Virus record (IMG/VR): IMGVR_UViG_2609459864_000003
Coordinates: 1 to 9,527 of that record
Direction: 5' to 3' (one strand)
Source: a virus
Taxonomy: Duplodnaviria; Heunggongvirae; Uroviricota; Caudoviricetes
Length of the DNA: 9,527 nt
In this document: positions 1 through 9,527 of the stretch, piece by piece
Layout: every line of letters starts with the position of its first letter
Numbering within the stretch: the first letter of the stretch is position 1
Position numbers and translations under genes: made by a program
Notes under the pieces: generated by a model
Seen by the model: the letters and a program-made list of their open reading frames with translations, nothing else
What the model was told of the DNA's origin: nothing
Databases searched by the model: none

Positions 1-224
1 ATGGTCCCGGCATGTGAAGGCGGAAAACCTTCAACCAGCAGGGTGACGCTGTACTGACCATGCTCAACATCCATGCTGTAACGTCCGGCTTCATCCGGAT
101 TTTCAGAGGCCACCGTGTTCACCACCACCGTGCTGCTGGTTCGTCTGGCCTTCAGCACAATGGTGCAGTTCTGTACTGGTTTTCCTGTGCCATCTTTAAG
201 CACGCCAGAAATTTTTACTGTCAT
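1..224 (-). CDS. stf: side tail fibre protein Stf, N-terminal fragment (gene continues beyond window start)
   Basis: Minus-strand ATG at 222-224 opens a frame still open at base 1. Translation MTVKISGVLKDGTGKPVQNCTIVLKARRTSSTVVVNTVASENPDEAGRYSMDVEHGQYSVTLLVEGFPPSHAGT matches my recollection of the lambda Stf (orf-401) N-terminus (MAVKISGVLKDGTGKPVQNCTIQLKA...). It sits directly downstream of lom, as in lambda. Absent from the ORF track because there is no stop inside the window. Confidence 0.7.
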   Translation of the reverse strand, partial: MTVKISGVLKDGTGKPVQNCTIVLKARRTSSTVVVNTVASENPDEAGRYSMDVEHGQYSVTLLVEGFPPSHAGT

Positions 225-238
225 ACTTTTCCACCAAT

Positions 239-270
239 AAAAAAAGCCCGCAGCAGTGACGCCACGGGCT
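239..270 (-). terminator. intrinsic terminator downstream of lom
   Basis: Inverted repeat agcccg (245-250) / cgggct (265-270) with a 14-nt loop. On the minus strand the hairpin is followed by a U7 run (plus-strand A-run 239-245). Lies between the lom stop (376) and the stf start (224). Confidence 0.5.
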
Positions 271-375
271 TCAGGACAGTGTAACTTTACGTTTCCTCAA
301 ACGCAGTTCACCCCATAAGGTGGATGAACCTGCGTATCATAACAATATTTACAGAAGATAAATCGGCGTCTGTTG

Positions 376-975
376 TCAGAAACGGTATCCGATACCAACA
401 ATAAATGCATCCGTTCGCCAGTCGCCACTACCGGAACCTTCATAAGCAAGGTCAATGGTCACGGATTCGGTCGGGTTAAACTGCACGCCAGCCCCCCATG
501 CCAGAGACGTGTTGCTGTGGCGACCGTCATCACTTCCGGTCAGCACATCGTGCGTTTTCCCCTTGTTGTCAGTTACGCGGAGATAATCCCCGGAGAAAGT
601 CGACACACGGCTGTAAGCCATACCCGCCATCGCATACGCGCTGAACCATTCATTCACGCGCACAGACGGCCCCGCCATCACGCTGAACCAGCGGTTACGC
701 ACGGAATCTTCATGCCAGCGGGTATCGCTGTAGTGCGTTTTTTGCTCATCCTCAGCATTGGCATAACTGAAGGACGTAATCAGCCCCAGCGCGTCCGTAA
801 ACTCATAACGGTATTTCACGTTAATCCCGTTCAGATTATCGCTGCCGGGAGCGTTCGTACGGGCATGAAGATACCCCGCGCTCAGTGTGGACTGATGTTC
901 AGACGCCCATGCAGGCGCACCGGATACGGCCAGACAGATGGCTGCGGACAAAATGGCTGCACAAACTTTACGCAT
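376..975 (-). CDS. lom: Lom outer-membrane protein (Ail/Lom/PagC family)
   Basis: 199-aa ORF; MRKVCAAILSAAICLAVSGAPAWASEHQSTLSAGYLHA... is near-identical over its length to lambda Lom as I recall it. Has an N-terminal signal peptide and C-terminal aromatic residue typical of beta-barrel outer-membrane proteins. SD gagagg lies upstream of the ATG at 973-975. Lies immediately downstream of J, as in lambda. Confidence 0.93.
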   Translation of the reverse strand: MRKVCAAILSAAICLAVSGAPAWASEHQSTLSAGYLHARTNAPGSDNLNGINVKYRYEFTDALGLITSFSYANAEDEQKTHYSDTRWHEDSVRNRWFSVMAGPSVRVNEWFSAYAMAGMAYSRVSTFSGDYLRVTDNKGKTHDVLTGSDDGRHSNTSLAWGAGVQFNPTESVTIDLAYEGSGSGDWRTDAFIVGIGYRF

Positions 976-996
976 AATTACCTCTCGCTTTTCTGC

Positions 997-1023
997 AATA
1001 AAAAAGGCGCCATTTCTGGCGCC
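997..1023 (-). terminator. intrinsic terminator between J and lom
   Basis: Perfect 7-bp stem ggcgcca (1006-1012) / tggcgcc (1017-1023) with a 4-nt loop that reads GAAA on the minus strand, followed on the minus strand by UUUUUUAUU (plus A-run 997-1005). Starts about 20 nt after the J stop codon. Confidence 0.65.
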
Positions 1024-1042
1024 CGTATATGGGTTATAAAAT

Positions 1043-4000
1043 TCAGCTGATACTGATGCCTGCGGTGGCTTTCTTCATCACCACAACCAGCAAATCGCTG
1101 ATACTTGCTGTGGGATACCAGTTATTCACCAGCCATGCTGACACCGAAAACTCCAGTGTCATGTGACCGTGACCGGCAGGCATATCAATAACACCACTGT
1201 AAATCAGCGTATTATCCAGCGCGGTACGGTTATAAATTTCAGCACCGTTTTTCCGCACTATCAGACGGCATGAGGAGTAAATATCAGTATGCTCTTTCTC
1301 ATGTTTAGCGCCGCTGAATGCCACCGCCGGAATAACAATCTGCCGGTCAAACGGCTGATCGTCATAAACCCTGACGGTAATGGTCCCTGATGGCCACCGC
1401 TCCGGTGCACGGGAGTCCCGGGGGAAAGCTTTGCCCACTGTTTTAACGAGATCGCCTTCAATCTGGTTGGCGGACAGTTTTCCCAGAACCCGACAGTTTT
1501 CGTTAATCGTGACGTTGTTGAGCGTCCCGGAGTTCGCATTCACGTTACCGCTGATATCGGCATTTTTCGCCGTCAGCCGCCCGTCCGGTGTCAGGGAAAA
1601 TGCCGGAGGATTACCGCCGCTGGTAATGGTGGGAGCCGTCAGGTATTTCAGGAACACTTCGTTCATGAATATCTGATCGCCCTGACCAACAAACATCGGC
1701 TTTGTGTTGCCATTCGCAGGATTAATCATCGCAATCCGGTCAGCAGCCAGAAGCACCTGACTCTGCATACCTGCTGGCGTATTCTCAATACCGGCTCCGA
1801 TACCCGCAATATAAAGGCGTCCGTCCTTCATCTGCTGCAGTTTCACGGCCCACATGCTGTTCAGGTTATTATTTGTATCAACCTGAACTTTCTGTATCTG
1901 CTGGATTGCCGCACTCTGATTTTCCAGTTTTTTATTGACGGTCTGCGTGATTTCATTGCTGACATTCGTAATGGACGTCCTGATTTCAGCCAGATCAGGC
2001 GCAAGCTGACCGTTATCAATCTGTGTCCACAACTCCTGAGCCAGATGGGTTTTCCCTATCTCTCCTTTGAAAAAATCCAGATAGCCGGATGCATCATCAC
2101 TCGGCTGGCCAACAGCCTCCACAAATGCCGATTTGCCAACAGTATTCACACTGCGGATATAAAAATAATAATCATGGCCCGGTTTGATATTGATACTGGC
2201 AGCTATCCAGTACAGCGCCGAGCCAAGATAGCGGGCTGCGGTTTCAACCTGCCTGATATCCGCAATCCGCTTTTCCGAGAACCAGAACTCAAACTGTACC
2301 GTCGGGTCATAAACGGCAAGATGCGGCGTGGCGGGTATCTGAAAATAGCCCGGCGTCAGCTCAATCCGCGACGGTGCTGCCGGTGCGGCAATCCGGAAGG
2401 TGGTGGTGGCAGGTTCACCCTGCTGGCCATAGCTGTTTATCGCCCGCACCGTCAGGGTGTATTCCCCGAGCGGCAGGCCGCTGAAACGGTGCTCCGTGTC
2501 TGCGGTGATGGCGGTGGTCACCAGTCTGGCATCCGTTCCCTTACCACTGGTCAGGCGCAGACTGAAGCGCACACCCTTCACCACCCGCGGCGTGTCCCAT
2601 TTCGCCTGCGCCAGATACTGGCCGTCAGCTGCGCTCACCTCCACCGTCAGGTGCTGCACTGCCGGTGGGATGACGCTGTTCAGGGAACCTGACTGCGGCT
2701 CAAAGCGGGCACCGTTATCCACGATGGCTTCTTTTTCCGGTACGTGCTGCACCGCCGTGATGGCAAAGGTGCCGTCCGTGTTTTCCCGGATGGAGACACA
2801 GCGGAACAGGCGACGGCGCAGTGACGGCAGGGAGAGTCCCCACACCCCGTATGTCTCCACACCATCAGGCAGGGTACTGACCTGTATCCGGTCCGGCGCG
2901 GGGTGTTCGGTGATGTCCACACTCACCGGCTTACCGCTGCCGTTAATCAGGTTCACCGTGGCGGCACCGGTCTCCGGAAGTGTCACTTCACGGTCCAGCG
3001 TCAGGGTGCGGGTGGCAGCATCAATGGACAGGACACGTCCGCCGGTCAGAGTCCCGGCATAGTCGTTATCACAGATTTCAATGATGTCACCGGGTGTGTG
3101 CCGCAGCCCCTGAGACCCGAGCGTGAAATCCACCGTCTGCGTTTCCAGCAGTTCGGTCTTTATCACCCACAGTCCGGCACGGTGGGCCTGACCGCGGCTG
3201 GTACAGCCGAACGCGTCCATCTTCAGCAGGTTGCGTCCGTAGCGCAGTATGGCTTCCGGGTCTTCCACCAGTTCCGTGGAGGTCTGCCAGCCGTTCTGCG
3301 GGTCGGTGTAATTCACCTCCACCGCCGTGTGCCGGTCCTTCAGGGCACTGAAGCTGTAGCGGAATCCCACGCCGTTATCATCCACCACCACATCGCTGTT
3401 GGTGTACGGCCACACCACATCCGACGGGCGGTCCTGAACGAACGTCAGCGTCTGACCGTTCCATACCGGCATACAGCGCATCGCAGAGCAGAAATCACTG
3501 AGAACGTCCCACGCCTTACGCTGTTGTGCCAGGTACGCATTAAAGGTCATCCGCGGCTCTGTCCCCCCGAAACCATCCGGGACCGTCTGGTCGCAGTACT
3601 GCCCGATGGCATACAGCGCCCACTTGTCCACATCCGCCGCCCCCAGACGTTTTCCCATGCCGTAGCGCGGGTGAGTCAGCATGTCCCACAGGCACCAGGC
3701 CGGGTTGTTGCTGTATGCCGGTTTCAGACTGCCGTCCCAGATACCACTGTACGTGCGTTTTTCCGGGTCATAGTTTGACGGCACCTGGATGATGCGACCG
3801 CGGATATGGTAGTTCACCGTCATCTGCTGGCCGCCGAACTGCTCCGCATCCACCTGCAGCCCCACAATGGCCGTGTTCGGGTAATCGAGGCTGAGGGCTT
3901 TCTTAATCTCGTATCCGTGTCTGCGGTAGCACTGAATTAGCCACTCGGCCTGTTCTTCAGTGCATGGGGGATGCTGGAACCAGTCAGATTTGAAAGTGCG

Positions 4001-4072
4001 GGAACGCCGCCCGTGCCTGCTGGCAGGGGCGGCAGAGTTATCCGAATTGTAAAATTTGGTATCGTGCGCCAT
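1043..4072 (-). CDS. J: tail-tip host specificity protein J, N-terminally truncated fragment
   Basis: The track ORF 1043..4201 aligns by eye with lambda J from about ORF residue 107 ([20 protein letters not shown]... versus lambda KQCYPNTALVGVQVDSEQFGSQQ...) through the C-terminus, including the conserved [13 protein letters not shown] and [30 protein letters not shown] blocks. The first ~106 residues do not resemble J. The hok terminator lies at 4141-4170, so I place the plausible start at the internal ATG 4070-4072 ([10 protein letters not shown]...). Roughly 200 N-terminal residues of a full-length J and all upstream tail genes are absent. Confidence 0.85.
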
Positions 4073-4140
4073 CTGTTTTCTCTGCTGGCGCAGCAGGTGC
4101 CAGTTGTTCAGGCTGACGGATGGATTGTAAACCAGAACGA

Positions 4141-4170
4141 CCAGAAAAAACAAAACCCGCCGAAGCGGGT
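4141..4170 (-). terminator. hok mRNA intrinsic terminator
   Basis: Stem aacccgc (4153-4159) / gcgggtt (4164-4170) with a 4-nt loop, followed on the minus strand by UUUUGUUUUUUCUGG (plus 4141-4152). Lies about 70 nt downstream of the hok stop. Confidence 0.6.
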
Positions 4171-4239
4171 TAAGTGCGGGTGCGTTGAGGATGCCTGACA
4201 CATCAGCGGTGGCGAGGGATTTCTCCCCCGCCGGGTCTC

Positions 4240-4395
4240 TTACTCCTCAGGTTCGTAAGCTGTGAAGACAGCGACCTCCGTCTGGCCGGTTCGGATTCGT
4301 ACCTCGCAGAGGTCTTTCCTCGTTACCAGTGCCGTCACTATGACGGTTAAACAGATGACGATCAGGGCGATTAACATCGCCTTTTGCTGCTTCAT
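4240..4395 (-). CDS. hok: Hok/Gef family type I toxin (51 aa; HokD/RelF-like or HokC/Gef-like)
   Basis: My own translation of the minus strand gives [51 protein letters not shown]: a single transmembrane helix plus the conserved RKDLCE and VAVF(T/M)AYE motifs of Hok/Gef proteins. SD ggaga lies upstream of the ATG at 4393-4395. Below the 60-aa cutoff of the ORF track. Confidence 0.93.
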
Positions 4396-4451
4396 AGCCT
4401 GCTTCTCCTTGACCTTTCGGTCCGTAAGAGGCTAATCTCTATGTGTCGCAT
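4392..4451 (-). CDS. mok: mok-like leader ORF (19 codons) translationally coupled to hok
   Basis: Minus-strand ATG at 4449-4451 opens [19 protein letters not shown]; its stop TGA overlaps the hok ATG (AUGA). The position matches the mok reading frame of plasmid R1 hok/sok, though it is much shorter here. Confidence 0.4.
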   Translation of the reverse strand: MRHIEISLLRTERSRRSRL

Positions 4452-4510
4452 AGATATGGCCTCAGATTAATGTTAAGCGTCTTGCAGGACGCGTAATGTT
4501 AACTGGGGCT
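4440..4510 (+). ncRNA. sok: putative Sok-like antisense RNA; ends approximate
   Basis: Plus-strand promoter-like hexamers TTGACC (4409-4414) and TAATCT (4433-4438) with an 18-bp spacer, pointing opposite to hok. The transcript would be antisense to the mok start region of the hok leader, as in known hok/sok loci. A hairpin gcgtct-tgca-ggacgc sits at 4478-4493. Exact 5' and 3' ends cannot be fixed from sequence. Confidence 0.35.
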
Positions 4511-4570
4511 TTTCTCTATCTGCCTTTTGGTGTTCATGCCTGAGACAGATAGCCTCAAGCACCCGCAGTC

Positions 4571-4599
4571 ATTCTACTTAACTAAGATTTCCCCGCAAA
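4571..4599 (-). promoter_or_regulatory. putative hok promoter
   Basis: Read on the minus strand: -35 TTTGCG (plus 4594-4599), 17-nt spacer, -10 TAGAAT (plus 4571-4576). It sits just upstream of the gcttgaggct 5' motif that aligns with the 5' end of R1 hok mRNA as I recall it. Confidence 0.4.
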
Positions 4600-4653
4600 C
4601 CGTTTTTGTCCGGCACAGTAAATATCCAACTAAACCAATGGCGTTCGCTGTAT

Positions 4654-4833
4654 TTACCGCCAGTATTCAATGCACATGACCGCCATGAACACCCCTAAAA
4701 AAAGGGCATTTATATATCCAAATATTAATATCAAAACATCAACTTTTTCCATATACCTTGCTGTGAAGATGATGGGCATACATGATACGAACAACCAGAA
4801 CGCAACAAACAAAAACTGCAATGCGTTTTTCAT
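4654..4833 (-). CDS. hypothetical small membrane protein (59 aa, two predicted hydrophobic helices)
   Basis: Internal ATG (4831-4833) of track ORF 4654..4872 is preceded by a strong SD aggagg. Product MKNALQFLFVAFWLFVSCMPIIFTARYMEKVDVLILIFGYINALFLGVFMAVMCIEYWR is dominated by two hydrophobic segments. Lies in a markedly AT-rich stretch (about 4680-4980). Confidence 0.5.
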   Translation of the reverse strand: MKNALQFLFVAFWLFVSCMPIIFTARYMEKVDVLILIFGYINALFLGVFMAVMCIEYWR

Positions 4834-5062
4834 TATTCCTCCTACAATCAATGTGCAATTACATTTAAACACACCTCAATTTGGCCGGACATATAAATAT
4901 CTAAACCAGAAAAAATCACTTACATAGCGTTACAAACTCTTTAGTCTAAATATTCATCGTAAAACATTCCCCATACTTATCAGCCCGTTCTGCGCCAGGT
5001 AGCTCATTGCCTTATCTGGGAATCTGTAATCAGGTTTCCGGATGCTGGTGGATTTTCGCGTT

Positions 5063-5320
5063 TTAGTTGTTCATAAAAGTGCACAGCTTTAACCAGTTCT
5101 TCTGATGTAACCGGGACTGGCGGGGCAGTGAATAAGGCCTGAATTTCATAGTTCGGCCTGTCGTTACAATCCTCTTTTTTCGGTACATATTTCCAGTCAC
5201 CAGACCACTACTTCCCCTGAAAGTCCGTAACGCCTTTTTTTTCACGTAGCGATATCGCCATGCCACTGTTTTTGCTTGCCCCGCCGTTTCATGCCCTTCC
5301 TGATAATTAACCTCGCTCAT
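5063..5320 (-). CDS. hypothetical ORF with Ea22-like start (MSEVNYQ...), possibly a frameshifted pseudogene
   Basis: ATG 5318-5320 overlaps the stop of the upstream 58-aa ORF (ATGA). The first codons agcgaggttaattatcag resemble the ea22-like start at 8185 (agcgaaattaattaccag). After homopolymer runs (A8 on the coding strand = plus T-run 5227-5234; A6 = plus 5171-5176) the product becomes an implausible K/R-rich string, while another frame carries a more protein-like open stretch ending at 5004. Confidence 0.3.
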   Translation of the reverse strand: MSEVNYQEGHETAGQAKTVAWRYRYVKKKALRTFRGSSGLVTGNMYRKKRIVTTGRTMKFRPYSLPRQSRLHQKNWLKLCTFMNN

Positions 5321-5493
5321 TCATCGCCCCACTCATCACAATATGCTTCGACCGGAGTTTTTCCTGCTTCATAATCATCACGCCATGCTTCAGCATCAGC
5401 AGCACTGCCACCACGTAACTCTGCATAGTCCATTAACAGTTCATGCCATGCTTCAAAACTGACGTTGTATTTAGTTGAACCAAAATCAGCCAT
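5317..5493 (-). CDS. hypothetical small acidic protein (58 aa)
   Basis: Not in the track (below 60 aa). ATG 5491-5493 overlaps the stop of the upstream ORF (ATGGCTGA). Translation MADFGSTKYNVSFEAWHELLMDYAELRGGSAADAEAWRDDYEAGKTPVEAYCDEWGDE. The stop overlaps the next start. Confidence 0.5.
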   Translation of the reverse strand: MADFGSTKYNVSFEAWHELLMDYAELRGGSAADAEAWRDDYEAGKTPVEAYCDEWGDE

Positions 5494-5668
5494 TTTGCTC
5501 TTCCTCTTCGTCTTTTATTTCGTGATATGAGTAATTGCAGTAGTTAAAGAAAATATCTTTTGCTTCGTCATGTATTTCATCAGGCGTCGCATCATCATCC
5601 ACTTCGAATTCATCCTCGAAATCTCCACCGGCTATTCCCGTTTCAATAATTATTTTAAACTTTCGCAT
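5486..5668 (-). CDS. hypothetical small highly acidic protein (60 aa)
   Basis: Track ORF; MRKFKIIIETGIAGGDFEDEFEVDDDATPDEIHDEAKDIFFNYCNYSYHEIKDEEEEQNG, about 40 percent D/E. An SD AGGAGG is present, but it is separated from the ATG by a GC hairpin (see the regulatory feature at 5676-5697). Confidence 0.55.
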   Translation of the reverse strand: MRKFKIIIETGIAGGDFEDEFEVDDDATPDEIHDEAKDIFFNYCNYSYHEIKDEEEEQNG

Positions 5669-5675
5669 TTAACTA

Positions 5676-5697
5676 CCGCCCTTTCGGGCGGCCTCCT
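5676..5697 (-). promoter_or_regulatory. SD-hairpin-AUG translation initiation structure
   Basis: Minus strand reads AGGAGG (plus 5692-5697), then hairpin ccgccc-GAAA-gggcgg (plus 5676-5691), then uaguuaa, then AUG (plus 5666-5668). Linear SD-to-AUG distance is 23 nt; folding the GNRA hairpin would bring them into normal spacing. Confidence 0.4.
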
Positions 5698-5761
5698 GAT
5701 GTTCTGATGGTGCAGAAATCCCTCCGGTTAAGGATTAAATTTTTAACAGAGCTAAATTTAA

Positions 5762-6118
5762 TTATTCAGTTCTGGATTTTGTCGCCCTGCGTATCCGCGC
5801 TTTCGCGTTACGCTCAATCTGAATTAGCTTTTCTATATTTTTTCGCCTTTCCCGCTCCTCCTGGCGCAAGTGCCTTACATCATCTGCCAGTCTGGTTTCT
5901 CTTTTCGCCACAGAGAGCATCCAGTCAAATGGTTCCACAACTGCACCGCAGATTTTACAGCGGACCTGACGCTCTTTTTCGTCAACCCGGACAGAGGCGT
6001 GATGACAATATGGTCTTTCCGATGGCTCATAAAGAAAATTAACCTGATTACGAGGGTCATCCTCTTTTACCGGAAATAAAACGATATTGCTTAACTCATC
6101 CTCTGGTTTTATTTCCAT
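5762..6118 (-). CDS. hypothetical protein with putative zinc-ribbon (C-HH ... C-x2-C) and basic coiled-coil C-terminus (118 aa)
   Basis: Internal ATG 6116-6118 of track ORF 5762..6175 has SD aaggagagg; the track start at 6175 is a GTG inside the upstream scar. Product MEIKPEDELSNIVLFPVKEDD...PYCHHASVRVDEKERQVRCKICGAVV... followed by an R/K/E-rich tail. Confidence 0.6.
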   Translation of the reverse strand: MEIKPEDELSNIVLFPVKEDDPRNQVNFLYEPSERPYCHHASVRVDEKERQVRCKICGAVVEPFDWMLSVAKRETRLADDVRHLRQEERERRKNIEKLIQIERNAKARIRRATKSRTE

Positions 6119-6239
6119 GCTCCTCTCCTTTGATGCGAATGCCAGCGGTAATTGAAGCCTGATAGCTAATTTCACTCACAGTACCGCCTCCTGAAAATTT
6201 AATGAACAATTCAATACGTTCTTTGGTAATAGTGGTCAT
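6096..6239 (-). pseudogene. deletion scar: chimeric 47-codon ORF built from gene-start and gene-end fragments
   Basis: ATG 6237-6239 with SD aaggag. Product MTTITKERIELFIKFSGGG-TVSEISYQASITAGIRIKGE-EHGNKTRG. Its first codons match the start of the 135-aa gene at 6922 (MITITKG...). An internal aggaggcggtact-GTG-agtgaaattagctatcag copies the RBS and start of the ea22-like gene at 8185, fused directly to a copy of the ea22-like 3' end (AGIRIKGE). Confidence 0.4.
6123..6148. repeat. 26-bp gene-boundary repeat, copy 1 (ctctcctttgatgcgaatgccagcgg)
   Basis: Exact 26-nt identity with 7438-7463. Here it lies inside the scar, read in a different frame relative to the next start codon because of a 1-nt indel just outside the repeat. 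Confidence 0.8.
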
Positions 6240-6249
6240 GTGTTACTCC

Positions 6250-6513
6250 TTAACCCGCAGTGCTTTCAACTGATGAGGGGAACAAAATCTTTTCATCAAA
6301 CCCTGCATTCATATCATGAACAGCAACACACCAATCCATCGACGAACGATTATCAAGAGCCTCCATGATTTCATCCATGCGGCGCAGGTCATACAGGTAA
6401 ATGCTTTTATCGCCAATGGTGTAAAAACCAATTTTTTTCGGTGATGGGCAGCGATCAAGAACGTCCTGTAATTCGTTCAACCATGCCCGTTCTTTTTTTG
6501 TTAAAGTTGCCAT
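6250..6513 (-). CDS. hypothetical protein (87 aa)
   Basis: Internal ATG 6511-6513 of track ORF 6250..6573, preceded by SD aaggagag within the conserved junction gccatatcactctccttt (6509-6526). Product MATLTKKERAWLNELQDVLDRCPSPKKIGFYTIGDKSIYLYDLRRMDEIMEALDNRSSMDWCVAVHDMNAGFDEKILFPSSVESTAG. Confidence 0.6.
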   Translation of the reverse strand: MATLTKKERAWLNELQDVLDRCPSPKKIGFYTIGDKSIYLYDLRRMDEIMEALDNRSSMDWCVAVHDMNAGFDEKILFPSSVESTAG

Positions 6514-6514
6514 A

Positions 6515-6922
6515 TCACTCTCCTTTCCCATGAAGCATAGCGGCGCGGCAGGCGTTCCATATTTCGGCAGCAATATCGCGCTCGCTATCGGTTAATTTGT
6601 ACGTGGAAACATAGCCAGAGAGCATTTCTACGTTTTCCGGAGTTGCTTCTTCCGGCACTATCGGCGCTGGAGGGGCGGCAAATAGATATCCGCCAAAGTC
6701 AGGAAGCTCTCCAATGGCCTGTACGAACTTTTGTTTGCCTACGTCAACTCCTAATGGGTAATGAGCTATAATCTTTGCCACCGGCTCTGCTTCCAGCGAT
6801 ACCAGTGCAATTCGTGCCAGTTCTTCCGCTTCTTCTGCTGGCAGTACAACGTTGCTACCCGGTCCGTATGTTTCGCGCCACTGCTTGATTGTCAGCAGTC
6901 GCCCTTTGGTAATAGTGATCAT
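6515..6922 (-). CDS. hypothetical protein (135 aa)
   Basis: Track ORF; the start ATG overlaps the stop of the upstream nuclease gene (ATGA at 6919-6922); SD aaggaa. No motif I can recognise. Confidence 0.7.
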   Translation of the reverse strand: MITITKGRLLTIKQWRETYGPGSNVVLPAEEAEELARIALVSLEAEPVAKIIAHYPLGVDVGKQKFVQAIGELPDFGGYLFAAPPAPIVPEEATPENVEMLSGYVSTYKLTDSERDIAAEIWNACRAAMLHGKGE

Positions 6923-7434
6923 GCCGCGTTTCCTTCTTTCTTATTAACAATCACACCGTCATATATTTCATTAAGGTGCCCTCTCAACTCCATGCGCCTT
7001 AATGCAGATAACATGTAATCGCATTCAACCTGCTTATTCCCAGTAAATGGCTTATCGTCAGGATTACCCCAACAGCAATTACCCCTGGGCCATCCATGTA
7101 CTTTCCGTACTCTTCCGTTAACAACGTGAAGTAATCCCCAGCCGGGAGGTAAATCCTCAACTGAAATAATTTCCGGCTCACTAATAAAGAATCGCCAGTC
7201 GCCCATGCCAAGTGAGGGATTTTTACGGAAACGCTTTTTTCTATCTGCCAACAAGTCAGCACGAGAACACTTCGCCTCTATCAGGCATGATGCTGAATTT
7301 CTGAATCCCATAGCATCTGGCTGTTCTCCGGTACTGGTTACAGCAACAAAGCGGTCATGAAAGCAAACCTTGAACCCGTTGCGCTTAAGGAACTTGTACG
7401 CAATCTGACAGAGTTCGCGGTGTGTTAACGCCAT
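6919..7434 (-). CDS. putative PD-(D/E)XK-type nuclease (171 aa; VRR-NUC / MmcB-like motif arrangement)
   Basis: Track ORF with SD aaggagag. The product contains ...VAVTSTGEQPDAMGF(x9)CLIEAKCSRADL...: an acidic residue, a PD dipeptide and an E-x-K triad at the spacing typical of restriction-endonuclease-fold nucleases. Family assignment is from motif only. Confidence 0.7.
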   Translation of the reverse strand: MALTHRELCQIAYKFLKRNGFKVCFHDRFVAVTSTGEQPDAMGFRNSASCLIEAKCSRADLLADRKKRFRKNPSLGMGDWRFFISEPEIISVEDLPPGWGLLHVVNGRVRKVHGWPRGNCCWGNPDDKPFTGNKQVECDYMLSALRRMELRGHLNEIYDGVIVNKKEGNAA

Positions 7435-7435
7435 A

Positions 7436-8185
7436 TCACTCTCCTTTGATGCGAATGCCAGCGGCGCGGATTGCAGCGATGACTTCAGAAACTTTGTATG
7501 CCATTACCGTTTGGTAATCATCGTGAAAATCTGTTCGATGAAGCATGCTGCTACGTTCCGGGAGCGATATTTCCCGAGCATCCAGTTCCTTAACGCGTTC
7601 CTCCAGTTCGTAGACCCTGCATTGTTCTCTATCATCAATCAGATATAACCCAAGACATTCGCTTTCTACCCAACCGCCAAAATCATGATCGTAACGCTCA
7701 CATGAAAACTCACCGTCACCGTCCTTTGTTGGAATGGTGTAACTATCTAATGGGCCACCATATGTCGGCACATTCCCCAATGTTGGATGCTCAATCCACA
7801 TGAAAAATGCACGTCCGGTTATTGGGCAAATATCTGGCCGCCATTGGTTACGAACAGCCTTGGTTTCGGATAATTCTTCAGCGTGTTGTTTTACTTCCTC
7901 AAGCTCAACTCTCAGCTTCCCTACCGTTAGCGCAATATCCTCGTTCTCCTGGTCGCGGCGTTTGATGTATTGCTGGTTCCTTTCCCGTTCATCCAGTAGT
8001 GCCAGCACGGTTTCTGGTCCGGTCAGAAATTTGAAGGCATTGAGCGCATCAATATCCACACCGTAATCTTTAAGTTCCTGTTCACTTAACAAATCATCAT
8101 CAGTTGGCAACATTAACAGGCGTTCCATTGCTGGAATTGCACGTTCTGCTGCCTCACGCAGTGCCTGGTAATTAATTTCGCTCAC
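7436..8185 (-). CDS. Ead/Ea22-like family protein (249 aa)
   Basis: GTG start 8183-8185 preceded by a strong SD aaaggagg; the track's longer ORF to 8368 has no better start. N-terminus VSEINYQALREAAERAIPAMERLL...ETVLALLDERERNQQYI... matches the pattern I recall for Ead/Ea22-like prophage proteins. Central coiled-coil, cysteine-rich C-terminal half. Confidence 0.7.
   Translation of the reverse strand: MSEINYQALREAAERAIPAMERLLMLPTDDDLLSEQELKDYGVDIDALNAFKFLTGPETVLALLDERERNQQYIKRRDQENEDIALTVGKLRVELEEVKQHAEELSETKAVRNQWRPDICPITGRAFFMWIEHPTLGNVPTYGGPLDSYTIPTKDGDGEFSCERYDHDFGGWVESECLGLYLIDDREQCRVYELEERVKELDAREISLPERSSMLHRTDFHDDYQTVMAYKVSEVIAAIRAAGIRIKGE
7438..7463. repeat. 26-bp gene-boundary repeat, copy 2
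   Basis: Identical to 6123-6148. Here it encodes the C-terminus AGIRIKGE of the ea22-like protein plus the SD of the downstream nuclease gene. The overlapping 18-mer gccatatcactctccttt (7430-7447) recurs at 6509-6526. Confidence 0.8.
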
Positions 8186-8352
8186 TGGTTGCCTCCTTTG
8201 CGAAGCTCTGCGGCTAAATACTCCAACGCCATTATGTGGCGTGTTCCCCAACCAGGACGGTACGTTCACCGCGATGACGTATACCAAAAGCAAAACGTTT
8301 AAAACCGAAAATGGTGCCCGTCGCTGGCTGGAAAGAAACTCAGGTGAGTGAT

Positions 8353-8481
8353 ATGGATTTCGACACAATCATGGAAAAGGCTTACGAAGAATACTTCGAT
8401 GGTCTTGCCGAAGGCGAAGAAACTCTCAGCTTCAACGAATTTAAACAGGCGCTTTCCAGTTCGGCAAAATCTAACGGCTGA
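8353..8481 (+). CDS. ydfB: YdfB-like small protein (42 aa) of the dicB operon
   Basis: ATG 8353-8355 with SD aggtga. Product MDFDTIMEKAYEEYFDGLAEGEETLSFNEFKQALSSSAKSNG. Size and position (two genes upstream of DicF and dicB) match ydfB of the E. coli K-12 Qin prophage. Not in the track (below 60 aa); the overlapping track ORFs 8348..8557 (+) and 8299..8496 (-) have implausible composition. Confidence 0.6.
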   Translation: MDFDTIMEKAYEEYFDGLAEGEETLSFNEFKQALSSSAKSNG

Positions 8482-8510
8482 TAAGCGAAACAGCACCGCG
8501 AGGAATCAGT

Positions 8511-8729
8511 ATGCAGAAACGAGAACCCGTCATCATCGCGCCAGACTATACCGATGATGAACTTTATGAGTGGATGCGCCAGAAAATTAATGCAGTGCAG
8601 GATCTGAAATGGGCCAATGAAGCCAGGACTAAGCAGGCTGAAAATCTGTCCGCTCTGGAGCAGGATATCACCAGGCTGGAAAAAGCAGCGGCATTAAGCA
8701 TTGCCAGAATGGTTACATACCCGCGTTAA
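8511..8729 (+). CDS. ydfC: YdfC-like protein (72 aa) of the dicB operon
   Basis: Track ORF with SD gaggaa. 72 aa, the size of K-12 ydfC; it lies immediately upstream of the DicF precursor region. Confidence 0.7.
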   Translation: MQKREPVIIAPDYTDDELYEWMRQKINAVQDLKWANEARTKQAENLSALEQDITRLEKAAALSIARMVTYPR

Positions 8730-9067
8730 TAGCTAACCAACGAAGCTAAGGTTGGTAATTAAGGAGTTCTCCACGGGTCAGGTGGAGTGCGTGCGCCGGA
8801 CACGGGTGAACATCCGGCACTGACAGTTTACTGAAAGGATATGTCCCTGAAAAGTCAGGGCATAAAGCGAAAGCGCACGGCGAAATTGGTCTCTCTGTAC
8901 GGTGTCGTTAAATTTAGTTCGACCGTGCGCTTCCGGTTGTGGCACTCCGCGAAATGGCGCGGCGGTAAGTATGGCGGGGGTATTCCTTCCTCCGTTGAGG
9001 ACACCGGGTTGTCAGGTTGACCATACGCTTAAGTGACAACTCCGCTGCAACGCCCTCTGTTATCAAT

Positions 9068-9120
9068 TTTCTGGTGACGTTTGGCGGTATCAGTTTTACT
9101 CCGTGACTGCTCTGCCGCCC
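9068..9120 (+). ncRNA. dicF: DicF small regulatory RNA (53 nt; ftsZ-targeting sRNA of Qin-type prophages)
   Basis: tttctggtgacgtttggcggtatcagttttactccgtgactgctctgccgccc matches the DicF sequence as I remember it, followed by a T5 run (9121-9125). It is embedded in an ORF-free, hairpin-rich region between ydfC and dicB, exactly as in K-12. Confidence 0.8.
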
Positions 9121-9294
9121 TTTTTAAAGTGAATTTTGTGATGTGGTGAATGCGGCTGAGCGCACGCGGAACAGTTAAAACCAAAAACAGTGTTATGGGT
9201 GGATTCTCTGTATCCGGCGTTAATTGTTAACTGGTTAACGTCACCTGGAGGCACCAGGCACCGCATCACAAAATTCATTGTTGAGGACGCGATA

Positions 9295-9483
9295 ATGGAA
9301 ACGTTATTACCAAACGTTAATACGTCTGAAGGTTGTTTTGATATTGGTGTTCTGCTCAGTAACCGGGAGTTTACGGAAGATGCCATTAAGATGAGAAAAT
9401 ATGAACCTTATCTTCTCAATGATAATTCCATACTTTCCAGAATTGCCCTTCTTGAACTTGGTATTATCGGAGAACAGCAGTGA
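9295..9483 (+). CDS. dicB: DicB-like cell division inhibitor (62 aa)
   Basis: Internal ATG 9295-9297 of track ORF 9190..9483, SD gagga. Product METLLPNVNTSEGCFDIGVLLSNREFTEDAIKMRKYEPYLLNDNSILSRIALLELGIIGEQQ. The 62-aa length and N-terminus match my recollection of K-12 DicB; the C-terminal half appears divergent. Lies downstream of DicF. Confidence 0.8.
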   Translation: METLLPNVNTSEGCFDIGVLLSNREFTEDAIKMRKYEPYLLNDNSILSRIALLELGIIGEQQ

Positions 9484-9527
9484 CTTCAGCATTTGCACTG
9501 GTGATGACCGTTTTTCTTATAACGGGT
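9480..9527 (+). CDS. ydfD: YdfD-like protein, N-terminal fragment (continues beyond window end)
   Basis: GTG 9480-9482 overlaps the dicB stop (GTGA). The frame is open to the window end and encodes a hydrophobic N-terminus VTSAFALVMTVFLITG. Position after dicB matches ydfD of K-12. Confidence 0.4.
   Translation, partial: MTSAFALVMTVFLITG

Follow-up and report, generated by a model that had tools for sequence, protein, structure and literature searches.

A lambdoid prophage remnant joining a nin-region reading frame to codon 212 of J, and further remnants with the same J endpoint

The longest open reading frame of a prophage remnant in Escherichia coli (positions 1043 to 4201, minus strand; 1052 aa from a GTG start) encodes a large part of the tail tip protein J, and its apparent 5′ end runs through the transcription terminator of a hok gene. 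Where does J begin in this frame, to what has it been joined, and by what kind of event? A first-pass annotation of the DNA had proposed that the tail module was cut inside J and joined to a hok/sok cassette. The window, by which we mean the whole stretch analysed, is a complete 9.5-kb contig (9,527 nt) of the 2014 draft assembly of E. coli 3-020-07_S4_C3, and is a heavily decayed lambdoid (Qin/ompW-phage-like) prophage remnant. We read it, with a probability of about 0.9, as a remnant in which one deletion of about 26.7 kb has joined codon 63 of a 92-codon ORF to codon 212 of J through a TA dinucleotide. The features on which this reading draws are as follows.

376–975, minus strand: lom (Ail/Lom outer-membrane protein; Pfam Ail_Lom, 419.8 bits), kept downstream of the J fragment
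1043–3883, minus strand: J′, tail tip protein J from codon 212 to codon 1157, with 99.7% identity to E2348/69 gpJ between nt 634 and the stop codon
1043–4072, minus strand: in-frame chimera of 1009 aa, in which 63 aa are followed by J residues 212–1157, deposited as KDZ43765.1, ‘phage tail family protein’
3882–3883, no strand: deletion junction, a TA dinucleotide common to both parents (three-way alignment; BLAST halves overlapping by exactly 2 bases)
3884–4072, minus strand: codons 1–63 of a conserved 92-codon ORF of the nin region, with full identity to the 5′ portion of WP_001341382.1 (O104:H4 and Ecol_316 prophages)
4073–4201, minus strand: 43-codon 5′ extension of the longest ORF; non-coding, made up of hok 3′ UTR and intergenic DNA, and intergenic in intact relatives
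4144–4171, minus strand: hok intrinsic terminator (stem 4171–4154, 7 bp and GC-rich with a 4-nt loop; T-run to 4144), which forms in the MFE fold
4178–4190, minus strand: fbi (fold-back inhibition) element, CCUCAACGCACCC, pairing with hok mRNA nt 1–12 (tac, 4564–4553)
4240–4395, minus strand: hok toxin gene, 51 aa (Pfam HOK_GEF, PF01848, 82.9 bits against a cut-off of 22)
4393–4564, minus strand: hok mRNA leader and sok antisense region (Rfam RF01794, sok: 106.7 bits, gathering score 59; full model, 1–157)
8233–8234, no strand: second deletion junction, a shared TA (alignment with both Ecol_316 parents; BLAST coordinates)

The hok/sok module and the frame that follows it

In RefSeq relatives, loci with 100% identity to the hok DNA of the window carry the annotation HokD (WP_000813254.1). 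Pairing of tac with fbi appears in both the MFE and the centroid folds of the mRNA (−169.3 kcal/mol, z = −7.63). A mok-like leader ORF of 19 codons (4451–4392) ends in a TGA that overlaps the hok ATG (ATGA); a longer open frame that overlaps hok lacks an ATG, GTG or TTG start. The locus resembles the hok/sok systems of plasmid R1 and of K-12 hokD (relF) in its 51-aa Hok/Gef toxin, in a sok antisense region and leader matching RF01794, in the long-range tac–fbi pairing that closes the full-length mRNA and in a terminator placed directly after fbi. It differs from K-12 hokD, which lies 71 nt behind relE with no room for a leader of about 170 nt, in having the full leader, and from the R1 system in its location, the nin region of a prophage rather than a plasmid. 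The mok gene of R1 has about 70 codons and overlaps hok; the frame overlapping the hok start in the window is shorter, at 19 codons, and stops on the ATG of hok.

The first 43 codons of the 1052-aa frame do cross the hok terminator (4171–4144) and fbi (4190–4178), as had been proposed, and the coordinates originally given for the two elements were within 1–3 nt of those recomputed here. The GTG ‘start’ at 4201 is a mechanical extension of the ORF through both. An ATG at 4070 had also been proposed as a start for J; the codon is real, its position is corrected to 4072–4070, and it is the own start of the 92-codon nin-region ORF. This ORF normally lies 168 nt downstream of hok, and the stretch from hokD to it is collinear with the window in 739 complete genomes. 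It matches PHROG 1212 (E = 8e-16), its 90% cluster has 335 members, and Pfam assigns it to no family; K-12 Rem, whose gene occupies the same position, gave no alignment with it. The roughly 100 codons upstream of J had been described as unrelated to it: the 106 codons from 4201 to 3884 indeed lack similarity to J, and 63 of them are real coding sequence. The cut J has been joined to codon 63 of a distinct, conserved 92-aa ORF and not, as had been suggested, to a hok/sok cassette; hok/sok is intact in its native nin-region position, and nothing has been joined to it.

A deletion junction in a shared TA dinucleotide

By BLAST, positions 1–3883 of the window are 99.7% identical to the J-lom-stf segment of an E2348/69 prophage and positions 3882–8207 are 99.9% identical to the hokD/nin/ead region of an O104:H4 prophage. 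The BLASTN comparison with intact prophages that the first-pass annotation had proposed splits at 3882/3883 with TA as the overlap, and a three-way alignment of both parents with the product places the crossover in the shared TA at 3883–3882. This TA corresponds to lambda nt 16138–16139, with which J codon 212 opens. On the left the parent is WP_001341382.1 (92 aa), whose first 63 residues are identical to those of the fusion, and on the right it is a 1157-aa gpJ. In a phmmer search against the PDB, residue 63 of the fusion aligns with residue 211 of lambda gpJ, and J starts at Tyr212 (YPNTA). The earlier placement of the onset of J similarity near 3885, at the same residues, was therefore accurate to within a few bases (3883/3882), and so was the statement that the tail module is cut inside J, which has lost residues 1–211.

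Since the window is a complete contig of a 2014 short-read draft and contains repeated prophage DNA, the junction might be an assembly chimera. This we regard as extremely improbable: the DNA across the junction is nucleotide-identical in two other assemblies (GCA_039058325.1 and GCA_016666015.1, one of which is a third-party re-assembly), the sibling colony S4_C2 encodes the same fusion, and a 2-bp overlap is unlike a k-mer graph mis-join. The junction is real. An intact phage whose J naturally begins MAHDTKF..., with hok upstream, would have offered a different origin for this arrangement; neither such a phage nor the junction-spanning sequence was found in any of 50,697 phage records or 5,426 complete E. 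coli genomes. The exact 36-nt junction string also had no match among the GTDB species representatives, a set with one genome per species and for this question of little weight. The crossover lies in a shared TA of 2 bp, and the join is the product of illegitimate recombination, neither homologous nor att-mediated.

A full-length E2348/69 prophage at ompW agrees with the window in gene order and orientation, with hokD, the 92-aa ORF, DUF968, RusA, Q ... J, lom and stf; L, K and I precede J in intact relatives, where the window has the nin-region ORF and hok. The interval between the two breakpoints measures about 26.8 kb in this prophage and about 26.7 kb in that of O104:H4. The loss was mapped on these two related full-length prophages, with a single 9.5-kb contig on the side of the window, and on this comparison the missing interval comprises the 3′ part of the 92-codon ORF, DUF968, RusA, the antiterminator Q, the lysis genes, cos, all head genes and the tail genes as far as J residue 211. 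J is matched best in E2348/69 and the early side in O104:H4 and Ecol_316, so that the matches do not single out one parent prophage.

These differing matches (99.7% for J to E2348/69; 99.9% for the early side to O104:H4/Ecol_316) would also fit recombination between two resident lambdoid prophages, with loss or rearrangement of the chromosome between them, as would the identity of just 94% between the early side and the hokD region of the E2348/69 prophage itself, and the number of hokD region copies per E. coli genome (median 2, up to 20). Lambdoid prophages are mosaic, however, so that best matches differing from module to module are expected; both parts have the order and orientation found in a single prophage; and HSP425 carries a clean deletion of the same kind inside one prophage, between attL and attR at ompW. 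An exchange between two prophages is thus unlikely, and we favour a deletion within a single one.

A second deletion has removed the immunity and replication region, including the pR-equivalent promoter. Its junction (8233/8234), also with a TA overlap, joins the ead/Ea22 region to about codon 13 of ydfA, with the loss of about 4.0 kb carrying the repressor, a cro-like gene, ydaT, a replication gene, DUF977 and a methyltransferase. The contig lacks the immunity/replication, Q, lysis, head and tail modules of an intact inducible lambdoid prophage; the modules that the prophages of Ecol_316, O104:H4 and E2348/69 carry between the ydfA′/ead join (8233/8234) and the nin ORF/J′ join (3882/3883) are gone from it. 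Like the cryptic prophages of K-12 (Qin, Rac and DLP12), the remnant was made by several internal deletions. It shares with Qin the early gene set dicB, DicF, ydfC, ydfB, ydfA and hokD, and with Rac (ynaA-lomR-stfR) the loss of late genes with retention of a J fragment, lom and stf. The breakpoints, however, differ; Qin keeps Q, lysis genes and nohA; Rac has a J fragment of only about 1 kb; and the window, unlike the K-12 elements, additionally lacks the repressor and replication region and has a junction that fuses two ORFs in frame. A deletion that fuses an early gene to J is ordinary prophage decay, and the part worth following is the recurrence of the breakpoint in J.

Recurrence of the J endpoint

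At least 12 other independent remnants have a deletion that ends on the same TA of J, with nine further left partners and three right partners. Three remnants with an identical J endpoint have as left partners the 92-codon ORF (the window), DUF968 and a methyltransferase, the latter two junctions each occurring in one of the 5,426 genomes; on the left, Rz, Nu1, A, portal, FI, J nt ~308 and a sequence of unassigned origin also occur as partners. In three remnants it is instead the sequence to the left of this TA that survives, joined to tfa, to J nt 2715 or to stf. A protein search with J residues 212–488 returned almost only partial J fragments of less than 490 aa and no new partners, and the fusion proteins of HSP425 and 02B21 had no exact-sequence match in the protein collection. 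A full-text search of the literature found no description of a deletion hotspot in the J gene.

Several of the additional cases came from a pattern that starts at this TA and could find only junctions there, and the 14-mer after it belongs to the few stretches of J that are perfectly conserved. Repeated use of the site might accordingly be a matter of coincidence or ascertainment, the deletion in the window being a random illegitimate event. Searches independent of the site nevertheless point to the same TA: three of the four J-internal endpoints in remnants found by whole-window BLAST, and two of the four breaks within J nt 2–1041 in a sample anchored at J nt 1042, fall on the TA base. Moreover, among 116 J genes sampled with an anchor 27 nt to the right of TA, the only lesions in the 63 nt upstream of the anchor were two TA junctions and a 10-nt deletion across TA, and the lowest-ranked match of an unrelated BLAST likewise ends on TA. 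Other junctions in the same remnants use ordinary microhomologies of 3–10 nt at other sequences. Coincidence is on these grounds quite unlikely, and because the same TA was used in many independent remnants we infer that the J-side endpoint is not random.

No enzyme, hairpin, IS or repeat that would account for the endpoint was found. A transposon end was rejected, as no locus has an inverted copy of the site, and so was an IS or other element inserted at TA, of which IMG/VR held none. There is no notable inverted repeat from which a hairpin or cruciform could form at TA (ssDNA fold z = −1.4), and the site bears no resemblance to the core of the ompW attL/attR, which speaks against a secondary att site. 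Nor was there any likeness to sites of Din-family invertases, Ter, Chi, EcoKI, EcoBI, EcoP15I, integron cores or IS3 ends, judged by eye, so that these are weak exclusions.

The most likely explanation is a site-specific break or nick at the J TA, which would expose ends that are joined, or that prime template switching, through the terminal TA. The TA of J codon 212 lies inside a 29-nt block (J nt 619–647) that is conserved even at synonymous positions, and we tentatively propose that lambdoid prophages could be fragile, or be cleaved, site-specifically at this TA: J might be cut by a nuclease or by an enzyme of the topoisomerase or recombinase type that leaves TA as a 2-nt overhang, or break at a replication barrier, and joining of the protected ends to any TA in the vicinity would follow. 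Deletion hotspots with a fixed endpoint are known from replication arrest at TerB and from gyrase-mediated illegitimate recombination. The J site resembles these in having one endpoint fixed to the nucleotide and a second that varies, in the few bases of microhomology and in giving only deletions. It differs in that no Ter-like or strong gyrase-site motif was recognised there, in that deletions extend to either side of the one TA, and in that the two kinds of end overlap by 2 nt, where gyrase would give 4. If such a site exists, it would produce nucleotide-precise, one-sided deletions and a stereotyped inactivation of prophages. If the cut in J is non-random, part of prophage inactivation in E. 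coli would follow a defined molecular route, which could be identified, used as a marker for defective prophages and might serve to disarm Stx-type phages.

The chimeric J frame

Pfam detects Phage-tail_3, Ig_J, Ig_J_second, Phage_Tail_Tip and Ig_GpJ_C in J′ but not FNIII-A_GpJ; that domain (PF24801) occupies residues 86–207 of the 1157-aa J of E2348/69 and is missing from the window protein, whereas PF13550, PF24421, PF24489, PF09327 and PF12421, covering the hub, FNIII-1/2, fibre and receptor-binding domains, score above cut-off. The fragment aligns with residues 211–1131 of gpJ in PDB 8iyk, and in comparison with lambda gpJ (PDB 8IYK and 8XCG; PMC10721106; PMC11101478) the whole stretch from residue 212 to the end can be aligned, taking in HDII, HDIII, HDIV, FNIII-1, FNIII-2, the helical shaft, the central fibre and the receptor-binding domain; residues 1–211 are replaced by 63 unrelated ones. 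In lambda, residues 72–215, which form the N-terminal strands of the HDII-insertion domain and FNIII-A, contact gpI (PMC10721106). The first-pass annotation had concluded that a J fragment of this kind would lack the domain anchoring it to the tail tip. This holds for the HDII-insertion N-terminal strands and FNIII-A, which are lost, but not for hub domains HDII, HDIII and HDIV, which are retained; anchoring is in any case a moot point on an element that has kept no other tail gene.

The in-frame join is a one-in-three chance event, and the chimera appears to be a pseudogene-like relic, because its partners gpI, gpL, gpK, gpM and gpH are not encoded on the contig, because the pR-equivalent promoter was removed by the second deletion at 8233/8234 and because the sole upstream transcription signal then meets the hok terminator. 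A simple promoter scan found no sigma-70-like site in 3800–4750, but as it also missed the hok and sok promoters the result carries little weight. Alternatively, the 1009-aa product might have been domesticated and be expressed, for example as a free receptor-binding J fragment that occupies the receptor and so keeps out superinfecting phage, or its translation might spare lom and stf from Rho-dependent polarity. Consistent with a function, every receptor-binding and fibre domain is kept, and the 1009-codon frame is open in two diverged copies that differ at 10 codons, 7 synonymously and 3 non-synonymously. Four of these 10 codons, however, are among the last six of the frame, and because the differences cluster like a recombination patch the ratio has no statistical power. 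Selection for in-frame fusion was considered as well: four of the eight readable fusions at J codon 212 are in frame (those to the 92-codon ORF, the methyltransferase, DUF968 and FI), which is not significantly above the one-third expected by chance, and the fusions to Nu1 and to A are out of frame. With the hok terminator 70 nt upstream and the pR-equivalent region deleted, domestication is very unlikely, and we retain the interpretation of the chimera as a relic. For annotation, the ‘1052-aa J’ is a 63-aa early-gene stub followed by a truncated J, and its apparent 5′ end is the hok 3′ UTR. The frame in one public annotation of a sibling isolate, KDZ35906.1, starts inside the T-run of the terminator.

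An in-frame junction between a nin-region ORF and J

The window corresponds to the entire contig JNRT01000062.1 of assembly GCA_000704825.1 (Escherichia coli 3-020-07_S4_C3), and its genes are laid out as follows.

Minus strand, from high to low coordinates: ead/Ea22-type early region, intact hok/sok, a long ORF, lom, start of the side tail fibre gene
4201 to 1043, minus strand: the longest ORF (1052 aa, GTG start)
Plus strand, high-coordinate end: ydfA', ydfB, ydfC, DicF, dicB

When the whole window was searched by megablast against 5,426 complete E. coli genomes, positions 1-3883 matched the J-lom-stf region of an E2348/69 prophage (99.7% identity) and positions 3882-8207 the hokD/nin/ead region of an O104:H4 prophage (99.9% identity), and no record carried both sides of 3882/3883 together in one place. 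Alignment of the window with both parents placed the switch inside a TA common to the two (window 3883-3882): the nin-side parent reads ...CTCGATTA|TCGTCAC, the J parent ...CAGTGCTA|CCCGAAC and the window ...CTCGATTA|CCCGAAC. In a comparison to solved structures, residue 63 of the ATG-started protein aligned with residue 211 of lambda gpJ, so that the J portion starts at Tyr212 ('YPNTA'). The crossover codon encodes Tyr in either parent (TAT in one, TAC in the other), which keeps the fusion in frame. The junction is thus a deletion with a 2-bp overlap that created a chimeric ORF of 1009 aa, formed by 63 residues followed by J residues 212-1157. The first-pass annotation had noticed that J is cut internally and that similarity begins at 'YPNTA', and both the megablast split and the structural alignment agree with this; its observation was correct and its reading partly so, and the event that it described is ordinary prophage decay.

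This junction is genuine and has been inherited, and public databases already contain the exact chimeric protein. Its 90% cluster has four members, all with the same residues across the junction, from four assemblies: the source isolate, the sibling colony S4_C2, GCA_039058325.1 and GCA_016666015.1. The sequences fetched from the latter two are identical to the window in the DNA across the junction. The GCA_039058325.1 copy differs from the window at 11 nt in the ORF; seven codons change synonymously and three non-synonymously, and with four of these among the last six codons, the differences are too few and too clustered for a test of selection. Intact phages whose J begins like the chimera and has hok immediately upstream were not found: among 50,697 phage records no entry crosses the junction, and matches end there from either side.

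In two comparison prophages, a full-length E2348/69 prophage at ompW and a near-intact O104:H4 prophage (portal gene annotated as frameshifted), hokD, the 92-aa ORF, DUF968, RusA, Q ... J, lom and stf lie in this order on one strand, and the interval between the breakpoints measures about 26.8 and 26.7 kb, respectively. What is missing from the window comprises the 3' part of the 92-codon ORF, DUF968, RusA and Q; then tRNAs, holin, lysozyme and Rz; the terminase, portal and capsid genes; and the tail genes through I with the first 633 nt of J. In the lambda tail tip, gpI contacts HDII, the HDII-insertion domain and FNIII-A via beta-sheet augmentation (PMC10721106). The proposal that the J fragment would lack the domain anchoring it to the tail tip holds for FNIII-A_GpJ, found by Pfam at residues 86-207 of the full-length 1157-aa J and absent from the window protein, but not for the hub domains HDII, HDIII and HDIV, which lie after residue 215 and are kept. 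Pfam also detects Phage-tail_3, Ig_J, Ig_J_second, Phage_Tail_Tip and Ig_GpJ_C in the window protein. The chimera is probably non-functional.

The 92-codon ORF and hok/sok

The sequence between ATG 4072 and the junction (63 codons) is the 5' end of a conserved 92-codon ORF, WP_001341382.1 (...LSLDY|RHWII... around the crossover), a member of PHROG 1212 (function unknown) in which no Pfam match was found. The K-12 Rem protein, encoded by the same-position gene, was considered as a homologue and is unrelated. In intact relatives the ORF begins 168 nt past the hok stop, with DUF968, RusA and antiterminator Q after it, and in 739 complete genomes the stretch from hokD to this ORF runs collinear with the window. 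Therefore, hok/sok is in its native place, and the partner of J is the 92-codon ORF, not a hok/sok cassette to which the tail module had been thought to be joined. Likewise, the view of the upstream codons as hok 3' UTR applies to the 43 codons from GTG 4201 to 4073, non-coding DNA into which the ORF extends only mechanically, but not to the 63 codons that follow. The hok/sok elements themselves are intact. Both elements recognized by the first-pass annotation are real: the terminator consists of a 7-bp stem (4171-4154) and a T-run after it, and the fold-back inhibition element (fbi), CCUCAACGCACCC (4190-4178), base-pairs with nt 1-12 of the hok mRNA in both the minimum-energy and the centroid fold (z = -7.63).

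In the public record KDZ43765.1 the protein starts at ATG 4072; in that of the sibling colony (P0003, KDZ35906.1) translation is annotated from a TTG within the terminator's T-run (corresponding to window ~4153). Only one ORF with a start codon overlaps the start of hok, a leader of 19 codons (4392-4451, minus strand), whose TGA overlaps the hok ATG (ATGA); a longer, mok-like frame over hok is open, with no ATG, GTG or TTG start. Whereas the hokD of K-12 Qin (L009, 5120-5634) lies 71 nt behind relE, with no room for a sok/tac leader of ~170 nt, the window hokD has a complete leader (4396-4564), and the window locus appears to be an unabridged version of what RefSeq calls hokD. Between hok/sok and the DUF7167 gene (4654-5320, minus strand), the window sequence is broken up into several short ORFs; in the near-identical loci of O104:H4 and Ecol_316, annotation gives this stretch as a pseudogene with a frameshift and an internal stop.

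A recurrent deletion endpoint at J codon 212

In whole-window BLAST searches, J homology in two other remnants, HSP425 and 02B21CPO003B, started at J nt 634, the same base as in the window, with different left partners; each junction occurs in one of the 5,426 complete genomes. HSP425 is a simple internal deletion, as its remnant sits between attL and attR at ompW. Pattern scans of IMG/VR and metagenomes returned further left partners on the same TA, and also the opposite class, in which the left side of TA is retained and downstream sequence is attached.

Partners joined at the TA of J codon 212
Left, DNA methyltransferase codon 56: HSP425
Left, DUF968 stop codon: 02B21CPO003B
Left, Rz: L267
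Left, Nu1 (lambda nt 699): L018, L127, L263 and L273 (four samples)
Left, terminase A: L120
Left, portal: L103
Left, FI: L020
Left, J nt ~308: L271 (low-coverage contig)
Left, unidentified sequence: L062
Right, tfa: L259
Right, J nt 2715: L261
Right, stf: L268 (MRE162)
Coordinates of this endpoint in L004 and L011: ~4976 and 5383

Including the window, at least 13 independent remnants have a deletion endpoint at this TA, where ten different left and three different right partners are joined. Of the seven partners with a readable parent sequence, six had TA in the parent at the crossover; for the seventh (L271) the lambda reference, which may not be the true parent allele, has CA. In the right-kept class, homology runs only rightward of TA (TA, TA, TAC, TAC, TACC, TACC), and all events with a left partner that could be mapped to a reference prophage are same-orientation deletions, with no inversions seen. 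Other junctions within the same remnants show ordinary microhomologies of 3-10 nt, at other sequences.

Two samples served as controls for ascertainment. The first used a 20-mer at J nt 1042 as anchor: of ~105 informative loci, ~100 had an intact J, and the four breaks within nt 2-1041 fell at nt 634 (two), 844 and 937. The second covered 116 J genes with the anchor 27 nt rightward of TA, and there the only lesions in the 63 nt upstream of the anchor were the two nt 634 junctions and a deletion of 10 nt in L183 (IMGVR_UViG_2630968933_000007). The J endpoint thus recurs, and we infer that it reflects a site-specific lesion. The TA lies in a 29-nt block, GATGTGAAACAGTG[C/T]TACCCGAACACGGC (J nt 619-647, window 3898-3870), whose conservation extends to synonymous positions in alleles that are elsewhere only ~75-80% identical; the exact 14-mer TACCCGAACACGGC was present in 110 of the 116 sampled J genes. 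The ends retained in the left-kept and right-kept classes overlap by exactly TA, a geometry compatible with staggered cleavage that leaves a 2-nt overhang, or with a pair of nicks, the termini being preserved and serving as terminal microhomology. The L183 deletion (J nt ~629-638) takes out the TA in an otherwise continuous J (GATGTGAAAC|GAACACGGC); it is consistent with break and repair at the site, which fits better than conservative recombination. Searches of the site found no transposon-like inverted copy, IS, hairpin or likeness to an att core. The stereotyped breakpoint is the element of possible wider interest.

L268 (E. coli MRE162, at the DLP12 site near appY-ompT) is a patchwork in which short pieces of Nu1, portal, capsid, FI, J (nt ~165-635), stf and tfa follow one another head to tail, serial internal deletion taken to an extreme. 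Three further loci, with other breakpoints, keep the early region and hokD beside J/lom/stf with most or all late genes deleted: strain H2 (L003), the fourth remnant next to the window, HSP425 and 02B21CPO003B, broken at J nt 1774; LZHX12 (L014), broken upstream of J beside an IS66 TnpB fragment; and Z1323HEC0422 (L015), with IS3 at the junction. Their retention of hokD is biased, all having been found by similarity to the hokD-containing window.

A second deletion at 8233/8234

At 8233/8234 (context 8150-8351) the ead/Ea22 region is fused to codon ~13 of ydfA via a common TA, again a 2-bp overlap (parents CGCCATTA|CCGGG and CTCTGGTA|TGTGGCG). Relative to Ecol_316, ~4.0 kb are absent: two further ead-like genes, a methyltransferase, DUF977, a replication gene, ydaT, a cro-like gene and an ORF at the repressor position; the promoter regions flanking the immunity region on both sides are gone. 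Late genes and immunity region are thus lost within this contig, and the two deletions together leave a remnant without immunity region, replication genes or late genes. A called 47-aa 'DUF1391' gene begins in ead-side DNA. Beyond the junction, the DicF sRNA (9069-9120, plus strand; Rfam 76.7 bits) and dicB (9295-9483, plus strand) are intact. The second deletion has nevertheless deprived the division-inhibitor operon of its repressor, by removing the ORF at the dicA position, and of its native promoter, by removing the promoter region that precedes ydfA.

Follow-up and report, generated by a model that had tools for sequence, protein, structure and literature searches.

A hok/sok-type toxin-antitoxin locus of the lambdoid-prophage kind with a complete set of R1-like elements and a shortened mok frame

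The stretch of tailed-phage DNA analysed here (IMG/VR record IMGVR_UViG_2609459864_000003, positions 1 to 9,527; the window, 9,527 nucleotides in full) codes on its minus strand, at 4600..4145, for a complete hok/sok-type type I toxin-antitoxin locus, as identified by sequence reading, homology, and folding. The best explanation, to which we give a probability of about 0.9, is a complete hok/sok-type cassette of the kind carried by lambdoid prophages, with a mechanism assigned by homology with plasmid R1. Alignment shows homology along the whole locus to R1 hok/sok, K-12-type hokC, and hokW/sokW of phage 933W, with the regulatory elements at aligned positions. An initial annotation of this DNA had proposed that the hok, mok, and sok architecture of R1 is kept, and the alignment with these three systems bears this out; its observation is confirmed and its interpretation supported. 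The same alignment with R1, K-12-type hokC, and 933W shows that the leader is homologous to theirs, so an upstream region unrelated to known hok leaders is not the case. The in silico basis consists of this homology, the complete element set, and three alternative pairings predicted for the mRNA 5' end, while processing, translational coupling, Sok expression, and toxicity would be as described in work on R1 and hokW. This is an already known and ordinary kind of element, and E. coli prophages commonly carry it in full length. The regulatory logic of hokD/hokW-type loci has been worked out since the 1990s.

Organization of the cassette

The cassette is organized 5' to 3' on the minus strand with a −10 hexamer, a predicted start at G4564, a 169-nt leader, a 51-codon open reading frame (ORF), and a 3' untranslated region (UTR). 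The R1 element set is complete, with the metastable hairpin, the tac/ucb alternative, a sequestered mok SD, the 3' hairpin, the terminator, and a putative hairpin RNA on the plus strand. The features and the basis for placing each are as follows.

4571..4598, minus strand: hok promoter, with −10 TAGAAT (4576..4571) and a weak −35-like TTGCGG (4598..4593) across a 16-nt spacer; placed by sequence and alignment
4553..4564, minus strand: tac (translational activator element), GGGUGCUUGAGG, at the hok mRNA 5' end; folds and conservation
4536..4546, minus strand: 3' arm of the metastable 5' hairpin, which would capture tac in the nascent RNA; fold, with the role taken from R1 (PMC9841398)
4505..4511, minus strand: ucb (anti-SD), AAGCCCC, predicted partner of the mok SD region in the full-length RNA and of tac after 3' trimming; folds
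4466..4503, minus strand: long leader stem-loop, the complement of which forms the Sok hairpin; Rfam match and folds
4392..4463, minus strand: mok, with SD GAGG (4463..4460), ATG at 4451, 19 codons, and stop TGA at 4394..4392; sequence
4409..4404, minus strand: hok SD, AGGAGA; sequence
4395..4240, minus strand: hok toxin gene, 51 aa plus stop; Pfam PF01848 and protein accession
4211..4232, minus strand: GC-rich 3' stem-loop, GGCGGGGGAgaaaUCCCUCGCC; present in every fold and aligned with the R1 hairpin GGCGGGCgcagGCCCGCC
4178..4190, minus strand: fbi (fold-back inhibitory element), CCUCAACGCACCC; folds and homologues
4145..4171, minus strand: intrinsic terminator, stem AACCCGC-uucg-GCGGGUU (4171..4154) and then a U run; terminator scan
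4409..4438, plus strand: putative sok promoter, TTGACC-18 nt-TAATCT (−10 at 4433-4438); sequence and homologous position
4445..4513, plus strand: putative Sok antisense RNA of ∼69 nt; extent mapped from the annotated 71-nt sokW of 933W

The Hok ORF, which had been called from the sequence alone, is real: it matches Pfam HOK_GEF (PF01848) at 4395..4240 with 82.9 bits against a cutoff of 22, and the full profile is covered. The toxin had also been described as HokD/RelF-like, and its protein accession, WP_000813254.1, taken from a strain with 100% identity over a 601-nt region around the locus, is indeed that of HokD/RelF of K-12 W3110. The gene call recorded for the source draft-assembly contig JNRT01000062.1, which is the complete window, has no hok gene, a gap in the annotation that the present locus would fill. 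A 1,052-aa ORF at 1043..4201 overlaps the hok 3' end; its gene start was rejected, with the first ∼43 codons corresponding to read-through across the hok terminator.

A generic sigma-70 promoter scan of the window called neither the hok nor the sok promoter, and both were therefore placed by alignment with R1, 933W, and hokC, with promoter activity predicted from these relatives. The hok −10 hexamer aligns with TAGAAT of 933W, TATAAT of hokC, and TATGAT of R1, and the mRNA probably starts with the G at 4564, which corresponds to position 1 of the Rfam leader model. A divergent promoter for Sok, with a start near 4445, had been proposed, and the promoter-like TTGACC-18-TAATCT at 4409-4438 agrees with that placement; it aligns with TTGCCT-17-TAACCT in 933W and TTGCGC-17-TATCCT in R1 and was missed by the scanner because its −10 matches at only three of six positions. 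The sokW promoter has been validated by mutation (PMC8621323).

The leader matches Rfam family RF01794 end to end (model positions 1-157 of 157), scoring 106.7 bits where the gathering score is 59. In the window, as in 36 other loci, the match is to the hok strand, from tac to the hok AUG; here it occupies 4564..4393. Because the family is named 'sok antitoxin' and the match is on the minus strand, it could be read as placing the antitoxin RNA on the minus strand at 4564..4393 rather than on the plus strand. This is most improbable, given that the match runs from tac to the hok AUG on the hok strand in the window and in the 36 other loci, that the annotated sokW of 933W is opposite in strand to hokW, and that the plus-strand segment folds as a hairpin followed by a U tail. 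The RF01794 model thus describes the hok mRNA leader, and a match to it is no proof of a Sok RNA. In the plus-strand candidate a 5' tail of ∼13 nt, with complementarity to the region of the mok start, precedes a long hairpin and UUUU, and the segment 4445-4513 folds at −29.3 kcal/mol (z = −5.0).

Relatives and prophage context

E. coli FDAARGOS_401 carries the 601-nt region surrounding the locus with 100% identity, and at least 80% of this region is found in 2,373 of 5,426 complete E. coli genomes, with up to nine matching places per genome. It is also matched in 79 phage records, including 933W, where mokW, hokW, and sokW are annotated. Complete hokD/hokW-type loci are among the commonest small cassettes of E. 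coli prophages, and finding one carries little weight as a discovery.

The closest tested relative is hokW/mokW/sokW of 933W and Sakai prophage Sp5, with 91% nucleotide identity over 440 nt. The tac and fbi sequences of 933W are identical to those of the window, and the leader architecture, the sok position, and the lambdoid prophage setting are the same. HokW differs at four C-terminal residues (92% identity), mokW is a canonical 70 codons in frame with hok whereas the window mok has 19 codons, the segment holding the mok start and the Sok 5'-tail target differs, and 933W is without the hairpin terminator that comes after fbi in the window; that terminator is common to K-12 hokD. The hokW-sokW pair is a working type I toxin-antitoxin system, both RNAs of which are seen on northern blots, and it aids release of the Sp5 phage after induction (PMC8621323).

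The hokD locus of K-12 (relF, in the Qin prophage) codes for a protein with the same accession and is 98.9% identical in DNA over a shared 264 nt, a stretch that begins 14 nt before the ATG and takes in the 3' hairpin, fbi, and the terminator. Upstream of the ATG only the 14 nt AGGAGAAGCAGGCT are shared, and relE/relBE sequence replaces everything before them, so that K-12 hokD is without promoter, tac, ucb, mok start, Sok target, and sok. The statement in the initial annotation that K-12 hokD lacks the regulatory elements is therefore correct, with relE lying before AGGAGAAGCAGGCT, and the suggestion that the present locus is an intact form of hokD also holds: the window has the unrearranged form, commonplace as that form is, and shows what K-12 hokD lost. 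With the full-length form common, and annotated and studied as hokW/sokW, an "intact hokD" is no discovery.

Like K-12 hokD, the locus resides in a dicF/dicB-type prophage. DicF, at 9069-9120, and a DicB gene are both in the window, making the prophage Qin-like; Ead/Ea22 and DUF7167 genes are also present, and the same gene neighbourhood occurs in other E. coli prophages, in a Qin/lambdoid early-region context. At 3881/3882, a tail-tip J gene without its N terminus is joined in frame to the gene usually found next after hokD. This junction was found in none of the complete E. coli genomes, and it reflects either a large deletion in the prophage or a chimeric assembly.

In R1 hok/sok (parB), tac, the metastable hairpin, ucb, the Sok target stem, the mok SD and start, the hok SD, hok, the 3' hairpin, and fbi are in the same order as in the window, and the tac/fbi logic is shared through compensated sequences (GGCGCUU/AAGCGCC in R1 and GGGUGCUU/AA-C-GCACCC in the window). 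However, the R1 toxin is only 43% identical to the window Hok, the R1 system is plasmid-borne and acts in post-segregational killing, and its mok has 71 codons in frame with hok, in a leader of different length. The hokC/mokC (gef) locus has 82% protein identity, an identical tac, and a homologous leader (119.8 bits with the Rfam model), but it is a core-chromosome locus with an in-frame mokC, a shorter Sok-target stem, and a different 3' UTR and predicted fbi.

Pairing of the mRNA ends and its alternatives

A fold-back pairing between the 5' and 3' ends of the hok mRNA had been proposed from an inverted repeat, with the 3' element at plus-strand 4177-4190 and the 5' motif at plus-strand 4552-4565. 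The first position is exact, with CGGGTGCGTTGAGG on the plus strand at 4177-4190; the second motif is present, but the range given for it included one base too many at its low end, with CGGGTGCTTGAGG on the minus strand at 4565..4553. Nucleotides 1 to 12 of the mRNA, the tac sequence GGGUGCUUGAGG, form 12 bp with CCUCAA-C-GCACCC (nt 375-387), with one bulged C. The predicted 419-nt RNA (4564..4146) has a minimum free energy (MFE) fold of −169.3 kcal/mol that contains tac/fbi (z = −7.3, with none of 100 shuffles as stable), and the tac/fbi pair probabilities are 0.97 to 1.0 in the full-length ensemble. The duplex of tac with the 3' UTR has an energy of −21.5 kcal/mol, against −14.5 ± 2.2 kcal/mol for dinucleotide-shuffled 3' UTRs, with 12 of 2,000 shuffles reaching the real value.

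Comparison among loci is the stronger evidence for tac/fbi, exceeding that from folding. The tac sequence is invariant in the 79 hokD-type loci that have a leader, and variation in fbi among 84 hokD-type loci affects only the bulged base (C or T). Because tac and fbi did not vary among 80 IMG/VR loci sharing an identical Hok, hok loci of other species were collected by a genome-wide scan, their leaders were located with the Rfam model, and 36 loci were compared. In most of these the best partner of the 5' end changes together with tac, with compensatory changes across genera, as in the following examples.

Escherichia: tac GGGUGC, fbi GCACCC
Photorhabdus and Pantoea: tac GGGCGC, fbi GCGCCC (U4:A to C4:G)
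Photorhabdus: tac ...GAGAC, fbi CUCUC... (G12:C to A12:U)
Mixta: tac GGGUGCUCUGGAUC, fbi GGAUCCAUGAGCACCC (UUGAGG:CCUCAA to UCUGGAUC:GAUCCAUGAG)
R1-type: tac GGCGCUU, fbi AAGCGCC

These explicit compensatory pairs were used because G·U pairs let GGGUGC bind fbi elements of the GCGCCC type, so that a comparison of cognate with noncognate tac/3' UTR duplex energies, in which a locus's own tac class is the best binder in only 10 of 36 loci, is no clean test of covariation.

The repeat could in principle be a chance match or part of the terminator, without regulatory meaning. It is just 12 bp long and bulged, the 12 shuffled 3' UTRs equal it, and short complementarities are many in GC-rich prophage DNA, several having been found here. 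Nonetheless, a fortuitous repeat is very hard to reconcile with fbi pairing better with tac than any other site in the mRNA does, with its pairing in the MFE fold at a probability of at least 0.97, or with its location 48 nt past the hok stop, where the homologues have it at 44 to 56 nt in most of the 36 loci and covarying with tac; it is also separate from the terminator hairpin at 4171..4154. The fold-back pairing of the two ends, as initially proposed, is thus upheld by the folding, the shuffles, and the compensatory changes across genera.

The R1 model requires three alternative partners of tac (PMC9841398), and the other two are also predicted here. Nucleotides 1 to 30 fold into a hairpin in which tac is captured by 4546..4536 (−16.9 kcal/mol), as expected for the metastable 5' hairpin. 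In 5' fragments of 62 and 110 nt a tac/ucb stem forms, pairing GGG-U-GCUU with AAGCCCC with U4 bulged, and the mok SD is free. In the full-length fold ucb has a different partner, with GCC (nt 56-58) paired to GGC (nt 104-106), and the mok SD bases G102, G104, and G105 are paired with a probability of ∼1. When tac/ucb is enforced, the penalty is 11.4 kcal/mol for the full-length RNA, as against 1.5 kcal/mol for an RNA that ends at the 3' hairpin. Left unconstrained, the trimmed RNA retains the metastable hairpin in its MFE fold instead of the published tac/ucb state, by a margin of only 1.5 kcal/mol; with tac/ucb imposed, CCUC at nt 134-137, the position of dcb, becomes the partner of the mok SD. 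By analogy with R1 (PMC9841398), processing of the mRNA into its translatable form is expected to end at the GC-rich hairpin at 4232..4211, which would protect that form against exonucleases.

The mok frame, a proposed mechanism, and its implications

The single departure from the R1-type architecture is mok, the shortened leader frame. A short mok frame overlapping the hok start had been described, and a frame is present at 4451-4392, but it is not a canonical mok, having 19 codons and being out of frame with hok; the canonical mok of ∼70 codons that extends across hok is not present in the window. The mok UGA overlaps the hok AUG as AUGA, and the frame crosses the hok SD. The mok ATG is 56 nt from the hok ATG in the window and in 11 identical IMG/VR leaders, whereas 70 of 71 other hokD-type IMG/VR leaders, 933W, and R1 have it at 57 nt, in the hok frame (70-71 codons). 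The short-mok allele is frequent: 4380-4480 (101 nt) is matched at an identity of at least 99% by 827 E. coli records. It is found with an intact Hok in 11 IMG/VR loci, which is weak evidence because this set was selected for an identical Hok. A 245-nt query for hok integrity among carriers of the short-mok allele was uninformative, with partial matches falling in the same identity bands.

With mok short and out of frame here and in frame elsewhere, coupling to hok could be weakened or lost, and the main rival explanation takes this further: the locus would look complete yet be silent, the 1-nt net shortening of mok uncoupling hok so that no Hok is made and the cassette is a decaying passenger of a defective prophage. 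We regard this as unlikely, at something like one chance in five. The mok frame is displaced compared with that of all other alleles examined, the J-gene fusion suggests that the prophage around the locus has undergone deletion, and another copy with the same mok allele (L167) has a decayed hok 3' half. Chromosomal hokA, hokB, and hokC, tested earlier, gave no post-segregational killing, according to a passage in a preprint (bioRxiv 10.1101/2025.08.07.668861) citing Pedersen & Gerdes, so that the chromosomal loci covered there were inactive in killing assays. In R1, mok stops upstream of the hok start abolish toxicity, although mok translation is needed only up to the hok initiation region, and stops beyond the hok start are harmless (PMC9841398). 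The stop in the window is not upstream but overlaps the hok start as AUGA, and ribosomes translating the short frame would cross the whole hok SD, which is enough in R1 (PMC9841398). The frequency of the allele, the intact Hok in the 11 IMG/VR short-mok loci (to the limited extent that a set so selected can tell), and the intact state of all remaining elements also argue against a silent cassette. As R1 needs mok translation only as far as the hok initiation region, coupling is expected to be kept in the short-mok allele, probably by termination-reinitiation.

For the preferred reading, an operative cassette of the R1 type, a mechanism can be proposed. A weak promoter would give rise to a minus-strand mRNA of ∼420 nt, in which tac is held in the local 5' hairpin while the RNA is nascent. 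In the finished RNA the tac/fbi pairing would lock the mok SD into base pairs, permitting neither translation nor Sok binding. Slow 3' trimming to the GC-rich hairpin would remove fbi, whereupon tac would pair with ucb and the mok SD would be freed; ribosomes on the short mok would then cross the hok SD and stop at the AUGA overlap, and hok would be translated into a small inner-membrane toxin. The plus-strand Sok would prevent this by pairing with the trimmed mRNA around the mok start. If Sok transcription were to stop, for example upon loss of the element or upon induction, the stable mRNA pool would be translated and the cell killed or lysed.

The only hypervariable segment of the otherwise conserved hokD-type leaders is at mRNA nt ∼107-128, between the mok SD and mok codon 5. 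This segment is the target of the putative Sok 5' tail, and co-resident copies in one genome have different versions of it. The hypervariable target and the differing co-resident copies together suggest that prophage hok/sok loci diversify Sok recognition, possibly avoiding cross-protection between prophages in one cell.

Together these features allow a joint reading, which we advance tentatively and rate at a little under even odds: that a common short-mok allele shows ribosome passage to be sufficient, and that prophage cassettes diversify their Sok recognition sequence. The frequent allele and the hypervariable Sok-target segment are a modest side-lead. If the short-mok allele is active, it would be a natural demonstration that only ribosome passage through the hok initiation region matters and that coupling can run by termination-reinitiation.

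Prophage context and the fused J gene

The window is the complete 9,527-bp draft contig JNRT01000062.1 (assembly GCA_000704825.1), and the features that flank the hok locus are as follows.

9069-9120, plus strand: DicF sRNA (76.7 bits)
about 9295-9483, plus strand: DicB gene
4654-4872, minus strand: small, strongly hydrophobic ORF (72 aa, or 59 aa as recorded in the gene call)
1043-4072, minus strand: fusion ORF, with its junction at 3881/3882

DicF and DicB together mark the region as the immunity/early region of a Qin-type prophage. The hydrophobic ORF, for which Pfam gives no match, lies close to the hok promoter, on its upstream side. The hok position itself is empty in the contig's recorded gene call, a typical omission of small genes. 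In the fusion ORF, an N-terminally truncated phage tail-tip J gene is joined in frame to approximately the first 63 codons of a small gene, the usual follower of hokD. This junction is absent from all 5,426 complete Escherichia coli genomes; it reflects either a large deletion within the prophage or chimeric assembly of a short draft contig.

A short, out-of-frame mok

Two features of the hok leader are of note.

4392-4451, minus strand: mok, 19 codons, in a frame different from that of hok
4437-4458, minus strand: segment bounded by the mok SD and codon 5 of mok; target of the 5' tail of Sok, the putative antisense RNA

The UGA of this short mok overlaps the hok AUG, as AUGA, whereas in every other examined hokD-type leader with a mok start, mok is ∼70 codons long and in the hok frame, as it also is in the Shiga-toxin phage 933W, the chromosomal hokC locus, and plasmid R1. 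The short mok allele is present in 827 E. coli records at ≥99% identity. The same short mok is found in the leader of L167, one of the hok loci gathered for comparison (E. coli 2020N21-110-15, NZ_CM125669.1, 854115-854715); the 3' half of its hok is decayed, with a 41-aa product, and no fbi (the 3' fold-back element) is present in this copy, which thereby exemplifies a degraded cassette.

Rfam RF01794, although titled "sok antitoxin," matches the hok-sense strand from tac, the 5'-end element of the hok mRNA, to the hok AUG (4393-4564, minus strand, in the window, and at 36 other loci), and thus describes the hok mRNA leader and not the antisense RNA.

Distribution of hok loci and variation in the Sok target

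Six of the gathered loci (L096, L106, L113, and L148-L150), recovered as genome contig matches, are identical or near-identical to enterobacterial ones, and lie on contigs labeled Veillonella, Acinetobacter, Xanthomonas, Streptomyces, Ferruginibacter, and Oscillibacter; the likeliest explanation is contamination of those assemblies by enterobacterial or plasmid DNA.

Among the hokD-type leaders (loci L006-L085 and L088-L101), the segment from the mok SD to codon 5 is the sole hypervariable part, the rest being conserved. Copies resident in one genome carry differing versions of the Sok-tail target, as in Shigella flexneri SFBU1023 (L091, L093, and L101). The hypervariable target segment, together with these unlike versions within a single genome, suggests that Sok specificity is diversifying.

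What the first reader, a model, noticed from the sequence alone, without database searches (positions are those of the whole stretch)
5317..5668. Two translationally coupled, very acidic small proteins (candidate DNA mimics or anti-defence factors)
Adjacent 60-aa and 58-aa ORFs overlap by ATGGCTGA. Both are extremely D/E-rich (runs such as DFEDEFEVDDD and DEEEEQ) with scattered aromatic residues. Small acidic proteins in phage early regions are frequently DNA mimics that inhibit restriction or other nucleic-acid-targeting defences, and these sit in the same operon as a nuclease-fold protein.
Basis: inference. Interest (0 to 1): 0.55.

Follow-up and report, generated by a model that had tools for sequence, protein, structure and literature searches.

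The report
Two small acidic mobile-element accessory proteins
Two real, very acidic ~60-residue genes of unknown function sit in the accessory early region of a decayed E. coli lambdoid prophage; they belong to two unrelated families (one also common on conjugative plasmids) and remain untested, plausible candidates for host- or defence-blocking proteins.

Summary
On the minus strand, a 60-aa ORF (5668..5486, net charge -15) and a 58-aa ORF (5493..5317, net -11) overlap by ATGGCTGA. Both are conserved under purifying selection.

They are not a dedicated pair. p60 belongs to Pfam DUF7167, with a predicted beta-hairpin plus helix. Relatives occur in Klebsiella, Enterococcus, Pseudomonas and Phapecoctavirus phages. 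p58 belongs to a small family with no Pfam model (PHROG 519), predicted as a three-helix bundle. Relatives occur in Ackermannviridae, a T5-sized phage, Enterobacter prophages and 561 plasmid records, 516 of them conjugative, mostly IncI2. Each gene occurs elsewhere without the other, and tight overlaps are normal in this operon.

Acidity is conserved across both families. Neither shows sequence, profile or fold similarity to Ocr, ArdA, Gam, gp5.9, anti-CRISPRs or any solved structure. A resemblance to T7 Gp2 failed a profile test.

The anti-defence or DNA-mimic idea is therefore neither confirmed nor refuted. My working explanation, inferred only, is that each is a stoichiometric binder of a basic nucleic-acid-binding surface on a host protein. 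The claimed nuclease-fold neighbour has no significant support. In this window the prophage is a deletion remnant.

The parts
5486..5668 (-). p60: 60-aa DUF7167-family protein (MRKFKIIIETGIAGG...KDEEEEQNG), net charge -15. The AF2 model has strand 2-8, strand 17-23 and helix 29-43, followed by a conserved C-terminal 'CNYxYHEI' segment and an acidic tail.
   Evidence: ORF; charge; Pfam PF23768 at E 7.9e-15 and 55.1 bits; phrog_1997 at E 9e-31; AF2 pLDDT 85.5; conservation; purifying selection.
5317..5493 (-). p58: 58-aa protein of a family with no Pfam model (PHROG 519 C-terminal part), net charge -11. Predicted three-helix bundle (H13-27, H34-42, H47-55). W37 is invariant and F13, W16, Y41, G44 and P47 are nearly invariant.
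   Evidence: ORF; charge; phrog_519 at E 2e-22; no Pfam hit for any of 30 members apart from a DUF1187 fusion artefact; 58 representative clusters; alignment; AF2 pLDDT 88.2; dN/dS 0.08-0.34.
5486..5493 (-). The 8-nt overlap ATGGCTGA: the p58 start codon lies inside the last codons and stop of p60. The same ATGGCTGA junction joins DUF1187 to the p58 homologue on IncI2 plasmids, so it travels with the 5' end of p58.
5502..5506 (-). GAGGA Shine-Dalgarno-like motif for p58, 8 nt before its ATG. It is encoded by the GAA/GAG codons of the acidic tail of p60.
   Evidence: sequence read directly.
5675..5697 (-). AGGAGG (5697-5692) followed by a 7-bp GC-rich hairpin with a GAAA loop (5692-5675), ending 6 nt before the p60 ATG. 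Possibly a split ribosome-binding site in which the hairpin brings the SD close to the start codon. It lies in the only sizeable intergenic gap (93 nt) of the operon.
   Evidence: It is conserved in nearly all of the 87 E. coli copies examined. Variant copies carry C-to-U changes in the 5' arm that would keep pairing as G-U. No promoter-like or terminator-like site is found there.
5762..6118 (-). 118-aa basic zinc-ribbon/coiled-coil protein (phrog_1621) that accompanies the pair upstream in most E. coli prophage copies and in Stx phage ArgO145.
   Evidence: found within about 650 nt upstream in 75 of 80 loci; ArgO145.
5063..5320 (-). 85-aa ORF overlapping p58 by ATGA. It is the frameshifted remnant of a 119-aa protein that is intact in phage vB_EcoS-689R5, and RefSeq calls it a pseudogene.

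Best explanation
These are two independent, compact, highly acidic accessory proteins of mobile genetic elements. Recombination has placed them side by side in the delayed-early operon of Rac/Qin-type and some Stx lambdoid phages.

Each is too small to be an enzyme. Each is predicted to fold into a mini-domain whose conserved hydrophobic and aromatic residues form the core and whose conserved acidic residues coat the surface. p60 is a beta-hairpin plus helix. p58 is a three-helix bundle.

The most likely mode of action is stoichiometric binding to, and blocking of, a positively charged nucleic-acid-binding surface. The target would be a host protein, or a protein of a competing element, and binding would occur soon after DNA entry or prophage induction. 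This is the working principle of Ocr, ArdA, Gam, gp5.9 and several anti-CRISPRs. It could serve anti-defence or host takeover.

Shown here: the genes, selection on them, conserved acidity, the predicted folds, operon position and distribution. Inferred only: that they bind a protein target, what that target is, and any effect on defence.
For: - Real genes under purifying selection.
- Acidity is a family property, not a local accident. The DUF7167 set has median net charge -13 over about 57 aa, and the p58 set has median -10 over 58 aa. Acidic positions are conserved at E9, E22, D24-26, D30/E31 and D38 in p60, and at positions 14-15, 38-39, 42 and 53-54 in p58.
- The models are confident and compact (pLDDT 85.5 and 88.2).
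- In intact relatives the genes lie between the replication genes and hokD/rusA/Q, or in the pL segment between the recombination genes and int. These are accessory early regions.
- The p58 family spans temperate phages, virulent Ackermannviridae, a T5-sized phage, and 561 plasmid records of which 516 are conjugative, including IncI2 and IncT. What these elements share is entry of DNA into a new cell.
- DUF7167 spans phages of Proteobacteria and Firmicutes. In Guernseyvirinae it sits directly upstream of, and overlapping, an exonuclease gene next to a gp2.5-like SSB. From my own knowledge, this position resembles gam-bet-exo in lambda and gene 5.9-gene 6 in T7.
Against: - There is no homology or fold similarity to any known DNA mimic or anti-defence protein.
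- No experimental report was found.
- Many small phage proteins are acidic for unrelated reasons.
- In Ackermannviridae the p58 homologue lies just downstream of the major capsid gene, which does not look like an early region.
- On IncI2 plasmids it lies about 15.5 kb from mobC/relaxase, behind a CaiF/GrlA-type regulator at the head of the transfer genes, not clearly in the leading region.
- DUF7167 neighbourhoods are heterogeneous: exonuclease, Dam/theta-like, and TelA/TerD clusters.
- In this window the operon has lost its native promoter region, and several neighbours are pseudogenes.
Confidence: 0.38

Rival explanations
1. They modulate the developmental decision or host physiology rather than defence. 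Like the small exo-xis-region proteins of lambda and Stx phages (Orf60a, Orf61, Orf63, Orf73, Ea8.5, Ea22), they would tune lysogeny versus lysis, or host transcription or replication.
For: In Stx phage ArgO145 the pair sits among Ea22-like genes between the recombination module and int. In the window and in Enterobacter prophages they adjoin Ead/Ea22-like genes. Exo-xis proteins are similarly small, are transcribed early, and affect lysogenisation and induction (PMC8614690, read; PMC3824215 abstract).
Against: Lambda has no homologue: tblastn against 50,697 phage records found only 38 records for p60 and 198 for p58, none reported as lambda. p58 relatives occur in strictly virulent phages and in plasmids, which have no lysis-lysogeny decision. 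DUF7167 also occurs in virulent Enterococcus and Phapecoctavirus phages.
Confidence: 0.22
2. They are accessory subunits or chaperones of the element's own DNA-processing machinery (exonuclease/recombinase, replication or transfer apparatus), not inhibitors of host proteins.
For: The DUF7167 gene overlaps the start of a 454-aa exonuclease gene in Guernseyvirinae and directly follows an exonuclease gene in Enterococcus Herelleviridae. In a P22-like prophage it lies after ERF/SSB/Dam and before a DNA pol III theta-like gene. A p58 homologue follows an Rv2179c-like exonuclease gene in one contig, and on IncI2 plasmids it heads the transfer-gene block.
Against: No partner gene is consistent across contexts. 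In E. coli prophages there is no adjacent nuclease or recombinase. In Phapecoctavirus the neighbours are TelA/TerD-type genes.
Confidence: 0.15
3. p60 and p58 work together as a two-subunit unit, for example a heterodimeric inhibitor. This would explain the conserved adjacency and translational coupling.
For: All 80 IMG/VR loci carrying p60 have p58 immediately downstream. The pair is found in two different operon contexts, the pR nin-like region and the pL region of ArgO145.
Against: Those loci are near-identical E. coli prophages, and the zinc-ribbon gene moves with the pair, so the adjacency may be a single mosaic block. Outside E. coli each gene occurs without the other: Klebsiella phage ST512-KPC3phi13.3 has a 70% p60 homologue and no p58, while Enterobacter prophages and IncI2 plasmids have p58 and no DUF7167. 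Both proteins are strongly negative, which argues against electrostatic pairing. Overlapping junctions are the rule in this operon.
Confidence: 0.1
4. p60 is a distant relative of the T7 Gp2 RNA-polymerase inhibitor. Gp2 is a beta-beta-alpha-beta protein with an acidic strip that binds the beta-prime jaw in the DNA channel, and p60 would act on host RNA polymerase.
For: The predicted order of secondary-structure elements is the same, and a 'KF..(I/V)E(S/T) ... FEV..A.T.DE.. ... (G/S)(F/Y).E' pattern is shared. A permissive hhalign run aligns 43 columns at 26% identity. The Gp2 structural details come from my own knowledge.
Confidence: 0.04

Closest known systems
Pfam DUF7167 (PF23768) / PHROG 1997
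   Same: p60 is a full-length member: 55.1 bits against a 24.4-bit cutoff, covering profile positions 1-60 of 60, with the same length and the same conserved IET, FEV-DDAT and CNY motifs.
   Different: Nothing differs, but the family has no assigned function and no paper in the searched library mentions it.
PHROG 519 and the 58-aa protein WP_000753050.1 of IncI2 plasmids
   Same: p58 aligns end to end at 86% identity with the IncI2 protein. Both have net charge -11, and the gene start has the same ATGGCTGA overlap with the upstream gene.
   Different: The upstream partner is DUF1187 (basic, unrelated by hhalign) instead of DUF7167. The setting is a plasmid transfer-region operon rather than a phage early operon. 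Function is unknown in both.
Small acidic DNA-mimic inhibitors (T7 Ocr, plasmid ArdA, lambda Gam, T7 gp5.9, phi29 p56, Ugi, AcrIIA4/AcrF2)
   Same: Small size, very high negative charge density, carriage by phages and plasmids, and expression from early or accessory regions. For DUF7167 in Guernseyvirinae, the position next to an exonuclease/annealing module resembles gam and gene 5.9. The comparison of properties rests partly on my own knowledge.
   Different: There is no sequence, profile or fold similarity to any of them. No evidence of dimerisation, of phosphate-like spacing of carboxylates, or of any target.
Exo-xis region small proteins of lambda and Stx phages (Orf60a, Orf61, Orf63, Orf73, Ea8.5)
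   Same: About 60-aa single-domain proteins in mosaic early accessory segments next to Ea22-like genes, with poorly understood functions.
   Different: Not homologous. According to the modelling paper read, Orf60a and Orf61 are modelled as DNA-binding domains and Orf73 as a TraR-like zinc protein. p60 and p58 are strongly acidic and also occur in virulent phages and plasmids.
T7 Gp2 (Pfam RNA_pol_inhib, PF16857)
   Same: Similar length, similar predicted beta-beta-alpha(-beta) order, and an acidic surface.
   Different: The profile comparison is not significant and the key arginines are absent.

Membership tests
Pfam DUF7167 (PF23768) | Whole-protein HMM score above the curated gathering cutoff, with full-length coverage | tested here: met
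   p60 scores 55.1 bits against a 24.4-bit cutoff at E 7.9e-15, with residues 2-53 on profile positions 1-60 of 60. RefSeq names the identical protein 'DUF7167 family protein'.
PHROG 519 (p58 family; no Pfam model) | Significant HMM match, and the shared F13/W16/W37/Y41/G44/P47 signature | tested here: met
   phrog_519 at E 2e-22. The signature is conserved in 30-32 diverged members. No Pfam family is matched by the members.
Ocr (T7 gp0.3) DNA mimics | Sequence or profile match to the Ocr family | tested here: not met
   No Pfam hit at E<=1 for either protein other than DUF7167 and a spurious AnkX_ins match. No PDB sequence or profile hit.
Ocr (T7 gp0.3) DNA mimics | Elongated all-helical dimer whose carboxylates mimic bent B-DNA | tested here: not met
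ArdA / KlcA anti-restriction proteins | Sequence or fold match to ArdA (three-domain elongated dimer) or KlcA | tested here: not met
   No Pfam, NCBIfam or PDB hits. No fold hits.
RecBCD inhibitors (lambda Gam, T7 gp5.9) | Sequence or fold match, or a helical coiled-coil dimer | tested here: not met
   No PDB sequence, profile or fold match. Only a positional analogy for DUF7167 next to an exonuclease in Guernseyvirinae.
RecBCD inhibitors (lambda Gam, T7 gp5.9) | Binding to and inhibition of RecBCD | not testable with these tools
   Needs biochemistry or genetics.
Anti-CRISPR proteins | Similarity to a solved Acr | tested here: not met
   No similarity to any solved structure.
Anti-CRISPR proteins | Adjacency to an HTH aca regulator gene | tested here: not met
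   The Pfam scan of the neighbours found no HTH regulator in the operon. The downstream gene is a frameshifted remnant of a 119-aa protein.
T7 Gp2 RNA polymerase inhibitor (PF16857) | Significant profile match | tested here: not met
   No PF16857 hit. hhalign of family profiles gives E 0.08-0.6 and probability below 1%.
T7 Gp2 RNA polymerase inhibitor (PF16857) | Conserved Arg56/Arg58 on strand 3 | tested here: not met
   The equivalent positions are variable in DUF7167.
Known anti-phage defence systems (PADLOC) | HMM match to a defence-system component | tested here: not met
   No PADLOC hit for p60, p58 or their neighbours at E<=0.1, apart from one non-significant MTase_II hit on the zinc-ribbon protein.

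The most novel reading that the evidence does not exclude
The 58-aa three-helix protein defines a new, uncurated family of broad-range anti-defence or host-neutralising proteins. The family is shared by lambdoid prophages, virulent Ackermannviridae and conjugative plasmids, including the IncI2 backbone that spreads mcr-1. It would act as a minimal acidic decoy for a conserved DNA-binding host enzyme such as a restriction complex or RecBCD. DUF7167 would be a second, independent decoy fold used from Enterococcus to Pseudomonas phages.
Probability: 0.2. Interest if true: 0.7.

Novelty: new member of a known kind. Interest (0 to 1): 0.42.

Why it matters
If either protein blocks a defence system or a core host enzyme, it would add a new minimal fold to the anti-defence repertoire, because neither model resembles any solved inhibitor.

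The p58 family would be of practical interest. Close homologues sit on hundreds of conjugative IncI2 plasmids, the main vehicles of mcr-1, and about 45% of complete E. coli genomes carry the prophage copy. This could give a handle on how phages and plasmids establish themselves in new hosts.

If they turn out to be ordinary modulators of the element's own functions, the finding is a routine pair of uncharacterised accessory genes.

Tried and rejected
- **Known families.** Pfam, PHROG, NCBIfam and PADLOC scans of both proteins and eight neighbours gave only DUF7167, uncharacterised PHROGs, Ead/Ea22 and Hok.
- **Solved structures by sequence.** PDB searches with single proteins and with family profiles found nothing below E 0.01. 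The weak hits were a designed repeat protein, AnkX, SecA and uL23.
- **T7 Gp2 lead from memory.** I built a 23-sequence Gp2 alignment and ran hhalign. The result was not significant, so I rejected it as homology.
- **DUF1187 as a distant DUF7167 relative.** DUF1187 is the plasmid partner of p58. hhalign found no similarity, and it is not the N-terminal half of phrog_519 either.
- **Domain fusions as functional hints.** The longer database entries are alternative upstream starts, frameshift fusions (DUF1187+p58), a duplication, or a probable assembly chimera with GmhA at the shared GGSAADA string. None is informative.
- **Literature.** I searched for DUF7167, the WP accessions and peptide strings, and searched the supplements of two anti-defence screens and the plasmid leading-region paper. 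There were no mentions.
- **Toxin-antitoxin pair.** Rejected, because both proteins are acidic and neither has a TA-family hit. The real TA locus here is hok/sok, 900 nt downstream.
- **Chance ORFs.** Rejected on conservation and dN/dS.

Full report
**What is in the sequence.** All relevant genes are on the minus strand. A 60-aa ORF (p60, 5668..5486) and a 58-aa ORF (p58, 5493..5317) are present as described. The junction reads ...CAA AAT GGC TGA with ATG GCT GAT in the other frame, so the two share the 8 nt ATGGCTGA. p60 has 20 D/E and 5 K/R (net -15, pI 4.05). p58 has 15 D/E and 4 K/R (net -11, pI 4.06). p58 in turn overlaps the next ORF by ATGA. A GAGGA motif 8 nt before the p58 start is encoded by the GAA/GAG codons of the acidic tail of p60.

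**They are real genes.** p60 is a full-length member of Pfam DUF7167 (55.1 bits against a 24.4-bit cutoff) and of phrog_1997. p58 matches the C-terminal part of phrog_519. RefSeq annotates both in a genome segment 100% identical to window 3882-8234. Against diverged homologues, non-synonymous change is far lower than synonymous change, with dN/dS of 0.08-0.34 or saturated dS at dN of 0.12-0.37. The 471-bp segment occurs in 2438 of 5426 complete E. coli genomes.

**Genomic setting.** In intact relatives the genes lie in a delayed-early operon. They sit between the replication genes (O-like, DUF977/LygF) and hokD-rem-DUF968-rusA-Q.
- In Stx phage ArgO145 the same block lies in the leftward operon, between the RecT/exonuclease/SSB module and int, among Ea22-like genes.
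- The operon is tightly packed. Successive junctions are +1, -4, +1, +10, -23, +93, -8 and -4 nt, so the overlap is ordinary.
- The window itself is a remnant. Left of about 3882 the sequence continues into a tail-fibre J gene body and lom instead of rem..Q.
- Right of about 8235 it jumps to ydfA-ydfC-dicF. It therefore lacks the 4.1 kb that carry the remaining Ea22-like genes, replication genes, cro and the repressor.
- In the identical RefSeq sequence several neighbours are pseudogenes. The gene after p58 is frameshifted. Only fragments are annotated within the 135-aa and 171-aa ORFs.
It has no significant Pfam or PDB hit, only a weak PHROG 'DNA repair protein' match at E 0.0047.

**Two independent families, not a dedicated pair.** In 80 of 80 IMG/VR loci carrying p60, p58 follows directly, and the zinc-ribbon gene lies within about 650 nt upstream in 75 of them. 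These are near-identical E. coli prophages, so this could be a single mosaic block. Elsewhere the genes separate.
- DUF7167 relatives occur without p58 in these settings:
  - Klebsiella phage ST512-KPC3phi13.3, at 70% identity.
  - Guernseyvirinae, where the gene overlaps the start of a 454-aa exonuclease gene next to a gp2.5-like SSB and the DNA polymerase.
  - Enterococcus Herelleviridae, directly after an exonuclease gene.
  - A P22-like prophage, after ERF/SSB/Dam.
  - Phapecoctavirus-type phages, inside a TelA/TerD-like cluster and next to a possible paralogue.
  - Pseudomonas, Clostridia and Bacilli genomes.
- p58 relatives form a small family: 58 representative clusters among 1.84 billion proteins, almost all standalone at 50-65 aa. 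They occur without DUF7167 in these settings:
  - Ackermannviridae, just downstream of the major capsid gene.
  - Phage vB_EcoM_IME392 and Enterobacter phage Arya.
  - Enterobacter prophages, directly after an Ea22-like gene.
  - 561 plasmid records, 516 of them conjugative.
- About 420 of the plasmid records are IncI2 plasmids such as R721 and mcr-1 plasmids. There an 86%-identical gene follows a CaiF/GrlA-type regulator and a DUF1187 gene.
- That junction has the same ATGGCTGA overlap, and the gene lies ahead of SPFH/NfeD and the type IV secretion genes.
- It lies about 15.5 kb from mobC/relaxase, so a leading-region location is not established.
- More distant homologues lie in runs of small genes on IncT Rts1 and on large MOBH plasmids.

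**Structure and comparison with known inhibitors.** With family alignments, AlphaFold2 gives confident compact models.
- p58 is a three-helix bundle (H13-27, H34-42, H47-55; pLDDT 88.2). Its conserved F13, W16, W37, Y41 and P47 fit a small hydrophobic core.
- p60 has a beta-hairpin (2-8, 17-23) and a helix (29-43), with pLDDT 85.5. Its strongly conserved C-terminal 'CNY(G/S)(F/Y)xE' segment is modelled as coil. By inference, that segment may form a strand only in an oligomer or complex.
- Sequence and profile searches of the PDB are also empty.
- Membership of the Ocr, ArdA/KlcA, Gam, gp5.9 or solved anti-CRISPR families is therefore tested and not met.
- I noticed from memory a resemblance of p60 to T7 Gp2: the same order of elements and a shared FEV..A.T.DE pattern. 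Profile-profile comparison with a 23-sequence Gp2 alignment is not significant (E 0.08-0.6).

**What most likely happens.** Acidity is conserved across both families. Median net charge is -13 for DUF7167 and -10 for the p58 family, with recurrent acidic positions. The proteins are too small for catalysis.
- The p58 family is shared by elements whose only common need is to establish incoming DNA in a cell.
- These facts best fit stoichiometric binders of a basic, nucleic-acid-binding surface on a host or competitor protein. That is the working principle of DNA-mimic anti-defence and host-takeover proteins.
- This is an inference. The target, the effect and true mimicry are untested, and I put it at roughly 0.4.
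- The rivals are: exo-xis-type developmental or host-physiology modulators (about 0.2); accessory partners of the element's own exonuclease, replication or transfer machinery (about 0.15); a true p60-p58 heterocomplex (about 0.1); and a Gp2-like RNA-polymerase binder (below 0.05).

**Novelty and verdict.** DUF7167 is already catalogued but uncharacterised. The p58 family has no Pfam model. No paper in the searched library mentions either one. Its interpretation is a reasonable hypothesis that the available computations neither support directly nor exclude. The most useful new facts are these:
- The two genes are independent.
- Both folds lack known counterparts.
- The p58 family is widespread on conjugative plasmids as well as on phages.

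Noticed in passing
window 5675-5697 (minus strand): AGGAGG is followed by a 7-bp GC hairpin with a GAAA loop that ends 6 nt before the p60 ATG. This may be a split ribosome-binding site in which folding brings the SD to a normal distance. It is conserved in nearly all of the 87 E. coli copies examined. Variant copies carry C-to-U changes in the 5' arm that would keep pairing as G-U. The roughly 50 nt including the hairpin also occur in phages mEp460 and Rac-SA53, which have no p60.
   Followed up: partly
L150 1090-1474 (plasmid R721) and L151 7793-8177 (pXH987-MCR): A p58 homologue (86% identity) is a backbone gene of IncI2 conjugative plasmids, including mcr-1 carriers. It is joined to a DUF1187 gene by the same ATGGCTGA overlap and lies behind a CaiF/GrlA-type regulator and ahead of SPFH/NfeD and T4SS genes. 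In total 561 plasmid records carry a homologue.
   Followed up: partly
window ~3882 and ~8235: The prophage is a deletion remnant. Compared with an otherwise identical segment of NZ_OZ040035.1, the window joins the hok side to the body of a tail-fibre J gene, producing a 1052-aa chimeric ORF. On the other side it lacks about 4.1 kb of Ea22-like, replication, cro and repressor genes and abuts ydfA-ydfC-dicF.
   Followed up: partly
window 4240-4564 (minus strand): A hok/sok type I toxin-antitoxin locus. The Hok-family 51-aa ORF (4395..4240) matches PF01848 at E 1.2e-23, and the sok antitoxin RNA (Rfam RF01794, 106.7 bits) lies at 4393-4564.
   Followed up: yes
window 9069-9120 (plus strand): A DicF antisense sRNA gene (Rfam RF00039, 76.7 bits). 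It places the right end of the window in the dicB-type operon of a Qin-like prophage.
   Followed up: no
window 4654-4872 (minus strand): A 72-aa ORF, or about 59 aa from the internal Met, that is very hydrophobic (two likely membrane helices) and AT-rich (36% GC). It lies between the p58-side genes and hok. It is conserved in Shigella flexneri and has no family hit.
   Followed up: no
L011 2310-2674 and L099 2804-3174: In Phapecoctavirus-type phages the DUF7167 gene is preceded by a 64-65-aa gene that looks like a diverged paralogue (MRIRVY...ACNSFGFEIL...EEEE). Both sit inside a TelA / vWA-TerF-like / TerD gene cluster.
   Followed up: no
window 6919-7434 and 6515-6922 (minus strand): The 171-aa and 135-aa ORFs give very strong PHROG matches (E 2.5e-121 and 6e-26). 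RefSeq nevertheless annotates only short pseudogene fragments within them in the identical sequence. The PD-(D/E)XK-like 'nuclease' reading of the 171-aa ORF has no significant Pfam or PDB support.
   Followed up: partly
protein P0123 (ENA contig of 667 nt): An 84-aa database protein joins the N-terminus of a GmhA/SIS-type isomerase to the C-terminal half of p58, exactly at the shared peptide GGSAADA. This is probably a metagenome assembly chimera, not a real fusion.
   Followed up: no
L094 3001-3180 and the adjacent p58 homologue (Shigella flexneri): Both genes carry in-frame stop codons in the Shigella flexneri representative genome, so the pair is decaying in that lineage.
   Followed up: no

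Follow-up and report, generated by a model that had tools for sequence, protein, structure and literature searches.

A short open reading frame in the accessory region of a Qin-like lambdoid prophage is probably a passive compound recombination scar of ea22-like, DUF977 and DUF551-family gene ends

Phage operons contain translationally coupled, overlapping cistrons, with ATGA or GTGA overlaps between neighbours. The novel joints and mosaic boundaries of lambdoid phages are said, in Hendrix's model and by Juhala et al. in 2000, to come from illegitimate or relaxed homologous recombination. Lambdoid mosaicism through recombination of this kind is established, and Red and Rad52-like recombinases act on diverged or very short homologies (PMC2327257, PMC3945230). 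The lambda Ea22 protein is pro-lysogenic, and the ea22 genes are mosaic as well, combining a shared N-terminal segment and a coiled coil with interchangeable C-terminal domains (PMC7093339, PMC10834534).

The window analysed here, that is, the whole stretch of DNA with its 9,527 nt, is a heavily deleted Qin-like lambdoid prophage carrying hokD and sok, DicF, ydfC-like genes and a truncated tail-tip gene J followed by lom. The hokD gene (4240-4395) stands beside the sok antitoxin RNA (4393-4564, minus strand; Rfam, 106.7 bits), and the DicF RNA is found at 9069-9120 on the plus strand (Rfam, 76.7 bits); the two Rfam matches fit a Qin-type cryptic prophage. Within a run of small accessory genes on the minus strand lies a 47-codon ORF (6239..6096, minus strand) with the product MTTITKERIELFIKFSGGGTVSEISYQASITAGIRIKGEEHGNKTRG. 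In complete relatives (loci L001, L006 and L138) this run is located 3' of the replication genes and DUF977, and 5' of hokD, DUF968, rusA and the antiterminator. PGAP (RefSeq) names the 47-codon ORF hypothetical protein WP_000207966.1 in these three loci; in the literature we found no description of the ORF or of the DUF551::DUF977 joint inside it.

The tail-tip gene J is present as a 1052-aa ORF (1043-4201, minus strand) that has lost its own 5' end, with lom at 376-975. The start of the J ORF consists of sequence usually found downstream of hokD, and relatives of the nin region match the window from 3882, placing the junction near there. The sequence suggests that a large deletion took DUF968, rusA and Q, the lysis and head genes, and most tail genes. 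Complete relatives of the L138 type match the window only downstream of TAATGGCGTTGGAG, at about 8232 (region 8232-8330, minus strand); this limit is reached within the 3' end of the ea22-like gene upstream, and beyond it are ydfB/ydfC-like genes and DicF on the opposite strand. The immunity and replication block, with repressor/cro-like genes, YdaT, a replication gene, DUF977, a methyltransferase and two ea22-like genes, appears to have been deleted.

The part of the ORF that we call the remnant resembles the Ead/Ea22 family (PF13935) in keeping the start (VSEI-YQA) and one common C-terminal end (AGIRIKGE) of these proteins, and intact members occur both in the window (7436-8185) and, in other genomes, at the position of the remnant itself. 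Unlike the family, it has just 8+8 codons, with neither the coiled coil nor the C-terminal domain nor a match to the family model, and unlike lambda ea22, which lies in the exo-xis region, its locus is downstream of the replication genes. As in lambdoid novel joints, exact homology at the junctions amounts to 0-2 nt and surviving recombinants disrupt dispensable accessory genes only; as at lambdoid mosaic boundaries, short stop/Shine-Dalgarno/start cassettes recur at several junctions. However, whereas lambdoid boundaries fall at gene edges, the joints of this scar lie a few codons inside genes, leaving readable stubs of three genes in one annotated ORF. Like coupled cistrons, the remnant has a GTGA overlap with DUF977 and overlaps the next gene by 23 nt (sister scars leave a 1-nt gap), but its stop position varies between alleles, and coupling here is at most putative.

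As the in-window reference for the 5' and 3' ends of ea22 we used the intact 249-aa ea22-like paralogue (7436..8185, minus strand), annotated as ead/Ea22-like family protein WP_001289900.1 and matching Pfam PF13935 (Ead_Ea22) with E = 3e-29 and 102.7 bits. Positions 6123-6146 are identical to 7439-7462, in the 3' end of this gene, at 24/24 nucleotides (43 nt at 81% when extended), and 6157-6179, with the GTG at 6179-6177, match its start (8163-8185) at 19 of 23 positions. Two ea22 end patterns were tested on 200 shuffles of the window that preserved dinucleotides, and not one shuffle contained either pattern twice. The 47-aa product as such had no Pfam match at E <= 0.01 (the cut-off is 27 bits, and its 249-aa neighbour reaches 102.7), and it falls short of the PF13935 gathering score. 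The Ead/Ea22 start (V/M)SEINYQALREAAE, continuous with a coiled coil in the family, is represented by just VSEISYQA, followed by the C-terminal end. Nor does the product belong to DUF551 (PF04448), of which it has the first 14 codons only, the domain occupying residues 120-187 of the intact L135 protein, or to DUF977 (PF06163), of which it has only the last 24 nt in another frame.

Compared piece by piece, the ORF resolves by homology into a DUF551 5' end, a DUF977 tail, an ea22 start, an 11-nt island and an ea22 3' end. Piece 1 (6198..6239, minus strand) corresponds to the first 14 codons (42 nt, MTTITKERIELFIK) of a DUF551-family gene and recurs unchanged at the start of uninterrupted ORFs of 289 aa and 300 aa (L004, L134) that have a DUF551-type C-terminus; identity between the window and L004 stops after TTCATTAAA at 6198. 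Six nucleotides before the ATG of the ORF stands the Shine-Dalgarno sequence AAGGAG (6246..6251, minus strand), which overlaps the TAA (6252-6250) of an 87-aa gene. The same AAGGAG sequence is found 5' of intact DUF551-family genes in L004 and L135, and this former DUF551-family signal now serves the 47-codon ORF. Piece 2 (6176..6199, minus strand) comes from a DUF977 gene, of which it is the final 24 nt (AATTTTCAGGAGGCGGTACTGTGA, encoding NFQEAVL*), and is here read out of frame as FSGGGT. Intact DUF977 genes (L002; Pfam PF06163, E = 3e-29) end in the identical sequence. The piece has a 2-nt 'AA' (6199-6198) in common with piece 1 and holds the AGGAGG Shine-Dalgarno for the ea22 GTG.

Piece 3 (6157..6179, minus strand) is the ea22-like start, a GTG plus seven codons (VSEISYQA), and its GTG overlaps the TGA of DUF977 as GTGA. 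The same DUF977-GTGA-ea22 layout exists with full-length ea22-like genes in L136 and L137, and it is these alleles overlapping DUF977, not the start of the L003 gene, that piece 3 resembles. Piece 4 is an 11-nt island, TTCAATTACCG, at the deletion junction (6146..6156, minus strand). It is identical, out of frame, to codons 95-98 (AREVQLPT; L003 2874-2884) of the syntenic full-length L003 ea22-like gene, and a match of that length arose in 1 of 2000 shuffles of the interior of the L003 gene; the island could be a kept piece from a complex deletion or a templated insertion. Piece 5 (6123..6147, minus strand), the ea22-like 3' end (AGIRIKGE), has 'CG' (6147-6146) in common with the island and includes, within the remnant, the AAGGAG of the next gene (6130-6125). 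From piece 5 on, the window and the L003 ea22 3' end with its downstream gene agree at 321 of 325 positions, and the ORF closes (6096..6122, minus strand) with EHGNKTRG*, the tail natural to ea22-like proteins of the L003 type. In L003 and L004, where the full-length protein of this kind has 153 aa and its gene stands before the same 118-aa gene, AGIRIKGEEHGNKTRG forms its end and the same 23-nt overlap is annotated. The junction in the product of the 47-codon ORF reads SGGGTVSEISYQASIT.

The first-pass annotation of this segment had read it as the first eight and last eight codons of an ea22-like gene joined together, and the matches to the 249-aa paralogue bear this out. Its view of the segment as a remnant in which these ends meet holds, but a simple two-end fusion, with the ends joined directly, is not what we find, because the island lies in between. 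It had also derived the upstream part from seven codons related to the start of the 135-aa ORF; the relationship is real (6221-6240 and 6904-6923 match at 19 of 20 positions), but the upstream piece comprises 14 codons (42 nt) and belongs to a DUF551-family gene of 289-300 aa. The ribosome-binding site before the ea22 GTG was correctly recognised as well (AGGAGG), but it had been overlooked that this signal lies in the last 24 nt of a DUF977 gene whose TGA overlaps the GTG.

The gene downstream of the ORF encodes a 118-aa protein of the WP_000403778 family (5762..6118, minus strand; annotated by PGAP in L001 and L006). Its ATG, at 6118-6116, lies within the 47-codon ORF, giving the 23-nt overlap. 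The product has a weak match to Pfam Zn_Ribbon_TF (E = 1.6e-4, below the curated cut-off) and contains two CxxC-like pairs. Between diverged alleles, codon positions 1+2 are 98-99% identical and position 3 87-92%, and the gene is evidently under strong purifying selection. Some match to its 5' neighbourhood was present in 2460 of 5426 E. coli genomes.

The scar evolves differently from this neighbour. Between the window and L133, the 118-aa gene is identical at 233/236 of codon positions 1+2 and at 104/118 of position 3, and the scar at 43/57 nucleotides, with just 8/18 in its middle 18 nt; these differences spare the start region and the Shine-Dalgarno. The junction codon encodes T, A, S or V, and the ORF ends after 19, 27, 38, 40 or 88 codons, depending on the allele. 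In O157:H7 EDL933 (L005, 2521-2640) the scar has suffered a 1-nt deletion and the next gene is a 194-aa DUF551 gene, not the 118-aa gene; sampled O157:H7 genomes gave the same one-base-shorter match. In the shifted frame of EDL933, the GTG runs without a stop into the DUF551 ATG (VSELAIRLQLSLAFASKENE-MTTF...). Since the middle of the scar diverges faster than the silent sites of its neighbour and the O157:H7 copies are frameshifted, the remnant is evidently not a conserved peptide; with its ends variable as well, its product shows no purifying selection in these comparisons. Outside the 23-mer, the common scar type has pi = 0.016, as low as positions 1+2 of the neighbour, in loci that were chosen by the exact adjacent 23-mer and over a stretch that includes the ribosome-binding site. 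The in-frame types of 19 codons, the good translation signals and the occurrence of the exact 47-aa sequence on 1000 contigs or more would agree with a degree of selection for a translatable frame.

A sister scar gives the clearest view of how an ea22-like gene was lost. In L133 it lies between a DUF4406-type gene and the 118-aa gene (VSEINYQALRVAGICIKGE), a place occupied in L003 by the full 153-aa ea22-like gene. The flanks of the two loci are 92-93% identical, and their sole difference is one in-frame gap of 378 nt, bounded by 'ALR' codon triplets near both gene ends (an imperfect 10-nt 'ALR' repeat). The ALRVAGI of L133 differs from L003 at synonymous positions only. Intact syntenic homologues with collinear ends are thus at hand for the remnant, in 643 genomes and in L003 and L004, in the pair L133 and L003, and in L136 and L137. 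The scar core has 19 codons (27 with the tail), and the three sequence types of the scar (the window type, L130/L131 and L133) all have exactly 19 codons, in frame; L130 and L131 have the appearance of intermediates between, or hybrids of, the window and L133 types.

The 11-nt island indicates that the common scar is not a simple two-end fusion; two breakpoints, or several deletions in succession, would have produced it, possibly with two different ea22 genes as partners. Its parent would be a full-length ea22-like gene that starts GTGAGTGAAATTAGCTATCAGGC and contains GTTCAATTACCG. Searching IMG/VR with the exact 5' 23-mer gave at least 119 loci, and among the matches listed there was no full-length parent, all being scars. 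An 18-mer that begins at the start and reaches into the island, with a differing continuation, gave three unrelated chance matches and no parent; the 3'-end pattern with the island but another upstream sequence gave 0 matches; and the L133-type 3' end retrieved L133 itself only. Variable-gap patterns for scars of other lengths gave 0 matches in species-representative genomes and 0 in metagenomes, and in IMG/VR retrieved only L130, L131 and L133. As no parent with the exact 5' end of the scar was found, we infer from these comparisons how large the deletion was and how many steps it took.

To see how these alleles are distributed, we searched the 144-nt ORF against 5426 complete E. coli genomes. 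The whole ORF (nt 1-144) occurs in 73 of them. The dominant class of matches covers nt 41-144 and lies 3' of an intact DUF977 gene; a further class, nt 93-144, is found behind full-length ea22-like genes, and nt 1-42 alone match where genes with the annotation 'DUF551 domain-containing' begin. Of the 5426 genomes, 1259 carry the scar together with the DUF977 tail, at 1335 places, all of them chromosomal, and in most of these carrier genomes an intact DUF977 gene stands directly 5' of the remnant. The undeleted state, an L003-type full-length ea22 gene next to the 118-aa gene, is found in 643 E. coli genomes. The DUF551 fusion is present in 15 of the at least 119 scar loci of IMG/VR, and the 45 nt immediately upstream are the same in all 15; among 50,697 deposited phage genomes, three carry the scar and none the fusion. 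The exact 47-aa sequence is found on at least 1000 contigs, and the seven copies whose neighbourhood was read (the window, L001, L006 and L138, and the further copies H31, H76 and H77, read one gene to each side) share the same prophage context.

We consider it likely, with a probability of about 0.8, that the 47-codon ORF is a passive compound recombination scar without a function of its own. In an older step, an ea22-like gene located between DUF977 and the conserved 118-aa gene would have been reduced to its first 8 codons, the 11-nt island and its last 8 codons plus tail, through breakpoints with little or no homology. Its start would still have been a GTG at the DUF977 stop, and the Shine-Dalgarno of the 118-aa gene would still have been aboard. 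In a younger step, a non-homologous crossover with only 'AA' shared would have linked codon 14 of a DUF551-family gene, belonging to another phage arrangement, to a position 22 nt before the DUF977 stop. This would have placed about 3 kb of other cassettes 5' of the scar and brought the DUF551 ATG by chance into frame with the ea22 remnant. Up to and including TTCATTAAA, the window agrees at the joint with the gene of the L004 type, and from AATTTTCAGG on with the DUF977 gene of the L002 type. The fusion carries the DUF977 tail along, which places the ea22 deletion first, in a DUF977-ea22-118aa arrangement, and the DUF551::DUF977 joint later. Complete relatives have an intact DUF977 gene about 3 kb 5' of the scar, and the intervening cassettes are a methyltransferase, several ea22-like genes, the ORFs of 171 aa and 135 aa and the 87-aa gene, as a non-homologous crossover between differently arranged phages should leave them. 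We infer that the breakpoints were joined by illegitimate or microhomology-mediated recombination, and not by exchange between repeated gene-boundary cassettes.

This history departs in several respects from the one proposed in the first-pass annotation. The ea22 deletion had been taken for a local event, but the same remnant recurs in 1259 of the 5426 E. coli genomes, mostly behind intact DUF977; the DUF551 fusion is a separate, later event seen in 73 genomes. The loss had been put at about 700 bp, a figure that finds no support, the only clean pair of states before and after deletion, L003 and L133, differing by 378 nt. Recombination between gene-boundary sequences had been invoked, and the breakpoints instead lie in coding sequence, with at most 2 nt of microhomology or the imperfect 10-nt 'ALR' repeat. 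That annotation had also named an observation that would refute it, a conserved, expressed small protein of exactly this sequence in unrelated prophages; no such case was seen, for the exact sequence is on at least 1000 contigs but the seven copies read have one context.

The persistence of the scar can be understood from its position. It contains the ribosome-binding site of the selected 118-aa gene and abuts the start of that gene, and its clean removal would need a precise deletion; most likely, then, it has been retained, passively, because of the translation signals that it holds for the 118-aa gene. The scar is very probably translated, through AAGGAG and ATG here and through AGGAGG and GTG behind DUF977. 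This translation is most likely incidental and would at most help ribosomes to reach the 118-aa gene.

As the main alternative, it is possible, although we think it rather unlikely, that selection has kept the remnant as a bridge cistron, short but translated, by which the 118-aa gene stays coupled to its upstream neighbour and the transcript is shielded from polarity; with the same reserve, ribosomes that finish the upstream gene may restart at the overlapping GTG (or begin, in the window, at the DUF551 ATG), read 19-47 codons and stop where the 118-aa gene starts or just beyond. The GTGA stop/start overlap with DUF977 and its AGGAGG would suit such a bridge, as would the Shine-Dalgarno and start of the 118-aa gene inside the ORF and a stop that falls 1 nt before a downstream GTG (L130, L131, L133) or 23 nt past the ATG (window). 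The region is also less structured than shuffled sequence (z = +1.5), and the three scar types keep 19 codons in frame, the 11-nt island of the window type still restoring the frame. Yet the position of the stop is not constant (19 to 88 aa, as listed above), the sampled O157:H7 copies are frameshifted and stand 5' of a different gene, and an in-frame outcome in two or three possibly related events is weak statistics (about 1 in 9). In its more specific form, which we regard as improbable, the 19-codon remnant would be a translated adaptor cistron that keeps the 118-aa zinc-ribbon-like gene coupled to any upstream cassette. The scars would then not be inert, their retention in about a quarter of E. 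coli genomes would be accounted for, and the joints would have been filtered for frame, leaving all three types, that with the island included, at 19 codons.

That the 47-aa ORF, or its 27-aa core, is a real small protein born from the scar with a function of its own seems very unlikely to us, even with the PGAP entry WP_000207966.1, an exact sequence on at least 1000 contigs and a strong AAGGAG 6 nt before the ATG in its favour. The same 45 nt upstream of the 15 IMG/VR fusions and the same context of the seven copies attribute that abundance to shared descent; DUF977 sequence read out of frame and a 14-residue stub make up one third of the product, which matches no family or domain, the middle residues of the core are free to vary and the end is variable, and the deposited phage genomes lack the fusion even though three of them carry the scar. 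We give still less credence to the idea that the short ORF is ancestral, an acceptor site for cassettes, with ea22 bodies inserted between its conserved ends and no deletion at all. Conserved 5' and 3' ends are indeed common to ea22-like genes with unrelated middles, and the GIRIKGE end is found even in a non-ea22 ORF, a presumed methyltransferase; but the Ead_Ea22 domain covers about 120 N-terminal residues and is continuous with the conserved start, the island matches the interior of a full-length gene, and the ALRVAGI of L133 differs from L003 by synonymous changes only, as expected of a once-selected coding piece. Least probable of all is a structured or regulatory RNA, which we rejected: no Rfam family falls in the region (the only hits in the window, sok and DicF, lie elsewhere), the fold is weaker than that of shuffled sequence (z = +1.53) and not stable, and the minus strand has no promoter-like or terminator-like site here.

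Related boundary sequences occur at other junctions nearby. A 17-nt cassette, AAGGAGAGTGATATGGC, is found exactly at both 6509-6525 and 7430-7446 (minus strand), two gene junctions, with 0.01 such matches expected by chance; it consists of a gene end (...KGE*), a Shine-Dalgarno and the ATG of the next gene. In other loci a non-ea22 ORF, a presumed methyltransferase gene, ends in TTGIRIKGE. Portable boundary sequences of this type probably guide cassette exchange. The 135-aa (6515-6922) and 171-aa (6919-7434) ORFs, both on the minus strand, are open here, and PGAP calls them 'incomplete' and 'frameshifted' in 99.9%-identical loci. The 135-aa ORF matches the first and internal parts of 190-300-aa DUF551-family proteins (L135, L134) and, without a DUF551 domain, terminates at the boundary cassette with ...HGKGE*, which gives it the look of a further truncation product.

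We regard the probable compound scar described here as a new, well-resolved instance of known lambdoid mosaicism, and not as a new gene, mechanism or system. For annotation, this means that WP_000207966.1 and its 40-aa relatives, listed as 'hypothetical protein' on thousands of contigs, are best read as recombination joints. The locus is an unusually legible case of the rebuilding of a lambdoid accessory region, in which two nested joints, their relative ages and the surviving translation signals can all be read, and both the deleted and the undeleted alleles are present at high frequency within one species. The DUF551::DUF977 joint is the mark of a single event and could serve to follow one prophage lineage.

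Follow-up and report, generated by a model that had tools for sequence, protein, structure and literature searches.

The stretch of DNA analysed here (the window; 9,527 nt of a Caudoviricetes virus, IMG/VR record IMGVR_UViG_2609459864_000003) carries short, nearly identical sequences at several of its gene boundaries, which raises the question of what these repeats are and whether phage genes are exchanged at them. A sequence-only reading of the window had taken them for linkers of modular exchange. We confirmed the repeats, with small corrections of position. Copies of the exact 18-mer GCCATATCACTCTCCTTT were found at 6509-6526 and 7430-7447, just as reported, and two or more matches were obtained in 0/200 shuffles. 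The exact 26-mer CTCTCCTTTGATGCGAATGCCAGCGG is also present in two copies, at 6123-6148 and at 7439-7464, the latter one base away from the 7438-7463 first given; its recurrence was matched in none of 200 shuffles. The likeness between copies is longer than first described, reaching 43 nt at 81% (D1) and 40 nt at 78% (D3). The 11-mer GAGTGATATGG at the ydfB start on the plus strand is present at 8346-8356, again one base off (8345-8355 had been given), and is also found on the minus strand at 6510-6520 and 7431-7441, the expected number being 0.14. The degenerate version ttcgcaaaggagg was found as described, on the minus strand at 8192-8204, immediately upstream of the GTG start at 8185. The window contains four copies or variants of the linker, and the repeat copies all lie within minus-strand genes. 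In related prophages, this block of genes is flanked by the replication genes and the DUF968-RusA-Q region and is not part of the early left operon.

The canonical linker, junction A (7430..7469, minus strand), comprises the last 10 codons, RAAGIRIKGE, of an Ea22-like gene, with the Shine-Dalgarno sequence AAGGAG within them, followed by the stop codon TGA (7438-7436), one nucleotide and the ATG(GC) of orf171 at 7434. The Ea22-like gene (7436..8185, minus strand, 249 aa) encodes an Ead_Ea22 N-terminal/coiled-coil part, a variable C-terminal domain and the conserved tail, and its product matches Pfam PF13935 over residues 2-108 (E = 3e-29). The gene behind it, orf171 (6919..7434, minus strand), is a homologue of P7 Upf89.0 and the commonest gene downstream of the linker. 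At junction B (6509..6548, minus strand), a variant linker, the orf135 tail RAAMLHGKGE is followed by AAAGGAGAG-TGA-T-ATGGC leading into orf87 (6250..6513, minus strand), with the stop codon TGA at 6517-6515 and the ATG at 6513. Junctions A and B have CCGCGCCGCT and the 18-mer in common, and the intervening 12 nt differ. The RAAMLHGKGE tail was found on four different upstream bodies in other contigs. At both junctions AAGGAG is followed after 6 nt by the ATG, with the stop and start arranged as TGA-T-ATG. The third copy, junction C (6116..6150, minus strand), encodes the tail TAGIRIKGE with its Shine-Dalgarno sequence and precedes orf118 (5762..6118, minus strand), whose product has a weak zinc-ribbon match. 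Each repeat had been said to cover a stop codon, a Shine-Dalgarno sequence and the next start. This holds for 7430-7464 and 6509-6526, and fails for 6123-6148: GAG-C replaces the canonical TGA-T, the 26-mer does not reach the next ATG (6118-6116), and the upstream frame stays open as far as a stop at 6098-6096. The stop at junction C is located 20 nt downstream of the ATG, so the reading frames overlap. Junctions of this type occurred 50 times in the fetched loci, and at one locus (L175) the canonical TGATATG form precedes the same orf118 gene. Searches of Pfam and PHROGs with the neighbouring genes returned only families of unknown function, and therefore give no functional hint as to why these genes travel with the linker.

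Concerning the identity of the element, the repeats are copies of a single element, the conserved coding 3' end of ead/Ea22-family genes; the linker is part of ea22-family coding sequence rather than a free-standing intergenic element. The element encodes the tail (R)AAGIRIKGE, contains the Shine-Dalgarno sequence AAGGAG and ends in TGA-n-ATG. The consensus of the boundary sequence, about 26-40 bp long, is CGCGCCGCTGGCATTCGCATC-AAAGGAGAG-TGA-(T/G)-ATG. The 3' end of ea22 in phage lambda is gctggcattcgcatcaaaggagagtga, encoding ...SDAGIRIKGE*, and the 3' end of the window element is homologous to this prototype, the core GCTGGCATTCGCATCAAAGGAGAGTGA at junction A being identical to the 3' end of lambda ea22. 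The fetched loci contain 114 distinct Ea22-like ORFs, of which 108 have GIRI(K/N)G(G)E as their terminus. Nearly all family members sampled, lambda included, have the last 8-10 codons in common, and genes other than ea22 carry them as well. Some constraint at the protein level may exist, since the tail never departs from the upstream frame and variants are somewhat more frequent at third codon positions (9/13/21 for the three positions). Among 42 tail variants, the distinct codon changes number 11 synonymous and 23 non-synonymous.

The four variants of the window end, respectively, a truncated Ea22 paralogue, the intact Ea22-like gene, the mosaic orf135 and an internally deleted mini-ea22. The first is a remnant of about 49 nt (8182..8234, minus strand) from the 3' end of another Ea22-like paralogue located upstream, in which a degenerate linker, cttcgcaaaggaggcaaccagTGA, encodes ...ELRKGGNQ* and its stop overlaps the GTG start of the intact gene (GTGA). 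The region 8100-8234 of the window is 100% identical to positions 5719-5853 of another locus (L002), a segment that includes the end of the Ea22-like gene encoding WP_001586955.1. The mini-ea22 is a relic of 27 codons (6096..6179, minus strand) with a Shine-Dalgarno sequence AGGAGG at 6192-6187 and a GTG start at 6179. In this relic VSEISYQAS, which matches the Ea22 N-terminus, is joined straight to the tail ITAGIRIKGE; this reading is based on a comparison of VSEINYQAL... with ...TVSEISYQASITAGIRIKGE. The relic makes up the 3' two-thirds of an annotated 47-aa ORF (6096-6239) and was found in more than 40 loci with differing upstream sequences. The remainder of the ORF contains a 5' relic of an orf135-family gene (6195..6239, minus strand; MTTITKERIELFIK...), which runs in frame into the mini-ea22. 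The first 20 nt of this 5' relic are a repeat of the orf135 start (6221-6240 versus 6904-6923, 95% identical; family D12), and the family members up19 and up27 begin with MTTITKER / MNAITKERIKLFIK. Neither orf135 nor the 47-aa ORF is matched by PF13935; they carry the tail or relics only.

The element is widespread. The 18-mer and the 26-mer each matched at least 119 IMG/VR contigs, and a 45-mer covering junction A (7428-7472) matched 369 phage records, including lambda-, HK620-, P22-, phiV10- and P1/P7-like phages. Phage P7 agrees with the 45-mer at 45/45 positions, and HK633 and others have a nearly identical sequence; the element core is also found in P7, HK633, Salmonella phage SE16 (eaA), phiV10 and VT1-Sakai. 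The island is represented in named phages of five genera. In a survey of complete E. coli genomes, 1668 of 5426 (31%) carried the 45-mer, at up to 6 places per genome, and 201 places were on plasmids. A scan of genome contigs gave 38 matches, mostly on tiny contigs or contigs of about 48.4-48.5 kb assigned to Streptomyces, Bacillus, Prevotella and similar organisms. Most of these matches are almost certainly lambda DNA contamination, and among the 38 only those from Escherichia spp. and Shimwellia look genuine.

We then examined the flanks of the element, using 80% identity to define clusters. On either side of the 18-mer stand unrelated sequences, 27-29 clusters upstream and 16 downstream, in 58 combinations, which include 72 complete 2x2 rectangles, that is, cases in which two left and two right flanks are found in every possible pairing. 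For the 26-mer, 9-11 upstream and 22-23 downstream clusters were obtained, forming 26 rectangles, and four control junctions gave 0 rectangles. The isolate-genome contigs of IMG/VR are highly redundant, and three of the scans were ascertained on the motif itself; the locus counts do not represent independent events, and it is the cluster combinations that are robust to redundancy. The upstream proteins comprise Ea22 with many different C-terminal domains and several non-Ea22 proteins of no recognisable family, and at least 20 different genes follow the linker ATG. In each of the 29 upstream contexts, the reading frame of the upstream gene runs through the tail. The edges of the likeness are sharp. 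In pairs with a shared upstream and a different downstream flank, it stops exactly after ATGGC in 186/212 cases, and the left edge between contexts falls 0-22 nt before the 18-mer. Along the window, BLAST HSP endpoints cluster at 7420-7470, 6500-6545 and 6140-6215, with nearly none within gene bodies. These boundary sequences amount to an island of 18-40 nt spanning the last codons, the stop and the next ATG, with non-homologous flanks on both sides.

Loci were also ascertained independently of the motif, with probes taken from gene bodies. Of 111 loci with orf171, 108 have an ...AAAGGAGAGTGAT junction in front of the gene, and 24 different bodies stand upstream of it. For orf87, a KGE-type linker was found upstream in 64 of 112 loci and an alternative junction, TATAAGGAAAACTGAT|ATG, in 45. 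One upstream cluster (cluster 9) carries three tail subtypes, RAAGIRIKGE, RAAAAGKGE and RAAVAGKGE, each of them accompanied by its own set of downstream genes; the subtypes switch at CGCGCCGC. At three loci (for example L171), the left flank of junction A is joined via the 26-mer to the right flank of junction C. A conserved island, unrelated flanks, reticulate combinations, sharp breakpoints and an actual recombinant together demonstrate exchange at the island. A test of whether the motifs coincide with mosaic breakpoints across lambdoid prophage genomes had been suggested, and for the minus-strand repeats the rectangles and HSP endpoints show that they do; the opposite outcome, motifs confined to this locus by a single tandem duplication, was not observed, as they are widespread and their flanks unrelated.

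The proposal did not hold for the ydfA/ydfB junction. Here the ydfA stop and ydfB start (TCAGGTGAGTGATATGG; 8340..8356, plus strand) form a linker-like arrangement of Shine-Dalgarno sequence, TGA, one nucleotide and ATG. A scan with a 20-mer of this junction gave 114 usable loci, which fell into one upstream and one downstream cluster without any rectangle, and the junction was rejected as a shuffling linker. As it contains GAGTGATATGG and is nevertheless fixed, 11-mers of this kind can recur without shuffling, and chance or convergent likeness is the best reading for this plus-strand copy. A similarity of CGYCGCTGGC ... GAGTGATATGG in another reading frame hints at a distant relation at the DNA level, too weak to support a claim.

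Breakpoints were also found inside two of the genes. The Ea22-like protein matches 9 different PHROG families piecewise, which points to a mosaic protein. Within its gene, a conserved stretch of about 130 bp (7880..8010, minus strand; LLDERERNQQYIKRRDQENEDIALTVGKLRVELE) is covered by 100-109 loci; 84 HSPs start at 7880-7900 and 75 end at 8000-8020. This stretch is a second breakpoint hotspot, which together with the tail linker brackets the variable C-terminal domain. The mosaic gene orf135 (6515..6922, minus strand) consists of a widely shared N-terminal module (about 6788-6922), a variable middle and the linker-type tail at its end. Coverage of 65-83 is confined to 6780-6920, breakpoints lie at 6760-6800 and 6900-6940, and the PGAP annotation in two loci (L001 and L002) covers only the N-terminal 45 codons.

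Taking these results together, we consider it probable that the repeats are a boundary sequence at which phage genes are exchanged, with the ea22 tail island serving as the homology patch. The occurrence of the same island between unrelated genes in many temperate phages provides such a patch, at which phage (Red/RecT/Erf-type) or host recombination could bring about a crossover. The island supplies the following gene with a strong Shine-Dalgarno sequence 6 nt before its ATG, and its stop/start junction is suited to translational coupling. A recombinant formed at the island would keep both the upstream reading frame and the downstream translation signals, be functional at once and be retained. 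As an outcome, upstream bodies, notably the variable Ea22 C-terminal domain, and downstream genes would be shuffled. That homologous recombination within the island is the route, and which enzymes would act, we infer from comparison of sequences; subtype switching at CGCGCCGC and an island length of at least 26 bp are consistent with it. The minimum homology for Red-beta recombination has been cited as about 30 bp (PMC3945230), and at 26-40 bp the island is near the shortest length that recombines efficiently. The first joint of each new gene body to the island was probably non-homologous, and illegitimate joints filtered by selection could give equally sharp breakpoints at gene boundaries.

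This last consideration leads to an account in which the island is a passenger and not a crossover site: the tail peptide and/or the translation signals are needed, joints arise by random illegitimate recombination and selection retains those at gene boundaries (the Hendrix model). The near-optimal Shine-Dalgarno sequence 6 nt from the ATG, the TGA-n-ATG junction, a tail in frame in 29/29 upstream contexts and the slight excess of third-position variants would all be expected from conserved function. We nevertheless regard functional conservation as a sole explanation as unlikely. About 12 specified bases would suffice for a Shine-Dalgarno sequence and a stop/start, whereas 26-40 are identical here, with the same codons, and independent in-frame illegitimate fusions would hardly recreate an identical coding tail of 21-26 nt on unrelated bodies. 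Furthermore, tail subtypes change at the shared CGCGCCGC inside one upstream body, the tail is kept in a 27-codon relic that lacks the Ea22 protein body, and the codon variants noted above are near neutral. A dedicated cassette system, with the element as the recognition site of a site-specific recombinase or nuclease (an integron attC or homing site) or as a structured RNA, would fit the conserved element at each 'cassette' 3' end and the base-sharp right breakpoint, which superficially resemble integron arrays. It is very improbable, considering that the left boundary varies by 0-22 nt, as it would not in site-specific recombination, that the annotated contexts have no recombinase gene as a constant neighbour, and that the copies have no inverted-repeat arms except to the ydfA junction. 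A structured RNA or DNA element was excluded: folding of 7410-7500 on the minus strand gave z = +1.17, with 183/200 shuffles folding at least as well, and no Rfam family matched at the repeat copies, the matches within the window being limited to sok (4393-4564) and DicF (9069-9120).

Two further explanations were considered. Chance or convergent likeness of strong ribosome-binding and stop-start signals is illustrated by the ydfA/ydfB junction, which has GAGTGATATGG and behaves as an ordinary fixed junction. We give it hardly any credence for the linker as such, and it was ruled out for the three minus-strand copies, since exact matches of 26 and 18 nt did not arise in any of 200 shuffles and the conserved stretch passes beyond the functional signals into specific codons common to lambda ea22. 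A single recent tandem duplication at the locus would account for the fact that the copies are direct repeats on the same strand, 1316 nt (26-mer) and 921 nt (18-mer) apart. Its probability is practically nil: only ends of 18-43 nt match, identity ceases at the island edges, the sequences between and around the copies are unrelated, and hundreds of phages and prophages from several phage genera carry the motifs, in dozens of different settings. The duplication was thus excluded.

Starting from the preferred reading, gene exchange at the island as a homology patch, we also considered a bolder version, in which the ea22-tail island acts as a common adaptor delimiting mobile gene cassettes in temperate-phage families that are otherwise unrelated (lambda-, P22-, phiV10- and P1-like). 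A cassette with a direct copy at either end, for instance orf171-orf135 (921 nt) or orf171-to-relic (1316 nt), would be cut out in circular form by phage recombinases and re-inserted at any other copy, in the manner of the mini-circles shown for the PeSLs of T4-type phages (PMC2839356). The embedded Shine-Dalgarno sequence and stop-start would ensure expression at any landing place, and the mini-ea22 relics would be empty docking sites kept for cassette insertion. We consider this version rather improbable.

Several known systems resemble the island in part. The closest are the boundary sequences of lambdoid phages, described in the modular theory (Susskind & Botstein 1978) and for the HK620 genome (Clark et al. 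2001, J Mol Biol 311:657), both as cited in PMC3029335. In both cases a short conserved sequence lies at a gene or module boundary with non-homologous flanks and is the proposed focus of recombination, and the HK620-like phage HK633 has the window element itself, between homologues of HK620p07 and HK620p06. The island differs in that it lies within coding sequence, the ea22 C-terminal codons, and that its reassortment has been quantified (72 rectangles versus 0). The promoter-early stem-loop (PeSL) cassettes of T4-type phages consist of an intergenic sigma-70-like promoter and a terminator hairpin (Arbiol et al. 2010, PMC2839356). They too are small repeated expression signals between non-essential genes that provide homology for gene insertion, deletion and replacement, and direct repeats flank small gene cassettes in both systems; PeSLs, however, are transcription signals of virulent myoviruses, whereas the ea22 tail is a hairpin-free translation signal in the coding tail of genes of temperate phages. 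In the ea22 genes of lambda and Stx phages, a shared N-terminal/coiled-coil part (the Ead_Ea22 signature) is combined with unrelated C-terminal domains (PMC10834534), as in the Ea22-like gene of the window. The C-terminal sequences in that study were without similarity except for a 16-residue segment in two variants, and a term search of its main text returned no mention of a conserved C-terminal tail; in our sample, by contrast, nearly all family members share one. In mosaics of temperate phages, short or diverged homologies beside exchanged segments have been described and Rad52-like recombinases proposed (Martinsohn 2008, PMC2327257; De Paepe 2014, PMC3945230). In those studies partially identical flanks were detected statistically across whole genomes, whereas here one near-identical island is re-used across five genera. 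An integron integrase recombines attC sites, which are imperfect inverted repeats, at one fixed position. The likeness to them is in layout only, a conserved element at each cassette 3' end; the ea22 tail has no hairpin, no integrase and a variable left boundary, and does not belong to this class. The island is a new, well-documented instance of the known boundary-sequence concept.

Whether phage mosaicism arises by homologous recombination at short linkers or by random illegitimate recombination followed by selection has been disputed for decades. To our knowledge, the usual objection to linkers is that they are absent from most joints. The ea22 tail is a concrete and easily assayed linker, with 26-40 bp of near-identical sequence linking dozens of unrelated genes across five or more phage genera; ea22 of lambda itself carries it. 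For annotation, short ORFs such as the 47-aa gene may be relics built of gene ends, and the shared tail can give spurious protein-family links between unrelated proteins. For the Ea22 family itself, the linker accounts for the many unrelated C-terminal domains that its proteins carry.

The window was inspected over 5700-8700 and then subjected to a repeat search. The sequence-only reading had reported repeated sequences here and proposed them as gene-boundary linkers for modular exchange. The exact 26-mer is indeed repeated, at 6123-6148 and at 7439-7464 (one base from the second coordinate originally given), as is the exact 18-mer, at 6509-6526 and 7430-7447, and GAGTGATATGG recurs on the plus strand at 8346-8356. 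Shuffled controls never attained the counts of these three sequences. Repeat similarity extends somewhat past the limits first reported, over 43 nt (81%) and 40 nt (78%). A gene map was drawn from the ORF list and two close annotated E. coli prophages, O104:H4 FDAARGOS_401 (L001) and Ecol_316 (L002). The minus strand carries every gene from ~4240 to 8185: an Ea22-like gene (8185 to 7436; 249 aa; Pfam Ead_Ea22, E = 3e-29), orf171 (7434 to 6919), orf135 (6922 to 6515), orf87 (6513 to 6250), a 47-aa ORF (6239 to 6096), orf118 (6118 to 5762), a DUF7167 gene (5668 to 5486), the small ORFs orf58 (5493 to 5317) and orf85 (5320 to 5063), and hokD (4395 to 4240). The reference prophages carry the block with replication genes (cro-like, YdaT, O-like, DUF977, methyltransferase) on one side and DUF968-RusA-Q on the other, which places it in the rightward early region and not in the early-left operon.

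The coding content of each copy was then clear. The coding strand at junction A (7430-7469, minus strand) reads ...CGC GCC GCT GGC ATT CGC ATC AAA GGA GAG TGA T ATG GC, that is, RAAGIRIKGE as the Ea22-like protein's final ten codons, then a stop, a single nucleotide and the orf171 start, with the Shine-Dalgarno (SD) sequence AAGGAG 6 nt ahead of the orf171 ATG. At junction B (6509-6548, minus strand), the end of orf135 (RAAMLHGKGE) is followed by the same AAAGGAGAG-TGA-T-ATGGC, leading into orf87. The third copy (6123-6148), in junction C (6116-6150, minus strand), encodes TAGIRIKGE within the 47-aa ORF; GAG-C replaces TGA-T before the orf118 ATG, so that the frame continues for 8 codons. This ORF is itself a composite of gene ends, opening with MTTITKE..., which corresponds to the orf135 start (95% over 20 nt). 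The rest consists of an SD, GTG and VSEISYQAS (the Ea22 N-terminus, cf. VSEINYQAL) fused straight to the Ea22 tail, resulting in a 27-codon "mini-ea22". The relic, from which no Ea22 protein is made, retains the tail in >40 loci with varied upstream sequences. The degenerate copy upstream of 8185 (...CTT CGC AAA GGA GGC AAC CAG TGA) comes from the end of another Ea22-like paralogue, of which ~49 nt are left; L002 5719-5853 matches window 8100-8234 at 100% identity.

Compared with Ecol_316 (L002 5853 to 9865), ~4 kb is absent at a deletion joint at 8234/8235, where the paralogue's final ~49 nt (minus strand) directly adjoin an internal part of ydfA (plus strand), with a 2-nt overlap. Two Ea22-like genes and the methyltransferase, DUF977, O-like, YdaT, cro- and cI-like genes were lost, so the immunity and replication region is gone from the prophage and ydfA is 5'-truncated. 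A second deletion joint, at 3881/3882, lies in ORF 1043-4201 (minus strand), an in-frame hybrid of 1052 aa. Its N-terminus comes from a small hypothetical gene upstream of hokD (L001/L002 homology from 3882), and the remainder is a tail-tip J (TipJ/host-specificity) gene; DUF968, RusA, Q, lysis and head genes are all missing, as are most of the tail genes. This joint was present in none of the collection's complete E. coli genomes. Rfam matches identified the sok antitoxin RNA at 4393-4564 (minus strand), beside hokD (4240-4395), and the DicF sRNA at 9069-9120 (plus strand), downstream of the ydfA-ydfB-ydfC genes, both ordinary in Qin-type prophages. Just downstream of DicF is a 19-nt inverted repeat (9130-9148 / 9259-9277; 95% complementary, 110 nt between arms).

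The lambda ea22 gene (NC_001416 29847-30395) ends with ...HMMSDAGIRIKGE*, encoded by gacgctggcattcgcatcaaaggagagtga, which makes the motif the genuine 3' end of the prototype. The core was also found in five more named phages: in P7 (P1-like) between upf88.3 and upf89.0 (45/45 identical), in HK633 between homologues of HK620p07 and HK620p06, in the P22-like Salmonella phage SE16 as the eaA end, and in phiV10 and VT1-Sakai. The 18-mer and the 26-mer each matched at least 119 IMG/VR contigs. The junction-A 45-mer had matches in 369 of 50,697 phage records and in 1668 of 5426 complete E. coli genomes, at up to 6 places per genome, with 201 places on plasmids. A genome-contig scan also returned the lambda ea22 24-mer from assemblies of Streptococcus, Streptomyces, Bacillus, Prevotella, Pseudomonas and others (fetched loci L355-L392). 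The contigs concerned are either tiny and of low coverage or ~48.4-48.5 kb long, and are almost certainly lambda DNA contamination. A lambda-type "Ea22 protein" among the phage-record matches, in "Campylobacter phage CJLB-4" and "Xanthomonas phage vB_XooS_NR08", may likewise reflect lambda sequence inside those records.

For each exact 18-mer present in the fetched loci, the flanks (250 nt per side, 150 nt in a second run) were clustered at 80% identity. As a result, 27-29 upstream and 16 downstream clusters occurred in 58 combinations, forming 72 complete 2x2 rectangles; in each of these, two left flanks and two right flanks occur in all four pairings. The 26-mer gave 26 rectangles from 9-11 upstream and 22-23 downstream clusters. 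No rectangle was observed at four control junctions, namely ydfA/ydfB (114 loci) and three further boundaries between genes of the window. As the flanks are non-homologous, recurrent origin does not explain the rectangles, and exchange must have occurred at the island, the conserved Ea22-family 3' end together with the SD and stop-start junction. The bodies of the upstream proteins are unrelated, comprising Ea22 with many C-terminal domains and several non-Ea22 proteins without a recognisable family, and the ATG opens at least 20 different genes.

In order to lessen ascertainment bias, extra loci were fetched with gene-body probes. The linker lay upstream of orf171 in 108 of 111 such loci, behind 24 different upstream bodies. 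The gene thus nearly always directly follows an Ea22-family gene, whatever its C-terminal domain, which suggests that the two proteins are functionally paired. orf171 (6919-7434, minus strand) is a homologue of P7 Upf89.0 (P7 locus L354 2539-3054); it is intact here (171 codons) and is labelled "frameshifted" by PGAP in the near-identical L001 and L002. For orf87, the linker was upstream in 64 of 112 loci. Another recurrent junction, ...NKINPYKEN* TATAAGGAAAACTGAT|ATGGC, was present in 45 (L289-L317 and others); it is unrelated to the linker apart from a common AAGGA..TGATATGGC layout and possibly represents another family of boundary sequences.

Breakpoints were mapped by BLAST of the window against 219 loci, using alignments 60 nt or longer. 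Endpoints concentrate at 7420-7470, 6500-6545 and 6140-6215, and are near zero inside gene bodies apart from module edges within orf135 and a ~130-bp conserved island in the Ea22 coiled-coil. The latter (7880-8010, minus strand; LLDERERNQQYIKRRDQENEDIALTVGKLRVELE) is the strongest hotspot of the window, with 84 alignment starts and 75 ends, and together with the tail linker brackets a swappable C-terminal domain. Among pairs sharing the upstream but not the downstream flank, 186 of 212 lose similarity exactly after ATGGC; on the other side, similarity stops 0-22 nt before the 18-mer. These limits define a shared island of 18-40 nt. Cluster 9, a single upstream body, occurs with three tail subtypes, RAAGIRIKGE, RAAAAGKGE and RAAVAGKGE, each with different downstream genes, the switch occurring at the common CGCGCCGC; this is evidence for crossovers within the island. 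Furthermore, three loci (e.g. L171) join the window's junction-A left flank through the 26-mer to its junction-C right flank, an arrangement that recombination between the two 26-mers of the window would yield or, equivalently, the state before insertion of the 1316-bp block.

The core GGCATTCGCATCAAAGGAGAG is nearly invariant over 351 occurrences. Distinct codon variants comprised 11 synonymous and 23 non-synonymous changes with a slight third-position excess, a weak test. Tail conservation appears to reflect recent spread, with identity at the nucleotide level, and not strong selection on the protein. No RNA structure was detected at the linker (fold z = +1.17), nor did any Rfam family match its copies. 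With a conserved island, unrelated and shuffled flanks, sharp breakpoints and an actual recombinant at hand, we infer that crossing over is driven by homology inside the island, whose 26-40 bp is around the ~30-bp minimum cited for Red-beta (PMC3945230). Recombinants would be kept because the island maintains the upstream frame and supplies the downstream gene with an SD and a stop-start junction. Alternatively, illegitimate recombination followed by selection could have produced the arrangement, the island being conserved for function alone, but this poorly explains identical codons capping unrelated proteins.

The proposed linker role accordingly holds for the island, where flanks are shuffled. 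It does not extend to ydfA/ydfB, where no shuffling was seen in the 114 loci, and the linker is not free-standing, being the coding 3' end of ea22. The ydfA end (8311-8356, plus strand; CGTCGCTGGC...17 nt...GAGTGATATGG) resembles the linker (7430-7469, minus strand; CGCCGCTGGC...15 nt...GAGTGATATGG) at both edges, the left edge being in a different reading frame, and the two may be distant relatives at the DNA level or alike by chance.

The linker concept is old. The modular theory (Susskind & Botstein) and the lambdoid "boundary sequences" (Clark et al.) are both cited in PMC3029335, and this element is a well-quantified further case. The closest mechanistic analogue is the PeSL cassettes of T4-type phages, where a repeated expression signal mediates modular shuffling, although that signal, unlike the linker here, is transcriptional and intergenic (PMC2839356). 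Mosaicism of ea22 has already been published (PMC10834534); a term search of the main text of that article returned no mention of a shared C-terminal tail. While no surprise to the specialist, the ea22 3' end provides a concrete, testable linker for a long-running debate.

Follow-up and report, generated by a model that had tools for sequence, protein, structure and literature searches.

The closest known system to the locus analysed here is the dicAC-dicBF locus of Qin, a defective lambdoid prophage of E. coli K-12, in which dicC, dicA, the operators and the promoter dicBp are retained directly upstream of ydfA and the genes follow in the order ydfA-ydfB-ydfC-dicF-dicB-ydfD. In lambda, ea22 belongs to the b2/early-left region, where leftward transcription from pL covers it in one operon with kil. 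For Qin, Ragunathan et al. (2023, PMC10448788) placed dicBp upstream of ydfA and its operators between dicA and ydfA; they traced DicF to processing of the dicBp transcript and detected no other promoter. In that study, deletion of dicA derepressed dicBp 22-fold, and no dicBF+ colonies were obtained with dicBp on, from which the authors inferred toxicity. According to the account given there, a promoter upstream of dicB had been proposed earlier (Cam et al. 1988, as cited in PMC10448788). More than one prophage context is already known for the dicBF locus, which also occurs in multiple copies (Balasubramanian et al. 2016, PMC5069750).

The stretch of DNA analysed (the window) is the complete 9,527-bp contig JNRT01000062.1 of the draft E. 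coli assembly GCA_000704825.1, and carries what is left of a single Qin/Tritos-type lambdoid prophage, a type that integrates beside potC. Genes were assigned using the ORF list and Pfam, Rfam and PHROG profile matches, and promoter strength was scored in bits with our own position-weight scan, checked on reference promoters (Table 1). All genes of positions 1-8185 are on the minus strand, and the genes from 8233 onward are on the plus strand. The head-to-head arrangement of a leftward ea22 gene and a rightward dicB-type operon given in a preliminary description of this DNA was correct in anatomy and coordinates, as judged from the ORFs and the Pfam and Rfam matches. For the ea22-like gene, the Pfam PF13935 (Ead/Ea22) score was 102.7 bits against a gathering score of 27, which places its product in one protein family with lambda Ea22, and the gene is 100% identical to the WP_001289900.1 loci of E. 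coli Ecol_316 and OZ040035. What had been called an ea22 cluster consists of this one family member and a 17-codon stub of a second, and the rest of the block is made up of unrelated small accessory genes.

Table 1. Features of the window and promoter scores; reference promoters from related prophages are given in the last three lines.
Feature	Position	Strand	Evidence or score
Side tail-fibre gene, start only	window left end	-	
lom	376-975	-	
J-type tail-tip ORF, 1009 aa	1043-4072	-	
Deletion junction 1	3882-3883		three-segment BLAST structure of window, alignment; 2-nt overlap
hok toxin gene	4240-4395	-	hokD annotated in relatives
hok mRNA leader/sok region	4393-4564	-	Rfam RF01794, 106.7 bits
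Probable sok promoter, TTGACC-18-TAATCT	4409-4438	+	9.75 bits
hok promoter-like site, TTGCGG-16-TAGAAT	4598-4571	-	9.2 bits
Run of small phage accessory genes	between hok region and ea22-like gene	-	
ea22-like gene, 249 aa, GTG start, SD AAGGAGG	7436-8185	-	Pfam Ead_Ea22
Promoter-like site antisense within ea22, TTGAGC-18-TAATCT	8040-8069	+	7.9 bits
3' stub of second ea22-like gene, last 17 codons + stop	8182-8234	-	tblastn, alignment
ORF created by junction 2, 47 aa	8208-8351		
Deletion junction 2	8233-8234		flank homology limits, alignment, exact 30-mers
ydfA (DUF1391) remnant, codons 13-51 + stop	8233-8351	+	alignments to relatives, Pfam, tblastn
ydfB, 42 aa	8353-8481	+	phrog_2061, E = 5e-27; annotated ydfB in relatives
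Promoter-like site antisense within ydfB, TTGCCG-18-TAAATT	8467-8438	-	9.44 bits
ydfC, 72 aa	8511-8729	+	phrog_1744, E = 3e-39; annotated ydfC in relatives
Promoter-like site in ydfC-dicF spacer, TTGGTC-17-TAAATT	8886-8914	+	8.6 bits
DicF small RNA, terminator hairpin then T-run	9069-9120	+	Rfam RF00039
dicB, 62 aa, cell-division inhibitor family	9295-9483	+	Pfam DicB (PF05358), 129.5 bits, full length
ydfD (DUF1482) 5' end, first 48 nt	9480-9527	+	GTG at 9480 overlaps dicB stop; contig end cuts gene
K-12 dicBp, TTGACC-17-TAATCT			10.75 bits
dicBp-equivalent sites, STEC384 and OZ040035			11.9-12.9 bits
Best site, Ecol_316 repressor-ydfA interval			8.6 bits

For comparison, intact relatives were used: the prophages of E. 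coli Ecol_316, OZ040035 and KS21, and the temperate phage Tritos (OV696610). In window orientation, their leftward arm comprises Q, RusA, DUF968, a small ORF, hok, accessory genes, DUF977, the replication initiator, YdaT and a Cro-like gene, and their rightward arm comprises a CI/DicA-like repressor, ydfA, ydfB, ydfC, DicF, dicB, ydfD, exonuclease, xis and int. Three ea22 paralogues are found among the accessory genes in Ecol_316 and OZ040035, and in KS21 and Tritos, whose maps are otherwise alike, other small genes take the place of ea22. In Ecol_316 and OZ040035 the ea22 genes follow the replication genes within the rightward, pR-type operon of the phage, and the dicB operon is the leftward, pL-type operon. 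This differs from lambda, where ea22 belongs to the pL operon; the premise of the preliminary description, that ea22 and dicB-type genes share one leftward operon, is thus true of lambda and not of this phage group.

On these maps, the ea22 and dicB arms are naturally divergent, about 4 kb apart, in the Qin/Tritos-type group. In the intact phage, two early operons diverge from the immunity region, and rightward in window coordinates the CI/DicA-like repressor gene is followed by a terminator, the pL-type promoter (dicBp) and then ydfA to int. Modules and orientation in the intact relatives are as in the window, except that the relatives keep an immunity/replication module of ~4 kb and the late genes, and the window is without both. 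The KS21 prophage adjoins potC, the same site as in a sister contig of the window (L006). A conserved leader of ~170 nt, running from the pL-type promoter to ydfA, was also observed in intact relatives (L003 11280-11455; likewise L001 and L002; ATACCAACCCACCCCGCCCCACAGAA...) and is absent in K-12 Qin. As a candidate for a known RNA element (for example an antitermination RNA) this leader was rejected, with a best Rfam match at E = 0.19 and a predicted fold that did not outdo shuffles (z = 0.12).

The stretch between the ea22 start and the ydfB start (8186-8352, 167 bp) had been described as a shared spacer. The abutment of the two gene blocks is real, but the stretch consists of two gene fragments joined at 8233/8234, rather than of an intergenic region. 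On the left, residues 131-147 of a 147-aa Ea22-like protein of OZ040035 match window 8235-8185 (tblastn, E = 9e-7), and the stop codon of this second ea22-like stub overlaps the GTG of the ea22-like gene. On the right, K-12 YdfA was matched by tblastn at E = 9e-24, and the remnant covers positions 12-48 of the 48 positions of the DUF1391 profile; it is without a start codon, ribosome-binding site, leader or promoter. The ORF from GTG 8241 earlier noted as a ydfA-like remnant is present, but ydfA homology begins before it, at 8233 (codon 13).

By BLAST against complete E. coli genomes, the left flank (7436-8234) is 100% identical to the Ecol_316 prophage and others, and the right flank (8233-9527) is 99.9% identical to the STEC384 prophage. 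In the junction alignment, the dinucleotide TA is the sole sequence common to both parental breakpoints. Both junction-flanking 30-mers are exact in the Ecol_316 prophage and in the same orientation (L002 9799 and 13811), that is, this prophage holds both breakpoint sequences verbatim, and its TA copies are 4,013 bp apart, giving 4,013 bp deleted. From these alignments the junction is read as the scar of a single illegitimate internal deletion of about 4.0 kb. The comparison was made with relatives of the parent prophage, and the three segments of the window match best in different strains, as is usual for mosaic lambdoid phages.

The counterpart of the lost segment in Ecol_316 holds most of one ea22-like gene, the whole of another, a SAM methyltransferase, DUF977, an HTH replication protein (initiator), YdaT, a Cro-like regulator and the CI/DicA-like repressor gene, and ends with the repressor-ydfA interval and 37 nt of ydfA (12 codons). 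The illegitimate deletion, from inside the second ea22 gene to ydfA codon 12, took both regulators, the replication module and both early promoters with their operators. No repressor gene came up when the whole window was searched by tblastn with the repressor/Cro pairs of three relatives and with K-12 DicA and DicC as queries (best E = 0.07), and no HTH family was found by Pfam among the window ORFs scanned; the window accordingly holds no adjacent pair of a CI/DicA-like repressor gene and a Cro/DicC-like gene. Nor is there a dicBp with operators upstream of ydfA, homology to the relatives beginning only at codon 13. The reported loss of dicA/dicC-type genes and of the ydfA start was confirmed by these searches, and the comparison with K-12 Qin that had been suggested showed a matching gene order from which dicC, dicA, the operators, dicBp and 12 ydfA codons are absent here. 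For this structural account, comprising the deletion, its content and the lineage that carries it, our confidence is close to certainty.

The rightward genes are arranged on one strand in the order ydfA-ydfB-ydfC-dicF-dicB-ydfD of a Qin-type pL operon, with ydfA truncated, and the genes downstream of the ydfA remnant, as well as DicF, are still intact. DicF was detected at full length (model positions 1-52 of 52) with 76.7 bits against the RF00039 gathering score of 48, and is identical to K-12 dicF; in a three-way alignment of the window, K-12 and OZ040035, mean column identity over the ydfC-dicB interval was 98%. The dicB gene is annotated as such in STEC384 at 99.9% DNA identity, and its product is allele WP_000449172.1 of STEC384 and KS21, which we take to be only about half identical to K-12 DicB. 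Judging from the identity of DicF and the family membership of DicB, the two would be expected to inhibit division, DicF acting against ftsZ and DicB acting with MinC. In K-12, DicF builds up in stationary phase. The ydfD gene is complete in sister contigs, which run on through DUF1482, exonuclease, xis and int.

Three further observations were made in this arm. An in-phase 97-codon ORF from GTG 9190 (9190-9483, plus strand) extends dicB upstream, the annotated product being the 62 aa from ATG 9295; as far as a title can tell, this longer frame fits that of Cam et al. In the DicF precursor region, G8980 is private to this contig, with T in six sister assemblies and K-12. One sister contig (L015) carries G9073T (window-equivalent position), which is position 5 of DicF itself.

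Within the 167-bp stretch between the two blocks, the position-weight scan gave no promoter: the plus strand reached at most 2.0 bits and the minus strand 5.25 bits, where dicBp-type promoters score 10.8-12.9 bits. The statement in the preliminary description that no convincing promoter lies there holds. A consensus promoter scan of positions 7900-9527 returned zero plus-strand sites and one minus-strand site, fewer than in shuffles. In OZ040035, the repressor-ydfA interval contains a terminator and then TTGACT-17-TAGATT. With the immunity genes, the ydfA start and the promoter all absent, the question raised earlier of how DicB and DicF are controlled was a fair one. Since both are made from the dicBp transcript in Qin, the window operon would be promoterless and essentially silent; we consider it probable that it is transcriptionally orphaned and largely silent, and some read-through or cryptic transcription may enter it; the older proposal of a promoter upstream of dicB speaks against silence. 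Once dicBp is gone no repressor would be needed, and a repressor supplied in trans would find no operator. Because derepressed dicBF blocks division, only deletions that take dicBp along with the repressor should survive; loss of the repressor with the promoter kept would be toxic.

On the other side of the junction, the ea22-like gene is now the first gene of a leftward stump, which would be orphaned likewise, its pR-type promoter having gone. The best minus-strand promoter-like site of the window, antisense within ydfB, is found ~250 nt ahead of the ea22 start; since the deletion, the orphaned stump could draw on it for transcription, and it may equally be chance. Taken whole, the explanation that the junction is a deletion scar of one prophage, with dicBF left transcriptionally orphaned and largely silent, is the best available and is held with high confidence.

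The strongest competitor accepts the deletion as described, but has a cryptic promoter provide low, constitutive, repressor-independent transcription, from the site antisense in ea22, from that in the ydfC-dicF spacer, or from farther upstream with read-through. Most such transcripts would end at the DicF terminator and would yield DicF and little DicB; the terminator hairpin is complete, so that weak transcription into the operon would favour DicF over DicB, and all genes are intact. The candidate sites score 7.9 and 8.6 bits (Table 1), and that in the ydfC-dicF spacer falls within a 40-nt block (8883-8920) unlike K-12 and OZ040035, in a spacer otherwise ~98-100% conserved, with K-12 reading CTGGTT at the -35 position. 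However, scores around 8 bits turn up about ten times on each strand of the 9.5-kb window, which puts both sites at chance level and leaves them without value as evidence; the 40-nt block is identical in STEC384, where the regulatory region is intact, and hence is no adaptation to the deletion; and the K-12 experiments saw no internal promoter (PMC10448788). Transcription of this kind is therefore considered unlikely. Somewhat more doubtful still is a DicA-independent module, in which weak constitutive expression from a cryptic promoter would maintain permanent low-level DicF and some DicB; if true, DicF and DicB would act on host metabolism, division or phage entry without the prophage switch.

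The same prophage remnant carries a second scar, again with an overlap of only 2 nt. At junction 1, a 92-aa nin-region ORF (ATG 4072) passes in frame, after its first 63 codons, into the last ~946 codons of J, and the chimeric product is the 1009-aa ORF with J domains. The deletion at junction 1 took Q, the lysis genes, the head genes and most tail/morphogenesis genes. Between them, the two internal deletions leave the remnant without immunity, replication, Q, lysis and most morphogenesis functions, as in a cryptic lambdoid prophage, and the three retained blocks (dicB arm, ea22-hok region, J-lom) are colinear with the normal prophage map; integrase and the chromosomal flank potC-potD are present in sister contig L006. 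Between the junctions, the hok/sok module looks complete and is the sole one with recognisable promoters of its own: the hok promoter-like site stops 7 nt short of where the Rfam hok leader begins, and the probable sok promoter has the best plus-strand score in the window.

Pieces spanning junction 2 were searched by BLAST, with no junction-spanning match in 5,426 complete E. coli genomes; the junction 27-mer had no exact match in the GTDB representatives (one genome per species, with a single E. coli genome). It came to light elsewhere only by way of the 47-aa protein of the ORF that the junction creates, which is encoded exactly on 13 contigs; these belong to at least 10 NCBI draft assemblies, each deposited separately. 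In all 10 of the 10 loci fetched, the 60-nt junction is unchanged and the sequence runs colinear to the window at 99.75-100% identity, and at least 7 sister assemblies also carry junction 1 (3882/3883). The sister contig L006 runs from dicB through ydfD, exonuclease, xis and int into potC-potD-ymfA-ycfZ-cobB-nagK. The same ydfA-to-int arm is found beside potC in 734 complete genomes, and among the matches listed of those 734, similarity always ends at the equivalent of window 8233. The junction is a derived state common to one lineage and not an assembly artefact. Whether the arrangement is the normal order of a known phage family, as the preliminary description had allowed, has a divided answer: the orientation is normal for the Qin/Tritos-type relatives, and the direct abutment occurs in none of the complete genomes searched.

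Carriers are nearly clonal: their dicB arms differ at 0-2 positions, too few to test for selection, and gene intactness says nothing on selection either way. One carrier (L014, GCA_013073925.1) has an extra 535-bp deletion, equivalent to window 7182-7715, which joins a 171-aa ORF to the ea22 gene; the annotation gives the fusion as an Ea22 protein of 242 aa. The remnant is still decaying.

The absence of the junction from all complete genomes, together with the best matches of the three window segments in different strains, would also suit a fusion of two prophage remnants or an inversion of a segment, the readings offered in the preliminary description. Against this, the head-to-head orientation is native in intact prophages with both modules, and the map recurs, minus ea22, in KS21 and Tritos; a single prophage contains both breakpoint sequences exactly, equally oriented and 4,013 bp apart, for which one deletion suffices with no fusion or inversion needed; recombination between prophages normally proceeds via long homology, and here 2 bp are shared; and the dicB arm, ea22-hok region and J-lom have kept their normal order. 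Fusion or inversion is thus very improbable. An artefact of a short-read draft assembly, conceivable since the contig is short and its ends lie in repeated prophage sequence, has a negligible chance of being correct, as the same 60-mer with colinear flanks occurs in at least 10 separately deposited assemblies and a graph misjoin requires a shared k-mer, not 2 bp.

Prophage decay through internal deletion is commonplace, and the deletion scar described here is ordinary decay of this sort, with no new regulatory architecture. It is a clean example, in that one illegitimate deletion removed the switch and both early promoters along with the replication genes, and it shows a route by which the repressor of a toxic operon may be lost without the host being killed. 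It also corrects the map, placing ea22-type genes in the rightward operon of a widespread E. coli prophage group, unlike the leftward operon of lambda. The carrier strains would be natural 'promoterless dicBF' controls for work on DicF and DicB, and any DicF in them would expose a promoter missed by the K-12 studies.
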